Below are positions 1 to 64,000 of a stretch of DNA of 64,000 nucleotides, in pieces (position 1 is the stretch's first letter; every line of letters begins with the position of its first letter). The notes beneath the pieces are model-generated. The model saw nothing but the letters and a program-made list of their open reading frames with translations, was not told the origin of the DNA and did no database searches. Both the position numbers and the translations under genes were made by a program. Source of the stretch: Klebsormidium nitens. Lineage: Eukaryota; Plantae; Klebsormidiophyceae. The DNA is taken from positions 124,001 through 188,000 of the forward strand of contig DF236988.1 in NCBI GenBank assembly GCA_000708835.1. Reading direction: 5' to 3'.

Positions 1-653
1 AGCGACAAACTTGATTGCTCCTCAAAAATATTACCAACTTTTTAGCCAGGAGTGTTTCAGGGGGCAAGCGGGTACAAAAAATTCCCCTTACACTCTTCTG
101 GGCTCCACCATAGCTGACTTAGGAAAGAAGATTCCGTGCTGCCAAAGGCAAATACTCGCCGTTTTTGTGGGAGCTCGAGATGGCCTGTCACAGCTTTCAG
201 AAGAGCCCTCTTGACATCGAACCGCTGTATCAAGAGAGCGGAATGTCTATGCCCGTTGATACAGTAATTGCTTTCGAAAAGCTTCTCCACAGAATCTTTT
301 TGTTCTTAGCCTCGAGCTACGGTTGCTTGCTTGAACGCCACAACATCTGGGGCTTTGTTTGAGCCACCGCCAGCCCACAAAATGGGCATAAATGGGCGCT
401 TTTGGACTACAATGATTCTGGGAGAAATTTGAAGCGCCGAGCAGCCAGTGTCCTACTTGGTTCCGGAGGTGGAGGAGAACTTTAAAATCATGAGACAGTT
501 GGCTGCGATGCACATCAGACGCTCTGGAACGAACCCGCTGCGATTATCATGATTGGTTGATAACAAGCACCTGTTGGTCAAGAAATATGGCAACTCTGCA
601 ACCAGTGGAATGAGAAGGAATACAACGCAACGCCACGTGTCGACTGTTTACAG

Positions 654-3600
654 GTTCGGAAGCCTACTCGGAAGCTGCCCGGGCAGGAGCACGCGTACGG
701 GATCAACATGGTACAAGACCCGGAGAACGCAAAAGAAGGTTCGTGTGTGTACTTACACAACCTATGCTGCAACTGAACCTTCCTGGATTGGAGGAACCCG
801 TTACTCAAATTGCGAACGAGTATTTTTGAAACAGATAAAGACGAATTTTCAGCTCGTTTCAAGGCGGCGCTTTGGGTGAAACCTAGAGACACGACGCGAA
901 TCTGAACGAAATATCCAGATTTGAGAGAGAAACAGGAAAGTACAAGCGCCCTGCTCCTGTCAAGAATCAACTTCGCGTTCATATCAATATGAACCCGTTT
1001 TCGAGTAAAGTGGCGCAGTCTTTTGTACTTCGACAAAGGAAAAGCTGGTGTTTCCTGCATCACGCATAAGCCCACTTCAGTCGCAAGATGCGGCTGCGCG
1101 TCAGCTCCTCAGACATGCCGTCATATTCCCAGCACCTTCTCGTTAAGCACGACCCAATATCAGGCATCGCCCCTTTTATGATAAGCCGTCCCAACAAAGA
1201 ACACGGAAAACTGAGTGAGTTCAAGCCATAAGCTGAAGGCAACGAGAACAGGACATATCAAAACGACCGCTTCTAGTCTGCACGGAAGCTTGTATCTAGG
1301 TATGCTGATTACCAGCCCACAAGGTAGTATTACTTGTCTGCGTCCCTGATCATGTTGATGGCGCTTTCTCGGGCGTCTCATCGAGCATCTTGGTGTCCGT
1401 GCAGTCACGATGGTTTGGAAGGAGCACGAGCCCAATCCTGACAACAAGCCGGGCCCCGATTTCATGGCCATGAACCTGGCATCTATCAAGAGGTGAGTCA
1501 TTGAAGTCAAGAATCGCTATCGGCAACGGTTTTCGTCAGGGTTCTCGGAGCCTGATTGTCTTTGAGCGAAGCAGGGAATCCCAGCTCTCCCTTTTTGATT
1601 TCATCCAGAAGGATAGGTTGTAGTGTTCTGGGGAGAAACTAGTCGGACCGCTGCAAAAATAACACATCAGTGACTCTGAACTCCATGTACTGACTCTGAA
1701 GTCCACATGATATGAAAACAAACTGTCCCAGATAGCTGCGAGAGTCGGGACTGATGAAGTGCTTACCGTAAGCCGAACCCGCTCCATCCTTCGAGTAGAC
1801 GGCGTAATGAGCTCTTTGTTTTTATTTCAATCCTCCAAACGCACCGTACCGACTAGAATCTCCAGAGAGACAATTTCTACCTCATGAAGGCACCTTTCTC
1901 TTTATTCGGGGTACGAAGTGAGTAGCAAATGCTACGTTATCCGAGTCACTCTTGAACGAAGTGCCTACTGCCCCGCTACAGTGAGTGCACGACGGCGTCG
2001 GAGACCCGGATTTTCCGCGAGACGCACGACATCCGGATAAAGCAGGGCAGCCCCACAAAGGTAGGCTCCACCTTGCAGATTCAAGCGTTCGATAGGGAAT
2101 GAACAGCTTCAATCGATTTTAGTTCGGTGGTAATATGCAGCTCTCAAGGTGGAGCTTGAGCACTGCTCTAACTCTCAGAGTATATTCGGACAAGAGGTCT
2201 GGACGGGCTCTTCTTGAGTGACAGGTTGGGGTCGGTTGGACCCACGTACACGGCTTTGAGTCTACCCGCAACCACTTCAGAGAGCACTTTAACCAATGAG
2301 GACATCTTTGGTCCCACAATCGAGAACGCTGGTAAAGTGGATCTGCCAGATGCGCCGTCAACATATCAAGAGCAGCCTCAATGGATCGAGGAAAAGAAGT
2401 CGATTCCAAACAGAAGAGAGCGGGATAAACGATTTTAAGCCTAAACGTGTACTTATTTGTCCGCAGACGCGCCGCGAGCCCCTCATCCCGTCCGACTACA
2501 ATCCGGAGCACGTGTACGGACGCAGCACGCTCGTGCGGACGTACGCAGAGAAGCAGTGGCTTTCTTGGTGAGCCGCCAGGTTTTTGTGCTCAGACGGCTT
2601 ATGCATCATAAAAACGTAAAGTATCTTCAAATATTTCAATCCTACTGAGTAATTTTGCCGGGAAATTGTTTAAATGCCCTCAAGGTTTGAAAGCTCTGGA
2701 AAAAATGTGCTTGTCGGACCGTGCTTGTCGGAGCCCCTGAAAATGCTTACGTGCTTCTTTGGAGGGGTCAGTCTCCCACAGAAACAATTCGATACGAGTG
2801 GAGGACCGCATATGAGAAGCCAGTTCTGTGGGCGACCGCAAGTTCAAGCAGCTTCACCCTGTAATGTCGCCCCTTACCCAATTGCTTGAATTGAACTGCA
2901 ATCGAACATTCCGGTTCACCGGAGCACCGAGCAAAGAAGTCACAATCTTCCTGGCAGCTTTTGACGGGCGCTGAAGCGCAGCTTCCTTTTCAGCTTTTTG
3001 AGTTATGCCGCAGCTCATTCCCGCTGTCCACTCTCTACTCTTCTCCATTGACTTTTGGCTTCGACGTTGAAGCTTTCGACTTGGGAATTGTTGCTCGCGA
3101 TCCCTTTGATACCTTGAATGCATCATCACGACCCACAGCCCAGTTTTGAAGTTTGTTTTTCTCACTCTCATCCAGTGACACGCCGATCAAGAAGCTGATC
3201 CAGAACGACTACGGCGACGAGTGGATTCGCATGAACGAGGCGCGCCAGGAGGAGCTCAACCGACAGCACGAAAAAGTGCCGCCCAAAACCACCAGGGCCG
3301 CGCTGGTGAGGCCCCGCTCTAGTTTCCATTTGATGGTCTCAGGGGCTTAAGCTCTTGTGTTTTATGATTTGCATCTTTCGTCAAGCTCTCTTGTTGCGGG
3401 TTCCGGGGGTGCTCGGAAAGTTTGAGAACTTGTTGAGTTTCGACCTAGGGTCCGCCGGAGGATTTACGAAATTCATCTGGAACCTGAAGTGCCTCATGCC
3501 AACCGCATCTCGGTTCCACATCTTGCCCTGAAAGTTCTAGTCCATGGCCGAGTTTTGATGCGCTTTGCCCGGCTCTTCCAAGGGCCACGCGAGCAATCCT

Positions 3601-3775
3601 ATATTCCGGTTCCAATCTGATTCCGCCCACCTTTATACTGCTGCAGGGCCACGCGAGCAAGGCAAAGCTGGTAGCGGAACAGCAGCAGCCGAAGGAGCGG
3701 TTCGTGCTGAGCAAGTTCAAGAACGTGCCCACCAAGATCGACAACAAGCAGACGCTGCCGCTGCAGCGAGATTGA
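654..3775 (+). CDS. CFAP77: Cilia/flagella-associated protein 77 (FAP77/CFAP77-like); first coding exon not resolved
   Basis: Phase-consistent GT-AG exons 654-738, 1405-1492, 1982-2060, 2467-2567, 3176-3305, 3647-3775 give VRKPTRKLPGQEHAYG...ENAKEVTMVWKEHEPNPDNKPGPDFMAMN...FRETHDIRIK...LIPSDYNPEHVYG...TPIKKLIQNDYGDEWIRMN...TRAALGHA...FVLSKFKNVPTKI...*. This matches my recollection of the FAP77/CFAP77 motif order. Confidence 0.8.
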
Positions 3776-4847
3776 CACGTGGCGCACATTGAGCGCCTCC
3801 AAAAGGGGCCCAGATAGTAGGTTGAGGGGCGGCTGACAACTTGGCAGCGTGGTAACATGAGGGTAGTGCTTTCTATGCACAGCAATCGTTTGTCATGTTG
3901 AGCTAGTGACATGATCAGGAATAAAGACAGCTCTCACTGTCTTAAGTGGAGGAGCTCTGTACATATAATACCTAGTATTGGTTTCCGGTGGAAATGATAG
4001 AGGTAGGCCAGCTAGAGGTCGCCCCGGCGTCGCTGGACAAAGTCCGACGACTTTGGATTGCCCCTGTGGGCCCATTAAAGTATGCAGATGCAACATTGCA
4101 GCCAGAGCCCAATCGATCTAGCTGGGATTTAAAGACAGCAGGCAGTTGCTGTCTAGCTAGCCTAAGATTGCAGTGCTATGTGCATTTTAGCTGACGCGTA
4201 TCGATCTCCTCACATGCACCGACACTAAGTCACACGGTCATCTGTGCCAAGCCTGATGCTTTCTTTGGAATGTGCAAGTGCTCACATCAATCTAGCCATG
4301 CCGCCATGCAGGCACGCCAAACGTATTGACACAAATAGGAAGCCATGCGAATGCGCCCGACATGCATACGCTTCAATGAGCGGATCTTGCAAAAGGAGGA
4401 AGCTCTCCGCAACATGCATTCCGTGACCACAGCCCTCTCCTAATCCCAAGACCACGCTTTCCAGGGCTCAGATTCACGGTAAAGAGGGCCACTCAATCAT
4501 TTACAGGGTCTAAATTCAAGAAATGGTCGCTATGACCAAAAAACGTCTAATTTGCAGCCGGAAAGTTTTCCAAACACATACTGCAAGTGCCCCAAAACCC
4601 TTTCCCCCCTCACCCCGTATTCTAATCTTTACCTACCCGTTAGTGGTCTACGTTTGGCAGGTTGTCTACCATGGTTACTGCTCCTACGACTTTGACTAAA
4701 TTCTGATCGTTCCTACAGCACCGATATTACACTGTACTGCTTGCCAAAGAACCAAAGCTCGCTACGACAACGGGTGTAGAAACGTGCGCTACGCATGCAG
4801 GTGTCAATCTACGTAAACCCAACTAAGCGGTCAGAGAGTCGTTCGAA

Positions 4848-7800
4848 TCAGTGAGAACCCGAGCTTCGTCTCCGTTCTGGCAACTGCGAGGGATCCATGT
4901 GCCCCAGAGCGTCCATAAAGTCCTTCACAACGTCCTTGCCCTTCATGAAGTTGATCCACCGAAGCCGCTCATTCTGCAGAAACAAAGAGCACGTCAGCCT
5001 TTTAAAAATTGTCGTCTGTGCCGCCAACTGAATACGTCCCTTTCTCAAACAATAAAGCAATGACAATACTTTCCTGGGTTGTCCGACCAGATGAAGGCAG
5101 AACTCTCGACATTTGCCAATCATCTAATTGCTAAACGCTGACTCCGAACGGATGTATCATGCAGCCTTCCCTACTGCACAAAAAGCGTCGCCTTCGAATG
5201 AGATTGACCTGAGAGTCTGCCTTAATCCTCAATAACAGACCTGCTTCGAAGAAAACAAGAAAACGTACTCCGCTTCTACAAACTCCACAGCCACACAAAT
5301 CATATGACAACAAGCTTCACCGCAGCACCAAAAACCAAGTTCATCTTTGCACCAAGCAAACAAACTCGTTTGAATTCTGCAGCTCTATTGCATCAGCCGG
5401 AGGTGCAGTTGGCATCGGACCTGTATAGTCCCTGGCTTACTCAAGTTGCTTTACACCTTCCTCTCTTTTCCCTGTACGTTGTTCTTCTCGCTCAGAATCC
5501 CTCCGTAGATCCAGGGTTTCTCAACAATCCAAAAATCTCCCTCTGGAAAACTCGTCCACAGGGGTGCACAACCAACGTGTCCAAAGGGCGACCGCCCCCC
5601 TCACCTGCAGTGCCGTGTGATCGCTCGCCTGGCTGATCGGCAGGTGCAGCGCGGGCGCCTCGAGCGCCTTCTCCAAAAACGGCACCACCGGCATCGTCCC
5701 CCCCTCGCGCACGTACATCGGGCGCACGCCCCACTGCCGCCCGATTGCCTGCTCCGCCGTGCGGTAAAACACGTTGGTCGGGTCTGCGAGCCACCAGTCG
5801 CCCACGTGCTGGACCTTGACCTCCAGGCGGTTGCCCCGGGCGCGCAGCTTGGCGAACTCGTGCGCGGCGTGCGCTCGGATCTTCTCGATCAGGCGCTCGG
5901 GGTCCTGGTTGGGCACGTGGCGGATGCAGATCTGCGGGAGGGAGAGAAAGAGTGAGAATTTGGCGGAGCCGAGAAAGCTGGTTAGAGAACGCTGAGACTA
6001 TGTCTGACTCAGAAGTTCTCGGCCGGACAGGTGGCGAATCAAAACCCGGAACTGGCGGTCTTCAAGGACTTCTGTACAACTTTCAAAGCGGTTCAGCAAG
6101 CATTCAGGAGGTAAAGGAAGACACGGGTCAAGAGGAATATCAGAAGAGAACATGATAACAGGATGGTCGTCATCCTTTGCCCTATGATCAGCGAGACAAG
6201 AGATTTGCCCCGATTTTGCCTAGTTTAAGCAGATAAGAAACACACGCTCCTTCAGCATGAAGGCTTGCTGCTCCTTACCCTGGCACTGCAGCCCTTAGGT
6301 ATTGTGGACCAGCCCACCGCCCCCGACTCAACGCCCAGAATGCTCAGAGACGGGTTCCGCCACCGGTTCATGAGCACCTCCCGCGAAGTGGAGCCCGTCA
6401 GATCCTTCAACCCGCTCGCAGCCTGCGCACACGTCGTCAAACGTCAGTCACTTCTGTTGAGCACTCCTCAACTCTGCACGTAACAGTAAGGACAGTGATG
6501 CCGTACAACGAGGAGCTTTCAATGACAGCAAGTTCGCTTCCTTCAAACCGTAGCTTCTTGGAACAGAAAAAAGTGGCAACCTGACGAGATCACTCTGCGC
6601 TTGTTCCCCGTGTCGAACGGAGAATGCACACGCCCAGGAATGAGAGAAATTCCATACTAACACAGAGTACGAACTTTGATGAAGACAGGAAGCCAATACT
6701 TCCAAAGCTCCCCAATGCAGCTCGTGCTCGGCCTTTTCCCCGTCTGATTTTTTAAGTATGTCTTCTTCTCGAAACACTTTCCGAAATCTTTGTTCCCTTT
6801 TACGTTTCCTTTCGCAACAGGCTCCCCACCTTGTACTCAGAGAGCTTGAACGTCAGCCCCTCATACAGCGCCTCCTCCTCACGGTCCAGCGGCTTGACGT
6901 CATCGTAGAACCCGGGCACCAGGATCATGTTGTTCGAGTCCACCAGGTTAGACAGAACCGCAACCAGGTTATTCATGGGTTCCGTAAACGAGCCCCCGTC
7001 CGAGCCCGAGTGCAGGTTCTTTTCGGGGCCGGTGACTTCGAGCACGAGGCAGATGAGGCCGCGCATGCCGTAGGTTAGGCAGGGGTGGTTGTCGCTGCAA
7101 GGGGGGGGTAAGGGGTGTATTAGCACATCGAGGCCGTGCTTAGACTAAGCGACCCTGAGGGAATGTTTTGGCAATCGGCTTTCGCTGAGAGGTGAGAACC
7201 ATTTTCGACGTTTCAGTTCGTCAGAACGAAAGTGTGGGCTAGGCAAAAGTACCGGTTGCTGCAAGTCAACGACTAAGTCAGCGGTCCGACGTCCCTGTTG
7301 TTGAGAAGCTGTCCGATGGGCTACTTCGACAGAGCTGCACTGTTCCAGTAGTCAGGACAGTCCACAGACAAATTCTTTCGCACAAACCGCCAGTGGCTAG
7401 GTCTTGAAGCTAAGCGAATTTCGTCAGTCAACGCCAGACAACCGAGTCACGAGTCTTGCCAGTTTGTTGTATGTAGTAACATTCGCCACAAACAGTAACC
7501 TCTCCGAGCAGAAAGAGGCATTTCATCTAAGAGAGCGATACGCAACTAAGATCGTTGTATGAGCAACACTGACGAGCAAGAAAAGCTGCTGAAAATAAGT
7601 TTACCTTAGCCATGCGGTGTTAGAGGTTAGGATGAGCTGCGTGCCTTCAAACCACTCTAGGTTCGACTGGACAGCTTCCCGGAAACCCTGCAGAACAGCC
7701 CCATACAATGCGTAAATTGGGAAAGTCTTCAAAAAGCAACGTTCTGTAGTATCTTCGAATAGAAAGACCCTATGATATCCTTCCTTCAGTACGCTCCAGA

Positions 7801-10800
7801 TCAATGCCGATCCTTGCCACCACACGTACAAACCATGACGCATGACGGCTTATCGGACTCCATGTCTTAAAAGCTCTTTGAACCAAGCCCGACGACTTCA
7901 GGATAATCATTTTTCCCAGCTCAAAAGCTGCTTCATTCCCTTATCCTCGCGCCTGAATGTAAGATCGCAAGCTCCGCACAATCCACCCTGATTTTGATGG
8001 CTTCGACGAGACCGCGAAAAGCCGCCAGAACAGCGGTCACACGCAGCACGTAAGACCCCAGGAGCCCCCGCTCCACGCACGCACCTGGCAGCCGTTCTCG
8101 TTCATGCCATCAAACACAAAGATGACGTTGACTTTGAGGTCGCCCTTGGAGGCCAGTTCTCGGACAGCGGACAACGTGGCGATGATTGGGCCCTTGCAAT
8201 CGGATACGCCGCGCCCATACAAGAACCCGTCGATCGCGGCCAACTCCCACGGGTCTGTGGTCCACCCGTCCTCGGGCGCCGCGTTGACGTCGTAGTGGCC
8301 GCTGATGGTCACCGTCACCGCATTAGGATCCTGCGAGAGTTCACAAACGACGGAACATTTGAACGTGCAAAGCTCATGGTCAGAGATATGACCCAAATGT
8401 TGTACACTTGACAGCTACAGCTATAAAAATTAGAATTGCATTTAGTTGTAGTGGCCGCTGACGGTCACCATCACGGCATCAGGATCCTGGAAAAGCAAAC
8501 ATTGACAGATTTCCGATCAAGGACCTGTCTGGCGTCGAGGTTTGGTAAAGAACGATGCGGGAAATCAAAGCGAGGCTATAAATGCGCGGCACAATCTGGT
8601 TTCGAAGCCCGGAGGTTACGTCACGTTATGGTGACCGTTATTATGGTCACTGCCGAGCTTTTGGAATGGGGCCAAATTCACAATTTAAGCGAAGTTCTGC
8701 ACTGCGAGGCGATAAATGTGTCAGAGCTTTTTGATTTGCAACAAACGGTTGCTTTTCAACGGAAGGGGGGCGCACCGCGCGTCCCCAAGCGCACTCTCAA
8801 CTCACGGCAGTCCACAATCTCCAAAATCTCCAAGACTGGTTGCACGCAACTAAACCCGAACCTTCCAATCATATCTTCAAAACCCACCTGTATAAGCCGG
8901 CCCATAACCACCGGGTTAGTGTTTTCCTGCCCCACCACCAGCTTCACCTCCGCTCCGATTGTCTCCAGAAGGCCCTTCAAAAAGTTGGCGCCTTTCCACG
9001 CCTGGTCCTGACCCGCACGGCTGCGGTCCACGCTGACCGTCCGGATCGAAACGAACGTCCGGAGCAGCTCCTCCATCTCGGACTGCTGCTTGCGGCTCTC
9101 CTCGCGGGGGAAGGTCTGCATCAGCAGAGGGGCGGATTAGAGGATTAAAGACGTAGTGACAATCAGTCGAAGTTGGGTGCCGCTTCCAACATCTTCCGCC
9201 GGTTTGATTGCTGGACGGAATGTCCAGGCGGTGTCAGGTCCTGAGCAGACTCTCCAAGACAACTCGTTCCAACAAGAAACTCAACAACCAAGAAGAGCTT
9301 ACCAACGACGCCTGTCCTCATCAGAACTTATTGGGCACCCCACAGAAGCAATCAGATACCAGATTTAGTTGCTCGCTCTCGTCTCAATGATGGCGATTCT
9401 TCTCGCGGCGGTAAAAGGTTCCCACCTTTTTGCGCGTCTGCGGCGAGAGCGCCCCCTTGCCGACGGGCGTGTCCGCGGTGTCCACTTCCCAAAAGCGGAC
9501 GAGGCCGTCGGACGAGCCGGTGAGGACGCCGTCGTGCGTGCAGGCGACCGAGAGGAAGATCGCGTCCTGGTTCAGGAAGATGCGCAGGCACTCATACGTC
9601 TCGAGGCTCCACATCCTGCGCGTGAGGACGAGAAGAGGTGTCAACGAGTCCCTTTGAAAATCAGCAAGCTAAGGTGTAATCGCAAGTGTAGGTAGATGAA
9701 AGAAGCCTGACATGATGAAAGATTTGCAGACAGCTCTATGCCTCCCTACATTCTCAAGGCTGATTGAAGAGAGCGGCCAAAAGGTAAATTCGCACTTGAG
9801 GTGCGGCGAGTGGGATTCGGAAGAAGGTGAGTGTGAAGACGAAAATGGCATCTTCTGTTAATTAAAATGCGCGACCTTTGTATCCGAGGTCCTTAATCCT
9901 GTGCAGGAGCGTTGCAGGAGTGAGAGTGCACAATCGCACTGTTTCTCTTGGCAGAAACGCACCATAATCCTGCAAAGGTGCACCTTACCTGACGGTGTGA
10001 TCGGACGACGCGCTGTAAAACTCCTCCCGGTAACCGATTGCCAGCCCTAAAACGTCGTCCGTATGTCCAGTAATTGTCGTAATGGGGCACTTGGTAGACA
10101 TGTCCCAAACCCGGATCGTGTTATCTCTTGACCCGCTCAGCAGCCGCCACTCGAGCTTCGACGCGTCATCGCATGAGACGCGGTCTTGTCGGTCCGGGCT
10201 GTCCCTCACGGCCGCGAGCGCCATGACGCCGCCCTTGTGCCCGTGCAGCGTCGTCTCGCAGTTGCCTGATTCTAGGCACCAGACCTGCAGAGATGACGGT
10301 AACGGTCAGGAGGAGATAAAAATGTCACAGTATCTGACGTTCAGTTAAAAAAGCGAGGATTTAGGCAAAAATTGCTTGACAACGACATCGACATTCCCCG
10401 TGGTCTGGGTTTCCACGGAAACTCCTTGTTCGGGAATCACATCGGGGGCTGTTCGTCTACTTCCACGTTTTTAGCAGTGCCTTTCCACCGCTTGCAAGAG
10501 CCCCCAACTGATCTGCGGGCAGAGACCCTCATCGTAGAGTTGAGAGAGCTTGCAAAACCCTGCCAAAAAGTTCTTCCGACTTCAATCTTGACTACAAGAA
10601 TCGTCTCTTCTTTCATGTGGATTACTTCATCTAGAAATCTCTGGCCGTATTTCGTCGACGAGGAAAAACAACGTGGTGCCAGTGGGTTAGAGTGCGCAAC
10701 CCCTTCACCCACCTTGACAAGCCCATCCCCTGCGCCGCTGCACAGGAACGGGTCGCACATGGTCAACGCGTACACGCGGCTGCAGTGGCCCCCCCTCTCC

Positions 10801-13800
10801 GTATCGGTCAGCACCAGCGTCGGCTCCGTCGCTTTACTGGCTGCCGGCACGCCCCAGTACGCCGATCCCGCGGGAGAGCCAAGCATGCTCGCGGTGGATT
10901 GCTGCGTTTCCAGCTCCCCCCCGTGGGCCTCGTCTTTCAACAAGCTAGAATGAAGACCGCCCCCAGCTTCAGGGAGGGTTCGTTTCCGGGGGATGGAAAT
11001 GGGGACCGAAGATGAGAGGGGCTGCGTCGAATCGACCCTCGTCAGAGTGGGGGGGTGCAGGGGGGGGTGCCGTACATGGGGGGTGGGGATGCCGGGCAAC
11101 GCGACTTCGGGGGGGACCATCGCCGGGAACGCGTGCCCCCCGGGGGGCACGTTCGGGTGCGCGCTTGACCCCCCGTTGTTTGCCATCTCCGCGTCCCAGA
11201 CTACAGAGCAGTACATCCCGTCCGACGCGGCGCCGTCGCCATCGACGCTGCTCGCGCGGCTCAGGGGGTCCTCCGGGTCGCTCGAGTACCCGTTCCCCTC
11301 GATGTGCAGCCTCCCGGGCTCCTTCGACCGCCCGTTCCCGGCCCGGAAGTGCCCGTTCCCGAGCGCCGGGAGCGTCGGGCTGCTCGACGACTTCTGGAGC
11401 AGCGTCTCCCGGCCCCCCGCGGCGAGGACCGCCGCGCAGGTCCCGTTCGACATGCGACTGCAGCGGATGATGCTCGTGCCGGCCGGGCCCGCGACCGCGC
11501 GCCCCTGCGCGAGCGCGAGCGCGAAGACGTCCCCGTCCGAGTGGCGCAGCGTGCTGATGAGCTGGTACGAGTGCAGGTCCCAGCACTTGACGACGCGCGT
11601 GGAGCTGCTGTAGAGGCGGCCGTTGTGCGTGGAGATTGCGAAGATGGTCTGCGAGTGGCCCGCCAGCGTCTTGATGTGGTTGAAGTTGCGCAGGTCGTAC
11701 AGCTTAATAAGGCCGTCCTGGCCGCCTGGCAAGGACGGGGCTCGGGCGTCAGCGATGCTCGAAGCTCCAGATTATGAGGTCTTTACTTGCTTCTCGCAAA
11801 CATGCTGCCTCAAGTCAGTCGTCTGAGTCGGTCATTGGATCTAGGAGATTCAAGGGCAAACCGCTCGACTCTTTTTCTCAGCTGCATGCCCAAGGACTGG
11901 AGCATCTCACATGCTTCCTATGAACCATAGCTGATGGCATGCACAACAGCAATGTTGTCTTCAGTCCTTCCAAACCAAGCCGATTTGTCCAAACACAATG
12001 CAAAGCTCCCTCCTCTTCGTGCAGGACAAAAATTCGAAGGAAGTTGTGCAACATGATCGCAGATAGTGCTCCTTTACCTGTGAAGATGCGATCCCCGTCG
12101 ATGGCAATCGCCATGACCGCCTTGCTGTGCGCTGCCAAGCTGTGGCGGGGCTGCACGCTGACGGGGATCTCGGCTGGCAAGAGGGGCTCAGGTGCTACTT
12201 CTCTCCTAAAGCGGGGGTTGTACAAGTGCTGCTGAGGGGCGGGGGTGGGGGCCAGTGCCTTAAAGCAGCGGCTAATGTCTTTAGCGATGGGGGCGGGGGG
12301 GTTGATGGGGCACAGGAGAACGTCGACAAACGCGCTCTTGAAGCGCGTCAGGACGACCATGTTGTTTCGGGGAACCTGCAGAAAGGAGACGAGATCAGGC
12401 ATTGAAAGTCTGTCTGAGACACAGACGAAGTTTCCGGGGCAGCCTTCAAGCACTGCCGTGGCTGACGACCGGTGGCTGACATGATGAATTTTAACTCGTT
12501 TGCAAACAAAGCCATCAGCAATGACGAAGCAACTTGCAATTGCGAAGTTTCCAAAACGACAAATCTGCCGTTAGCTCATGGTGCCGCTCAGGCGAACACC
12601 TGACCTCAAACGCTCTAACATAGCCAGACAAGGAGCACAGGCCTGGTTGACTTCAGCAACCATACCACCTGCCCGAGCTCGACGATAGGAATATGAAAAT
12701 GACTCCCATTGCCAAGATCTGAACCTGCCTTGGCTATCAGCCCTTTGGTTGATCTGCCAGGGTGTTGTCTGTTCGATTCATTCCCATCCTCCAAGGAAAT
12801 CGGGAACTGAGATTAGCAACAAACCAGTATTCTTCTTTCTTGGATTCTGCAAGGCCCCCAGACGTAGTTGCACTGCGCTTACCTGGATCCAATCCGAGTT
12901 CTCCTCCGTCAGCGGTTCCGACGCCACAATCCCCAGCAGGCCCCTCCGATCGCTGTGCTTCACAAAGTACTGATTACTGTTTGAGTCAGCCCCCACCCAC
13001 TGGCTCCCCGAGGCGTAATACAAAGAGGCGGGAGCCTCAGACTCGAGGTTTGTATACCGAGATGCAACCACAGTTTTCCCGTCTGAGACCACGAAATTGA
13101 GCAGGTTGAGCTCATCCCCGTGGCCTTCTTCCCGCCCAATGCGAATGATGGTGTTGATCGTGCTCTCCATGAGGGCCACGAGCTCCTCCGGCCGCTTCTC
13201 CGCCATGAGGTCGTCGATCTGGGCAACACAATAGCCATCGTTTTGGAGGTGACCATATTTCTCATTGAGAGAAGCGGAACGACAAGTAACTTTTGGAAGG
13301 GCATAGAGAAAGCAACAGCTTATATACGCATAGGCTGTGGACCTTTGTACAAGTTCAGGATTTGGCGGACGCCAGGCTATGTGATTGTCGTGCCGCCAAG
13401 TCTCATATTCAGTGCAGGACTTGGTGGTGATGTCTGAGGCCAGTCTACTCACTCTCTTCTGAGTATGGCACTTCTATCAGCGAATAGCCTTCAGGAGAAT
13501 GAGGTCCCCCTTATGCAGTAGCGATTGGAATTCTTTCTTGCGTAGGTCTTCCTCTTGAAGGTGTCGACCAAAGGGTGTCAACCAACGCATGAAGCAATAG
13601 ACTGGTGCAAGGTGAAGAGATGGTAACTCATTCTTCATCTTCAGGCTCCAAAAACAAGAAGGCCATAAAAGTGATCCCAGCAAGCAAACCCCGCGGCCCT
13701 ACTATCCAACGCATCCTCTGCCCAGGAAATGAGAACCTTTTAAGAAGCAGAACTAAGAGCAGCCTGCTTGGCAAGACTGCAGGACACCTACCTGGTTGAG

Positions 13801-14925
13801 GAAGAGTGCAAAGGAGACGGCGGAATCAGACTCAAAGCTGGGGCACTGCTGATAGATGTCATCGCGCAGAGTGTTGAGGAGGGCCCTCCGCACCAGGTGG
13901 AAAGCGCCAATCCCACCATTGTGCATCCACAGGTACCGCCCGCACACGAATGGCTGCAAGCAGTCACATATGCTGGAGTTCTAACCAGCTGCTGGAGTTC
14001 TGACCAGACACAGCTCTTATCTCTGTCTTGCAATTGAACTCACCAGCTCGCACAAGTCAGTATCTGCTCAGCATTTTGATAGGACCAACATCTTGAGCTG
14101 CTCGCTTATCACATCGTGCTTAGAAGATGCGTGCACTCAAGCAATGGCCGAGCCAGCACATGCTGCTGCGCTCTGCTCCTTTGCGGCAATCTATATGTGT
14201 TTCATCATGACCTTGCAAGATGACTGCTGACTTCTCACCTGGCAATTGGAGTCACTGACAGGGATGCCAGGATACGCTGCCCTCACGTGTGCGAAAATAA
14301 GAGGCGACACTACTTTTGAGGCCAGCCTTTCCAGGTTCCTATTGTTCCAAGCAGGCTGGGTGCTCGAGAAGACGCACGGGGTGGGGTCATCCATCCCAGC
14401 CGTTTCTGAAGAGTACCAGCCAATTCCAAATCCATCACCTGGAGTTAGAGGTGCAAAATGTTTAGATAGAACGTGAATAGGCTTGCAGCCGCTATTTGAT
14501 CGATTACTTTGGTGTAAAGAAGGGTAGCTCGCACATAAAGTAGTCAAATCAAGACGACAGCGCAAGAATAAAAGAATGACCTATTTCAAAAGAAAGCGGT
14601 AACTTGGTCTTCCAAGCGCTAGACCACTTGAGCACAAAGCAAGATATTGCGGCAAAAGAATCAGCGAAAGATAGAAACTCCCTTGCCCAGCTGTACGGGA
14701 AGACAACTTTTTAGCTGCCAACCAGAGAGCACAGCCGCTGCAGCCGCGTACAAGCGGGTTTGTGTGAAAGGAGGGAGGCACAAAGACAAACCCACCGTTT
14801 AGGTAACCGTGTCCAGTCAACCGCTCCTTTGCATCATACGACTGCCGCGTCAGAGACCTTGAGGGCTTGGTTACCAAATCTGCTATCTTCTGATCTGTCC
14901 CCAGATAGACCATCAAACGGCACAT
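4848..14925 (-). CDS. DUG3-DUG2: Fusion protein, 1347 aa: class-II glutamine amidotransferase (Dug3-like) + WD40 repeats + M20A peptidase-like domain (Dug2-like)
   Basis: 15 exons: 14925-14796, 14438-14239, 13953-13792, 13218-12883, 12375-12078, 11725-10713, 10284-9989, 9615-9426, 9115-8888, 8330-8085, 7687-7605, 7094-6830, 6422-6279, 5931-5605, 4973-4848. Total 4044 nt with all phases matching. GATase motifs: MCRL (Cys2 nucleophile), NGDGFGIGWY, PAWNNRNL, FAHVRAA, NCQPF, WMHNGG, ASEPL. WD40 motifs: GH...WD. M20 motifs: GHYDV, GRGVSDCKGP, YGMRG, LHSG, REGGTMP. Confidence 0.88.
8289..8489 (-). repeat. Intronic duplicate of the acceptor and first 42 nt of exon 10 of the DUG fusion gene
   Basis: ttttccag|GATCCTGATGCCGTGATGGTGACCGTCAGCGGCCACTACAAC then TAA (8486-8442), versus the real exon start GATCCTAATGCGGTGACGGTGACCATCAGCGGCCACTACGAC (8330-8289); 37 of 42 positions identical. 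Confidence 0.85.
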
Positions 14926-16266
14926 GGTTGCTGCTTTGCCCCTGGGCCCACTGAGCTCGACCCACCAATGGATGCTGTTGCCTGATCCACCTCCTCACTT
15001 CTGCCCCAATACACACGATATCTCGTCAAGCTTTAGTTTTCTTGTCCAGAGCTCTGTCCCTGGGGCTCACACCCAGGACATCTAATGGTGTGATTGTGCA
15101 ATAGAAACCCTCAGCAGGTTTGAGTGCCACGCGTGCTTTATTTGGAAGAGATCACGCCAACGAAGGCGAAAGATCTTCGGGCAAAATCACTATGTCATCC
15201 ACGGATCTGGCGAATTGCACTAGCCTACTGTCCAAGGTGCATCATGCGACTTTCTAGAAACCAAAAAATGGTCAATGCTCTCTTGTTCGCATCCAGATCC
15301 ATCAATGCTCAGCTCTTTTCAAGACAGCAAGAGATTGAGAAAAGAGTCCTGAAGGGGCCGCCATCACCATGATTCAACCTTCAATGGATTGTATCAGAAC
15401 TGAGCGGTCTAAAACCAGGGAGGATGGACCAGTAACCAGGTAGCCAGGGCCCAGACTACCTACCTAGCTCAGACTCAAATATGAACTTGTGAAGTTGAAG
15501 TCAGAGCAGCCATTTGCAGCTGCTATCTCAGCCTATACAGCTGGCTACGTTCAGCCGGCGGAGTACGGTAGTAAGTACGGTACGGTACCGCACATCATGG
15601 ACTTGGACGACCGTGCGGCGTGATCTGCCCTGCGCCCGGGCGTTGTGTCCGCCGCAGGGCGCCGTGTAGTGACCGGTCATAGGTAGGTTCAATAAAATGG
15701 CCTTGCTTCCAGTGACGTCGGTCGGTGGCCGGCCTTGTCAGACCCGAAGGCTGACTTGCAGCTACCGGTAGGGGCCATTTTCTGGCCCCTACCGTTTGTT
15801 AAAGTTTGACCGCCAGCGGGTGACGGGGCTACGCCCGGGCACCGCGGTCGCTACCGTTACCTAGAACTGGCTCGTCTGAGCATTCACTGTACCTGGTACC
15901 AGGTACCGGGTACCGTGACTGTGTCCCGGCACAGAATAACGGCCGCGGCTATACGACCAGTTCTCAGCCTCCCACTTTTCGGCCACGTCACCATCGCGCG
16001 CAGGGGAGTTCCCGGTCCATGTTCTAGCATGGCCATATGTGGCAGTGCTTATGTATACATCGCCATTCTAGTTCCAGCTTCCTTCACAACATGGGCCAGC
16101 GCTGTCAACGTGTAGAGTCAATTAGAGCTGCGTCCTCGCGAGAATGCGAGCTTTGCCGCTTTAGGTTCGGGCTACGGTATGTCGCCAACAGTTTAGACCT
16201 TTGAGGTACTGAGGAGTTTCAGCACCCTTCAATCGTTGTATCAATTGTTGACCATCATCTGTTGGG

Positions 16267-19200
16267 ATGGCCAAACCCGGCACGGCCAGCTCAGACGAGC
16301 GGGGCATGACCAAGAAGCAGCTGAAGCGGCTCGAAAGAAAGCGGAAAAAGTCTCTGGCAGAGGCGGGCCTTCTGCCAGGATCTTTCTCTGGCAATCTTGC
16401 TGCAGCATTGGACACCAAGGATGCATATGACGGGGATCATGTTGATGACGAGGACCGTGGTGTCAATGCTGGAGAAGAACGAGCCAAGCCTGCGGATCTT
16501 GACGCCGGAGAAGTGGCGCCTGGTGGTGGTATAAGCAGTGAGGAAGACGTGGATAAGGCGTCCGCAAGTTTCGATATAAGGAACTCGCTGGTGGGAAAGG
16601 TGGCGGAGGCCCTGTTGGCGAAGCAGTTGGAGGAGGAGAGGGCGGCTTTGCCTGCCAGTAAGAGGACCAGGCTTGGAAGCAAGGCTTTTGTGGAGGTGGT
16701 GCCCAGTGTGGGTGAGTCAGGAAATGTTAAGAAGGAGAAGAACAAGGAAGGGAAAGCGGGGAAGAAAGGAAAGAAAGAGAAGAAGGAGAAGAAGAAAGAG
16801 AAGAAGCGGAAGAAGAAGGAACGAGGAAGTCAGGAAGCGCCAGCCAATGCAGACTTGGACCACGCTGAGGTGCCGGAGTCAGCCACGAGGAAACGTCAGC
16901 GGGGGGTGGAAGCATCACAGCAGAAATTCAAGACTCCTGTTGACAATGCAGAGGGTCGGCAGACGCGGGCATCAAAGAAGCGGAAGGGCGAAGAGAAGGA
17001 AGAGAAGCAGAAGACAAAGCTGCCGAAGAAAGAGCAACCATCCCCCTGGCCTGATATCAAGTATGAGGCGTCGAGCGCGCGAGCGGTGCTTCGGCAGGGG
17101 CAAAGTGTGATGATTGATGGAGCGGCAAACGTTACTCTGATCGCAGGGGGGGCGTCTGTGATGGGGTACCGATTGAGAAGAGAAGAGGAGGTGCTAGTGA
17201 CGTCGTGCGGGCAATTGGCACCGGTTTCGATCATCGTCCATAACGGCGCAAGGGGGAGGAACGATCTTGGAGTAAAGGAACATGAGAACCGTGGTCTGAC
17301 AGGGGGGGAAGATGGGGAGACGAGCAGGGGAGAGGAAGCGGTGATGATGTTCAGCTCCTGCTGGTTGAGAACGAGCGAAGGGGCGGGCAGCTCAGGGGGG
17401 CGAAGGACGTTCAGACTGGTGAGCTAAGCTGTACTTCAAAAGAAAACATAAAAACTATATTCAAAGGTCAAACGCAGTACTCAAAATCTACCGAATAAAT
17501 GTAATATCAGGCAGCATACACAAGAACTTTGAGGAGGACAAGCATCCGAATCTGAGGTCAATGCAAGCAAGTCAGTGTGGAGCAATTACTGCTCCAAGAC
17601 TAGATCTAAATCGAAGTAAGATTTGATCCGTTTGTGTCTAGATGTGTGTGTTGAACAGAGACTCAGGAGTTGGCTCGCGAGTAGATCGGTCATTTGCCTC
17701 CCTTTCTTTCCGCCTCTTTGATAGTGTACAACAGCAAGCCCCGTTTGTAGCCAAACAAGCTGCTGAGAAGGGGGTTCTTTGCACGATGGAAAAGTCTCAT
17801 GCACCAATTTGCGATGCGTCTTCGCTTTCTGGCCCCATCATTTTCCATGAAGTCTGGAACAGTACCCCGAGTCTACTGCTTTTTTCCCCCTCTGATTTTT
17901 CTTGACAAGTCTTGCATTCTGCAGGAGCCAAAGGCGCCAGGTGCCTCTCGGTCATTTCCGCAAGCACCCGTATCCGAATCCAGAAACAAAGGGAACGAGA
18001 TCCAGCTTCAGCCGACCATCATCCCCCTCGCTTGGAAAACAGTGACTGACTCCGTTCTGAACGGAGCCAGCACAGCAACTAGAGCGGCAACAGATATTGC
18101 AGCAAAAGACCGATCAGACGGTTTGGGGGGCACAGGGCTGAGTGCATCGGACGGGGCAGCGGAAGCGGGAGTGAGCGGGAGGCCCCCAATTGTGGTGATC
18201 TGTGGAGGAAAGAACGTCGGCAAGTCGACGTACGGGCGGTACCTGGTCAACCGCCTCCTTGACCGGTGCGTGTGATGTTCTGTTTATCGATTTTCCGTGT
18301 GCCTCTACAATGAATCTCCCGCAGTCCTGTATGCTCGTTCTTACTCCTTTACACATCTGAAGGAAGCCAACGTCCGTGGTTCCAGGCTGTCCAGGGAGTG
18401 GACCAAGTTTTCCTATCCCTTCCAAATACGATTATCACCGGTTTGAAGTGTGGAAAACTGTCAAACGTTCTGACAAATGGGAGCCGCAACCTTTCTCGCC
18501 CCAGGCTTTCTTAATGTATGTGAGCCTATGCTTTCGTAGGAATAACGTCAGGTAGCATAACGCTAAGTAACACAGGGTCATGGACCGTGGAGCGGGTGGG
18601 GTTAAGAAGGAAATTCAGGGCGGTTAGGGAGCGGAGCACATCAATTTGTCGTTTGTCCTACCCACGGGGACTGTAGCTATCCTACCTAGGAGGTGTGCTA
18701 CCTAAAGTAAAGGTTATGAATGTCAAAACGTGGCAGTCTACGACCTGAATTAGATTTATCTCCGATCTAGTCATTGTCAATTCAGTGACCAGTAAGCTTT
18801 TCGGACCCTTACCAGAAACTCTGCGTTCGCACCCGCACCCGCACCCACCTCAACGCCCTAACTAACCCCATCCGTCCCTATGGATGTTCACTAGATTGAT
18901 CGGAGTCGAAATCTCTGGATTGTGAACGTAGGTCGATTGCTCCTTGCAGGTACTCAGCAGTGTCCTACTTGGAGACTGACGTCGGCCAGCCAGAGTTCAC
19001 CGCCCCGGGCCTCCTCTCCCTGCACCTGCTGACGTCACCCGTCTTCGGACCGCCCAGCACCCATATGCGAGACCCCAAAACGTTAGTGGCTTTCAACTGT
19101 GTGCCTGCTCGGACACTCCGTTGACCTGCAAAGTCAGGCGATTGCAGCCAATTTCTTTGCCTGGCGATGGATTGTGTATCCTCGAGTCTGACGTGCTCTG

Positions 19201-21866
19201 GAAATTGTAGCCGCTCCTGAGAGCAGCTGATTTTGTTGGCTTCAAGAATCGTGACTCGTTTGCCCAATGTTTCAAGGGTGCCAGTTCCTGATAGCGAATG
19301 CCGCTCGGGACGCCGTCAATAATCTCATCTCGACCGCACCTTACCGAGACGCTACTGGGTGGTATTTTCGCCGCAAAACTCCGCGCTTTCCAACATTCAG
19401 ATGTAGCGTACTTGACATAAAAGTCGCCGACCACGGTCGGGTCCCTTCACTGGCCAGATTTGTCCATAGTTGGTTCCGCTGGTCAGATGCCTTCAGGAGT
19501 TCGGCGTCTATTGAACTTGCTTGAGTCCCTGGCGACCCATCACTGGTCCAAGTACATGCAATACGCTCTTGGCCCGTTGAACTCAGTTGTGCACAATCGT
19601 CTCCTTCCTGATCCAAGTGATCATTTGGACCCCTCTCTTTGGTTCAAACGATATAGCATTTTCTCGAAACGAACTTGAGGCGGGTCCTTGTAGCAGCCTC
19701 TCGGCCTGGACACAACTGTAGGACGCATTTCAGCCCCCCCTCCGTTTCCATTTACTTTTCGTTGACGCGCCGAAGCCGTACCTCCGTCGAGCAGGTCTTT
19801 CTTTTATGGCGACGTCTCTGCCAAAACCGACCCGGAGCTGTACCTGCGGTGCGTGGTGGCGCTGTACGACGAGTTCCGGCGGAACCACTACGACGGGGCG
19901 GCCGAGGGGAAGCAGGTAAGGCGGACAGGATGGGTTCCATTTGGACGCTAGGTCTTGTTCCCTTGTAGGATTTGTAGAAAGGACCTGTGTCGAAAACGAA
20001 CATCTAACCCTTGAATAACGTGCACGGCTGCTTTAGGATCAACCAGATCAGTCCGTTAGCAATAAGTGAGCTCAAAGGCAGACGTCATCTTTCGTTAACC
20101 CCGCAGCTTCCGCTGGTGGTTAACACGCACGGCTGGGTTAAGGGCCTGGGCCTGGACGTTCTGATCGACATCCTGCGCTACACCGTCCCGACCCACGTGG
20201 TCGACGTGCAGTCCGCCAAGGCCAACAAGAACCTGCCACCTGGCAACTTCTGGGAGACTACAATAGAGCCCCTCTCGCGCGTGCATTACATCCCGACCGC
20301 TGTTCCCGACCAAGTGGATGCCAGGTACGCCAACAGGTTGGAATGGCTTTCCCCCTTGGCTGCGAGCCCAGTTTTTGCGCGTTCAATTTACCTCGCAGGA
20401 CAATAAGCCTTTGTTTTGTGACATGTTCTCGTTGGGCGCCACGTGTTCGGCCGAGTTCGCGCCACGTGCAACGAACAATTTCTCGCGTCCTAGGCCATAG
20501 CTTGATGAGAGCGGAAAGTCTGCCACACCTACTCTGGAGACAAACGCCCATTAGACTGCTTAAACAAAGGCTGCGACAGAATCGGTGGAGTGTCCCGGTA
20601 CGACAAGCAGTGTCCGCGTGTCTCTATCTGTTCATCAGAGGAAGGGCCGTTACGATGAAAGCTGACTGAGCGCGCTTTGATCAGCGCCACTCATACGAAG
20701 GATTCTGTGCCCTGAGCCTCAACCGCCGAGCCCCTTTCTTCGATTGCATTCGTTTCTGTTTTCGCATCCAACCTTCCTGGGTTCCTGAGTGTACTTGACT
20801 TGCCACTCCAGAAGGGTTATTCAAGAAAGCACTCCCGAAAACTCGATTTACAGTCTCGCCCCGCAAGCTCGGCGGTAATGCAGCATTCGTTCAAAAGGTT
20901 GCGTTGTGTGATCTGTATCTCCATGGCGACCAGATAGCCTGTATGTCACTTCTGTGAGTCGCTAAACACGGTGCTATGCAATCGAATTCTTGGCAACACG
21001 AGGGCAGAATATGCTGCGAAGGGGCCGCTACGGAACCACGTGCCCGGTTAACACCCTTCGAACCCCGCCCGTGCAGCACCCCCTTCGCGCACAAGTTCGC
21101 CCCTGAGGAGCGCGCTCTCCGCCTGCTCGCGCACTTCCAAACGGCGACCGCATCTGGCGCGCCCCCCGGCCTCGCCTTCAACGAGAACGACGCCTACTCC
21201 GCGCTCGCCACGTGTCTCGTCCACCACCGTCCGTTCCAGGTCCGGCTGGACGCCGTCCAAATCTACCACCTGCACGGGTACGTTCCGCCGGAAGAGGCCC
21301 TGTGGGCGCTCAACGGGGCTGTCGTGGGGCTAGCGAAAGCGGGCGCGGAGCCCGAAACGGGGCCCATGCCGCGGTGCCTTGGAATTGGTGAGGCTGCCAG
21401 TGTCGCTGTATTTTCCTTTTCATTTGTGATCAGGCCAGTGTCGAGTAGCGCTCCTCGATTTGCTCCAGCTTTTCCTGCTTTTAGTGATTTGGTGCAGTGA
21501 TGGCTTGTGGTAAAATCTGCTCGTAGACATCGCTCGACACCAGGACGGCATCGGTATCGAAGTCTGGTTGACTGCAAAGGCGGAGCGGACACGTCGACAG
21601 CCTCATCATTGGCGTTCCGTCCTACAGGGCTGGTCCGCGGAATCGACCCCGCCCGGGGCGTCCTCTTCCTGGTCACGTCCCTGCCGCTCGCGGAGCTGCA
21701 GGGTGTGAATACGCTCATCCAGGGAAAAGTTGATTTGCCTCTCCAGCTTCTAAGCGCGCCTCCTTTTGTGTCCCCTTACCTGGCGTTTAATTCGATCGCG
21801 GCGGAGGGCACCGGCTCGGCCATGGTGAAGAGCCGGAACAATATCATTCGGAAGGTCGGGGATTAG
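16267..21866 (+). CDS. NOL9: Polynucleotide 5'-hydroxyl kinase NOL9/GRC3 (Clp1-type P-loop), about 837 aa, with Lys/Glu-rich N-terminus
   Basis: Phase-consistent exons 16267-17418, 17925-18265, 18950-19081, 19795-19915, 20107-20324, 21077-21387, 21628-21866. Motifs: ICGGKNVGKST (P-loop), YLETDVGQPEFTAPG, LPLVVNTHGWVKGLG, ALNGAVVGL, CLGIGLVRGID, C-terminal MVKSRNNIIRK. Confidence 0.9.
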
Positions 21867-22813
21867 GCCTTCGTAGTCGTCTCGTTGGAGTCAGGTTGGT
21901 TGGTTGCTCGCTTGAATCTTCATTCAAGTTATGATAAACCGTGGCGTGCTCGTATAAGCAGGCCTACAAGCCCTTCTGAGCAGCCCTTTAGCACACGTCA
22001 GGATGACTGGTTGCTCCGATTGAACATGGTGTATACTTTTACGAGCACTGAGCAGCACATGGCCATGGTTTGGACAAAAATGAATGTACGTACGGGCAAA
22101 TTCGATTCGATTGACGTGCTTAGGGCAGTGCGGCCGGGATAATCCAGTGTAAGCCCGCTTCTATAAGCTCCCAATTCTATATGGCAATGTGCACGCCGAG
22201 TTCCATCATGTCTGATGGCGGACTCACATGTGCGCCAGCGGCTGTACATGTTTGCATGGATTAATCGCATGCAATTGCGTTGCAGGACAGCGTTGCACCT
22301 TGTGCAGTCGGACCGCAGGTCTCGAACATGTGCAATTGCAGGCTCGAATTTCGGATATCTGCGTTAGATGACTGTCTACATACAGGCGCCGCTGCGGCCA
22401 TCATGCATGCAAGGACGTCGAACTGCATCATAAATAAACTCATGGTCCTGATATTCTGCCACATAATATCGCGCAATGTTGCCAACTAGACTCACTGATG
22501 CCAGGCCGTCCGCCCACATCTGCTTACACATCTCTGCTAGACAGAAGCGCCCGCCCCATTAGAAAGGCAGCCATGCCTGCTCTATGCACATCATTGTCGG
22601 CATCTCTTCATTCACCATGCACGGCCCGGCAAGTTGGAACAAGTTGTTCCAAAGACACAAAACTTCCCTAAACAGACACTGTCTAGACTGCTTCCATAAT
22701 CAGCAGGCTCATAGCAGAACGGCCGTTCAGCCTTGCCTTGTCAGCACGCTCGCAGCAGATCAGCCACTCTCAACCTCCCGTTATTCAAAGCAAGCAATTC
22801 TTGAAAGTCGCAG

Positions 22814-23756
22814 TCAGAGAGGTAATGTTCTGGTTGACCCGGGGCCTGACTGCGATCGGCTCCTGATCGGGATGTCCCGTAGCTCCCGCCGCATGCAGAG
22901 CCACTCTCCTAAGACCGACATGACGACCACCGACAGACCCGACACAATCCACCACGCAAAACTGGCGGGGACACCCGCGTAAGCGATGCACAAGAGAAGG
23001 TGAACCAAAAAGAGAGTGGCGCTGAAGTCGAGGCACTTCTTGGCGCGCTCCACAAGGAAGAGCAAGAACCCGGCCCTGCAGAGTCATGGAGTGGGAGATG
23101 TTATGAGCGTTGGTCGGAAGGGTGCTGGAAGTGCAATCTACAACTGTGCTTGGCCGTCTCAGGGACTTCTGCTGAGTCTGCAATAGTGTTCCTGTTTCTG
23201 TTCCTGTTCAGACTGCAGTGAGCATGCTTATATCCCGCCAGAAAGGCTATGCGAAATTGCGATGCTGGACACCAGCTACAAGACACACAGCATGGCATGC
23301 AATCAAAACGCTGACACGCAACAGCAGAGAGCCATCAGCACGGGGTTAGTAAACAAAAACTGCTAGTGTGGGATTCACAACATCCCGTACATTGCAATTG
23401 AAGTCTACCGTCACGGAGGACACTGCTTAGTTTGCAAGGAACACTTTGCAGATGAGTCATGGATATGCGCAGCTGCAGGAGAGCTTTCAACCACCGTCCA
23501 CACTATGGCCCGGAACACAGATAGAGACTCACCCAACAAATGCGTTGCAGAGAAACGCGAGCATCGTGAGCCACCCCTTGACAGTGCGCACAGTCATGTA
23601 GCGCCAGTCGAAGAAGTGGTGCAGGCTGAACGCCAGCTCGTGGGAGCCAACAAACACCCACAGTAGGCCCCCCAGGCTCAGGTAGAACAGGCACTGGAGC
23701 ACCAGAATCTGCGCCAGGATCAGCCAGGGATCCCAGACCATCGCCCCGTAGAACAT
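22814..23756 (-). CDS. SYS1: Golgi integral membrane protein SYS1, 161 aa
   Basis: Exons 23756-23533 and 23075-22814: MFYGAMVWDPWLILAQI...LVERAKKCLDFSATL...GEWLCMRRELRDIP, the typical SYS1 motifs. Confidence 0.9.
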
Positions 23757-25132
23757 GGCGTTGAACCGCTTGGTGATCACGCCCTTGAGGCTCTCCCCGA
23801 CACCCACCGCCCAGCCTCCCGGCCTTGCGGGCCTCTTCCAGGCCCTGTTTTCGGCCGCCAGCGGGCCTCCCGCGTGGGAGCCAAGGGGAGGGGGGGAGTC
23901 CACCCTGCTGGAGGCTTTTGAAAGAACTAGAATGGGGACGGAGCGCGAGCGGACGCTGGGCGTGTCCTCAGCGGCAGCCACGGTTTCTGGAGGAGGAGCT
24001 AATGCAGCCAGTGCCAGGGTTTATCAACTTACAAGGCGGCAGCATTTGCGAGAATCAAGTGTTTTGATGCGTAATGCATGCCAGAGGGGCGCCCGAGTAT
24101 GGGGTCCCTCTAGAGTCTGCTGAGTTTGCAGATTGCTAGAGTGCGGAGCTGAATGTACTTGCAGATGAAGTTCTGACTACCAGACCGACTGTAGGATGTT
24201 GGAAATGTCAGACGAATCTCCCTAATTGGTCTCCTCGAAAGGAGCTGCAAGGGCCCGTTCAAAACATTGCTCAGCAATCTGGTCCAAAGGGTTGTTAATA
24301 CATGTGCCTGGCTGATGTCGAGCTCCACAAGCAGTGCTTTGATATACAGGGTAGTGGCCAAAACAAAATGGGAAAGAGATGCCCCGTTGCTCAGGACTCC
24401 AGATAAGCTGACAGGATAATTTGCTAGTCTGCGCTCCCAGGAATTGCTGGACTTTGATCAGAATGAAGTTAGACCACGAAACGTTCTTAAAGCACCCGAT
24501 GGGGACTGTTGCAGGATCCCTCCCTCTTGACTAGATCCGTCGCGCTCGCTCAACACAGCTGTCAGCAAGCTTCATCTACAGACTGCTGTTTCTCCTCAGA
24601 TTCCCAGAATTGTTTCAACTGTTGAACACGAGCACGAGCGCGCTCATTTGTTCCGTCACGTCCCTTCGCATGGGCCTCCGCTTCTCCTCTTCTGCTCAGA
24701 CTGCTGGCCCGTTTCGATCAGAGCTCAATTGCAACGTCTAGATTTGGAGAATTTAGTTCTCGACTCTGCTCGGTGTTCCGCCATCGATATACTGGTCGCT
24801 CAGTATTGCCAACAAGCTGGTTGGTAAACTGCCTCGGGAACTCTGGAGTGAACTTCTCATCAGGTAATTACATACCCCTGGGCTTTTGCACCGGGTTGCA
24901 TGAGAGCAAGTTAGATTCGACATCGAGGCCGACGGATAAGTTACATTTATTATGATATGTAAATGACGCTGGTGGCATTGCAAACGACTGGACGCATGAC
25001 TGGCGTTGGTAGCATTGTGGCATTGCAAGCACCTGAGGAGGTCCCAGCTTTGAACTTCTTCTCTGCTAGAAGACGCCATTGGATCCTCCTTGCCTTGAAA
25101 GCTGCAAAGGAACTCTGCGTGAGGCAGTTTCT

Positions 25133-28100
25133 ATGGCCTCGAGCCTGGGACTCGTTGCCCGCGCTCCGTCCGCCGGCGCCTTCATTGCGCATACACCACA
25201 GAAGGAAGCAAGCTTTCCCAGAGCAGATCTTGCGCCTCTAGCCTTTTCACACCAAAGATCTGGAACCACCACCTCCCCATCAGAGAGTTGCGTCCGTCCA
25301 GTTGGAGGGAGTAGATTGGGTTCAGCGTTTCTTGGAGATTTGCAACAATTGCAGGAAAGACCGCAGCCTCTAGTGAGAGCAATGGCAAGCGGGGCTGCTG
25401 CAGCTGCTCCGGCAATGGCCAGTCTCGGTGCGTGCTTAAGAAGCTCTAGCTTTCATTGTTTGCTTTTCGCGGCAGCACTGACCATTACCCAATGCTGTAA
25501 AGCTAGATTGTGCTCCCGCTTTCAAGACTAGAAGACAACAGTCTATAATGATAGAGTTGCATTGTGTCTTGGAGAAGTGACAATGCCAAACGCTATTCAG
25601 AAGGAGAATGTCAAGTGACGACGCCAATGATGTGCCGCAAGTCCTGGACTGCCATTTCTGAAGAGGCGCATTAAAGCAACAGCTTGGAAGGGACGACTCT
25701 GCTTCATTGCAACTTCACATTCTGTGTGCCCCTGATTCTACTCGCAGTTTCTTCCAGTATTTCCACTGAACCTCTGAACCTCCTGGAAACTTTTATGTTG
25801 AAACACCAGGGCCAATCTGGGGTCTCCGAGTCATACGCATCTTGAAGTCAGCAGGTAAAGAACTTTCTGCTTGCACAAGCTCCTGATACTGTGTCATTGC
25901 TCAGGCGATCAAAAGCAAGCTCTCCTCACGGTCTCTGACAAGACGGGCCTGATTGACCTAGCGAAGGGCCTCATCGAACTGGGGTGAGTTCCCTTCCTCC
26001 AATCTTCCTTGTAGTTAGCCCCTTCTTTGTACAAGGACGTTCATATGCAGTACACCCTGTTTCTTCAGGGAGCCCCTCGGTCTCTGGCAAAACTTTTGCG
26101 GCATGCGGAAACTATTCCTACTGTTGCCTGTGTTCTGGGGTCTGATGGAAGAGCGAATGTTCTGCCAATGTATTTCCCTCTTTGCGTCTACGTTTTACCA
26201 ATGTATTTCCCTCTTTGCGTCTACGTTTTACCGCGTGCATTGTAAGTTGTTTGGCTGTTCCTTGTGTTCCAGGTATGCACTGGTGTCAACAGGCGGCACA
26301 GCGGCAGCCATTGAGAAGGCTGGCGTCCCTGTGAAGAAAGTCGAGGAAGTGACGTCGTTCCCAGAGATGGTGTGCTTCAAACCCCGGATTTCTCTGTTTG
26401 TCTCCTATTGACGAAACTTATCTTTGGGACCCGGAACTGATGCAATAGCCTACTTTTGGCCGAAGTCAAGTATTGGTCAGTATTTGTGGGAAACTGCTGA
26501 AGTGGGCGCAGCTATCCGGTCGAAGCTGACAAAAATGAACTCCCTTGCCGCGCCAGAGCATGAGCCGCTGGAAGATGGGGGGACTTCTCCTTTAACACCA
26601 CTTAAGGCACTGGCCTTTCGAAAGGCCTTTCTACAAATCATGCGCGAACTAGGGAGCGGTGATTTGATGTCAAGCCTGGAATTGGACTTAGCAAGCGAGT
26701 AGTTTGAGAAGGCCCATTCGGCAGCAGTCCTCGCGCTGGTGAGAGTACCGGAATACATCAGAACAATTCATTGTGTTTTGGCAGCTGGACGGGCGTGTCA
26801 AAACGCTCCATCCTGCGGTGCACGGTGGAATCCTGGCCCGGCGAGACGTACCAGGCCATGTGGAGGCCCTGGAGAAGCACAAGATCGGTGAGCCGCCTTT
26901 CTGCTCTGGTGTATGTTGTCAGCTTTCACATCTGAGTCTCTTGTGCTGTTGCCTGACAGTGAGTGGGCGACTCGACTTGCATCCAACGTATTCCACACAG
27001 GGTAAGATTGTTGACGTCTTGTTCAATCCTCTTGAATCCCGGCTGAAGGCTGGGCGCCGCATTCGATACGGGAATTCAGACACCATCGAACGGGATTGGC
27101 GCGCTATGGTGAAGGTTTGCCGTTTTTGTATCGGATTGCACAGCAAGTCGAAGGCAAAGCGAGAAAGGCGTACGCTTCTTCAGTTGATCAATATGGGTGT
27201 TGTCGAACATTCAACGAGACAGAGTAGAGGCTTGCTGAAGACGTTGTTGAGGAGCACTGCCGAACACTGGGCTTATGGTCAAATTTTTCACAACTGGTCC
27301 CAAACAACGTTCGAAGATATTGTCGGCGGACTTGCCATCTCTTATCTCCCAATGACGTTGTTCCCACCTTTCGCATCAGGCACCATCGACATCGTCGTCT
27401 GCAACCTGTACCCCTTCTACCAGACGGTGATGGCGCCCGGCGGGACCTCCTTCGAGAACGGGGTGGAGAACATCGACATCGGCGGTCCCGCTATGATCCG
27501 GGCAGCCGCCAAGGTGGGACTGCGACTCGTGCTCTATTTCTTTGCTTCCGGTACTATTTTATCTGGATTGTGGGGATCTCTCTGCTGCTTCTTTTCTCAG
27601 AGGATGAGAGTTGATATCCATGGCAGTAGAGTTCCGTGTCAGCTGTTCGACTCTATCCGGCAACTGGAGCTATCTGCGGCCCCGAATGTCGTTGGATCTT
27701 CAACTACCTGAAACACGGTTCTGAAACCCAAAACCAGAAACACGGCGACGTGTTTGTGGTGGTCGAGCCGTCCGACTACCCTACTTCGCTGGAGGTTCCC
27801 AAAAAGGGGTCCAAAAGCTGCTTAAGCTTCACCTCATGAAAGCAAGTTTCTGAAAATCAAAAAGCCTACGTCACTACAGAACCACGGTGACGTATTTGTG
27901 GTGGTCGAGCCGTCTGACTACTCGAGTCTACTGGGCGCACCGAAGAAGGGGTTCCAAAAGCTCTTACCGCTAAAGCCCACGAAAAGAGAATTCAAACCCC
28001 AAAGCTTACGTCATTCCAGAACCATGGTGACGTGTTCGTGGTGGTCGAGCCGTCTGACTACTCGACTCTACTGGGCGCGCCGACGAACGGGTTCCAAAGC

Positions 28101-31100
28101 TCTTACAGCTAAAGCTCACGGAAAGAGAATACAAACCCCAAAGCTTACGTCCTTCCAGAACCATGGTGACGTGTTCGTGGTGGTCGAGCCGCCCGACTAC
28201 TCGACTCTGCTGGACGTGCTGAAGAAGGGGGCCGGCGGAGACGAGGAGCTGGCGTTCAAGAAGAAGCTGGCCTGGAAGGCGTACCAGCACACCTCTAGTT
28301 ACGACTCCGCCGTCGCAGAGTGGCTCTGGAAGAACGTCGGAGGTGAGCGCCTCAGTCGCGCCAGAGGTTCATGGGTTCCACCGTTTACCTGGCCCTGCGT
28401 TGCTGCAATATAGTTGGGCATGCGGACACAGTTTGCTGCGTTCAAGCCAGCGTGTTAGTGTTCAGCTTGGGCACGTTCAAGCGGATGTGCGTACTAAGTA
28501 AACGATCTCTTTTCAGGGAAGCATTACTTAGAGACGGGTGCAGGATTCGATAGCCATTAGCGTTCATGCGAGCGGCCGATCTGTCTGCCTGAAGAGCTTT
28601 GCGACGCGACGTGTCTTATTGTCTTTTGCTAAAGACCAACATTAAGCATGAGTGCAGATCAAAGGGGAAATGGGAAATGGATTCCGTCGGCGCGTCTTCC
28701 GGTGAACCGACAAGCATCACCCATGACTCGTCGCAGACAACAGCTCATAGTATTCCTGGAAAGTACGGCAAGATTGCGAGGTCTTATGTTCCAAGAATAA
28801 TTCACTATCGCGCTTTCTTCAACGACAGGATTACGAGCCCGCCTCTTATCTCTAATCAGCTTCTTACTTCCAAATCCTCAACTTTTCACTGCTGCGCTCC
28901 ACGGCACGACAAGGCGACACGTAGGCCTGGTTCAGGCCTAAATACACACAATCAATAGGTGACAATTTTCGGCACATAATGCCGAAATTCTTTTTCACAC
29001 ACTACGATTGCCCTTGACAGGTTCCGAGCCCGCCCCCAGCCTGACCGTCCCCCTCACTCTGGCCTCGTCCCTGCGATACGGAGAGAATCCCCACCAGAGC
29101 GCCGCCTTCTACACTGACCGGTCGCTGCAGGAGCACGGGGCGGGGGGGATCGCGACCGCTGTACAACATCACGGCAAGGTGAGGACCGTATCTAAAGTTT
29201 CTGTTGCCTCTTCCAGTCGGTTGGGCGTCAGTACTTGTCTCCGTGAGTTGTTAAGGAGAGCCCGTCGTTAACTCTTTCGGGCTTTTTTGATGTTAGTCGT
29301 AGAGAAACAGCGTCTTTGAGCACGTCGAGAAGGTGTTCCCCGTGGCTATCAAGCAGTCCCGCTCTCTCGTCCATTGTGATTGCGAACAGCGCTTTGTAAG
29401 CAACAAGCACAGCAGAATGGATACAAAGCGAGTATTCACGGTTGTAGAGTAAGACAATTGAGGCGAGATGCTCCAAGAAGGGCAAATCATTTTCTTAAAA
29501 AGAAGGCGTCGTTAATCTCGGTCCGCAACCCCCCCGGCCCCATATTTTCTCGCCAACATTCCTCTTGTATCTCTGGAAAAGAAACGCTCATACCATCGTT
29601 GCGGCTTCCCCTTCGGTGCAAAACTCCCCGTATATGCTGTTGCCTTATATGCTTTCCGTCCCACTACTTCCAACAGGGGGTGTCGTACAAGAAATACCTG
29701 GACCCTCTGCCGATTTTCCCTAGTGCAAACACCACCGTACACTTTCTCATTGTTCTAGAGGAGACGTCGTAAAAGCACTTGGAAGATTGCGGGTCTCCTC
29801 ACTGCAAAACTCAGTGTACAGTTTTTCCCCATCCTCTAACAGGAGATGTCGTACAACAACTATTTGGACGCGGACGCCGCCTGGAACTGCGTGAACGAGT
29901 TCCCGGACCCTACCGCCGTGGTGGTAAAGCACACCAACCCGTGCGGCGTCGCTTCCAGCAAGGACGACCTGCTAGAAGCGTACCGGCTGGCGGTGCGCGC
30001 GGACCCCGTCAGCGCATTCGGCGGGATTGTTGCGTTTAACGTACCAGTGGACGAGGTGAGGACCTTGGTCTAGGCTTTGGGCTCCAATAACCCTTGAGTG
30101 GGTACGCCTTGCTTCAAGTACTTTCTTCGCTGCATTCCTCTTTTCGAAGCTGTGACGTTCTTGGAAAAAGGCGAATGGACACGAATGGACAGAAGCCAGG
30201 CATCAATGCTGCTATGTATCAGTGTCATCAAGGCCAAAATCTGACAATGGATGTCTCGTTTGCCTGCTCTGAGATGTTGCTATCTGCCCTGAATGAAACT
30301 TTAGGCTCGAATCGACTTCGCGCTTCTGGTCAGAGTACCTTCTCGAATCACCGAAAGTTTGCCTACATACGAAGGATAGTAGCAAAGGAACCAGAGAGCA
30401 TACTTCACTTTTCACCTGCGCACCCCCAGACCCTTGCCCGGGAGATCCGCGAGTTCCGCAGCCCGACCGACGGCGAGACGCGCATGTTCTACGAGATCGT
30501 GGTCGCGCCCGAGTACACGGAGGCAGGCCTCGCCACGCTCAAGGGCAAGTCCAAAACGCTGCGGATACTGGAGGCCAAGGCGCGGGCCAAGGGGAAACAG
30601 GGCCTCCGGCAAGTCGGGGGGGGCTGGCTGCTGCAGGACGCGGACGACAAGACGCCCGAGGACATCGAGTTCAAGGTGCGGACGTCCGGAGCCTCAGCCT
30701 ATTTTCTTGGCTGTGCATTCCTGTTGGCTTCTAAGAAATGTCGTTTGGGGGATGTAGGGACCGGCTTGAAGGGGCGGACGTTCTAAGAGTTGGCCAGACC
30801 TAGCCGTCCGCGGTTTTGTTGACACCCGCGGCTGTCCTTCCGGACGTCGAGGTGTCTCTTTAAGATCCCGGTGCTTCTCACGTAATTTTCCAGAAAACGT
30901 CCCTCGTTAGAGACGACCGGAGGCCGTTGTTTGGGTGATGACTAGCCGCATGTTTTTTTCTTGGGAGCCTACGTGTCGCTACACTGGGGCTCGGACTGTT
31001 CCTACGTACCCTTTGTAATTTTGGAGGTTGTCGCGCTGTCGCCCCGGGCCCGCTGCTTGCTTTTTGTTGCACATTTCTTGCACGTTATGGTGGTGGTCGC

Positions 31101-32469
31101 GGTCCCGATAGAATCCTGTTCGCTTCTCGTAAGAAAAGCTCTCTGACGAATCGCGCCTACACCGACTACAGCGGAAGACGGCGGAATGTGTGACCCCACC
31201 TTTTCTGAGATATGAAACCCTGAAATCCTTTCAATCTCTTATCCAAACCCCCGGGGCTTGACAAAACCTCGGAACTGACGCCGCGCCCCCCGTCCAGGTG
31301 GTGTCACAACGGCAGCCCACGAAGCAGGAGTTGGCTGACGTCAAGTTTGCGTGGCGGGTGTGCAAGCACGTCAAAAGTAATGCTATCACGGTAGCCAAGG
31401 TGAGAGGCTGCCAGGCGCTGCCACGTGTCATTGCTTTTTGGCTCCAATGGCTCGAGCACATCTCTCTTTTATAGTTCTGCCGTTAGACGTTTTTTCCTTC
31501 CGATAAACTCAAGACGTCCCTACGTCAAGAAGGCTGGTACGGCGACCTTGTGGCGGGTAGTTTTGCTGTGAGGTCGCCAGTTTCCTACTACAGTGCACGC
31601 TTACGTGCACAGCATTGCTAACCTGCTGAAAAGCTGCCGTCGAATGATGGAAAAGCTGATTTCTCTATTGCAAGCCACATGGGCTGCTTCATCTGAATCG
31701 CTCACGTTGTGCCTCCAGGGGAACCGGCTACTCGGAATGGGTAGCGGCCAACCAAACCGGGTGAAGAGTCTACAAATCGCGGTTGAGAAGGCGGGCGACG
31801 AGGTCCAAGGCAGCGCTCTCGCCAGTGACGCATTCTTCCCTTTTGGTGAGCTGGACGGCCTTACTTTCTGGGGTTTTTCTTTAGAAAAATATTGTCTGCC
31901 GGGATGCTTTTGGAGTCGGTGGGATCGTCACGTTTCTTGGGATGGACATTTTGGCCGCTCGTTAGATTTAGTGAGTGTTAGAGGGTCTCAATATATGACT
32001 GGCCCGGAAAGTGGTGGGCGCAGACATCATGGTTCGTTGCTGACGTTGTTAAAACCTGAAACCCTGAGCCTTTGGTGAAAAATGAGGCTGACGGACCCTG
32101 TTTCACCGTTTCACGAGCTCCACGCAGAGCTGTCTTGAATCATCACCTCACCCCGTTTGGAAGGGCCTCTTGCCTTCGACAGTACCCCAGTGTTAAGCTT
32201 TGTTGTAGAGCTGCAGTTCCCATCTATTTTGCCCTTTGTAAACAGTCTGTTACACAAGATCGACGCGTTGAGCACGGATTTAACGCTGAGCACGACTACC
32301 TTCCCCCTTCGTTGCAGCTTGGGGCGACGCGGTTGAGGACGCGTGCAAAGCTGGCGTGGCGATCATCGCCCAGCCTGGTGGCAGCCTCCGGGATCAGGAC
32401 GCCATCGACTGTTGCAACAAGTATAACGTCGCTCTAGTTATGACAGGTGTTCGCCACTTCCGGCACTAG
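25133..32469 (+). CDS. purH: Bifunctional AICAR transformylase / IMP cyclohydrolase, 629 aa, with organellar transit-like N-terminus
   Basis: 12 phase-consistent exons: 25133-25427, 25905-25983, 26273-26369, 26785-26887, 27380-27513, 28159-28342, 29021-29178, 29843-30055, 30430-30675, 31298-31399, 31719-31845, 32318-32469. Motifs: [84 protein letters not shown]. Confidence 0.95.
26165..26232 (+). repeat. Perfect 33-bp tandem duplication in purH intron 2
   Basis: ccaatgtatttccctctttgcgtctacgtttta occurs at 26165 and 26198. Confidence 0.9.
27738..28230 (+). repeat. About 140-bp tandem repeat, 4 copies, spanning the purH intron 5 / exon 6 boundary
   Basis: Each copy begins cag|AA(A/C)CA(C/T)GG(C/T)GACGT(G/A)TT(T/C)GTGGTGGTCGAGCCG at 27738, 27880, 28020 and 28159 (periods 142, 140, 139). 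The last copy is the real exon. Confidence 0.92.
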
Positions 32470-33522
32470 AAGCACCGCATGACTGCACGCTCGTGATCCT
32501 TCTGATATTTCGTCAAAGAAGAGACATTCCTTTTGTGCGTGCTTGGGCTCGGGCCATGGCAATTGAACCAGCCATGAGTCAAGGTAGAACCATGGCCATG
32601 AGCAAGCTAGATCCTGAGTCATAAGCTGATTGTATGATTGTTGCACGTGAGACTCAGAATGTGCTGCAATCCTGCATGGCTGGCCGTGCACCCGCTGCCT
32701 GTTAACACAGTCAACGGTCAACTGTGCGCGTGCTTCAGCATGCGAATCCCGACACAGTGCAACGGTTGCGTACAATCAATCAACTGCACGCCCGGCCCTA
32801 TCTCATCCGACCCCTTCAATCTCATACATTGCATAGTTTTCTATGTACTCACCTCGACGCTGACAGTGTGCCAGGGTGTATCAGGCATTGGAACCCCCTC
32901 GATCTAGTACGTGACATTGCAATCATAACGAGCATCTGGTATACTTCGATATCAACGCATCGAGATTTGCGGCGGCCGAAATCGCGATGCTATCAACATG
33001 ATGTGTGCCCATTTAGCAAAGTTCATATGCACTCTGGCAACAGCGGCAGATCGGTCCTTATTTGTTGTGCCTTTCCGAGTTTTGTCATGGTATGACGGTC
33101 CGGCCGGTTTAGGTTGATCACCGACCAAAATTGCATTTACCTCCCTCCAGATCAGGAACCAGTCGATTTTTACAAGCCGCCAGCAACCCCCTACATATTC
33201 CCGTTCACGGCATATCAGACTCCCACTCAGGTACCAGGCTCCTATGGAAGCTTGCAGTTGTTTCCCGTATCGGCCAGTTTCCCGATAAAGGTAGCATCTC
33301 ATATCCCGCGGGTCTGTGAATATTCTCAACTAGCTCATGCTGCTACTACTCCTCAATGTACAGCATTTTCCTATTGACAATTAGCCCTACACTATGCCCA
33401 CAAAAGTGTGCAGGCCACATGGCATTGCGTTTCGCCGAAGGCAAGCGACATGGATTTGCTTCTGCATGGGTGTATGAAGGACGGGCGAAGCCGTTCCGTA
33501 TGACGGGCAGCCCTTGCTGGAC

Positions 33523-36500
33523 TTAGTCGGCCGCGCTTCTTTTCCTTCTTTTGATTGGGAGGCCTTCTACCGGCTGCGGCAAAGGGAAGTACGACGTGGC
33601 TTCGGCTGGGTTTACCAGTGTCCACCTGTTGGAAAACCGGACGAGGGGTCAGAATAGCTCGCACTGGGAGTTCCGTTCTTCGCAAGGAGCGGAACGCTCA
33701 AACTCAGGAGCATGGACCGGCCCCAAAACAGGCTAGTGACAGCAGAATGCTACCGCGGACTCCAAAGTGCGGATCAGCAAACCTGACGAAGTCTAGCAGC
33801 TTGGAAAGATGGAAGACAGAATTGGAAGAGTGAGAAGAACTGGCTGTTCGCACGACAGCTGGGGGACTCCGGCCGGTCACGTCGGGTCATAGTAGACTGA
33901 CACTTGGGACGGCCTCGACTCACGCAAGGGCCGGTGTCCGAGTACCGTAATTACGCGACAATCGGAAGCGAGCAGGCAACAACCAGTTTCAGCGTAATTC
34001 TGTAACCAGACGGTACCCAACCTCGTGACACGCCAGCCCAAACCCCATTCTGTTGAATGGATTACAGGGATGGTCTGAGATGCCTCTCTTTGGATTGATG
34101 AACCGTGTCTCCAAATGCTGAGAAAAGCAGAAAACGAGGGGACGACTCACTCCCAGTCGTTCACAAAGTGGTACAGAAAGACGGCCATCTCCATGCGCGC
34201 CAGGGCGCTACCCGGGCACTGCCGCTCGCCTGGGGGAAAACGAAGATATGAGTTAATACAGGTACAGGAAGGCTCAGCAGGCGGAGCGCAGACGTCTGAC
34301 ATGGCTGGGGGACATTTCGAGATTATGTTCCTACCGTCGATCTTTCGATGTCGAAAGATGGGCTTTGCAGATTCGTCGTCTATGAAATATCTTATGACCT
34401 GTTTGGCGCAAACCCCTTTGCGGAATTCTGTTCTGAATTCTTTGGGCTGCCCATGGCTAGAGTGTGCAGACTGGAGTTATCATTCAATGATCGAACAAGC
34501 TGCGACAGGGTTTTGACGATCGTGAACTTCCGCGATCCGCCTGTCAAGGGTTGTTTCCGGGGCATTGGGCAACCGCCCGGGGAAGGACAAAAAGCTTCGG
34601 GGTTAAATGGACCAACGTGGGGTAAGAGAAGAGAATGAAAACGCAGGAGGAACGAGGGAAAAGAGGCCCAGAGTGTGGCTGAGGAAGATAGCCTCTCGGG
34701 AATTGAGAAGCCAAACGGTAAAGCTGGAACAAAGTGTCACAAGTGCTCGCTATCAAACGTGACAGGTCTTCTTCTTGGTGGCTCTTCCCGCGCCTCTTTC
34801 GCTGCTCTGCTTCGGAAGTTGTTTATGGCTTTGTTTACTCATGTTGTGGAATGGATCAATCAACGATATCATGGTAGCATCGTGCGAGACTCCTCGCGCG
34901 ACTTGGATAAGAGAGCGCAAGCTGATCTCAACGCGATTCTAAGTGCAGTTCCACTTCAGTGCTCACGAGGCGAAGACAAACACGAAGGTAGTGGGCTACT
35001 CACCGGAGCCAAAGGGGAGGAAGGTGTATGGCGCCGGCTTCTCCTGCAAAAGCCAAAAAGATGTCCTAATCAGACTACATTCTAGGGACGTAACCAGGCT
35101 GTAATTCAATTTCAGGCCAGCTCAAGCGTGCTTTCCTGCCCGACACTCCTCCCGAAAGTTTACGGCCAGTAAAAAGCACTTGCGCTCTGGTTCAGACCCG
35201 CCTTGCTCTTTGAAAAGGGCTTATCACCGGGGCGGACGTCAACGACAACACCACTCACTGTTTAGCAGGTAATTTGCGCTCGGGACACAAACCCGAGACA
35301 CGTGTCGTTCGGCAACACAAGAGCAGAGAGACCTGCCGAGCAGTCGCTCTGAGACGTCATTCAGATGCATGCAAACACGCCCTTTTCAATGCCTCTAGAA
35401 ACGATTACTGACAGCCGGTATAAAAACCAAGGAATTTTTCACTCACATCGAACCTCTCCGGCTTGAACGCCTTTGGTTCCGGGAAGAGGGCCTCGCTGCG
35501 CATGATGGACCGGTAGTTCAGCGTGACGTTGTGCCCGGCGGGGATGACGTACCCGTCGATGCTGACGTCACGGGTGGCCACCTTGAAGTTGTTTGCGACC
35601 ACTGGGCGCACGCGCAGGCCCTCGCTGATGACCTGGGAATCAGGAGAAGCGTCTCGTGGCTTCAGAAGATACCGGTTTGATCTTAGAGGATCCGAGGCGC
35701 GTCCTTCAGAAGCGACGTTTGCAATACGCTGTTCAAGTTTCAAAACTTGGTTGAGAATGTGGTTTTTTCGGCAGTGGACTTAGCGGAACGAGTAGAATAG
35801 GCCGCTGCTAAAAAGATAGGCACGAAGGCGCCGCTACATAAAACGCGTGATCTTAGATCTTTATACAGAAAGTGCTTGTTCCTAAGCCTTGACCAGACGC
35901 AACCAGGCAAATAGCTTTGGGCGCTCTGAGACTCGTCAAACGACTTCGTCATAGATGAACTGAGTAGTCCATGCTCTGCAGTCCATTCTGCTCACAGTCT
36001 TCTTCGCGTTTCATCTCCACGCTACGCCAATACCGAACAGAGCAAAAACACACGACTCACTTTCTCTGTGTAGCTCATCTTGCGCACGTCTTCCCACGTC
36101 AGCGGCTCGCCGGCTTCCTTACGGCTCCTGACGTCAGCATGTTCCTCCTGTGGTCGACGACAGCGTTTACAGCCTTCAATTATCAGTGACGCTCTCTTTG
36201 AGACAAAATTCATAAGAAGCTTTGTCGTGTGGACTCATTTGTCGGTCACAAAATTTCATGTGCCAACAACGACGACAACAAGAACAGATAACCCATTTCA
36301 ACATATTCCTCTAGACGCTGATGTCGATGCCGTCGTCTACCCGTTTAGTCCCGTGTCTTGCTCGCGCACTGAGCGACTGGTTTGCTCCGCTAGTGATTGT
36401 TGAGGAAGAATGACGAGCAAAGGAGAGACAAAGCCTTCGCTTGAAAGTCATCCATGCGGACAGAGTTCGTCATTGTAAATCTGAACCAAGGCCATGGCCC

Positions 36501-39500
36501 CAACAGAGTCCAACAGAAAGCGGTTTCCTCACTCGAAGCTTTTGTACCACCGCCGGGTCGTCGCTTAGGTACCGGATGATGGACGCCAGGGCGCTCGCAC
36601 TCGTGTCGTGGCCTGCGAACAAATAACCACAAGCTTTGATGTTGATGAGCACCTAATAGTACTAACGGAAGAGCAGTTTCCTGGTTAACCCCAAGCACAA
36701 AATGACTCGCTCAGCACCTAAACCACCCTAACCCATACTTACCCACCCGACAAGTTTCTCAATGAAGTCCGTATTACTTTTACGAAACGACGCGATAAGC
36801 GTGCGCAAAAGAAGTACGTCAGCGGCGACAAAGCCGTGGTTTGAGCCAGTGGAAAAATCAGCTAGGCCCAACGATCAGAAGTTACAGACCGATAGCTGCT
36901 AACGCTTGGCGGTAACAGCACAATTTCCAAATCAGGAATGGGGGTGTTGCTCCCCGCAATCGCGTTGTTAGCGAAGCCAGCAATCCGTTTTGAAAGCGTC
37001 CCTTAAACCATTTCAGGCCTTGAACGAGACAGCTCCAAGAGATTTGAGTCTCCGCATAAGCGGCATCGGAAGGTAGGAGAGACAATTCCAAGCGGTGCAA
37101 CGAAAAAATATGGAGCTTACGTGGAGCTCACTTGGTTGACCTGATGCGTTGCGAAGGACTATTCACATGTTTAACGGCTGGACTCCTGATCACAGATTCA
37201 AATCAATCGTCTGATCCAAATACAGGTCAGGGTCGTACTAGTGAGCACTATATCCAAGCTCCTCACCAGCAAAGAGCAAGGCGAGCAAGTTGTCTTGTAG
37301 GTCTTCGTCGCTCAGCTGCGCCCCCTGCGCGTCCTTCTCGGTCATCAGGCGCGTCAGGATGTCGTTCGGCACAGGGGCGCCGCTGGCGAGAGCAGATCGC
37401 CGCTCCTTCAGTATGCCAGCCGTCTCCTCAAGGATGGCATCCCGGGCCTAGCAGGAGATCAGAATCGTCTTGACTTACAGGAATATCAAGAATCAGGTAT
37501 AAACAGGTGAACAGCTTGGGTGGCATCTCAGAACATTGCGAACGCGCATGCAACAGTGGCTTGGATCTGAATGACAAACGTGCTCTTCTCTGTGATCGGA
37601 ATGTGCATCGAAAGCGGCAGTTTGTGCAAAGTGATTGAAGCTCAATTATACTGCTAAGAAACGGGGCAACTTGATTTGCATGGGAGAAAGCCCTCTCAAG
37701 AAGTACGTGCTTCGTTAATGTATTGCAGCTCAGCACACTTTCTGGACTATTCTGTTTGCAAGTCAGCAGGTCTCCATGCTCCAGCATAACACAGTTCCTT
37801 GAGCTCAGAACTTACATCCATGGATGCTGCGAAGCCGGTGAAGGGTATCCTGACAGCGAACAGGGAGAACAGCCCGACCAGCCACTTGTTGAAGAAGCCA
37901 GACAGCCTGTCTGCCTGGGGCCCAGGCTTGGCGCCAAAGATGAGCTCCGAGATGATGCTGAAAGTCAGCTGCAGCGAGCGGAAAAGGGAGTTGTAAGCTG
38001 CATCGTCAAGTTCGCCATGTAAATTGCCGCTGATTGAGCACTAAGCATTCGCTCACACCTGCTTCTTGCAGCTGCTGACTGTATCCATGTTCAAATGCTG
38101 CTCTGAACAGGGCTACATTGCTTCTGTATATTCAATATATTCAATGTCTCTTTCTTCAGCACTGATAGAATGAAAGATTGCAGACGCTCTGCACGCAGAC
38201 AACAATCAGTTTCCTTCTAAGGAATGCAGCAGCTTTGCCTATACGAGCAGTTCATGAGCAGCTTTTTTTGTGCTCGAATATGCCTACCTTTCTAAGTTCC
38301 TGATAGGCCGCCACGGTGGTACCACTCTCCCATGTCCCCAATTGCGCCAGGACCCTTTCTTCTATCACAGGGACATATCTTTTGAGGTTGTCCAGGCTGA
38401 GAGGCCCAGTGACTAGGCTGCGCAAGTTCTTGTGCCGCGCCCCTTGCGTCGTAGTCACGGATCTCTCACCCAGGAGCATCCTGGTGGACTTGGGCCACTC
38501 CGTCTTGAACAACTTTTCTGCAACAAAGAGAACAGAAGATTCATGCTGAGTTGCAATATGAGACTCCAGGGAAATTAAAAGCAGTCGCAATATTCACAAT
38601 GATTGCACAAATTATAGACCTTCAGTTTTCAGCTTTACTGAAGGGAATGCAAAACGGATCCCATTGGTTGGCATGCCTTTCTTTCTGACCTGGCAAGTTC
38701 GTCGTAAATAGTGGATTGGAGCAAAAATCACAAGGCATTTCGAAAAGGACAATCACTCACACAAAACATAGCAATCAGTGCCATCGTCTGTGCAGGTTTA
38801 GCCAGGTTTGTGCACAGTCATACAAGTGATCAGATTGTCGATGTGCAGAATCACATGATGGAGTGCAGAAGCTAGTCTAGCATCTCACCATCCGTCAGAA
38901 GGAGCTCCGCCAACTCTGGAGCAGTGACCATGACCATGTTGTTCCCCAAAAGATTTGTCAGAAACGTCCTTCCATACTTGGCCTGCCTCTCCCTGACAAA
39001 CGAGTCTGGATCCTCCGTGTTCTGGCTCTTTAGGTAGTCTAAAGTTTCACCAAGAACGGGCAGGCCAAGGTTCCCAGGGGGCAGCCTAGGCGATCCATTC
39101 GGACTGCCTGATTGCTTCATCCCCTCCATTCCCTCTGTCAGCTGATCCGTTGATTTGACTGCCCTTGTGCTGCAAGCCCTGTGTTGCCGCAGCAGCTTGC
39201 TTGGAAGCCTCCTTTCCTGATTGCTAAAAGAAGAAAGATCTCTGACATCCGGCATTGTCCTGCTCGCGCATGCTAGCCCTTGGGGAGAGATGTTGCTCGC
39301 CATCATGGAAAACCTGCCAATTGCTGAATGCTGATGTAGGTAGGTCGGGATGCTCCCTTGCTGCTGACGCGGGGCCAATGCTTGATGACACCCAACGCTG
39401 CACTGCCTCACTTCCTGCAATTTCACTGCAGCTGTACTTTTGGCCGCAGACGTCTTGCCTGAGATTGAGCCGCTGCAAGCTGGCTGAACATAGAGACGCG

Positions 39501-39528
39501 ATGAGCACGCAGCTGAAACGTCTGCCAT
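33523..39528 (-). CDS. Cytochrome P450 of CYP85-clan / CYP120-like type, about 592 aa
   Basis: 10 phase-consistent exons: 39528-38889, 38517-38288, 37968-37816, 37447-37267, 36612-36533, 36147-36061, 35632-35447, 35043-35004, 34229-34151, 33625-33523. Motifs: LPPGNLGLPVLGET, WPKSTRMLLG, I-helix LFAGHDTS, EGLR (ExxR), FKPERFD, heme FGSGERQCPG. Confidence 0.92.
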
Positions 39529-40845
39529 TTTGTAAGCAGGGGTGACTTCCTTGATCTATGGACAGATGGAGGTGGAAATGCCAATCTGAAAGTTGCCGCT
39601 CGTTTGCTCAGGTTCTGGACACTTGGATTGTGAGATGGGTAACAGTATCACTCCCAACAGCTTGACTGGGGCAGCCCATACAAAGCTGAGGTGAGCGCCG
39701 TTTGCCAGTGCTGGAGTCGCTGCCGATCCAGAAGATCTGCCCAGTAGGAAGAGGAGCTCCTCCACAGCTCTCCATCGGCTTCCAAAAGCTCTCAAACGCA
39801 GTACTTAGCGCTATGAGTACTAAGTTTACCTAGCTTAGGAAACGGCTCTTCATTGTTCAACATCAAAAGCGTGCGACTTTATGAGCAAACGCTCGACTCT
39901 CCAAGAATTACCTACCTGTTCCAAACTAGGTAAAACCTGTAAGGTGCATGATGCACGATGCAAGCTCGCTGCTCTATGCAATGATGCATGATGCACGCCA
40001 GCTAGTCCTAGCCTAGGGGCCTAGGGCCTTCAAAGTTCCAAGTGCGGCCGGCCAGGGGCCAGGATCATACATCGTCATTGTACTGCTGAATCCGAATGCG
40101 CATTTTGCGCCAGGGAAATTGGAAGGCGCACTGTGATTGGTTGAGCTGACCGGTCCTACGTCTGCAAGAAAGCCACCGTGGCAGGGTCCCATGCTGTCGT
40201 GCAGCCACGTACTAGTCAACCGAGTCTGACGTCAGTGCATGCGCACGTTGCAATTTGCAATCTGCATATCGCCAATATGATTGCGCGAGTCACCCCGCAG
40301 CCTGAGCTGGCCCGCACGCCGCTGCGGATATTAGGGGCCAATACGGTAGACACCTTTCGACATCAATCATTTCAACGTTTGCTAGTGTCTATATTCAACA
40401 GCACAAGAAGGTCGTGAGTCGTAAGTTTAATGTAAGCATCATAACATTCTAAGCACTCCGGCACGGTGTCCTGCACAAATGTCTATGCTCACAATTGAGG
40501 AACGTTGCGATGCTCTGGCCGAAACAACAGAGCAACCATGAGAGTCACTGTTTTCGTTCTAGGGTGGCACTGTCTCCATTGTACGTACCGTAGTTACATC
40601 AAAAGTATTTCTAAAATCGATGAACTATCCTCCTTGAGATCACATTCGAACTTAGCTGTCTCAAGACAATCTCCAATACGGCATGTATGTAGGCGCGCAT
40701 TGCAATCCTAGAAAGACGGCCGCGCGGGGCAGGCTGTTGCCAGCGGTCAACTTTACATCCCACCAACATGCTTTTGCATCTAGGAAGACACGGTCTCGAT
40801 TCTCGAATGTTCTATCCGAAGCGCAAACTTTTGCCATGTCGGGCT

Positions 40846-43051
40846 CTAATCCAAGAGTTGCTCGATGTAAACTTGGACCTGCAGTGCGCCTTTCTTGACC
40901 GACTTGATGGGAGTTATTACCGGACCCTCTTGTAGGTCCGTATTGTCAGCAGACACCCATGTTACTTCGCGGCTCCCATTGGCAGCAGGCGGTTGATTGG
41001 TGTGGGCCACAATTTCCCAAGAAAGGTCTGTCACGGAAAGTGAGACAGGATTGATGTACCCGTTGAAAGTCGCAAAAGCCACTCTGCCAAGCAATTTCCG
41101 CTGGTCGGTCGAACTTCGCGCTACACCCGGGCAAATCCCAACCCGATTGGCACATCGTGGAAGGATATTGCTGGTGCTGTCCACAGCGGCACGCGATTGT
41201 AGCTGAAGCAATGGACAAGAAACACTCCATGTAGTGCATCCTGACAGCGTGGAGTAAATTTGCCTTTGACCATCGCCCAAAGGACTGTCACCTCAGGGCG
41301 CCCGAGAATGCGAGGTGCAGATAGCCTTTCATTTAAGGTACGAGAGCATGTCAGAGCATTCAGCACTCCAGCACAGTCTTCTTTTTCGAAGGCCAGAGTA
41401 TCCCAGGATCCCTGTAATACTGAGGCAGCACATTCGTTCAAAACTTCATTTTCCATTTTCTATGCTAAGCTCCGCCCCGGCCACCCCTCATGAGTCCAGG
41501 TGTCGATCAAAGGTTTCAGGAACTTATGCGCAGCAAGCCGACACAGAACACTTGCATCATCTCATACTCATACCTTTGGGCAGTTCTTCCGGCGGAGGCT
41601 CGAGCACTGAGAGTTTCATAAGCACCGCCCGAAGCGCCTCTTCGATCTCCGCAATCGGAGCAGAACCTGGGGCGTGTGGCGCTAGCGGCCCCACTTGGAT
41701 GACGAACTTCTCAACAGCCTTGCCGGACCCATCACGGAGGACGACCACAACTCTCTGGACAGCCCCCTGCAGCAGGAAAAAGGGTCATGTGTGAGTTCGA
41801 TACCACAAAGAAAGCGGAAATTCTCAACGAAGGAAAAAGTTTGAAAGCATTGTCACCTTCTGACGATCTATGAGATCTGCCCGAAGGCGCTTATTCAGCC
41901 AGATGACGGGTCGTTTGGGGCAGCACTTGAGAGGCAGAACGACTGCGATGATTGTAGCTGAAGCAGAAAGTCAATGTACTCTTCTACCAGGTCTGAGACG
42001 AAGGACGACCACAGTTTCCGCGAGGGCGGCCGGTAGCCTTGTCATGAAGAGTGCGTTCAAAGTTCAGTGTCGTAAGCACCTGGCCTATCTTGAGACAGGC
42101 TTTGGAGTGATATGATAGCGCACCAACGGTGATCAGTGACTATTATCATAAGGAAAATACTGCACGATACCGACGCAGCTTGAACAACGTTAAGATGAAG
42201 GCATCATCATCACATAGTGGCGGAAGAAAGGCAAAGAGTATTACATAGACAGCGACTCAGGCTTCAATCATCACTGCCGCGATGAAAACTGCACCTGCAT
42301 CAGCCACTCGTGAAGGCTCTGCACAGCACTGTGAATGTACTCCTGGAGCTCTGGGTGGCGGGCCCACTGCACCGGCACACTGGCATACCGCCTCCGCTCA
42401 AAGACCTCTGTCAAATATCAGGAAGAAACGGAGATTAAAGGTCAGAATAGAGGGCGGCCAGCTGGTAAGGAAGGCAACATTGGATACAAACAGCTCAGCA
42501 ATGCAGCTAGGAACCAGGGGCGCGCGATAACTAGGGTGCAGGAAAGGCTCGACATGAGAAGGCTTACTGCTGAGCACAGAATCATGTGCAGCAACTTGAG
42601 AGAAGCGGCTTGTGAACAACGAAACTAAGGGATGTGGGCAAGTCCTTTAGCCGCATCCGCTGTGTCTCAAGCATCTATGGCCTCAACTGTGTTGCCTAAA
42701 CACCATCGCTTACCTGGAGGGTAGACATTGCGAACATGGAGAATGAGGTGGATTGCTACCTCAAGAAACTCACACACAATGTCCGTCAGCTCTGCACACA
42801 ACAAGCAGCTCAATCAAGTTCAAAGCAGCCTCACGAACCATCTCTGGATACAAACTTGCCGAAGATAGATGAAGCAAGCAGAAGATGGTTTGCATTTCAC
42901 TTCCAGAAAGCAGTATACGCAAGTATCTGTCAGACTGACAGAATCTGGGCGACAAGCCGTGCAATCCTTTGAATTGGCAGGGCCCTTTGCTGCTAGATGA
43001 GCTTGGAGTTCAATATGCATTTGGTGCCTTACCTTTTGTTTCCGCTTTCAT
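40846..43051 (-). CDS. REV7: HORMA-domain protein REV7/MAD2L2 (DNA polymerase zeta subunit), 194 aa
   Basis: Phase-consistent exons 43051-43033, 42791-42714, 42407-42295, 41766-41574, 41027-40846: CEFLEVAIHLILHVRNVYPPEVFERRRY...HPELQEYI...VEKFVIQV...LRAVLMKLSV...QVYIE. The short first exon is the least certain. Confidence 0.88.
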
Positions 43052-43528
43052 GGCATAACGATCACTCGATCCTTGGTACAGCTGCATCGAGCTTTTGTCA
43101 CCCTGGGATCATCTTCAATGCATGAGGCAGCTTCAAGCTGAGGGTCAGGGAGAATGCTGCGACCCTCCAGCAATGCGCTGCACCCATGCTGCGATCGCCC
43201 CTTCGAGTCGACCTGACGTAGGACTACACCGTCACGGTACACCATGGCTGCGCGAGAAAGTTTTGCCCTATTTTCATTAGGTGCTGGCTAAAACCGGCAG
43301 GTTTAAACTGCCGGTTGTTGGTTTCGAAGCTCGAATTTCCCCCGTAGACACGTAGACCGGCAGGTCCCGGCTGACCGACGGCACAGCTGAGAAAAAACTT
43401 TGTTCTGAGCAGCACGCTGCACGCAGCCCTGCAAAGCTGCAACTCAGATTGTGACTTGAGGATGGAGAGAGTAAGGGAGGAAGAAGGCGCTGAAAGTCCG
43501 CTCGCACATGCAACTCTCTGAACAATAA

Positions 43529-46033
43529 ATGGCAGGCGCTGTGCTGTGTTCTCTTCCGCCAACCGCAGCACTTTGCCTCAGGCATGGTGTTCTGAAGCCC
43601 TCAGCAAAGGGAAGAAAGGCTGCCTTGCAGCCAAAGATTGAGCCTACGCCCCATCATCTTCCACTCTCAAACTCATTTGGGAACCAGAATTGTGGTGTTC
43701 GTGCTGGCCCAGTCCGTTTGCAAAGCACCAGAACTGCTCATCGTCATGGCAAACTGCCGCAAAGCAATTGCCTTAGCAAACCCCACGAGTTGGCTAGTGA
43801 AACGGGTGTTCGTCTGCCTCAGAGTAACATCCCTCTCAAGAGACGGCAGGTAGTCACATGTGGAGCAGCAGGAAAGCCAGATGCCAGTAGTAACCTGGCC
43901 CGCAACTTGGAGCTGGAACCGAGCACGAGAGGTCCCAGGAATCAGGCTGGCAACCAGTTCAACGGCATCTTCCTGCTACTGATTCTCAACATCGGCATCT
44001 ATGTTGCTGATCATCTCTTGCACGTGAGTTGCCACACTGGAGTGGTGCACGTTCTCTGTCCTGAGCTGAACCTTAGAATCGACGTTGGTTCACCCAATCA
44101 TGCAGCTTCTCACTTACATGCCTGCTCAAGCATTGAGGCAAGGATCCCAGACAGAGCAGTCAGTACATGCATCCTGTCACAAAACTTTCAAGGATGGGAA
44201 TGGCAATCATCAGGAAGGAAGTGTCTGTAGCAAGGATTGCTGCAGAGTTACAGTCTTATGTATCTGGATGCCTACTGCCTAAGTTCCTCAAGCTACCCGC
44301 CTTTCATGCGTCTTTCTGTTGTCTGCAGCTGCCTGTGATGCGCAGCCTGTACCTGAATCATGTCCGGCCACAGTGGTGGCAGTTTGTCACGTCCACCTTC
44401 TGCCACTTCAACTGGTAGGTCCACGACTTGATTGTAGATCCTCTGAAACTGAAGTATTTCTATTCAGAAACATGCCATCTATCCTTGGAGTTTATGGACC
44501 ATCTTAATCATCATTATGGTTTATAGAACTGGCCCTCCTTAAGGCTTTGACATCTGAGTAAGGCCTGTTGACATCTTGGGACTGATTCGAAGGAGTCTCC
44601 TTCTCCAATGTTAGTTTCAGGCCTGCAGCCGCATCCCACCTAGAGAAAGCAGCCTATTACTGGCTTGATTTTATTGAGTATGCACACTTTTGTTTCCTGC
44701 CAGGAATCACCTGTCGAGCAACCTCTTCTTCTTGTACATATTCGGCAAGCTCGTGGAGGAAGAGGAAGGCAGCATCGGTGTCTGGGCATCGTACCTGGTC
44801 ACTGGCATCGGAGCGAACGTCGTCTCGTACCTGCTACTTCCGCACTCCAGCGGGGGCGCGGCAGTTGCGTCGTGCGGGGCCTCGGGGGCTGTCTTTGGTC
44901 TCTTTGCCATCAGTGTCCTTGTCAAGGTGGGGCATACCTCTTCATGGCGAGATTGCGTTCTTGCCTGCTTCTCAAAAAGTGAGGGCCAAATGGTTCTGTC
45001 AAAAAGTCTTAAAAGATGACAGAGACAAACGGGCCTCGTTTCTGATGAGAGTATTCTGGTCGAGACTTGTGCGACTCCATCAGGAGACGTCCTGTCTCAG
45101 CACAAAGGACCGCTTGGTTCGTCAACCAGACGCGCGTTCGCGGTCGAAGCTTTGTTACTCAGCACGATCACCTCCTGCCTCTGTCGTATCCCTGTCATGG
45201 ATTGATCTTCGAGTTATAAAGTTGAGACTTGCCGGGCAAAATGCTGACAAAGATCCTGCTCCTCATTTTCCAGCTAAGCTGGAACTGGCGAAAGATACTC
45301 GAGGTGCTCATCTTGGGACAGTTCGTGGTTGAAAAGGTGAGCCACCAGCTCGCTAGTCTTCAAACGGTCTGTTGGTGAAACGTCGTTCGAAAATACCCCG
45401 GTAAGGCCCCCGCAGCTCCCTTTAAAGCACCTTTGGAGAAGGAGTCCACGAGCAAGTCTCGTTGACAATAAGAGATTGTCAGAAGGATCTTGTCAAACCT
45501 TTTTGGCGGACCGACAGTGGTGTAGAGGCCAGATTGGACGCTGTGGGAGCGTTCACCGTTTTGCTCCAACTTTTGGTTGCGTGTCGACGCGATCAGGGGC
45601 CACCGTTGAAGATGCAGATTCTGCTTATCTGACGAAATGTGTCGACGGATTGGATCCTCAATCAGGTCTCTAAGTTTTTGTAAGCACGAGGTCTGTCAAA
45701 TGTTTGTATGGTTTCGCGAACAGAAGATGCAACTTGTAGGCAAGGTGCGATAGCAATGACGTTATCCATGGTCCTTTGAGAGCGAGGTCTAAAGCTATTC
45801 TTCCTGGAAATGACACGGGTAAAGCTTGTATACACTGAACCAATTGCCGTGCTCTTCCTCAGGTCATTGCTGAAGCTGCAATGTCGGCTCGCGGCACAAA
45901 GGGCCTGCTGTCGGGAGGCATCAACCACGTTGCACACCTAGCAGGGGCGCTGGTAGGCGTTGCGCTTATCTACCTGATCACCAGGTTGCCAGAAGCCGTC
46001 TCTAAAGTTACTGACAAGGACCTCCTCGAATAA
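43529..46033 (+). CDS. RBL11: Rhomboid-like intramembrane serine protease, chloroplast RBL11 type, 345 aa
   Basis: Exons 43529-44023, 44329-44414, 44704-44926, 45274-45336, 45863-46033: transit-like N-terminus, WWQFVTSTFCHFNWNHLSSNLFFLYIFGKLVEEEEG, catalytic GASGAVFG, and NHVAHLAGALVG. Confidence 0.9.
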
Positions 46034-47263
46034 GGCGACTTCAGCCTGTGTGCGTCGTTGCAGTCAATTCTGATAGATAGATCTGGTTCTAGGCTTAGGC
46101 CTCCAGATTGTAGGTAGTCGGCATACGATTCCGATTTCCACATGTATAGTCGCTGGCGATTCACATGGGGAGCAGCGTGAGGCACTGAGACACATGGCAG
46201 CTCCAGATGCATACATTAAGCTGGCGGCGTTTAAGATGGTATATCGTCGGCACGGCCATGCACATTGCCGGCGGCCTATGTACATCATTGTTCACGCATG
46301 TCCTTCACGTACTTCTTTTGCACAGCCATCAAAGTGAACGTACATTAGTATGTAATGCACATACAGCACGCTAGCCTGGCTGTGGACAGTCTATTTAATT
46401 TGAATGATGCAGTGGATCGCGATACATCCTGCCGTGCCGGGGTCCAGCACTATAGTCTGTATGGGCGTGCATTCCATATCTGCAGCTTATAGGGATTTCA
46501 TGCATTAGTACATGATGAACATCAGTGGTGGGTTGGCATGTGACTGCAGCAATGCAATCTACACTGGTCGACGGTGGACGCCTGAAGTTTGAGTAATTTT
46601 TTTGACTTTGCGCATACGTACTATAGCATAAATAGGATCAATCGTCAAAGACTGCCGTGACCCACATCAATAACGATTGCACAGTCTTTCGACCGTTGGT
46701 CAGAATCAATTTGCAACGGGCGTTGAAAGTGATTGAAAGGTGTGGACGCTTACACTGCAGACGACTGCTGACACGCAATTACGGAGTAGGATAGTAATGA
46801 GGCTAATTGCAGGTCATGCAAGCAGAGAATGGTGACCATATTACACAAGCCGTACACGAAAGCTGTTCCAGCAAGTGCTGGCCATGCTTGGCAGATCAGA
46901 CCCAGGAAGCAGGATTGGCGCAGCAGCAGAGCGATGACTGGCGATCCGTACTAAAGCGCAGGGCAGTAAAGAGCACATTACTGTTAAGAGTTACCACTAT
47001 TAACCTGGATTGCCATCACTCAGTTGTTCTTGTAACGGCTTTGAAAGCAACGTGCTCATTCACGTGTTGGGCCCATTAAACTCTGGACAAGGTAAGCGTG
47101 TTCTCTGAATGGTCCTTGCAATGAGGAGGTTCCTACACATGCTAAACTTAAGTGGCCCCGCAGAAGAGGGGGTGTACAAGTCATCATACTTAGCTCTTGC
47201 TTTTAGCTGATTCCGTTCCAGAACCATTCAAGTGTGGCAAGTTAGAGGAGCTAGTGCTTGTCC

Positions 47264-47812
47264 TCAAAGCTTATGCTCTTTTTGTCGCTGCGGAACAAGA
47301 CGCTCGACAACATACCCTCCGACCAATAGACACATCGTCACCCATGGCAGAACCGCCACAGCCCCCCCCCCCTGCCAGGACGCCCCATGCGGCCACGCCA
47401 AGACACTCCCCAACGGCTGCACGGTGGCCAAAGGCAAGCTCACCACCGCTGTTTTCTTATACAGCTGATATGCAACCCCCCGAAACGCGAGCCGGCCCAT
47501 GGAAACCGCCGTCCTCCATGTGAGCCTTCGGGAAGGTTCTCCTCCCTGCCGCTGCTGCAGCTCTGCCAGGGCCTTTTCTTTGGCGGCCACCTCACGCAAG
47601 AGCTTTGCGCTTTTGGCGAATGTTGCCGGAGTGTTCAGCTGGTCGGCGCGCTTTCGTAGCTGGTGAATGCTGCGGCGGAGCTCTGCCTCTTCGCCGCTGG
47701 AGGGAGAGCCCTGGCAGCGCCTGGTGAAGAGAGCGGCAGAGAGTTCCACGGCGCAGGCGGCCAGAAAGAGCCACAGGGGCAGGAGGGAAGAGGGCGGGCC
47801 GTTTTCGTCCAT
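47264..47812 (-). CDS. GET1: Tail-anchored protein insertase GET1/WRB-like, intronless, 182 aa
   Basis: ATG at 47812. Hydrophobic N-terminal segment, coiled coil EAELRRSIHQLRKRADQLNTPATFAKSAKLLR, VQPLGSVLAWP, and VAVLPW, as in plant GET1. Confidence 0.8.
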   Translation of the reverse strand: MDENGPPSSLLPLWLFLAACAVELSAALFTRRCQGSPSSGEEAELRRSIHQLRKRADQLNTPATFAKSAKLLREVAAKEKALAELQQRQGGEPSRRLTWRTAVSMGRLAFRGVAYQLYKKTAVVSLPLATVQPLGSVLAWPHGASWQGGGAVAVLPWVTMCLLVGGYVVERLVPQRQKEHKL

Positions 47813-48233
47813 CTCCTCCAATTGAATTTCAACTATCTCTAGGCTCTAGGTGTGCCCCTCAGCTGCCGCTGAAGCCAAGTCCAAGCTGTACAGCCTCATG
47901 AACAGCTGGGGCCCAAACGAATTGAATTCGAATGGATATAAGAGCAAAAAATGGTGCATAAGCGACCGTGAGGGCGAACGCGTCGCGGAAACCGCTACTC
48001 AGGCGTCAGGCAACTGGCGTTTTTTTTACCGCACTGTCCGACAGAATATGTACCGGTTTCCAGATAACCTATGCCGTTTCCTTCCCATAGACAGTCCAAT
48101 CGGCATATGTTCTCGGAGATAGACTCAAGTCTCACAATCTTCGCCATGGCCCATTTCCGGAGGCTTGTCCTCCCAGACATTGCTCAGGGCGGCAACCCCG
48201 ATCTCCTGACGGCTTTTAGTAGACCGTATCAGC

Positions 48234-49517
48234 ATGGAGGAGCCAAAAAAGGAGGAGCCTGCCTCTCCTTGTGCCCGGCCTGCGGAGCCGGGTAATACGG
48301 TGCAGAAGATACGGAAGCATATTGACGAGTTCCGGAAGGCGTCCCCAGATGAGCACAAGCAATGATTTAAAAACACGCTAAGCAAGGTGGGTTGTGGGTT
48401 CTGGATTGTGTTGGTGGTACTAAGTCTTTCTATCTATTCTTTGGATGGGGAAAATTTCAACAGGACTCGAACGAAGAGAAGTCATTGATGTGATAGCAGA
48501 GCATACCCTTGACTGCCATCATTGCTACGTTGTGCTTTCGACTAAACACAAGCTACTGTTAGTATCCTAACGCTGGGCTTTTCTACATGCCAATTGAGTT
48601 GCTGGTGAAACTCGCATGGATCAAATCAGAAAGTGATGCGCGCGTTGATCTCAACCATGAGGGATTTGTGGAGTGAGGACCAACTGAGCTTTTCTTTCTG
48701 GTTTGTAGCAGTCATCAGCTATCCTACGCGATAAAGGTGATGAATTTGTGTAGAACTTGGGCAGCGTGCGCTCTCTGCCAGCTGTGCACCATAATTGTTG
48801 CGACGGTCTTGTCAAATCCTTTTCTTTCACAAATCAGATTATTAGTCATTGTCAAACACCTCCCTTTCCGCTACGCTCACTAAGTCTTGAGCGAGTACTT
48901 TTGAACACATCTTTCTGAGTTCCGGAAAAGTGAGTCCTGAGCTCTGAACGAGACTTCAATTGCAGATGTTTGGGTTCCGGAGAAAACCCGCAAAGCCGCC
49001 AGACACGTCACCAGATGCAGCGGGGAGCTTGAGCCCCCAGCCCGTGGAAAGCGTTCTGCGGCTGAGGGTTGAGTACTATGGAGATCCGGACCAAAAGGTG
49101 AATTGACTGCCGCCTTCTCAAGTGTGCACCTCTGGCTGTGGGACTGGCAGTATCAGAGTCTGTTTGAATTGCCTGAATCAATTCGTTGTACCATGTGTGT
49201 TCATACTATTCATCCTAGTATCTGAAAATCGTAAATATCAAGGCCCCTTAGGTCATGTGAAGTACATGAGAAGTGAAGTACTGGATTGAGGGGTAGATCT
49301 GACAGCTCACCGTTTACCAATCAAATGGCGTACTGCACTGCTACTGGAGAAGTCTTCCAACATCCAGCGGTATGTTGCCTTGGATCAATGAGTGCCCATA
49401 GATACGCTAGATCACATGAAAGACGTTCATCACAAGTTGAGTCTCTCCGTGCTGCAACAATTCTGACTCGTTTATTGCCCCACCTCGAAGCTTCCTTCTA
49501 CGTTGCAGTTTGTTTAG
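48234..49517 (+). CDS. Small uncharacterised protein (97 aa) with in-frame TGA at codon 44; candidate selenoprotein
   Basis: Exon 1, 48234-48386: MEEPKKEEPASPCARPAEPGNTVQKIRKHIDEFRKASPDEHKQ[TGA]FKNTLSK, then donor AAG|gtgggt. Exon 2, 48966-49097: MFGFRRKPAKPP...PVESVLRLRVEYYGDPDQK. Probable exon 3 from 49509: FV*. The recalled land-plant family motif (approximately HIDEFxxASxDEHKTCFKxTIQKMFG...VES) continues in frame on both sides of the TGA. Confidence 0.75.
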
Positions 49518-49552
49518 CACTTCGAGCGGAGTCTCAATCGTGCGCACGCCAA

Positions 49553-49617
49553 CAAAGCATTATGAAGGCTATGGCTCAAACTCCAAGCCTGAGCAGCCTA
49601 AGCTGGAAGTAGCTTTG
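49553..49617 (+). promoter_or_regulatory. Putative eukaryotic SECIS element (type II) in 3' UTR
   Basis: Folded by hand. Helix I: CAAAGC(49553-58)/GCUUUG(49612-17). Core: AUGAA(49562-66)/GGAA(49605-08). Helix II: GGCUAUGGCU(49567-76)/AGCCUAAGCU(49595-604) with a 2x2 internal loop. AAA at 49578-80, 11 nt after the core. Mini-helix CUC/GAG closing a 7-nt loop. Confidence 0.65.
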
Positions 49618-50745
49618 GATCTGAGCGTGTGCAAGGGCAGGCCGGCCCGCCACCATTGATCCACCATCGGCTTTGTACATAAAGAGGCAAATTAGATTGA
49701 TATTCCAAACACCCTTTCAAGTTATGTTATTTTACAATCGCTTTGCAAAGCCGATTGTGACAAGGATGATAAGTCATTGGTGACGGTTGTAAATGACAAG
49801 AAAGGCACCAAAGTGGGCACCAGAGCTTCATTGCATGGAGGTTTGGCTGATAAGGTACTCATCGTCAACTGGCTTCAAGCATCGATCAATGGAACGCGTT
49901 GAGTATCTAAAATGAGAGGCGCAAGCGAGAATGATCGTCGTTGAGCCTGCATGACTGCGTCATCTGATATTGTTCAATTGGAATCAATGCTTGGTGCACC
50001 GGCCCTCCATGATGTGTGGGCTGTGTATCATGCAACCAGGCCGTTCCTTAAACCAACATGGCACCGTCGTATGAGCTTAGGCATATAGTTATGTCGCGGG
50101 CAAACAATGTGGAAAAGAAGTCCGACTAGACAGTGCACACATGAGCCTCAGGCTGCAGTACATATGATAGCCAGCTAATGGATCTTCAAACGACGCTTCA
50201 AGCCTGCTGGCAAATATAAAGCAGTACACATGCATGTACTATAGGTGCATGTCTGTTTAACAAAGAGCGAGTCCATGCAGAATACCCACCAGACCTCCGA
50301 CGCGATCAGAGGCATGTCGCCCCATGATGATCCGTCTCGAATCATTGTATGTAGAGAGTTAGAGCGACAAGCGAATCTTCAATATACAAACAAATTAGTG
50401 CTATACTTATCTAGAAAAGTGCATGCAATATAATTGTGTTCGTCAATTTGGCCGGTGTGGTTGGTGCTCATCATCATGTACCGTACCCGTTATATACCGC
50501 ACGTATGGCTGCAAACGATCTTCACCGTATGCCTGCCTGCTGATGTGCGCGCGCTGAAGTGCACTTTGTATACGTTGCGTCTGTGAGTAGAGTCTGATTC
50601 TCGCGCACGCCATCTCAAATATAAGAGTGCCGTCGCGAAATCTAAGATTTTCGCAGACTGGGCTACCGCTGCCGCTCCACTAGTGAGGAAATTGAGACCT
50701 GGAAAGGGTCTGCAGTGCGATCACCCGCGCCAGATTCCCTGAGGC

Positions 50746-53700
50746 TCACTCGTCTTCTTCGTCCAGCTCTTTAAAGATCTTCTCGTCGGCGCAGTCCTCC
50801 TGCTCGCTGTCCGAGAGAACTACTTTCTTCCTGCGTTTCTGGGGCCTTCCATTCCCGCTTTCTGTCGCACGGGCTGGCAACCGCAACGACGTCGACTTTC
50901 TCTCAGGGCTTCTATCGCTCCTTGCGTCCTGCGAAACCGCCTGCTTCACTTCTGCTGCTTCCGACGGCCCTTCTTCCTCCTTCACCGCGAGATCGCTCTC
51001 GTCGACCTGATGACGCACGAATGAGGTATGTCCGGCTTCGATGGCTGCCCTCAGAGGTGCGTCGGTGACGTCAGAGGAGGCGTCTTGCCAGCTGCCGTTT
51101 TCGCCGGAGGAAGAGCTCTCGACGAGGTCTCGGGTGTCGCATGCTGTATCCTGTACCGAGGAGGCAAAGCTTTACTGAATGCGCTGATTCGTCCGAGCCA
51201 GGTTGCTGCATGTTCCTTCGCTCAATGTGCCTGCTTCAAACTTTCGGACTACAAATTAAAGGGGAGTTGTACTCCAAATGTGCTGGAATGTAAGCATGGA
51301 AGGGGGCTTCGCAGAACCAGGGGCACCCACTTGCAGTAAGTGATACATGTATCGGAAGCGCGTGCTAGACGATAAACTTTCCAAACTCACCGTCCGCAGC
51401 GTGAAGAGCTCTTTCAGCTCCTCCTTGCTGAAGTGGCGCTGGTTGTTGCTGCTCTTCTTCATCCCCTGGCCACCAGTGACCTCGGCCGCAACCTCGTCCT
51501 TGGCAATCTGGCGCTGGTAGATCTTCTCCTCGATGGTGCCCCGGGACAGCAGGCGGTAGATCACCACCGGCTTCGCCTGGCCGTCGCGCCAGATGCGCGC
51601 CATTGCCTGCAAGGGTGCCACTTTTCCATCTGACTTTGTTCCAAATCCTAATCCTACCAAATAGATCGTGTTTTGGAGGCAATCTGATTAATGAGGACGA
51701 TCAATGAGAAGCTACAGCGGGTCTTATCTCTGCCTCATGTTTAAGTCCATGCAAACACAGGCTGAATCTCTTGGAAGTGTTCTCGAGGGCCGTACAGAGG
51801 GCCGAGCTACCACTTTGCACCATCACCACTGCACGGAGGACAAGCCCTGCAAACGTTTCCTGTCAAAACGCGCGTGCCTCATGCGAGTCTGAGGCGAAAC
51901 TCTTCTGCAAGTAAGAACGAGATCAGAACGCAACGGTAGAACAAAGGAATCATGCCAGCTTCCTGACCTGCTTGTCGTTGGCCGGGTTCCAGTCCGAGTC
52001 GAACAGGACCAGTCGGTGCGCTCCAATGAGGTTCAGCCCGCACCCGCCAGCTTTCTTGGACAGCAGGAAGATGGTCTCGTTGCAGTGCCCCGCGTTGAAC
52101 CGGTTGACCATGCCCTGGCGGTCCGCAACGGCAGTCGCGCCGTCGAGGCGGAGACAGTCCCACGAGCGCCGGGTGCACTCGTCCTGAAGGAGCCGGAACG
52201 TGAGATTTGTTCTCGAGACATTCTTCCGATTGATGAAAAGGAGCTTTCTGCAGGTGCAAAATGACTAGCATTCATCCATACATCTACCATGCACCTTTGG
52301 CGGAAGTAGCACAGAGCGAATCTGCTTACGAGAAAGAAAGCTGATTGCTCGGTCTGAAAGACCAGCCGCGCACATTCCAGAGGCGCAGAAGCCCCGGGCA
52401 AAGTGTGGAATCACATTTTCAGAGGAAGTTAAATGGGGCTGTCTGATGTACATGAGCAGCGTTCCGATCGATCTATGCCACCAGGGCTGATGAGGACCGA
52501 ATTGTGTCCCGACTCTCCGTTTCAAACTCAGTTGTGGGCCTTTCATCAGCTTCAAGGAGAGAAAGAGAAAGTTTACCTGGATCACGTCCAGCGTTGCCGT
52601 CCACTCTGAGACGACGACCACCTTGTCCTTGTCTCCGCTCAGCGCGTTGTGGTCCGCGACTGCTTGCAGGATGGCCATGAGCGCCGCGAACTTGCCGGAC
52701 AGCTCGGAGCTGGCCGCCGCGTCACAGGGCCTGCTAGTGGAAAGGCATGCTGAATGGGAAAAGATACGTAGAACAGCATCCCGGAAGACGACTTGTCAGA
52801 GCGGAAGTCGTTACATGTAGCATCTCGAATTTACTGCACAAGAAAGGTGGCTTTGCAGATCAAACGCTCAACTCCGACGCGTGTGTTGGATGCTCACTTG
52901 ATTCCTCTAAAGTGCTGTCAGTCGTTGTACGACAACCTTTCTTTCGATATCTGTTTCATCAAGAACTGTTCTTTTTTCCCTGTTTGCTGTTCGGTCTGAA
53001 GCGTCTGACCGGCAAATCCTCAAACAACTAACCAGGTTTGACGCATCCGACAAACGAGATCTTACTGCATTCTGAGCCTCGGAGTGCTGCGAGATCAAGC
53101 TTGCCGATGATGACTTCAAGCGCTCACCTTTCATTCAGAAGTGTGATTGCTTCAGGCGGAACGCTGGCGTTCATGGGGCCGTCCATCTTGGCCATTTCCT
53201 GGTCTTCGATGCTGCCACGTGTCCGCTCTGGGTGGAGCAGGTGCGGGTGGTTGCAGAGTTTTCTTAGGAGGCCGATGGTGGCGAGCACCGAGTGAGCAGT
53301 CGTCGCGGTTCCGGCCATGAGCAAAGACGAGACGACCTGCGGAACGGAACGGGAAGATGCGAACGGAACAAGCGATGCGCGAGGAAGCAAAGCAAGGCGG
53401 TTTCGGAGAAAGCTGAGTGCTACTTTAGACAGATTCTTCTCAAGATTTAGCACACTGGTATTGATGAAACAAATCTCGAAAAATGTTGGAGAAGCACGGG
53501 TTGCCAACAATGTCATTACCTTTCTCAAAACGTTCTGGCATGTGTTCATACCTTTGATTGGAGAAGGGTCTGGTATAGCTCAAGCTGAAGGGGCTGCAAG
53601 TTGCAGAAAACGACGTACCTGGGCAAGAGAAGGAAAATCAAACGGCGGTTGTCCCTTTTGAGAAGAGAGACCACGTAAGGGAAGCGCTGCATGCGACGAG

Positions 53701-56700
53701 GGGACTAATTTCCTTCTTGGTACCGATACATTCTCCCAGGCCAAATATGCATAACAAACCTTGACAGCGCATCGACGGCTTCTGATATTGCAGTACCGCC
53801 GAGACACAGGAAGGAAACCACCGTTCAGCTTACATTACGAGTCTTGACTCTGGTCAAAGGGAACACAGGTAGACTTACTCCGTTCGTGGAGGCAGGTACT
53901 TCGCGTTGACTTCCGAGGTCCTCCGCAGCACGAAGAGCTGCGTGCGCTTCTGCAGCTCAGCGGAGCGCTCCTCTCCGAGAAGCTTCTCATCGTCCCTGAA
54001 GGCATGAACCTCTCTTGTCGCTTGTGCGTATGAGTAGTTCCAAAAAAAGGCAAAGTGAAGCCAGGTGTTCCGAGATTGCTAGCAAGCCCTTAAAGTCTCA
54101 AGGTGGTCTTGATCGTACTTGTATCCAGGATGACTTCAGTGAAGGAGGCAGCGTATCTCGTGCATTGCTTGATCAAGCAGCGTCATTTACTGACTTACGT
54201 CGCCGTCCTGTCTCTGCTTCTTTCGATAGGGTCGGCGTAGAGGCGCTTGAAGGTAGGCAAAGTGCCTAGCAGCTCAGGAGCAATGAACGATATCTGCATA
54301 GGGATTGGAGTACATCAAGAAACTGGCCGTGCGGCAGAAATCACCAAAAGCCATGCAGAATAAATGAATCCGCTTATCGAGCCGCCTGCGCATGCATAAT
54401 TGTGTTTTGCCGATTCGATGTTCAGTACGGCAAAGAAAAGGCAGGAAAAGAAGCCGAGAGAAGATAGAGTAACATCTGAAGGCAGGTCTTCCTCACCATG
54501 GCAAAGAACTCGCTCAGGTTGTTCTGCAATGGGGTTCCACTCTGCGAGATACGAAAACCCATCGATCAGGCCAGGCGATGGACAGAGATTGTTCTCAAAG
54601 GGTCAAGGACATGCTGTTTTCTCAAAGACCAACAGCTCGGTAAGAATAAGTAAAAGCTTTCTTACCAGCAACACTCGCCGCGGGCACTTCAGTGACTGCA
54701 GGGCCTCAATTGTCTTGTTGCCAGCGCTGCAGAAAATAGCGCATCTGGTCGGAAACAGATGCGGTTTCAGAGAAGCTATGCCAAATGCACCCCGATATAG
54801 TCAATCGGTATCAGGTTGACGTTAGATACACAGTCAAGGTTCCCCGCTGCAGTCACATCTCTTCGCGTCCAACTGCATTAACTTACCTGTTCTTTAGCCG
54901 ATGAGCCTCATCGCAGATCTGCACAACCACCGCGAAGTACAACTCAGAAGGCAAGTCGGCCGCCGCTCAAAGAGCACAGTTACGCCTTAAAGCGTGCAAC
55001 CATCATTAGGCAGAAAAAGCTGTTTCATGGCCACTTTCAGGTTGATTACGACTTAGACGAAGAAGCATTGCGACAGCGTGAAGTGCCCGGGGCTGTGTTT
55101 GTGGATTTTACGTGTGCAAAATCTGGTAGGCAAGGACAAGGGCCTCACCAGGAGCTCACACTTTGCCTCCGCAATCTTCGCTGAGTACTTCCGAGCTAGC
55201 TCGTAGGATGTGATTAGGAGAGGCCAAACGTTGCCGTTGGTGAAGTCATCGAACTTCGACTTCGCCTGCACCGAAAAATCTCATGTAGAAGCTGGAGTCA
55301 TGTAAAGAATCTGCATCTTGCATTCAAGGAGGTAACCGACAGAACGACCGTTCATTAGCGATTATGCAGCACTGAGTTGGTCGAGCTCCGAGAATGTGAG
55401 CAATCAGCGGTCATCGACTTGCTCACGTCCGCTGCTGCAGTTCCCGCATGGATTGCCAGCGCTCTCAGACGCTCCAGTCCGAGCCACTTCTTCACCTGCG
55501 CCGGATCGGAGATGCCTTAAAGCAGAAGGAGAATTTTTGTGCGAAGCTGAGGAGCAGATGGACGAAGCCTATGACCGTGATAAAGTGCTGCGAATGTCAC
55601 GACCCACGACAGACATGTCTCTTGATCAATGCCAAGTGTGCAGGACGTATCCTTGGAGTGATCGCCGGGCGGGCCAAAGTCAGGCTGACGGGAACAGTTC
55701 GAGCTCGCCGAAGGTCTCACCTCGCTCGCCCAGTTTTCAACCAAGGATGACGGGCACACCTGCATCAATAACAGGGTTGGTTAGTGCGACAGCGGAATAG
55801 AATTTTGGTTTCAATCGACTCATCTGCCAAGGATGAAAGACGTTGAAAGTAGGAGAGAATTGTGTAGGTATAGCAAGCCTTCTGATTCGTGTTTCTTACC
55901 ACTATTGCGCGTCGAATCGCTGGCTTTCCCAGGGGTCCCTGCAAAGGAGTAGAGAACCGGCTTGCTAGTAAAGAAATGGAGGGAATGCGGCCCATAAGCG
56001 GTCCGGATTCACTTTATGAGGACTGTTTTATCTCTTCCAGCTTACAGGTTAAACAAGAAAGGCGTCTGAAAGCATTTCCATATTCACGTCGGCATTTTGA
56101 GAGAGTGTGTCGTACACATGAAAACCATATCTCCGAATCAGTAGGCTCGAGTTATTCACCTGTTTCAGCAGGGTCCAGATCAACGTCAAAGTCTGCAACG
56201 TTTTCCCCAGGCCCATCTGCCGGCCCAGAAAGGCTGTTAAGCAGGGAATAGCTCCTCAAAGAGGAAAAATCGTTTATTGGTGAGCGAAGACCTCAAAGTG
56301 CAAGAGATCACTTCCACTCATTGCTCGAGAAGGATATGTCAGCAGCTCGTTGTGAAACTCCTGTGTGATCCTCGTTGTCAGGCTGCAGGCTCGCTTTCAG
56401 ATCATGGATGCTTTCTCTACAAAACCTTGCCCGGCTGGCTCGGCAAACATTGAGAAGGAGTCTCAAAAGGTGACGCAGAAGGGGGCGCAATTGGACAGAG
56501 ATTGTTGCAACAGCCTTGCTTGTTTCGTAGCCGCTTGGACTTACCTCATCCGCTGCAAAGAGAATGAGAAAAGATTTCTTGGCATCGTTTCGGATTGATA
56601 TACGAATGGCAAGGGAGTTGAGCTTCACAGCTGCCTTAGATGAGACGGATTTGACCAATAGAAAGGACTGCCGTCGTATCGATGCTGCCCTCATGTTCAG

Positions 56701-59008
56701 ATGAAGGATCCGCACAGAACGGAAATGCGATGTAGCGCCAAGAGCTGCCAAGAAAGAACTTCGCAAAGCGCAGGTCACGTACCAAGCAAGCATCCTGACG
56801 ATGTTGCAGTCTGAAGTCCCATGACGCACCTGCAAAGCAGGGTAACTCTGGCCAATGTGGAACTTCGACCTTAAAAGGGTGCTGCTATTGGCTTTGCTTG
56901 CTTGAGCTTATAGCAGCATCCTTCTTTGATTCGACCATTCCCCATAAATTTTGTCCTGTAATCATCAGATGCATTCTTACTATCTTACAGAAACTGAATA
57001 GAAGACTTCGTGCAGTATCCGAAGTCAGGTCACCACGGTGGAAAGTTCGAGGCAGTAACCTTTACCTGTACATAAAGCGCACCCCCTCCTTCTGATGTGG
57101 CCGTAGTTTGCTCGCCAAGAACTGCAGATGGTTCCAAAGACGTTGGTTTTAATCCAAGTCTTAAGGAAGCGTTTAAGATCCAATCGCTTTAAGGCAGGTG
57201 ATGCAAGCAGTCCGTAAATCCTGGATTTTTCGATGCGTTGCTAGAAGCCTCGCGCAAGTCTTACCGGATCAACCACAATGGTACAGGTTCTGCCTCCAGA
57301 TTCGTGCTTGTCGAGCACTGTAGAAGCCTGCATCGCAAAATCCTCTGATTGTCATTTGAGATCAGACCTGAGTCTTCATTGCTGCGAACTTCTTCAACAA
57401 GAGAAAGCGGCATGGGAGGAGGGCTGATCCTGCGCTGGAAATGTAGCAGGATCTTTCAGGAGATCTCGAAAACGTCCTTCGAAAAGTCCTGTGGATTTTA
57501 CCGCTTACCTCATCAAGGGTGTAGCGACAAACTGCGATTTGTGCTTGACTGCACAGTCAGGAGACGAAATCTGTTAAAGCTGTGAAACATACCAGATGTT
57601 TTAAGAGGAAACGTTCTCTGAAGTGCTCTAAAACTGCGGAGTACGAGAAAGCAGGAGTCATGGGGCCTCTTCTTTTTCAGACCATGCTGTGCAATGGTCT
57701 AAAGTTGAAGGGCTTGTTCAGCGACTTGCAGATCCCTGGATGCGGCACATTTTGTTTCCTTATAAGGAGAATATAGATGCACACATATGGAACATGGCTT
57801 CTGCTCATTCGCGCTTCAACTCAATTGGATATTACCTCGACTTTTGGGCATCAGTCTTCCAATGGAGCCCCTTTTTGAAGGGCTTTGCAGGCTTCGGGAC
57901 GAAGTTTGGCCCCTCGTTGTCTTTCACTTCACTTGCACTGGATCCGGAAACTCCTATGAAGCAACTGCCATCCAAGTATGAAGAAGCTGGCAGTCGTCCA
58001 AAGATTTCAAGCTCCCATGACCCAATCTGCAAAAGAAAGTCCAGAGTATCTTGCTTCTCAACAAAGGCAGCTGATAATCTGGAGACTATTGACGTCGACG
58101 CATGAACACGAGGTGACTCAGGAAAGCAGTATATTTCTGGACTGCATTGTAGAGAAAGGGTTGCGAATCCCCTTTCAGAGCAAGATAAAAGTCTGCAGGT
58201 GAGCTGATGCTCAGCGCTGACCTCCAACGTTGCCCCCTCAGGCATGTCAGTGCAAGCTTTTGCTGTTGTCCTTCCCACGACCTTGCCTGCAAATGGACAC
58301 AGCAATTGACACGGGCTTACTTGAATTCCAAGCTTATTCACTGACCGTTAAAAGGAGGGAGAGTTTTCCCATAGTGCAACCACCATCAAGGAGCATTTTC
58401 ATAATTTGCGAGGATCAGCCACAGCCCCAGTCGAAGTGAGACGTTCAATCAAGCTGTAGATCATGACCTTTTCTGTATGAAGTGAGAGTGCTCTGAGCCC
58501 TACCATCGTGGCCGTACAGGCAGCATTTAGTATCTAGGACTTGGAGTACACCATCCTGCAGTGACGGTTTCTTTTTCTTTGACGATCTGGCAGAGTAAAG
58601 GCAGGTATAATAGCTTGCTCTTGTGGCACCACTTTCTTCTTTCCGGGCTGCTGTGGGTTTGGAGCCCAAGCTGGCTCCATCCTTTTTATTCTCCTTCCCT
58701 AAGGCTGGTTGCTGAACCTTAGCAGGAGCTTTGAAGGGCTTTGATTTGGAGCCAGTAGTGGTGCTCGTGTTTTGATGAGCTCCTGCAATTGCATCACTAG
58801 AGGTATTCTGATGTGGACGTAGTGCTGTAGGACGTGCAGAGGTTGCACATTGATTCATGGGCGCCTGCTCATCATTTTGCTGCTGATCTGAAGCTGCCAA
58901 GCCTAATCCTTTCCCTGCTGCTGCCTTCTTGCTTGGGTCGCTTCTCTGAAAGGGGCTGCAAAACTTAGCTTTCAGAACCTGCTTGGGATGCTTGCTACTC
59001 CCATCCAT
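50746..59008 (-). CDS. RAD54B: SNF2-family DNA translocase, RAD54/RAD54B-like, with many short exons
   Basis: Exons encode LRPHQKEGVRFMY (57121-57066), GCLL|ADE|MGLGKTLQ (56829-56783, 56552-56545, 56216-56160), VCPSSLVENWASE, ICDEAHRLKN (54918-54887), [85 protein letters not shown]. ATG at 59008, last exon 51150-50746. Exons at about 57250-57830 are not fully resolved. RAD54B versus RAD54 is judged from the N-terminus. Confidence 0.85.
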
Positions 59009-60659
59009 TTCTCAGGTTGAGGAATTAGGGCCTCAGAGAAAGCCTAGCGCTAGTTCATCCTTCTAGGATCTGCGCCGCTAGTATTGACGCCAATGACATT
59101 GGCAGTCTGGACATTGCGACAAGTCCAGGCTACCTCTCAGAGAAGCAAACAATTCTCGAAAGTCTCCTCTCAGCCTCCTGTTCTCAGATGTTGCATTGCG
59201 TGGCCCCCAGCACTGCAGCGCTGCATGGAAGGCACCCAGGTGGTGGTTCCTCTGTCAATCAGAGTTCCTGCCTAGCCGAGTCTAGCCTCTATGTACACAT
59301 TGCACTGGCGCCTGCCTGCATGAGCTTTGCCTCTTTACCTGAGGCTTTGGCCAACAATATTGCAATGCCAATGGTGACTTTCATTCATCTCCTCAAGGCT
59401 CAAGACGGTCACACTCATCAGATGCAGCTGGCGATCCAGTCGCACCGGAATTGAATTTGAAATTAAATTTAAAGTCGCTCACGGGAGTTCGTCGCGTCAA
59501 ATCCTGCAGGGTTTGCGACTCGGCCTCCTGGTAACGTCAACCGGGTCAGCATCCACTCGGGAAGCTGCCGGTTGGGTACCTTACGTCTCGCTCAGTTGGT
59601 CCGATCGGCCCGGGTGGGTCTCTAAATCCCCGGGCTAGCTCGGGCAGTTGCCCCTTGCGGCCGCGCAAGCGGCCAAACTTGCTCGCGCACGGCCATGCGC
59701 AGGAAGGAGACTCAGACATGCAGCTATACCTTTTCAGCTGGAGGATTCCACATGACCGTTCTGACTTCTGAGTCTCAGTCTGAGCAACACAAGCGTTCTT
59801 AATTTCACGGAGGCATTGTGAGGTGGAAGCCAGTGATCACCATTGCGGACAAACTGCTGCCGGTGAATGCAACGACAGGAAAGGGAGAAGGGTGGCATTG
59901 AAAAATGGCAAATGCGCTGAAATTGGGGCTGAAGTCTTCAGTCTTTGAACTGTGTGCTTGCAAGGCTTCCAATGCCCAAGGATACACCAATGCAGTGGTG
60001 GTAAGTCTTCTCTGTTATGCTCACTCGTCGCCACAGCATTTGATTTTGTGTTGCTTCTGGTTGATGGTGGTGGTGCTGACTGTCTCTTAAAAAGATAACA
60101 TTATCTGTCATACTTGTGAGGGAGCTGCATTCGGGGGAATCTTGTGGTTGTCCTTGCGAAGGGTGGTATTTAGCCATGCCCTAATTCTCTGTAGTGCTTA
60201 GCGATATCAAGAACTTGCTGTTGGTGACAAGAAGTCAGCAATGCACAAGGAAGATAGAAAGTTCTGTTTCCCACAATCTGTTTCTGGAAATTCAGGTGGC
60301 TTGCAAGTCCCAATGAGCATGGCAACTTTCTCCATTCTTCGTGTCAGAATTGCCATATATCTGAAAGGGAATTGGGAGAATGAGCGCACCTTGTGACACT
60401 ACACTGACCATTTTGGGATATGCTGACTGCGACAATTGATTGGTGTGCGCCTGGGATGTGGCGCAATGTTCTCATTTTCTAATACCGCTGCGTATTCCTC
60501 CAGGACAGACTCTCAACAAACCACACTCAAAACAAGACCTTTCTGATAGACATTTCAAACTTCAATACATCGACAGTTGCTCCCATTAGAATCCGGGCTT
60601 TGGATATCCTAGCCTCTAAAGACTCAGCTCGCCTTCATTATCCTGAATATTCAAGCTCC

Positions 60660-63600
60660 ATGCAGGTTGCTCCCAGATTGTCAGCAAAGGGATGGTCAAA
60701 GAAGGAATTGGCAGCATGGACTCGCGTGCAAGTCACTGGGTCAATGGAAGTCCACAGGTCAGTGCATGTCAGCTTGTTGTCGGGGCGCGTCATTGGTGCA
60801 CAGTGATGACTCCTCAGCGGAGGCTAATGTAAGCATCGCAACAAATAACCTGAGCGGGCAGATCGCTTGTCAGATGTTAGTGCCCCTATGACTGTTCCTT
60901 GTGAAATTTATGCAGGCGCATGGGTCTGATTGGACTTGACCTATAACCCCACAAACTGAGGGTGAAGAAATACATGTTTTCAGCATATATACTTGAGGAC
61001 CTCTGTCAAATTACTGCACAAAGTTTTCTTGTACTATCTCCAGAAACAAAAGTTCTACAGTAACTCTGTTCCCACCTTGCAGGCATGTGACGAAGCACCA
61101 ACACTTTTCAGAACCGTTAAAAGGGAAGCGGAGAGCAGCTGTCATGAGAGCAGCTTCTGTGGAAGCCGAGGCGGGGCCGCAAGTTGTTGTGACGCGAGAG
61201 CAAGGCAAGAACGGAAAGCTTGTCAAAGCCCTGGTGAGGATAGTAGTTGCTGAACTCTACTCGTCTCTTGATGTCAATCCGTGTAGGTGTGTTGAGAAAA
61301 AAATGCCTTCCTCTGTACACATTTGCCCAGAATGAAGAAATCATGTAAATACCCACATCATTACCCAGGTGATCACACGAGTTGGCAAAGAAGAATGTCC
61401 ACAGTTATACCCAGGGTCGGTTACAAAGGATGTACCATCCAGGCTGGAACTCTTAATGTGCAGGAGAAGCAGCTAATCTACGTGTTTCCGATTGGATCCA
61501 GTCTCTTCCTTGTTTACGCAGATGGTTCACCTGTGGCAGTCCGTTTTGCAAGGTCGCATGTTCATGCACCATCGAAGGCCAAGCTCGTTGTGGCCTCTCC
61601 CGAATCCCTAGCATGACCTCTGAACATTCAGTGTCGACTTGAGACGGTTCTGGAGCATCTCCAATCGATTTAAACTGACTGTATTATCCTTCGATTGCCA
61701 GGCGGCACATGGCATCAAGTGCTTAGAGCTACCATTGATCGAACATCGAGAAGGCCCTGACGTTCATCGCCTGCCCCAGGTGTTGAAAGGTCTGTAAGAC
61801 TACCTTGTCTGATGCAGCTTTTTGAAGCAAGAAGCTCTGATTGTCCTTTCAAATCGTCTTGATAAAACAGAGAAGCTCTTAAAGCCTCGTATCTGGCCTG
61901 TTAGGTGAGATCACTTCGCTTGTGCGCAGCGGTTCAAGTCAATGACTTGTCTCAGCTGTTTCTCGTCGTACTCGCAGAGGAAACTTGGGATTGGATCATA
62001 ATCACGTCCCCGGAAGCTGCCACCGTCTTCTTGGAGGGATGGAGGTGAGAAAAGACTTTCAGGCCGCTCCGAGATATGACCAGCATTTACATGTTTTTCG
62101 AGCGAACAAACACATATTTGGACGTTTCTGAACGACATAAGGCAACGACTTTTCGGCAGATCAAACGCAAAACCAGACTCGCACTGATGACTCAATAGGG
62201 TGGAATGATTTGCTACTTCTTCAAATCTACTCTGTGACATAAGTGCATGAGTCAGCGTTCCTTGCCAAGTAATCTGGAGCCCGTCTTTCGGAGCAGGGCC
62301 TATCAGCTCGAAGCAGGGACTTCGTATTCTGCTATCTTAATTTTACCTGCATCCCTCGACATTCGTTTGCAGCCTCTCTTGTCGCTCACTCTATTCAAGT
62401 TCAGTGCTGTCTTTCTACTGCAGGGCTGCGGGGCGACCAAAGGTCCGCCTGTCGGTTGTCGGAGCAGGCACTGGGACGGTCCTCGAGGAAGCGCCGGAAG
62501 CGGACGATTTGCGGCCCGAGTTTACGCCGTCAAAAGGTAAGAAGTGCAGGCGCTGAAGAAGCGGGGGTCCACTTGTGTCGCTTTGACAGTTAGTATGAGC
62601 TTCGACAGTTTCGTGCAAGAGTAGAAGACTAAGGTTGGCATGAAGAGTATGGGTTTAGCTGACGGCCTATCACAGAATCAGAGCGTTGATTGCTTTTGAA
62701 GGTGAAGGAAACGTTCAAGATCCAGCGCCTTCTTGAGCTGCGCACGTTGTCTTTCTGTGCCCCGGCAGCCTTTCCGTAAAGCTCCACTTTGCAACAACCG
62801 CAACCGCAACGCAACCGCACCGCCAACGAGGAGACTGTCGACTAATCTCTCTTCCTTTTGGTAGTTGCTGTAAATTCGGTAGAGTAGGTACGGCTTTTAC
62901 CAATAGTTGTGCTTTAAAAATGTCAAGACGAGGCGCTAACTGGCAATCCACGGCTTTTAAGGATGACTTCGAGCCTACCAGAAAAGCCTTCCTCGGAGCC
63001 ATGGTTATCGATTGACCATCTCGGGTGCGCTTGTGTGCAGCAACGGCCAAGGTGTTGGCGGTTGAGATCCCCGAGCCACAACCCGGAAGTAGAGTGCTCT
63101 ATCCAGCCTCAGTCAAGGCCGGCAGCGACCTACGTAAGTTTTCCAACTCGCGCAATTGCCTGGACGCATCAGTCCGATCTTGTGGATTTGTAAAGCTTTG
63201 TCTTGAGTGTCGCTGCTTCCTCTTGGTGTACTAAGGTCTGAGAAAGCTCTTTTGGGCTGGGAGACCATGGACTGTGAAGCTTTTTCACAGACCATGTAAG
63301 ACGCTGATAAAAAGACGATGTACCGAGGCTCTCTTGAAGGCTTTTCTTTCTCCTGAGTAGCTTTGGACGAATCTGGACCCTCAGCCCGCAAGTCGTCGTC
63401 TCAAAAAAGTGCATTTTGACCCCTGGTTTCATTGGCCTCCGCAGAAGAAGGGCTTGAAGCACGAGGCTTTAAAGTCACGCGCCTAAACACCTATTCTACG
63501 GTGAGGCCTACAAATCCGACTTTCTGAGGGAGACGATACAAAAGAAAGCGCTGGCTCAATATTACTTTGGTCTGCTGGGGGAAGCCCTTCGCGGATAGCT

Positions 63601-63990
63601 CGACATTTGGGGCAGCCGCGCTTCTTTTCCGCTGTTTGACGGAATGGACGGTCCACCTTTGCTTGATTTACCGCTCAATGAGCCATTCGGATGTCTGCTT
63701 TCCTGCGACGAGCTCTATGGCGCGGCTGCCCACCTTTCACATAACCACTCGTGCCGTCTGGCTGCTCGGAAGATCTTCTAGAGAAGTTGCCTGGGAAGCA
63801 TCAGTGAGGGAATTCAGCGACTTCCCCTCAGCGGACGTAAGCGTCGGTGGCATCCAAGCACATCAATCATCCGACCGATGCCTTGTTGCTTGTTCCTTGC
63901 GCAGGAAACTGTTCGGACAGTTGACCCGAATGCACTGGCAGCTGCTGCAGACGCCCCGGTCGCCACCTTTGCCTCTCCGACTGCCGTCAA
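60660..63990 (+). CDS. UROS: Uroporphyrinogen-III synthase (plastid type), truncated at window end; start codon tentative
   Basis: Exons 60660-60757 (tentative), 61083-61233, 61702-61789, 61978-62044, 62424-62536, 63041-63133, 63445-63500, 63905-63990: PQVVVTREQGKNGKL, CLELPLIEH, WDWIIITSPEAA, VVGAGTG, FTPSKATAKVLA, VLYPASVKAG, GFKVTRLNTYST, FASPTAV. Confidence 0.9.
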
Positions 63991-64000
63991 GTAAGGTCTC

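What the first reader, a model, noticed from the sequence alone, without database searches (positions are those of the whole stretch)
4848..14925. Single-polypeptide Dug3-Dug2 fusion: a supposedly fungal glutathione-degrading complex in a green alga
Seen: exon 12375-12078 runs without a stop from the GATase C-terminus (VPRNNMVVL...VLLCPI) through a Pro-rich linker into the first WD40 blade (SLAAHSKAVMAIAIDGDRIFTG). It splices in phase to GQDGLIKLYD, and the ORF continues to an M20A domain. Known: in yeast the (Dug2-Dug3)2 complex, made of Dug3 (Ntn GATase-II, Cys2) and Dug2 (WD40 + M20A), starts GGT-independent glutathione breakdown and is described as fungal. Plants are known to use GGT, GGCT and GGP enzymes. 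Inference: this is a fused glutathione gamma-glutamyl hydrolase in the green lineage, from ancient retention or horizontal transfer. I cannot confirm that such fusions are unreported.
Basis: partly seen in the sequence, partly recalled or inferred. Interest (0 to 1): 0.75.

Follow-up and report, generated by a model that had tools for sequence, protein, structure and literature searches.

The report
One-chain Dug3-Dug2 enzyme in alga
This green alga makes, as a single 1347-residue protein, the two subunits that yeast uses as a complex to start breaking down glutathione. The same fusion sits unnoticed in the gene sets of many other non-fungal eukaryotes, so a pathway that papers call fungus-specific is not.

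Summary
They join the amidotransferase exons to the WD40 exons in one open frame.

I completed a 15-exon, 1347-residue gene model on the minus strand (14925-4848). It has a Met-Cys class-II amidotransferase, a Pro-rich linker, a 7-blade WD40 propeller with a roughly 210-residue disordered insert, and an M20A domain.

Both halves are of the Dug type:
- The amidotransferase sits in a eukaryote-only clade with fungal DUG3, apart from 26 bacterial homologues.
- The M20 domain groups with fungal Dug2, apart from Dug1/CNDP dipeptidases, and shares Dug2's Asp-to-Asn change at a metal ligand.
- In this protein the M20 general base and a further His ligand are also lost, so the M20 domain is probably a dimerising scaffold.

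The fusion is not unique. It occurs in streptophyte and chlorophyte algae, a red alga, ichthyosporeans, a choanoflagellate, an amoebozoan and a euglenozoan, mostly annotated as hypothetical or mislabelled DUG1.

The trees follow organismal groups, which favours ancient retention over transfer from fungi. No paper I could search reports the fusion. Glutathione hydrolysis is inferred, not shown.

An earlier finding of this scan (s1-337126) describes a shorter paralogue without the M20 domain elsewhere in this genome.

The parts
4848..14925 (-). Whole coding region of the fused gene: 15 exons, 4044 nt CDS, 1347 aa, all introns GT..AG (285-631 nt)
14796..14925 (-). Exon 1. ATG at 14925-14923; Cys2 codon at 14922-14920 (the N-terminal nucleophile). 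The first in-frame stop upstream is at 14997, with no start codon in between.
14239..14438 (-). Exon 2, amidotransferase (DGFGIGWY ... FAHVRAA; Arg96)
13792..13953 (-). Exon 3, amidotransferase (MHNGG with Asn122/Gly123; SDS with Asp153)
12883..13218 (-). Exon 4, C-terminal half of the amidotransferase (LLNFVVSDGKT ... SEPLT ... DWIQ). This exon was the query of the whole-library search.
12078..12375 (-). Exon 5, the fusion exon. It holds the end of the amidotransferase (12375-12304, aa 277-300), the Pro-rich linker (about 12303-12148, aa 301-352) and the first WD40 blade (from about 12147).
10713..11725 (-). Exon 6: WD40 blades 1-4, with a G/S/P/A-rich insert of about 210 residues (about 11444-10812, aa ~470-680) between blades 3 and 4. 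The insert is present in the mRNA. Spirogloea has an insert at the same place, with little sequence conservation.
9989..10284 (-). Exon 7: WD40 blades 4-6
9426..9615 (-). Exon 8: last WD40 blade and the start of the inter-domain stretch
8888..9115 (-). Exon 9: start of the M20A domain. Its upper end is fixed by the 30-nt loose end of the RNA contigs.
8085..8330 (-). Exon 10: M20A metal site. His963, Asp965, Asp995 and Glu1029 are kept. The general-base position is Asn1028 (8102-8100).
7605..7687 (-). Exon 11: M20A. Asn1056 (7621-7619) sits where CNDP2/Dug1 have a metal-binding Asp.
6830..7094 (-). Exon 12: M20 dimerisation (lid) domain (LHSG motif)
6279..6422 (-). Exon 13: lid domain, continued
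5605..5931 (-). Exon 14: return to the catalytic domain (REGG). Ala1304 (5613-5611) sits where CNDP2/Dug1 have the last metal-binding His.
4848..4973 (-). Exon 15: C-terminus (NERLRW...) and the stop codon at 4850-4848

Best explanation
It encodes, in one chain, the orthologues of yeast Dug3 (a class-II N-terminal-nucleophile amidotransferase) and Dug2 (a WD40 propeller plus an M20A domain).

Proposed mechanism; the steps are inferred unless marked as shown:
1. The initiator Met is removed, and Cys2 becomes the free N-terminal nucleophile. Cys2 and the conserved Arg96, Asn122/Gly123 and Asp153 are shown.
2. The amidotransferase docks on its own WD40 propeller through the roughly 50-residue Pro-rich linker. 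This replaces the inter-subunit Dug3-WD40 contact that activates Dug3 in yeast.
3. Two chains pair through the M20 lid domain, giving the equivalent of (Dug2-Dug3)2.
4. The enzyme hydrolyses the gamma-glutamyl bond of glutathione, and probably of other gamma-glutamyl peptides, to glutamate plus Cys-Gly in the cytosol.
5. The M20 domain has lost its general base (Asn1028), one metal-binding Asp (Asn1056, as in all Dug2 proteins) and one metal-binding His (Ala1304); these losses are shown. It is therefore a scaffold, so Cys-Gly must be cleaved by a separate peptidase.

The fused gene was inherited vertically within the green lineage.
For: - One transcript, one frame.
- Domains.
- Whole-library search with exon 4: 22 of the best 150 hits are 875 aa or longer. 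All 22 have WD40 and 20 have Peptidase_M20.
- Amidotransferase tree: fused proteins, fungal DUG3 and other eukaryotic standalone forms lie on one side of a branch from the 26 bacterial homologues (SH-aLRT 98). Fungi form a clade (99) and green algae form a clade (96).
- The fungal hits belong to a family whose members are named DUG3.
- M20 tree: fused proteins plus fungal and oomycete Dug2 form one clade (100), apart from CNDP/Dug1-type and bacterial M20.
- Shared Asp-to-Asn change and the further losses.
- EgtC model TIGR03442 scores 174 bits, below its cut-off of 218.65, about the same as fungal DUG3 at 164 bits.
- Yeast biochemistry, as cited in held papers: Dug3p is inactive unless bound to Dug2p (bioRxiv 10.1101/2023.02.02.526638). 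The complex also cleaves gamma-Glu-Met (PMC7617739).
Against: - No enzymology exists for any fused member, so the substrate is inferred from orthology at 41-49% identity to fungal DUG3.
- Intramolecular docking and dimerisation are transferred from yeast, not modelled here.
- Both trees were quick searches with SH-aLRT support only, and they are unrooted.
- No confirmed EgtC or YafJ sequence was in the amidotransferase tree.
- Exons 9-15 are supported by homology, splice phase and contig length, not by laid reads.
- The runs are only guessed to be RNA from their record, although intron-free contigs say so.
Confidence: 0.78

Rival explanations
1. The protein is bifunctional. The amidotransferase releases Cys-Gly, and the fused M20A domain cleaves it, so that one chain carries out the whole DUG pathway.
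For: The M20A domain is closest to the CNDP2, CNDP1 and Dug1 dipeptidases among solved structures. His963, Asp965, Asp995, Glu1029 and the REGG motif are kept. Chlorophyte members keep the Glu-Glu pair and the last His.
Against: In this protein the general base is Asn, a metal-binding Asp is Asn and a metal-binding His is Ala. The Asp-to-Asn change is shared with fungal Dug2. From my memory of Kaur et al. 2012, which is not held here, yeast Dug2 has no peptidase activity. The M20 tree puts the domain with Dug2, not with Dug1.
Confidence: 0.08
2. The architecture is the same, but the physiological substrate is a different gamma-glutamyl compound, with glutathione turnover a minor role. Candidates are gamma-Glu dipeptides, glutathione conjugates, phytochelatin-related peptides or an ergothioneine-type intermediate.
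For: The family is related to EgtC, which removes a gamma-glutamyl group from a different thiol compound. The yeast complex also acts on gamma-Glu-Met (PMC7617739). The genome is reported to hold a second, shorter paralogue (earlier finding s1-337126), which leaves room for divergence of function.
Against: The domain lies in the eukaryotic clade with fungal DUG3. It scores below the EgtC cut-off. The only characterised members of that clade degrade glutathione.
Confidence: 0.12
3. The gene reached green algae by recent horizontal transfer from a fungus, or the fusion is an assembly or annotation artefact that joins two genes.
For: Papers describe the pathway as fungus-specific (PMC9012958). 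Contig-level data can in principle merge overlapping transcripts.
Against: - The gene has 14 spliceosomal introns.
- Identical spliced contigs come from 4 studies, and the junction lies inside an exon with an unbroken frame.
- The same fusion occurs in at least 18 named non-fungal taxa.
- In both trees the fungi are a separate clade, and the green clade splits into streptophytes and chlorophytes.
Confidence: 0.02

Closest known systems
Saccharomyces cerevisiae (Dug2p-Dug3p)2 glutathione-degrading amidotransferase complex (DUG pathway)
   Same: - The three domains are the same: class-II amidotransferase with Cys2, WD40 propeller and M20A.
- Each half is in the same clade as its fungal counterpart.
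- The Asp-to-Asn change at an M20 metal ligand is shared.
- The expected chemistry is the same: glutathione to glutamate plus Cys-Gly.
   Different: - One polypeptide instead of two genes; the order is Dug3 first, then Dug2, joined by a Pro-rich linker.
- A disordered insert of about 210 residues in the propeller.
- The M20 site is further degraded (Asn1028, Ala1304).
- The host is a streptophyte alga, not a fungus.
- Activity is untested.
Fused GATase-WD40-M20 proteins already in public gene sets: Spirogloea, Chlorokybus, Mesostigma, Coccomyxa, Chlorella, Volvox, Picochlorum, Porphyridium, Creolimax, Amoebidium, Salpingoeca kvevrii, Soliformovum and Entosiphon
   Same: The architecture and domain order are the same. 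The Spirogloea protein is 60% identical over residues 1-1330, and the Chlorokybus protein 51-58%.
   Different: None of them is characterised. Most are named hypothetical, or mislabelled 'Cys-Gly metallodipeptidase DUG1' or 'Cndp1'; the Porphyridium protein is named 'putative di- and tripeptidase DUG2'. Chlorophyte members keep more of the M20 site.
EgtC (ergothioneine biosynthesis amidohydrolase) and bacterial standalone GATase_4 proteins, e.g. PDB 3mdn
   Same: The fold family is the same, with the Met-Cys N-terminal nucleophile and gamma-glutamyl-cleaving chemistry. Bacterial homologues are 36-45% identical over the whole domain.
   Different: - They are standalone proteins of about 285 aa, with no WD40 or M20 partner nearby.
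- They fall outside the eukaryotic clade.
- The EgtC model scores below its cut-off.
- Solved EgtC structures match only residues 1-125, at about 60 bits.
Dug1 / CNDP2 / CNDP1 M20A dipeptidases
   Same: The M20A fold with its lid domain is the same. They are the best solved-structure matches, at 245-288 bits for the Spirogloea proxy.
   Different: They are standalone and catalytically complete. They form a separate clade. This protein lacks the general base, one Asp ligand and one His ligand.
Arabidopsis GGP1/GGP3 gamma-glutamyl peptidases
   Same: They do the same job, cytosolic glutathione hydrolysis to Glu plus Cys-Gly, and they rescue yeast dug2 and dug3 mutants (PMC9804317).
   Different: From my own knowledge, they are class-I amidotransferases with an unrelated fold and a single domain. 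They are an analogue, not a relative.

Membership tests
Dug3 (class-II N-terminal-nucleophile amidotransferase of the DUG pathway) | Protein starts Met-Cys, so that Cys becomes the N-terminal nucleophile | tested here: met
   MCRLMVYLG at 14925. There is no in-frame start between the stop at 14997 and this ATG.
Dug3 (class-II N-terminal-nucleophile amidotransferase of the DUG pathway) | Residues invariant across fungal DUG3 and fused proteins are present (Arg96, Asn122-Gly123, Asp153, SEP264-266, D-W) | tested here: met
   Invariant columns of alignment A2 are all present in the window protein.
Dug3 (class-II N-terminal-nucleophile amidotransferase of the DUG pathway) | Groups with fungal DUG3 rather than with bacterial, EgtC or YafJ-type relatives | tested here: met
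   In the 71-row tree the eukaryotes, including fungal DUG3, are separated from 26 bacterial homologues (SH-aLRT 98). The fungal family carries DUG3 names. Caveat: no confirmed EgtC or YafJ was in the tree. The EgtC comparison rests; YafJ was not compared.
Dug3 (class-II N-terminal-nucleophile amidotransferase of the DUG pathway) | Hydrolyses glutathione to glutamate plus Cys-Gly, dependent on Cys2 and on Dug2 | not testable with these tools
   Needs an enzyme assay or yeast complementation.
Dug2 (WD40 + M20A subunit) | WD40 propeller followed by a C-terminal M20A domain | tested here: met
   Pfam WD40 and Peptidase_M20 match the exons. Seven blades can be read in the model. The order is the same in all 22 long relatives.
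Dug2 (WD40 + M20A subunit) | M20 domain is of the Dug2 lineage, not the Dug1/CNDP lineage | tested here: met
   Fused and unfused Dug2 M20 domains form one clade (100), apart from CNDP/Dug1-type and bacterial M20. All share Asn at the position of a metal-binding Asp.
Dug2 (WD40 + M20A subunit) | M20 domain without peptidase activity, serving dimerisation | tested here: inconclusive
   The sequence points that way: Asn1028, Asn1056 and Ala1304 replace the base and two ligands. Activity and oligomeric state were not measured.
Yeast-type DUG complex | Dug2 and Dug3 are separate polypeptides that assemble non-covalently | tested here: not met
   Here there is one mRNA and one open frame. This is the point of difference, so the gene is filed as a fused variant.
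EgtC (TIGR03442 equivalog) | Score at or above the curated cut-off of 218.65 bits | tested here: not met
   The close proxies P0164 and P0002 score 174.4 bits, and fungal DUG3 P0308 scores 164.1 bits. The window protein itself could not be submitted, because it is spliced.
Dug1/CNDP2 Cys-Gly dipeptidase | Complete set of M20A metal ligands and the general base | tested here: not met
   Three of the seven positions compared are substituted. The domain also falls in a separate clade.

The most novel reading that the evidence does not exclude
The fused Dug3-Dug2 gene is the ancestral eukaryotic form. It survives in green and red algae, holozoan protists, an amoebozoan and a euglenozoan. The two-gene arrangement of fungi, on which all knowledge of the pathway rests, arose by gene fission. 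The DUG route of glutathione breakdown would then be an old, widespread eukaryotic pathway. It persisted up to the closest algal relatives of land plants and was then lost in land plants, where GGP- and GGCT-type enzymes do the job.
Probability: 0.45. Interest if true: 0.6.

Novelty: new variant of a known kind. Interest (0 to 1): 0.45.

Why it matters
Papers on glutathione turnover treat the Dug2/Dug3 route as specific to fungi (PMC9012958). Plant work has looked for other cytosolic enzymes (PMC9804317). This gene and its many fused relatives show that the route exists well beyond fungi, including in streptophyte algae close to land plants.

The fusion is a natural 'Rosetta stone' that independently supports the Dug3-WD40 interaction. 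It offers a single-chain protein that may be easier to express and solve than the yeast two-subunit complex. It also corrects database names, since several fused proteins are labelled DUG1 or Cndp1.

Ordinary experiments can test all of this. It does not reveal a new kind of enzyme.

Tried and rejected
- A solved-structure search with exon 4 alone gave no meaningful hit; the whole domain of a close proxy was needed.
- Pfam on single exons gave only sub-threshold amidotransferase matches.
- My first automatic search for splice combinations in exons 9-15 found none, because the last acceptor (4973) lay just outside my search range. I fixed this by hand.
- I hoped the Streptomyces locus L080 would serve as a true EgtC outgroup. 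Its neighbours are succinate dehydrogenase-like and UvrA-like genes, not egt genes, so I do not call it EgtC.
- I checked whether bacterial homologues sit next to M20 or propeller genes. None has an M20 gene nearby. An S9/DPP-IV peptidase follows only in Pyrinomonadaceae, which is lineage synteny.
- The key paper, Kaur et al. 2012 (PMC3308760), is not held. Statements about it come from papers that cite it, or from my memory and are marked as such.
- Searches for 'glutathione degradosome', for 'DUG pathway' with algae, for Dug3 with Chlamydomonas, and for Dug2/Dug3 with fusion terms found no report of the fusion.
- I ran no structure prediction. The protein exceeds the size limit, and the tool returns no inter-domain contacts.
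Full report
**The observation**

On the minus strand, exon 12375-12078 is bounded by a CAG acceptor and a CAG|GTAAAG donor. It reads without a stop from the end of a class-II amidotransferase, through a Pro-rich stretch, into a WD40 blade.

Twenty listed public runs from 7 studies hold part of the stretch, and 18 of them hold 42-52% of its sampled words. That matches the exon share of the stretch, about 47%.

I laid the contigs of four runs from four studies and two organism labels. They skip seven intervals, each ending CT..AC on the plus strand, which is GT..AG on the minus strand. Two of these are exactly 12882-12376 and 12077-11726. Single contigs of 4360, 4406 and 4959 nt run from 14950 to 9426 and continue. 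Intron-free contigs can only come from RNA.

Joining the eight exons so defined gives 875 codons from ATG 14925 with no stop. The test 'transcripts ending between 12883 and 11725' is not met.

**Gene model**

The contigs' loose end past 9426 matches 9115 downwards. The remaining exons were placed by tblastn with fused relatives and by splice phase.

The result is 15 exons, all with GT..AG introns, a 4044-nt CDS and 1347 residues, with the stop at 4850-4848. The model aligns in one segment with the Spirogloea protein P0164 (60% identity, residues 1-1330), with no gap at any inferred junction. The longest contig leaves room for 1419 nt of remaining CDS plus about 405 nt of 3' UTR.

The first in-frame stop upstream of the ATG is at 14997, with no start codon in between. 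The protein therefore begins Met-Cys, as this enzyme class requires.

**Domains**

- Residues 1-300: amidotransferase (Pfam GATase_4 and GATase_6 on exons).
- Residues 301-352: linker.
- Residues ~353-868: seven WD40 blades. A G/S/P/A-rich insert of about 210 residues lies between blades 3 and 4. It accounts for the 65% G+C in 11001-12000. Spirogloea has an insert at the same place, but its sequence is poorly conserved.
- Residues ~885-1347: M20A domain with its lid. Its closest solved structures are CNDP1, CNDP2 and yeast Dug1.

**Is it Dug3 plus Dug2?**

A search of every protein in the 1.84-billion library with exon 4 gave 384 hits. Of the best 150, 22 are 875 residues or longer, with the match near their N-terminus. 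All 22 have WD40 and 20 have Peptidase_M20.

Mid-length hits include fungal proteins. One of them, P0139, retrieves a large fungal family with members named DUG3.

In a 71-row tree of the amidotransferase domain:
- All eukaryotic sequences (fused, fungal DUG3, a few standalone) lie on one side of a branch from the 26 bacterial homologues (SH-aLRT 98).
- Fungi form a clade (99).
- Green algae form a clade (96), split into streptophytes (99, including the window protein beside Spirogloea) and chlorophytes (99).

The EgtC model scores 174 bits on the close proxies, below its cut-off of 218.65, and much the same (164) on fungal DUG3. Solved EgtC structures match only the first 125 residues, at about 60 bits. 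By comparison, the window domain scores 236 bits against fungal P0139 in a local search.

For the other half, the best relatives of the WD40-M20 region after the fused proteins are unfused proteins of about 830-950 residues from oomycetes and fungi. Some of these are named 'glutathione degradosome'.

In a 48-row M20 tree, fused and unfused Dug2-type domains form one clade (100), apart from CNDP/Dug1-type and bacterial dipeptidases. The same fungal, streptophyte and chlorophyte groups appear.

The metal-binding Asp in the SDNYW motif of CNDP2 and Dug1 is Asn in every Dug2-type sequence examined, fungal or fused. This is a shared derived character.

**State of the M20 site**

His963, Asp965, Asp995 and Glu1029 are kept. 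The general base is Asn1028, the Asp ligand is Asn1056, and the last His ligand is Ala1304.
- The loss of the base is shared by Spirogloea, Chlorokybus and Mesostigma and by a partial Closterium protein.
- The loss of the His is shared by Spirogloea and Closterium.
- Chlorophyte members keep both.

From my memory of Kaur et al. 2012, which is not held here, yeast Dug2 has no peptidase activity, binds Dug3 through its WD40 domain and dimerises through M20. A held preprint states that Dug3p is inactive unless bound to Dug2p (10.1101/2023.02.02.526638).

**How it most likely works**

- Shown: one chain, an intact amidotransferase active site, a Dug2-type propeller and a degraded M20 site.
- Inferred: after Met removal, Cys2 attacks the gamma-glutamyl amide. 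The propeller, now tethered by the linker, activates the amidotransferase. The lid domain pairs two chains. The products are glutamate and Cys-Gly, and Cys-Gly is left to another peptidase.
- Location: the need for a free N-terminal Cys argues against a cleavable targeting peptide, hence a cytosolic location.
- Substrate range: the yeast complex also uses gamma-Glu-Met (PMC7617739), so a wider gamma-glutamyl peptide range is likely.

**Distribution and origin**

Fused proteins occur in these named taxa:
- Streptophyte algae: Spirogloea, Chlorokybus, Mesostigma.
- Chlorophyte algae: Coccomyxa (two species), Trebouxia, Elliptochloris, Chlorella vulgaris, Prototheca, Picochlorum, Bryopsis, Volvox (two species), Scenedesmus.
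- Red alga: Porphyridium, annotated 'putative di- and tripeptidase DUG2'.
- Holozoan protists: Creolimax, Amoebidium, Salpingoeca kvevrii.
- Amoebozoan: Soliformovum.
- Euglenozoan: Entosiphon.

A Euglena paper lists a single contig as the orthologue of the 'GSH degradosome proteins' (PMC6351624). No land plant appears among the best 120 relatives of the WD40-M20 region. This suggests loss in land plants but does not prove it.

Transfer from fungi is not supported, because both trees mirror organismal groups and the fungi are monophyletic outside them. Holozoan protists carry the fusion while fungi do not, so fission in fungi is a reasonable reading. The trees are unrooted, however, and the deep branches are unresolved.

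**Novelty**

Papers call the pathway specific to fungi (PMC9012958). Four searches of the held library found no paper that links Dug2/Dug3 to algae or to a fusion.

Against that, the fused proteins are plainly visible in public gene sets. An earlier finding of this scan (s1-337126) had already noted this while describing a 711-residue paralogue without the M20 domain elsewhere in this genome, which it names Klebsormidium nitens.

That name fits what I see: the nearest relatives are streptophyte algae, and the runs carry two organism labels. I did not test the name directly.

My verdict is a real, expressed, single-chain variant of a known enzyme system. It is of moderate interest, mainly because it overturns the 'fungus-specific' label and offers a testable Rosetta-stone case.

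**Limits**

- There is no biochemistry.
- The trees are quick searches without bootstraps.
- The amidotransferase tree has no confirmed EgtC or YafJ.
- Exons 9-15 were not checked by laid reads.
- Family scans and structure searches of the amidotransferase and the whole M20 domain used close proxies (P0164, P0002), because a spliced protein has no reference.

Noticed in passing
window 16267-21866, + strand: The divergently oriented upstream neighbour is a multi-exon NOL9/Grc3/Clp1-type polynucleotide kinase gene. Pfam finds Cupin_NOL9, CLP1_P and NOL9_C on successive ORF pieces. Its first exon is very Lys/Glu-rich, which explains the strong purine skew at 16001-17000.
   Followed up: partly
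window 13432-13821 and 10263-10527: Low-depth contigs (depth 2-4, against 50-280 for the spliced form) run unspliced across intron-exon borders. They are most simply pre-mRNA or rare intron retention.
   Followed up: no
window 14926-15435, minus strand: One contig extends 485 nt upstream of 14950. If that stretch is unspliced, the 5' leader holds eight upstream ATGs (15081 to 15370), which are possible upstream ORFs.
   Followed up: no
P0155, P0173, P0183, P0042 (relatives in public gene sets): Fused three-domain proteins of Picochlorum and Chlorella vulgaris, and of an unnamed JGI/IMG record (P0042), are named 'Cys-Gly metallodipeptidase DUG1'. The Scenedesmus one is named 'Cndp1'. These names describe the wrong DUG protein and miss the amidotransferase.
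   Followed up: partly
P0423 versus P0170 (Coccomyxa subellipsoidea): An older annotation gives a 447-residue 'Zn-dependent exopeptidase' that looks like the M20 part alone. A newer annotation gives a 1284-residue fused protein. Split gene models probably hide further fusions.
   Followed up: no
L003, L005-L010, L013, L070 (Pyrinomonadaceae contigs): In these Acidobacteria the standalone Dug3-like amidotransferase gene is followed by a gene for an S9/DPP-IV-type peptidase, directly in L003 and within 0.2-1.5 kb in the other eight loci. The S9 family carries its own beta-propeller. The pairing is seen in 9 of the 80 bacterial loci, all from this one family. None of the 80 loci has an M20 gene nearby.
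   Followed up: partly
P0179 (Rhodelphis), P0180 (Aphanomyces), P0193 (Thraustotheca): Dug2-like WD40-M20 proteins without an amidotransferase part also occur outside fungi, in Rhodelphis and in oomycetes. I did not determine whether these are true fissions or truncated models.
   Followed up: no

Follow-up and report, generated by a model that had tools for sequence, protein, structure and literature searches.

A transcribed Klebsormidium nitens gene with a conserved in-frame UGA probably represents an undescribed selenoprotein family of green algae

The 64,000-nt stretch of Klebsormidium nitens DNA analysed here (contig DF236988.1, positions 124,001 to 188,000; hereafter 'the window', in whose coordinates all positions are given) carries on its forward strand an expressed gene of three exons, the first of which contains a single in-frame TGA. 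Transcript evidence was taken from five RNA runs that share one organism label and come from four studies, and from one RNA run and one cDNA-like run under a second label. The resulting gene structure is as follows.

48135–48386, + strand: exon 1, 5′ UTR up to 48234 and coding from there on; RNA contigs end at the joint 48386
48234–48362, + strand: start codon ATG (48234) and the pre-Sec codons (43), from the translation; includes the conserved helix region ...TVQKIRKHIDEFRKASPDEHKQ
48363–48365, + strand: in-frame TGA, putatively read as selenocysteine (Sec), residue 44; seen in seven RNA/cDNA and two DNA runs and in 14 of 14 loci
48366–48386, + strand: seven post-Sec codons, FKNTLSK, up to the donor; conserved among 14 loci
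48387–48965, + strand: intron 1, GT..AG, 579 nt, phase 0; joint 48386/48966 in seven of seven RNA/cDNA runs
48966–49097, + strand: exon 2, 44 codons, MFGFRRKP...SVLRLRVEYYGDPDQK, last residues ...DPDQK; from RNA contigs
49098–49508, + strand: intron 2, GT..AG, 411 nt; joint 49097/49509 in six of seven RNA/cDNA runs
49509–49857, + strand: exon 3, codons FV, stop TAG (49515–49517) and 3′ UTR; from RNA contigs
49553–49617, + strand: SECIS-like type II hairpin; from Rfam, conservation with the related contig L001, a family model and a pattern scan

The 5′ ends of the RNA contigs lie at 48135, 48159, 48163 or 48164. The donor that follows FKNTLSK reads GTGGGT, and the CAG acceptor of intron 1 ends at 48965. 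Most contigs stop at 49814–49818, while in one cDNA-like run a poly(A) tail stands behind 49857. Every RNA run yielded deep contigs for the mRNA, contig depth being a poor measure of expression. The TGA, on which an earlier note made from the sequence alone had based its proposal of a selenoprotein, is unaltered in the contigs of all seven RNA/cDNA runs and of the two DNA runs, with no other letter in any of them; five studies in all supply the RNA contigs that confirm it and both introns. Spliced mRNA with the UGA read through gives a 97-residue protein with Sec at position 44.

The gene outline drawn in the earlier note was accurate for exon 1, where the ATG, the one TGA, the seven further sense codons and the GT donor at 48387 are all present in the sequence and its translation. 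For exon 2 it had the start right (MFG at 48966) but not the end: the exon closes with ...DPDQK at 49097 and not with ...VES, and a third exon adds FV and the TAG. The end coordinate it had assigned, 49617, marks the 3′ end of the SECIS-like hairpin, not that of the coding sequence.

Some other features of this region deserve mention. An out-of-frame upstream ATG at 48146 opens a 49-codon ORF (48146–48295) that overlaps the main start; of the contigs, just the one that reaches furthest 5′, to 48135, includes this ATG, the others beginning downstream of it at 48159–48164. On the opposite strand, intron 1 contains a weak C/D-box snoRNA-like match to snoU31b (48831–48912, – strand; 21.4 bits, E 0.43), which is probably due to chance. 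There is no tRNA gene within the 64-kb window.

A word-index search with the 43 residues that precede the TGA returned a single protein, P0001 (42 residues, 81% identity), which has the same end point. The gene on its contig, the JGI metagenome sequence L001, is built like that of the window: a TGA, LKNTLSK, a GT intron, a second exon of 45 codons and a third exon reading FV-stop. Between the two sequences synonymous sites are saturated (pS 0.76 before the TGA), and introns and UTRs are 38–53% identical, no better than chance; in two conserved blocks after the TGA pN is 0.06–0.07. The pN/pS ratio is 0.10 over the first 17 post-TGA codons and 0.31 over the last 24, with synonymous sites near saturation.

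To cover the relatives at the DNA level, we tabulated 14 loci (the window and 13 further ones, Chara braunii included), which represent 13 distinct sequences. The same codon is TGA in 14 of 14 loci and TAA or TAG in none. Behind it the reading frame continues with the consensus [LF]-K-[NRS]-[TS]-[LF]-x-[KRS]: the first position is written with five different Leu/Phe codons, the Lys at the second is invariant, and there are 199 synonymous codon-pair differences across the seven codons. A GT donor directly follows the seventh codon in 11 of the 13 distinct sequences, so the position of the intron is conserved as well. On its far side, directly after a CAG acceptor, eight loci (the window, L001, L004, L010, L012, L013, L016 and L022) keep the exon 2 peptide, with the consensus [MLF]-F-x-[RK]-x-P-P-K-P-x-V-H-S-V-F-R-L-x-V... 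The first codon of exon 2 is TTG, CTG or TTC in L004, L010 and L013, where there is no early ATG; translation of the peptide thus has to come through the TGA and cannot start as a separate ORF. Synonymous change over a conserved peptide in 14 loci, together with the pN/pS values against L001, shows protein-level purifying selection downstream of the UGA, not the relaxed selection of a pseudogene that the earlier note had named as a ground for refutation. The alternation between TGA and Cys codons that the same note had predicted was not seen, as none of the 14 loci has a Cys form.

Individual loci have peculiarities of their own. In L002 (2703–2860) exon 2 is readable in two frames: with the first acceptor it reads LFSFR... 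and goes on into a hydrophobic tail rich in Cys and Leu, and with another acceptor, 8 nt downstream, it gives a family-like ...VVVLPLQVRRV. Alternative splicing, an error in a C run or a genuine variant with a membrane anchor could each account for this double reading. The intron-less, cDNA-like contig L007 ends its frame with ...LRVEVGQ-stop (340–410), and 15 nt past that stop it contains, out of frame, GTTGTTTAG, which resembles exon 3 of the window, TTTGTTTAG (FV-stop); a mini-intron may have been retained here, or the C-terminus may have diverged. L005, a marine, GC-rich family member, has in its 3′ region (911–1013) a direct repeat of about 52 nt in two tandem copies that may be an assembly artefact.

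The SECIS-like hairpin of the window lies about 44 nt past the true stop and about 200 nt past the UGA in the spliced mRNA. Its parts are listed below.

49553–49558 with 49612–49617, + strand: helix I, 6 bp
49562–49565, opposite 49606–49607, + strand: AUGA, opposite GA
49567–49576 with 49595–49604, + strand: helix II, 10 positions with two central mismatches
49578–49580, + strand: unpaired AAA
49581–49583 with 49591–49593, + strand: mini-stem, 3 bp

This 3′ UTR element has all structural features of a type II SECIS, and every Rfam score obtained in the family (18.7–31.7 bits) is under the gathering score of 35. Rfam SECIS_1 places it at 49554–49616 with 18.7 bits (E 2.6) and gives 27.4 bits in L002 and 31.7 bits in L008 (Chara), both on the gene strand, downstream of the gene and likewise below the gathering score. 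When the 3′ UTRs of the window and L001 are compared, the sole conserved island is a block of about 75 nt at the SECIS, with 87% mean column identity. The earlier note's expectation of a SECIS in the 3′ UTR thus agrees with a conserved SECIS-like element at 49553–49617 whose Rfam score is below threshold.

Same-strand SECIS-like hairpins were found downstream of the gene in eight of the 12 gene regions scanned (the window, L001, L002, L004, L007, L008, L012 and L013). A pattern scan with strict settings did not recover the element of the window itself. The relaxed scan revealed exactly one element per 3′ region in the window, L001, L002, L004, L007 and L013, the background being 0.13 hits per kb for the whole window with both strands taken together; the spacing between AUGA and GA is identical in five of six pattern-scan elements. 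Covariance models were built iteratively, from a two-sequence model, R1, that was too narrow, to R2 and R3. They found the elements of L013 (E 0.017), L007 and L012 (E 0.065) and a second element in Chara, none of which was part of the model that found it. R2 and R3 missed L004, whose apical stem is long. With the family model R3 the hairpin is the only significant match in the 64-kb window, at 52 bits, a score that is not independent, L001 being in the model.

For the SECIS candidates a MAFFT alignment was set aside, since it takes no account of structure. In a six-sequence alignment 89% of the cells are paired, compared with 34–48% when the partners are slid, figures that are inflated by the fitting of the alignment to the structure; compensatory, both-side changes occur in 13 of 19 pairs, again in an alignment fitted to the model structure and biased towards it. 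Helix II is missing from the minimum-free-energy folds of the window element and of its L001 counterpart, and the fold z-scores are –0.9 for the window and –0.65 for L001. No SECIS-like element was found in L005/L006, L016 or L022, and R2 and R3 gave no match in L005, L016 or L022.

The Chara contig has two SECIS-like hairpins downstream of the gene, separated by about 280 nt (L008, 21488–21553 and 21765–21842). The first is the one scored by Rfam at 31.7 bits, and the second was found with our own covariance model (E 0.001). Both may be SECIS elements of the same 3′ UTR, or there may be a second selenoprotein gene.

We also asked how the family appears among predicted proteins. Searches comprised an exhaustive HMMER run over 1.84 billion representatives and N-terminal (seven-sequence) and C-terminal profiles run over 5.8 billion proteins; the two profile searches, both made with a word index, used length windows of 33–105 and 35–110 residues, which span full-length proteins, and all queries were half-proteins of 33–63 residues. 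All matches of the three protein searches are algal-type sequences that end or are broken at the TGA. From HMMER and the seven-sequence profile search we obtained about 33 clusters, one of them from Tetraselmis astigmatica, and their sequences end ...A-[ST]-P-E-E-H-x-x, which corresponds to the residue before the window's TGA; the single exception is Chara braunii GBG63883.1. One JGI gene call renders the TGA as W and carries the frame on into the intron. That gene predictors would miss such a gene, as the earlier note had anticipated, is evident from these clusters and from the Chara model, which splices around the TGA. The note had further described small land-plant proteins with Cys in the Sec column. 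None was found among the 1.84 billion representatives or in the two profile searches of 5.8 billion proteins; the motif described for them is unsupported, and a protein that similar should have scored well even with half-protein queries, which could nevertheless have missed a distant Cys form. For the metagenome scan an eight-sequence N-terminal alignment was used; a two-sequence alignment gave poor patterns and nothing that was confirmed.

Chara is the nearest named relative (58% identity). Its public model GBG63883.1 (CBR_g39664; L008, BFEA01000043.1, 4001–21392) exits exon 1 after ...KHVREF and joins far-downstream exons, thereby omitting the TGA at 4181–4183 and the conserved LKNTLNK, and we conclude that it is wrong. 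Exons 2 and 3 of the Chara gene were not placed; the intron region is mostly masked as N. The same contig has a type III hammerhead ribozyme match in the long intron region (18955–19010, + strand; 45.8 bits, gathering score 48.5) and a U2 snRNA match just upstream of the gene (3670–3801, – strand; 54.6 bits, over the gathering score).

Full-length models with X at the Sec position were built by script for ten loci. They are 71–97 residues long, have a single Sec each and are neutral to basic (pI 6.0–10.4, above 7.5 in eight of the ten). The N-terminal 15–25 residues are variable and often begin with MGC, MSC or MG; in the pre-Sec region H, F, A, E and H are invariant against 25 relatives. AlphaFold2 run on the family alignment predicts a helix at residues 19–35 of P0008 (pLDDT about 85 at the centre), which carries the invariant His and Phe (...K-x-R-x-H-x-K-E-F-x-E-A). 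The signature of the family is, in order, this helix, a Thr/Ser-Pro break, E-E-H-x-x-U-L-K-N-T-F, a Pro-rich linker and a C-terminal V-H-S-V-F-R-L-x-V. If the second stretch is helical, the invariant His (–3), Asn/Thr (+3/+4) and Sec would share one face.

No hydrophobic segment is present in the ten models (maximum 19-residue Kyte-Doolittle mean below 0.9), nor is a CxxU, UxxC or CxU motif, and the description of the protein as free of CxxU/UxxC motifs and of transmembrane segments holds for all ten. The redox pair of Cys13 and Sec44 suggested by the earlier note is not a family feature: Cys is wholly absent from four of the ten models, and Cys13 is thus not an obligatory resolving residue. 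The window pieces fall into no Pfam family, and the 26 family members together yielded only two stray matches, both sub-threshold. A PDB profile search revealed no relative, and N-terminal pieces gave only sub-threshold, unrelated clusters in the ESM Atlas.

The statement that the protein does not resemble known selenoproteins likewise stands, with no Pfam, PDB or published-family match among those checked. SELENOK and SELENOS come close in being small, with a single Sec and no thioredoxin fold, and in occurring almost only in the Sec form (PMC7539508). Their Sec, however, is the second- or third-last residue, in a disordered C-terminal tail behind a membrane anchor, whereas in the present family it lies mid-protein, in or next to a helix, with no hydrophobic segment, and there is no sequence similarity. 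MSP and the Ostreococcus hypothetical proteins 1–3 are also lineage-restricted algal proteins that were found via SECIS and a conserved UGA and had been missed by annotation (PMC2375036). Yet there are membrane segments and a second Sec in MSP (Lobanov et al. 2007, PMC2375036), the Ostreococcus proteins have GCUG or CUGR ends, or GLUNIAQ in a membrane protein, and the E-E-H-x-x-U-L-K-N-T motif is found in none of them. SELENOW, H, T, M, F and GPX are likely redox proteins with a Sec near a helix start and polar residues nearby, features that the family may share, and in GPX an internal resolving Cys is absent too. Unlike thioredoxin-fold selenoproteins, it has no CxxU/UxxC/CxU motif, beta-alpha-beta core or Pfam match, and 71–97 residues with a long disordered N-terminus are too small for such a fold.

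There is a small chance that this is a real selenoprotein whose family has already been described under another name, for example in SPDB, in supplementary tables or in subscription journals. Our literature search was limited to open-access text, where we found no description of the family, and de novo predictors have been run on 137 algae (PMC7539508). However, the three novel families of that survey do not include the present one, and only two selenoproteins are reported for Klebsormidium, in PMC7539508 and PMC6627142 alike. It is absent from the three Ostreococcus 'hypothetical' selenoproteins, which differ in sequence, and its motif has no match in the supplement files of PMC2375036, MSP alignment included, or of PMC7539508. 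The lack of Pfam and PDB matches and the public Chara model, which still splices around the TGA, point the same way. On balance it seems reasonably likely that the gene is a real selenoprotein gene and that its family is also undescribed.

It is very unlikely that the UGA is read without Sec, as Trp, Cys or Arg by way of a near-cognate tRNA, and that the 3′ hairpin has nothing to do with it. Programmed read-through does prefer UGA, and all Rfam SECIS scores are under threshold, but hairpins with AUGA, AA and GA stand at the expected place in eight of 12 gene regions and show compensatory pair changes. Moreover, the family is seen only in Sec-using algal lineages and not in land plants, which lost the machinery (PMC6627142). 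A leaky stop strictly kept over the chlorophyte–streptophyte split would, in our view, be unprecedented. It is hardly credible that the TGA is a true stop behind a 43-residue peptide, with the downstream conservation due to a second independent ORF or to RNA-level elements: gene callers do predict exactly such a product in about 33 clusters, and exon 2 happens to begin with ATG in the window, L001, L012 and L016, yet the seven codons between TGA and intron are kept in frame at the protein level despite abundant synonymous change, exon 2 lacks an early ATG in L004, L010 and L013, the codon is always TGA, and, while a stop codon upstream of two exon junctions normally marks an mRNA for decay, contigs are deep in every RNA run (as far as depth can be taken as a measure).

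We infer that Sec is inserted at the UGA. With high probability, the locus is a nuclear gene that has three exons, is expressed and encodes a soluble protein of 97 residues, its UGA at 48363–48365 being recoded to selenocysteine (residue 44); the type II SECIS hairpin of the 3′ UTR would direct this recoding. Complete Sec machinery is reported for streptophyte algae, Klebsormidium nitens and Chara braunii included, and none for land plants (PMC6627142, PMC7539508). The recoding mechanism, a UGA with a 3′ UTR SECIS, is standard; what is new is the protein family, together with its apparently Sec-only occurrence in green algae. Judging by the sequences collected, the family spans both branches of the green lineage, with Chara braunii and the present genome on the streptophyte side, Tetraselmis on the chlorophyte side and many environmental algal contigs. 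It is apparently Sec-only, every member seen having Sec and none Cys at this column. We consider it probable that these helical His-x-x-Sec mini-proteins of non-thioredoxin fold form an ancient Sec-only family of the whole green lineage, lost rather than converted to Cys in land plants.

As to function, our suggestion is a tentative one. The Sec might sit on the polar side of a helix, with the invariant His (–3) and Asn/Thr (+3/+4) as neighbours, and serve there as a redox-active selenol whose regeneration would rely not on an internal Cys but on a thiol from outside the protein, glutathione or thioredoxin for example. Such a selenol-based role, in redox reactions or in scavenging, is conceivable, at somewhat less than even chances; the main functional alternative is a His/Sec metal site.

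Only a few dozen families of eukaryotic selenoproteins are known, and new ones are rare. If our interpretation is true, this short and, by its deep contigs, highly expressed gene of chlorophyte and streptophyte algae, truncated by gene predictors, has escaped every selenoproteome survey, and it raises the number of selenoproteins in Klebsormidium above the published two, and likewise the counts for other 'selenium-poor' streptophyte algae. Profile-based surveys would then give too low a count of selenoproteins in the closest algal relatives of land plants, and E-E-H-x-x-U-L-K-N-T followed by a phase-0 intron would be an easy marker for correcting annotations. It would also be possible, in a small protein of non-thioredoxin fold, to examine what a lone selenol does beside a conserved His, and the family would provide an example of a Sec protein that was seemingly dropped at terrestrialisation instead of being converted to Cys.

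Follow-up and report, generated by a model that had tools for sequence, protein, structure and literature searches.

A candidate form 2 SECIS element downstream of an in-frame UGA in Klebsormidium nitens and a probable new family of small green-lineage selenoproteins

We propose that the hairpin at 49553-49617 of the 64,000-nt stretch of Klebsormidium nitens DNA analysed here (the window) is, with high likelihood, a functional form 2 selenocysteine insertion sequence (SECIS) in the 3′ UTR of a three-exon mRNA, and that the UGA at codon 44 of the same mRNA is read as selenocysteine (Sec). In this model the AUGA/GA kink-turn core of the hairpin would bind SBP2, which would bring eEFSec with Sec-tRNA(Sec) to a ribosome standing at the UGA, 200 nt upstream. 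The UGA would be decoded as selenocysteine and translation would run on through exon 2 to the TAG codon of exon 3, the predicted product being a selenoprotein of 97 residues in which Sec is residue 44. A SECIS is expected to lie at least about 50-110 nt downstream of the UGA that it recodes, and the distance of 200 nt agrees with this expectation. Complete Sec machinery has been reported for both Klebsormidiophyceae and Charophyceae (PMC6627142); no tRNA gene is present in the 64-kb window. The initial annotation took the hairpin as support for Sec decoding, and we arrive at the same view from its position in the UTR, its conservation as an island in the closest orthologous locus, the retention of the UGA and the reading frame in seven homologues and the presence of SECIS elements in distant ones, from which we infer Sec insertion itself.

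The structure of the gene is given by RNA contigs from four public runs, belonging to four studies, which hold about half of the sequence words of the region (Table 1). Contigs of all four runs carry two GT..AG joints, linking 48386 to 48966 and 49097 to 49509, and are therefore RNA-derived; contig depth is 100-240 over the exons as against 3-11 over the introns. The gene that carries the hairpin is small, well expressed and made of three exons. Its 5′ UTR is about 75 nt long, and the coding sequence starts at 48234 with the first ATG of the transcript, from where the frame runs for 43 codons to the TGA, for 7 codons to the donor, for 44 codons in exon 2 and ends with TTT GTT TAG, 97 codons in total. 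As the contigs are spliced, the hairpin sits in the 3′ UTR of the mature mRNA, where it starts 35 nt past the TAG and 200 nt past the UGA. The contigs thereby confirm the acceptor at 49509, the TTT GTT TAG that follows it, the 35-nt gap and the distance of about 200 nt from the UGA, all of which had been read from the genomic sequence in the initial annotation, and they place the element inside the mature mRNA, in exon 3, and outside the coding sequence. Low-depth contigs (3-11) also cover both introns in all four runs (48400-48905 and 49068-49536), and presumably represent unspliced pre-mRNA or retained-intron forms. Further down the 3′ UTR, beyond the SECIS, there is a 14-nt inverted repeat (49662-49675 and 49746-49759; 93% complementary, 70 nt apart), where Rfam returns mir-19 at chance level (17.7 bits, E 1.2); the repeat is not clearly conserved in the closest orthologous locus. 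Separate transcripts lie on either side of the gene, at 47600-47880 and 50362-50600.

The hairpin is very probably a eukaryotic SECIS of form 2 (type II), an ordinary but weak example of its class. Every feature first ascribed to it is present in the sequence, namely the AUGAA...GGAA core, the spacing to the AAA, the 26 nt from the AA to the 3′ GA, the apical mini-helix and the 6-bp helix I, and so are the two helix II mismatches entered as a caveat, an A.A and a U.U that stand side by side in mid-helix and make this a weak example of helix II. Helix II of a SECIS typically measures about 9-12 bp, and here it has 10 positions, 8 of them paired. A 3-nt internal loop separates helix I from the AUGA, and the spacing from AUGA to AAA is 12 nt (11 nt when counted from AUGAA), as in the Rfam SECIS_1 consensus. 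The element resembles SECIS form 2 (RF00031; SECISearch3 descriptor) in its AUGA...GA non-Watson-Crick core, in this spacing, in possessing helices I and II and an apical mini-helix, and in its 3′ UTR site downstream of an in-frame UGA. It differs in a score of 18.7 bits against the gathering score of 35, in the mismatches of helix II, in a mini-helix of only 3 bp and in the 3′ side of the core, which is GGAA as against the consensus UGAU. Tandem sheared G.A pairs flanked by helices are common to this element and to the kink-turn RNAs that are bound by L7Ae-family proteins, such as box C/D snoRNAs; the window element differs from the latter in lying in an mRNA 3′ UTR, in the SECIS-specific AAA at a fixed spacing and in having no guide region, and a local Rfam search gave no snoRNA match for it.

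Table 1. Positions of the features of the gene and of the candidate SECIS element (window coordinates).
Feature	Position	Strand	Evidence
Exon 1	about 48159-48386	+	contig starts at 48159-48163 in 4 runs; adapter adjoins 48159 in run X1
In-frame UGA, codon 44, proposed Sec codon	48363-48365	+	TGA at the same codon in 7 of 7 homologues
Intron 1, GT..AG, 579 nt	48387-48965	+	joint in 4 of 4 runs
Exon 2, 44 codons, in the frame of exon 1	48966-49097	+	RNA joints; C-terminal motif SVLRLRVE
Intron 2, GT..AG, 411 nt	49098-49508	+	joint in 4 of 4 runs
Exon 3: TTT GTT TAG, then 3′ UTR	49509-49814	+	contigs end between 49714 and 49894
Stop codon TAG	49515-49517	+	exon 3
Candidate SECIS element	49553-49617	+	SECIS_1 best family locally; conservation island 49553-49620 with L001; sole descriptor match in the window
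Helix I, CAAAGC x GCUUUG	49553-49558 x 49612-49617	+	6 bp, 6 of 6 positions paired
Core AUGA	49562-49565	+	aligned to the RF00031 core
Helix II	49567-49576 x 49595-49604	+	10 positions, 8 paired
Unpaired AAA	49578-49580	+	
Helix III (apical mini-helix), CUC x GAG	49581-49583 x 49591-49593	+	3 bp
3′ GA of the core, inside GGAA	49606-49607	+	aligned to the RF00031 core

The 43-aa piece of the protein that precedes the UGA led to a single protein, P0001, an ORF of 42 aa with 81% identity that comes from a JGI metagenome and was ended by the gene caller at the same TGA. An HMMER profile search with these N-terminal 43 aa only, against 1.84 billion representative proteins, returned five more, four of which end exactly at ..EEHK[KQ]. 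At all seven homologous loci (L001, the locus of P0001, L002 and L004 to L008) a TGA, and never a TAA or TAG, occupies the same codon; EEH[KT]x stands before it, and past it the open frame continues as [LF]K[NR]T[LF]x[KS]. The seven codons past the UGA vary synonymously (Leu TTG or CTC, Lys AAA or AAG, Asn AAC or AAT, Leu CTA, CTG or CTC), and an intron follows the seventh of them in the window, L001, L002, L004 and L008; L005 and L006/L007 are intronless, the latter pair, with 64% GC, coming from marine samples. The members have a C-terminal motif in common, SV[LFV]xL[RKQ]V, which is conserved in L004, L005 and L006, and an upstream Cys (CxRP) is conserved in six of the seven members. Two scans of metagenome contigs with alignments of exon 1 and of exon 2 gave no confirmed relative, and a protein search with exon 2 (exact 5-mer words, length window) gave no match.

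One of these homologues, L008, is BFEA01000043.1 of assembly GCA_003427395.1, an accession that papers on Chara braunii cite. Its annotated gene model, P0002 (152 aa, L008:4001-21392), departs from exon 1 at ..KIRKHVREF, its splicing avoiding the TGA at 4181-4183, where the genomic frame reads ..EFVNASYDEHKQ-TGA-LKNTLNK and then meets a GT donor. This public gene model is probably wrong; the exons further downstream were not located, the intron being largely masked as N. At L002 (2703-2870) the derived frame enters a Leu-rich hydrophobic tail after LFSFRAQPSPSPPP, and the C-terminal motif, as ..RFVVVLPLQV.., is found in the -1 frame just past a C-rich tract; this frame break may stem from an error in the contig or from a small intron that went unrecognised, or it may be a genuine variant. 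The marine loci L006 and L007 are near-identical, except that about 58 nt of the 3′ UTR are duplicated in tandem in L006 (about 880-1010) and single copy in L007.

The SECIS reading is supported because the distant homologues hold SECIS elements of unrelated sequence at the same position. At the homologous site of the window, L001, L002 and L008, SECIS_1 ranks first among the Rfam families, with scores that are all below the gathering score and rise from the window (the weakest) through L001 (21.2 bits, its best local match) and L002 (27.4 bits, E 0.003, about 150 nt past the putative stop) to the element of Chara braunii (31.7 bits, E 2e-4, at 21488-21553 of L008, about 100 nt past the stop of P0002). 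L004 and L005, whose elements are not reported by Rfam SECIS_1, carry AUGA-AA-GA hairpins with mini-helices of 5-8 bp, respectively 150 and 61 nt past their stops. The AUGA and GA of the core are invariant in L001, L002, L004, L005 and L008, and an AA or AAA follows the AUGA by 11-13 nt in six of six elements, that of the window included. When the helix II pairs of the six elements were counted by a script anchored on the core, the helix II sequences were seen to differ among lineages, yet each element pairs at 7-9 of the 10 positions, and a position shows 2-4 standard pair types; when 5′ and 3′ strands from different species are combined, about 5.7 of 10 pair. Since pairing was among the criteria by which the elements of L002, L004, L005 and L008 were chosen, it is their presence and position that count as evidence, and not their pairing. 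A covariance model made from the two Klebsormidium-type elements recovered only that of Chara (15 bits, E 0.69). Downstream of the marine stops no SECIS was found within 1 kb (L007) or 2.1 kb (L006); SECIS prediction often fails in Mamiellophyceae (PMC6627142).

An alternative is that the UGA is passed by ordinary, SECIS-independent read-through with a near-cognate tRNA (Trp, Cys or Arg), and that the conserved hairpin does something else, for example as a kink-turn protein-binding site or as a stability or localisation element. A UGA that is followed by U or C terminates relatively poorly, and U or C follows it in all members (UGA-UUU, UGA-UUG, UGA-CUC). The window hairpin is furthermore a SECIS below threshold, and the L004 region weakly matches a C/D-box snoRNA model (19.4 bits, E 0.31) that shares the kink-turn motif. 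Against this stand the exclusive use of TGA in seven of seven lineages, the AUGA..AA..GA arrangement at SECIS spacing in every homologue with enough 3′ sequence other than L006/L007, the rank of SECIS_1 as best Rfam family in four members, and the full Sec machinery reported for the lineages concerned, and read-through would leave the conserved SECIS-like elements unexplained. We therefore regard simple read-through as improbable, if the least improbable of the alternatives to Sec decoding.

Still less probable, to the point that we reject it, is a bicistronic mRNA in which a first ORF of 43 aa ends at the UGA, a second of 46 aa starts from the ATG of exon 2 and the hairpin has no part in recoding. 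Polycistronic mRNAs with short spacing have been described from green algae (PMC7896298), and the window resembles them in having two short conserved ORFs 21 nt apart, the second with an ATG; indeed exon 2 opens exactly with this ATG in the window and L001, and the residue after the seven post-UGA codons appears as Met in L005 as well. Both ORFs are also under purifying selection, and the differences between the window and L001 pile up at third positions on either side of the UGA (by codon position, 7, 2 and 21 before it, 1, 0 and 2 directly after it and then 5, 4 and 14 in exon 2). The equivalent codon is, however, Leu (CTC or TTG) in L002, L004 and L006/L007, as read from the genomic codons; under the start rule of table 11 a leading TTG comes out of the alignment tool as M, an artefact that gives L004 and L005 an apparent initial Met for a Leu codon. 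Unlike the spacer of the green-algal mRNAs, the seven codons past the UGA are kept as protein, with synonymous changes and always in frame, in seven of seven members, and two independent cistrons would give no reason for the exclusive use of TGA to end the first ORF or for the conserved SECIS-like element. It is the lineages with Leu in place of Met, together with a spacer conserved as though translated and in frame, that speak for a single frame read through the UGA.

Taken alone, the window hairpin is no better than chance. Rfam at gathering thresholds gives no match in the whole 64-kb window, and in a lax search of 501 nt, in which SECIS_1 (RF00031) is the best family, its score on the hairpin has an E-value of 0.72 with 4227 families searched, equivalent to about 2e-4 per kb for the single model; the gathering score of 35 bits is an operational cut-off and no structural feature. 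The covariance-model check called for at the outset is thus answered in part, with SECIS_1 ranking first locally and its score falling short of gathering. The MFE z-score of -0.5 indicates a fold no better than that of shuffled sequence, and the MFE fold differs from the SECIS fold (-17.7 vs -15.6 kcal/mol), the non-canonical core being outside the energy model. A custom descriptor (AUGA, 10-13 nt, AA and a 3′ GA, with no fewer than 8 pairs in helix II and 5 in helix I) finds exactly one site on both strands of the window (128 kb), this hairpin, where dinucleotide shuffles of the window lead one to expect 0.78 +/- 0.86 sites. The chance that such a match lands in the 340-nt UTR, on one strand, is about 0.002, and it is because of this placement and of conservation, and not by itself, that the hairpin is significant.

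The conservation is seen most clearly at L001, which has the same three exons, the identical TTT GTT TAG and the hairpin. A blastn comparison of 43-55 kb of the window with the 10 kb of L001 gives three matches only, which are exon 1, exon 2 and 49553-49620; the UTR that flanks the hairpin aligns on neither side, and the neighbouring sequence shows no conservation at the DNA level. The introns and the remaining UTR have passed beyond blastn detection, but 78% identity persists in the hairpin, along precisely its own length. In an ungapped alignment of the two sequences 89.5% of the proposed structure is paired, and no more than 58% when the register is slid. One helix II pair has changed from U-A to C-G, which is compensatory, one helix I pair from A-U to G.U and one mismatch to U-A; the apical loop varies and its stem is kept, and helix II of L001 is paired at 8 of 10 positions. 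Covariation, likewise proposed as a check, is accordingly visible in the compensatory pair and the A-U to G.U change, and its statistics are weak with so few sequences, the shuffle control, with only two close Klebsormidium-type sequences, giving an uninformative 365/500. That the hairpin is a chance resemblance, its conservation in the UTR reflecting only the closeness of the two species, would fit the number of descriptor matches per shuffled window (about 0.8), the z-score and the score below gathering, but the divergence of the introns and the rest of the UTR around a conserved hairpin, and the independent SECIS_1 matches at the same position in the distant L002 and L008, make it most unlikely.

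As Sec decoding remains the preferred reading, the window gene probably marks a new selenoprotein family, outside the described families with which it was compared. Neither Pfam, for both halves of the protein and seven family members, nor the ESM Atlas, for both halves, gave a usable match, and a PDB sequence search gave chance-level matches only. Published surveys list 42 algal selenoprotein families (PMC7539508) and report two selenoproteins for Klebsormidium nitens (PMC6627142). In sequence the protein matches none of the Ostreococcus hypothetical selenoproteins 1-3 (PMC2375036 supplement), the motifs of the family do not occur in the supplements of PMC2375036 and PMC7539508, and we found no description of the protein family in the literature. 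No Cys homologue was found in the HMMER search with the N-terminal 43 aa or with a five-member alignment of the post-UGA part (30-96 aa, exact 5-mer words). On balance, and with moderate confidence, we consider this a previously undescribed family of small proteins (about 90-100 aa) of the green lineage, Sec-only and with no detectable Cys form anywhere, land plants included, which would range over streptophyte algae (Klebsormidium and Chara braunii) and GC-rich marine picoeukaryotes. Its proposed signature is CxRP...HxxEF..A..EEHKx-U-LKNTL...SVLxLxV, and it would have escaped notice because gene callers either end the ORF at the UGA or splice it out.

The protein itself is probably a small redox protein with its Sec in a conserved helix-like segment, ..HxxEFxxAxxEEHKxULKNTL... 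It is comparable to SELENOK, SELENOS, SELENOW and the Ostreococcus hypotheticals 1-3 in being short, with a single UGA-encoded Sec and a SECIS in the 3′ UTR, and the Ostreococcus proteins (PUB-, PITH- and membrane-type; PMC2375036 supplement) likewise come from green-lineage algae. The predicted Sec lies mid-protein (44 of 97, in EEHKxULKNTL), whereas that of SELENOK and SELENOS is near the C-terminus and the Ostreococcus hypotheticals end in GCUG and PCUGR; SELENOW has a CxxU thioredoxin-like motif, and the Sec of the window protein is in no such motif. The Klebsormidium nitens protein has no transmembrane segment.

Recoding of a UGA by a SECIS in the 3′ UTR is a textbook mechanism, yet here the element would validate a gene that is invisible to homology-based surveys. 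If the model holds, the two selenoprotein genes given in the literature for Klebsormidium nitens are too low a count, and families specific to a lineage escape surveys based on homology. Land plants have their closest relatives among the streptophyte algae and, to our knowledge, have lost selenocysteine entirely; a Sec-only family with no Cys counterpart would bear on the losses at the transition from streptophyte algae to land plants. The case also suggests that weak SECIS matches below threshold can be rescued by comparative placement, the family recurring in Chara braunii and in several environmental algae.
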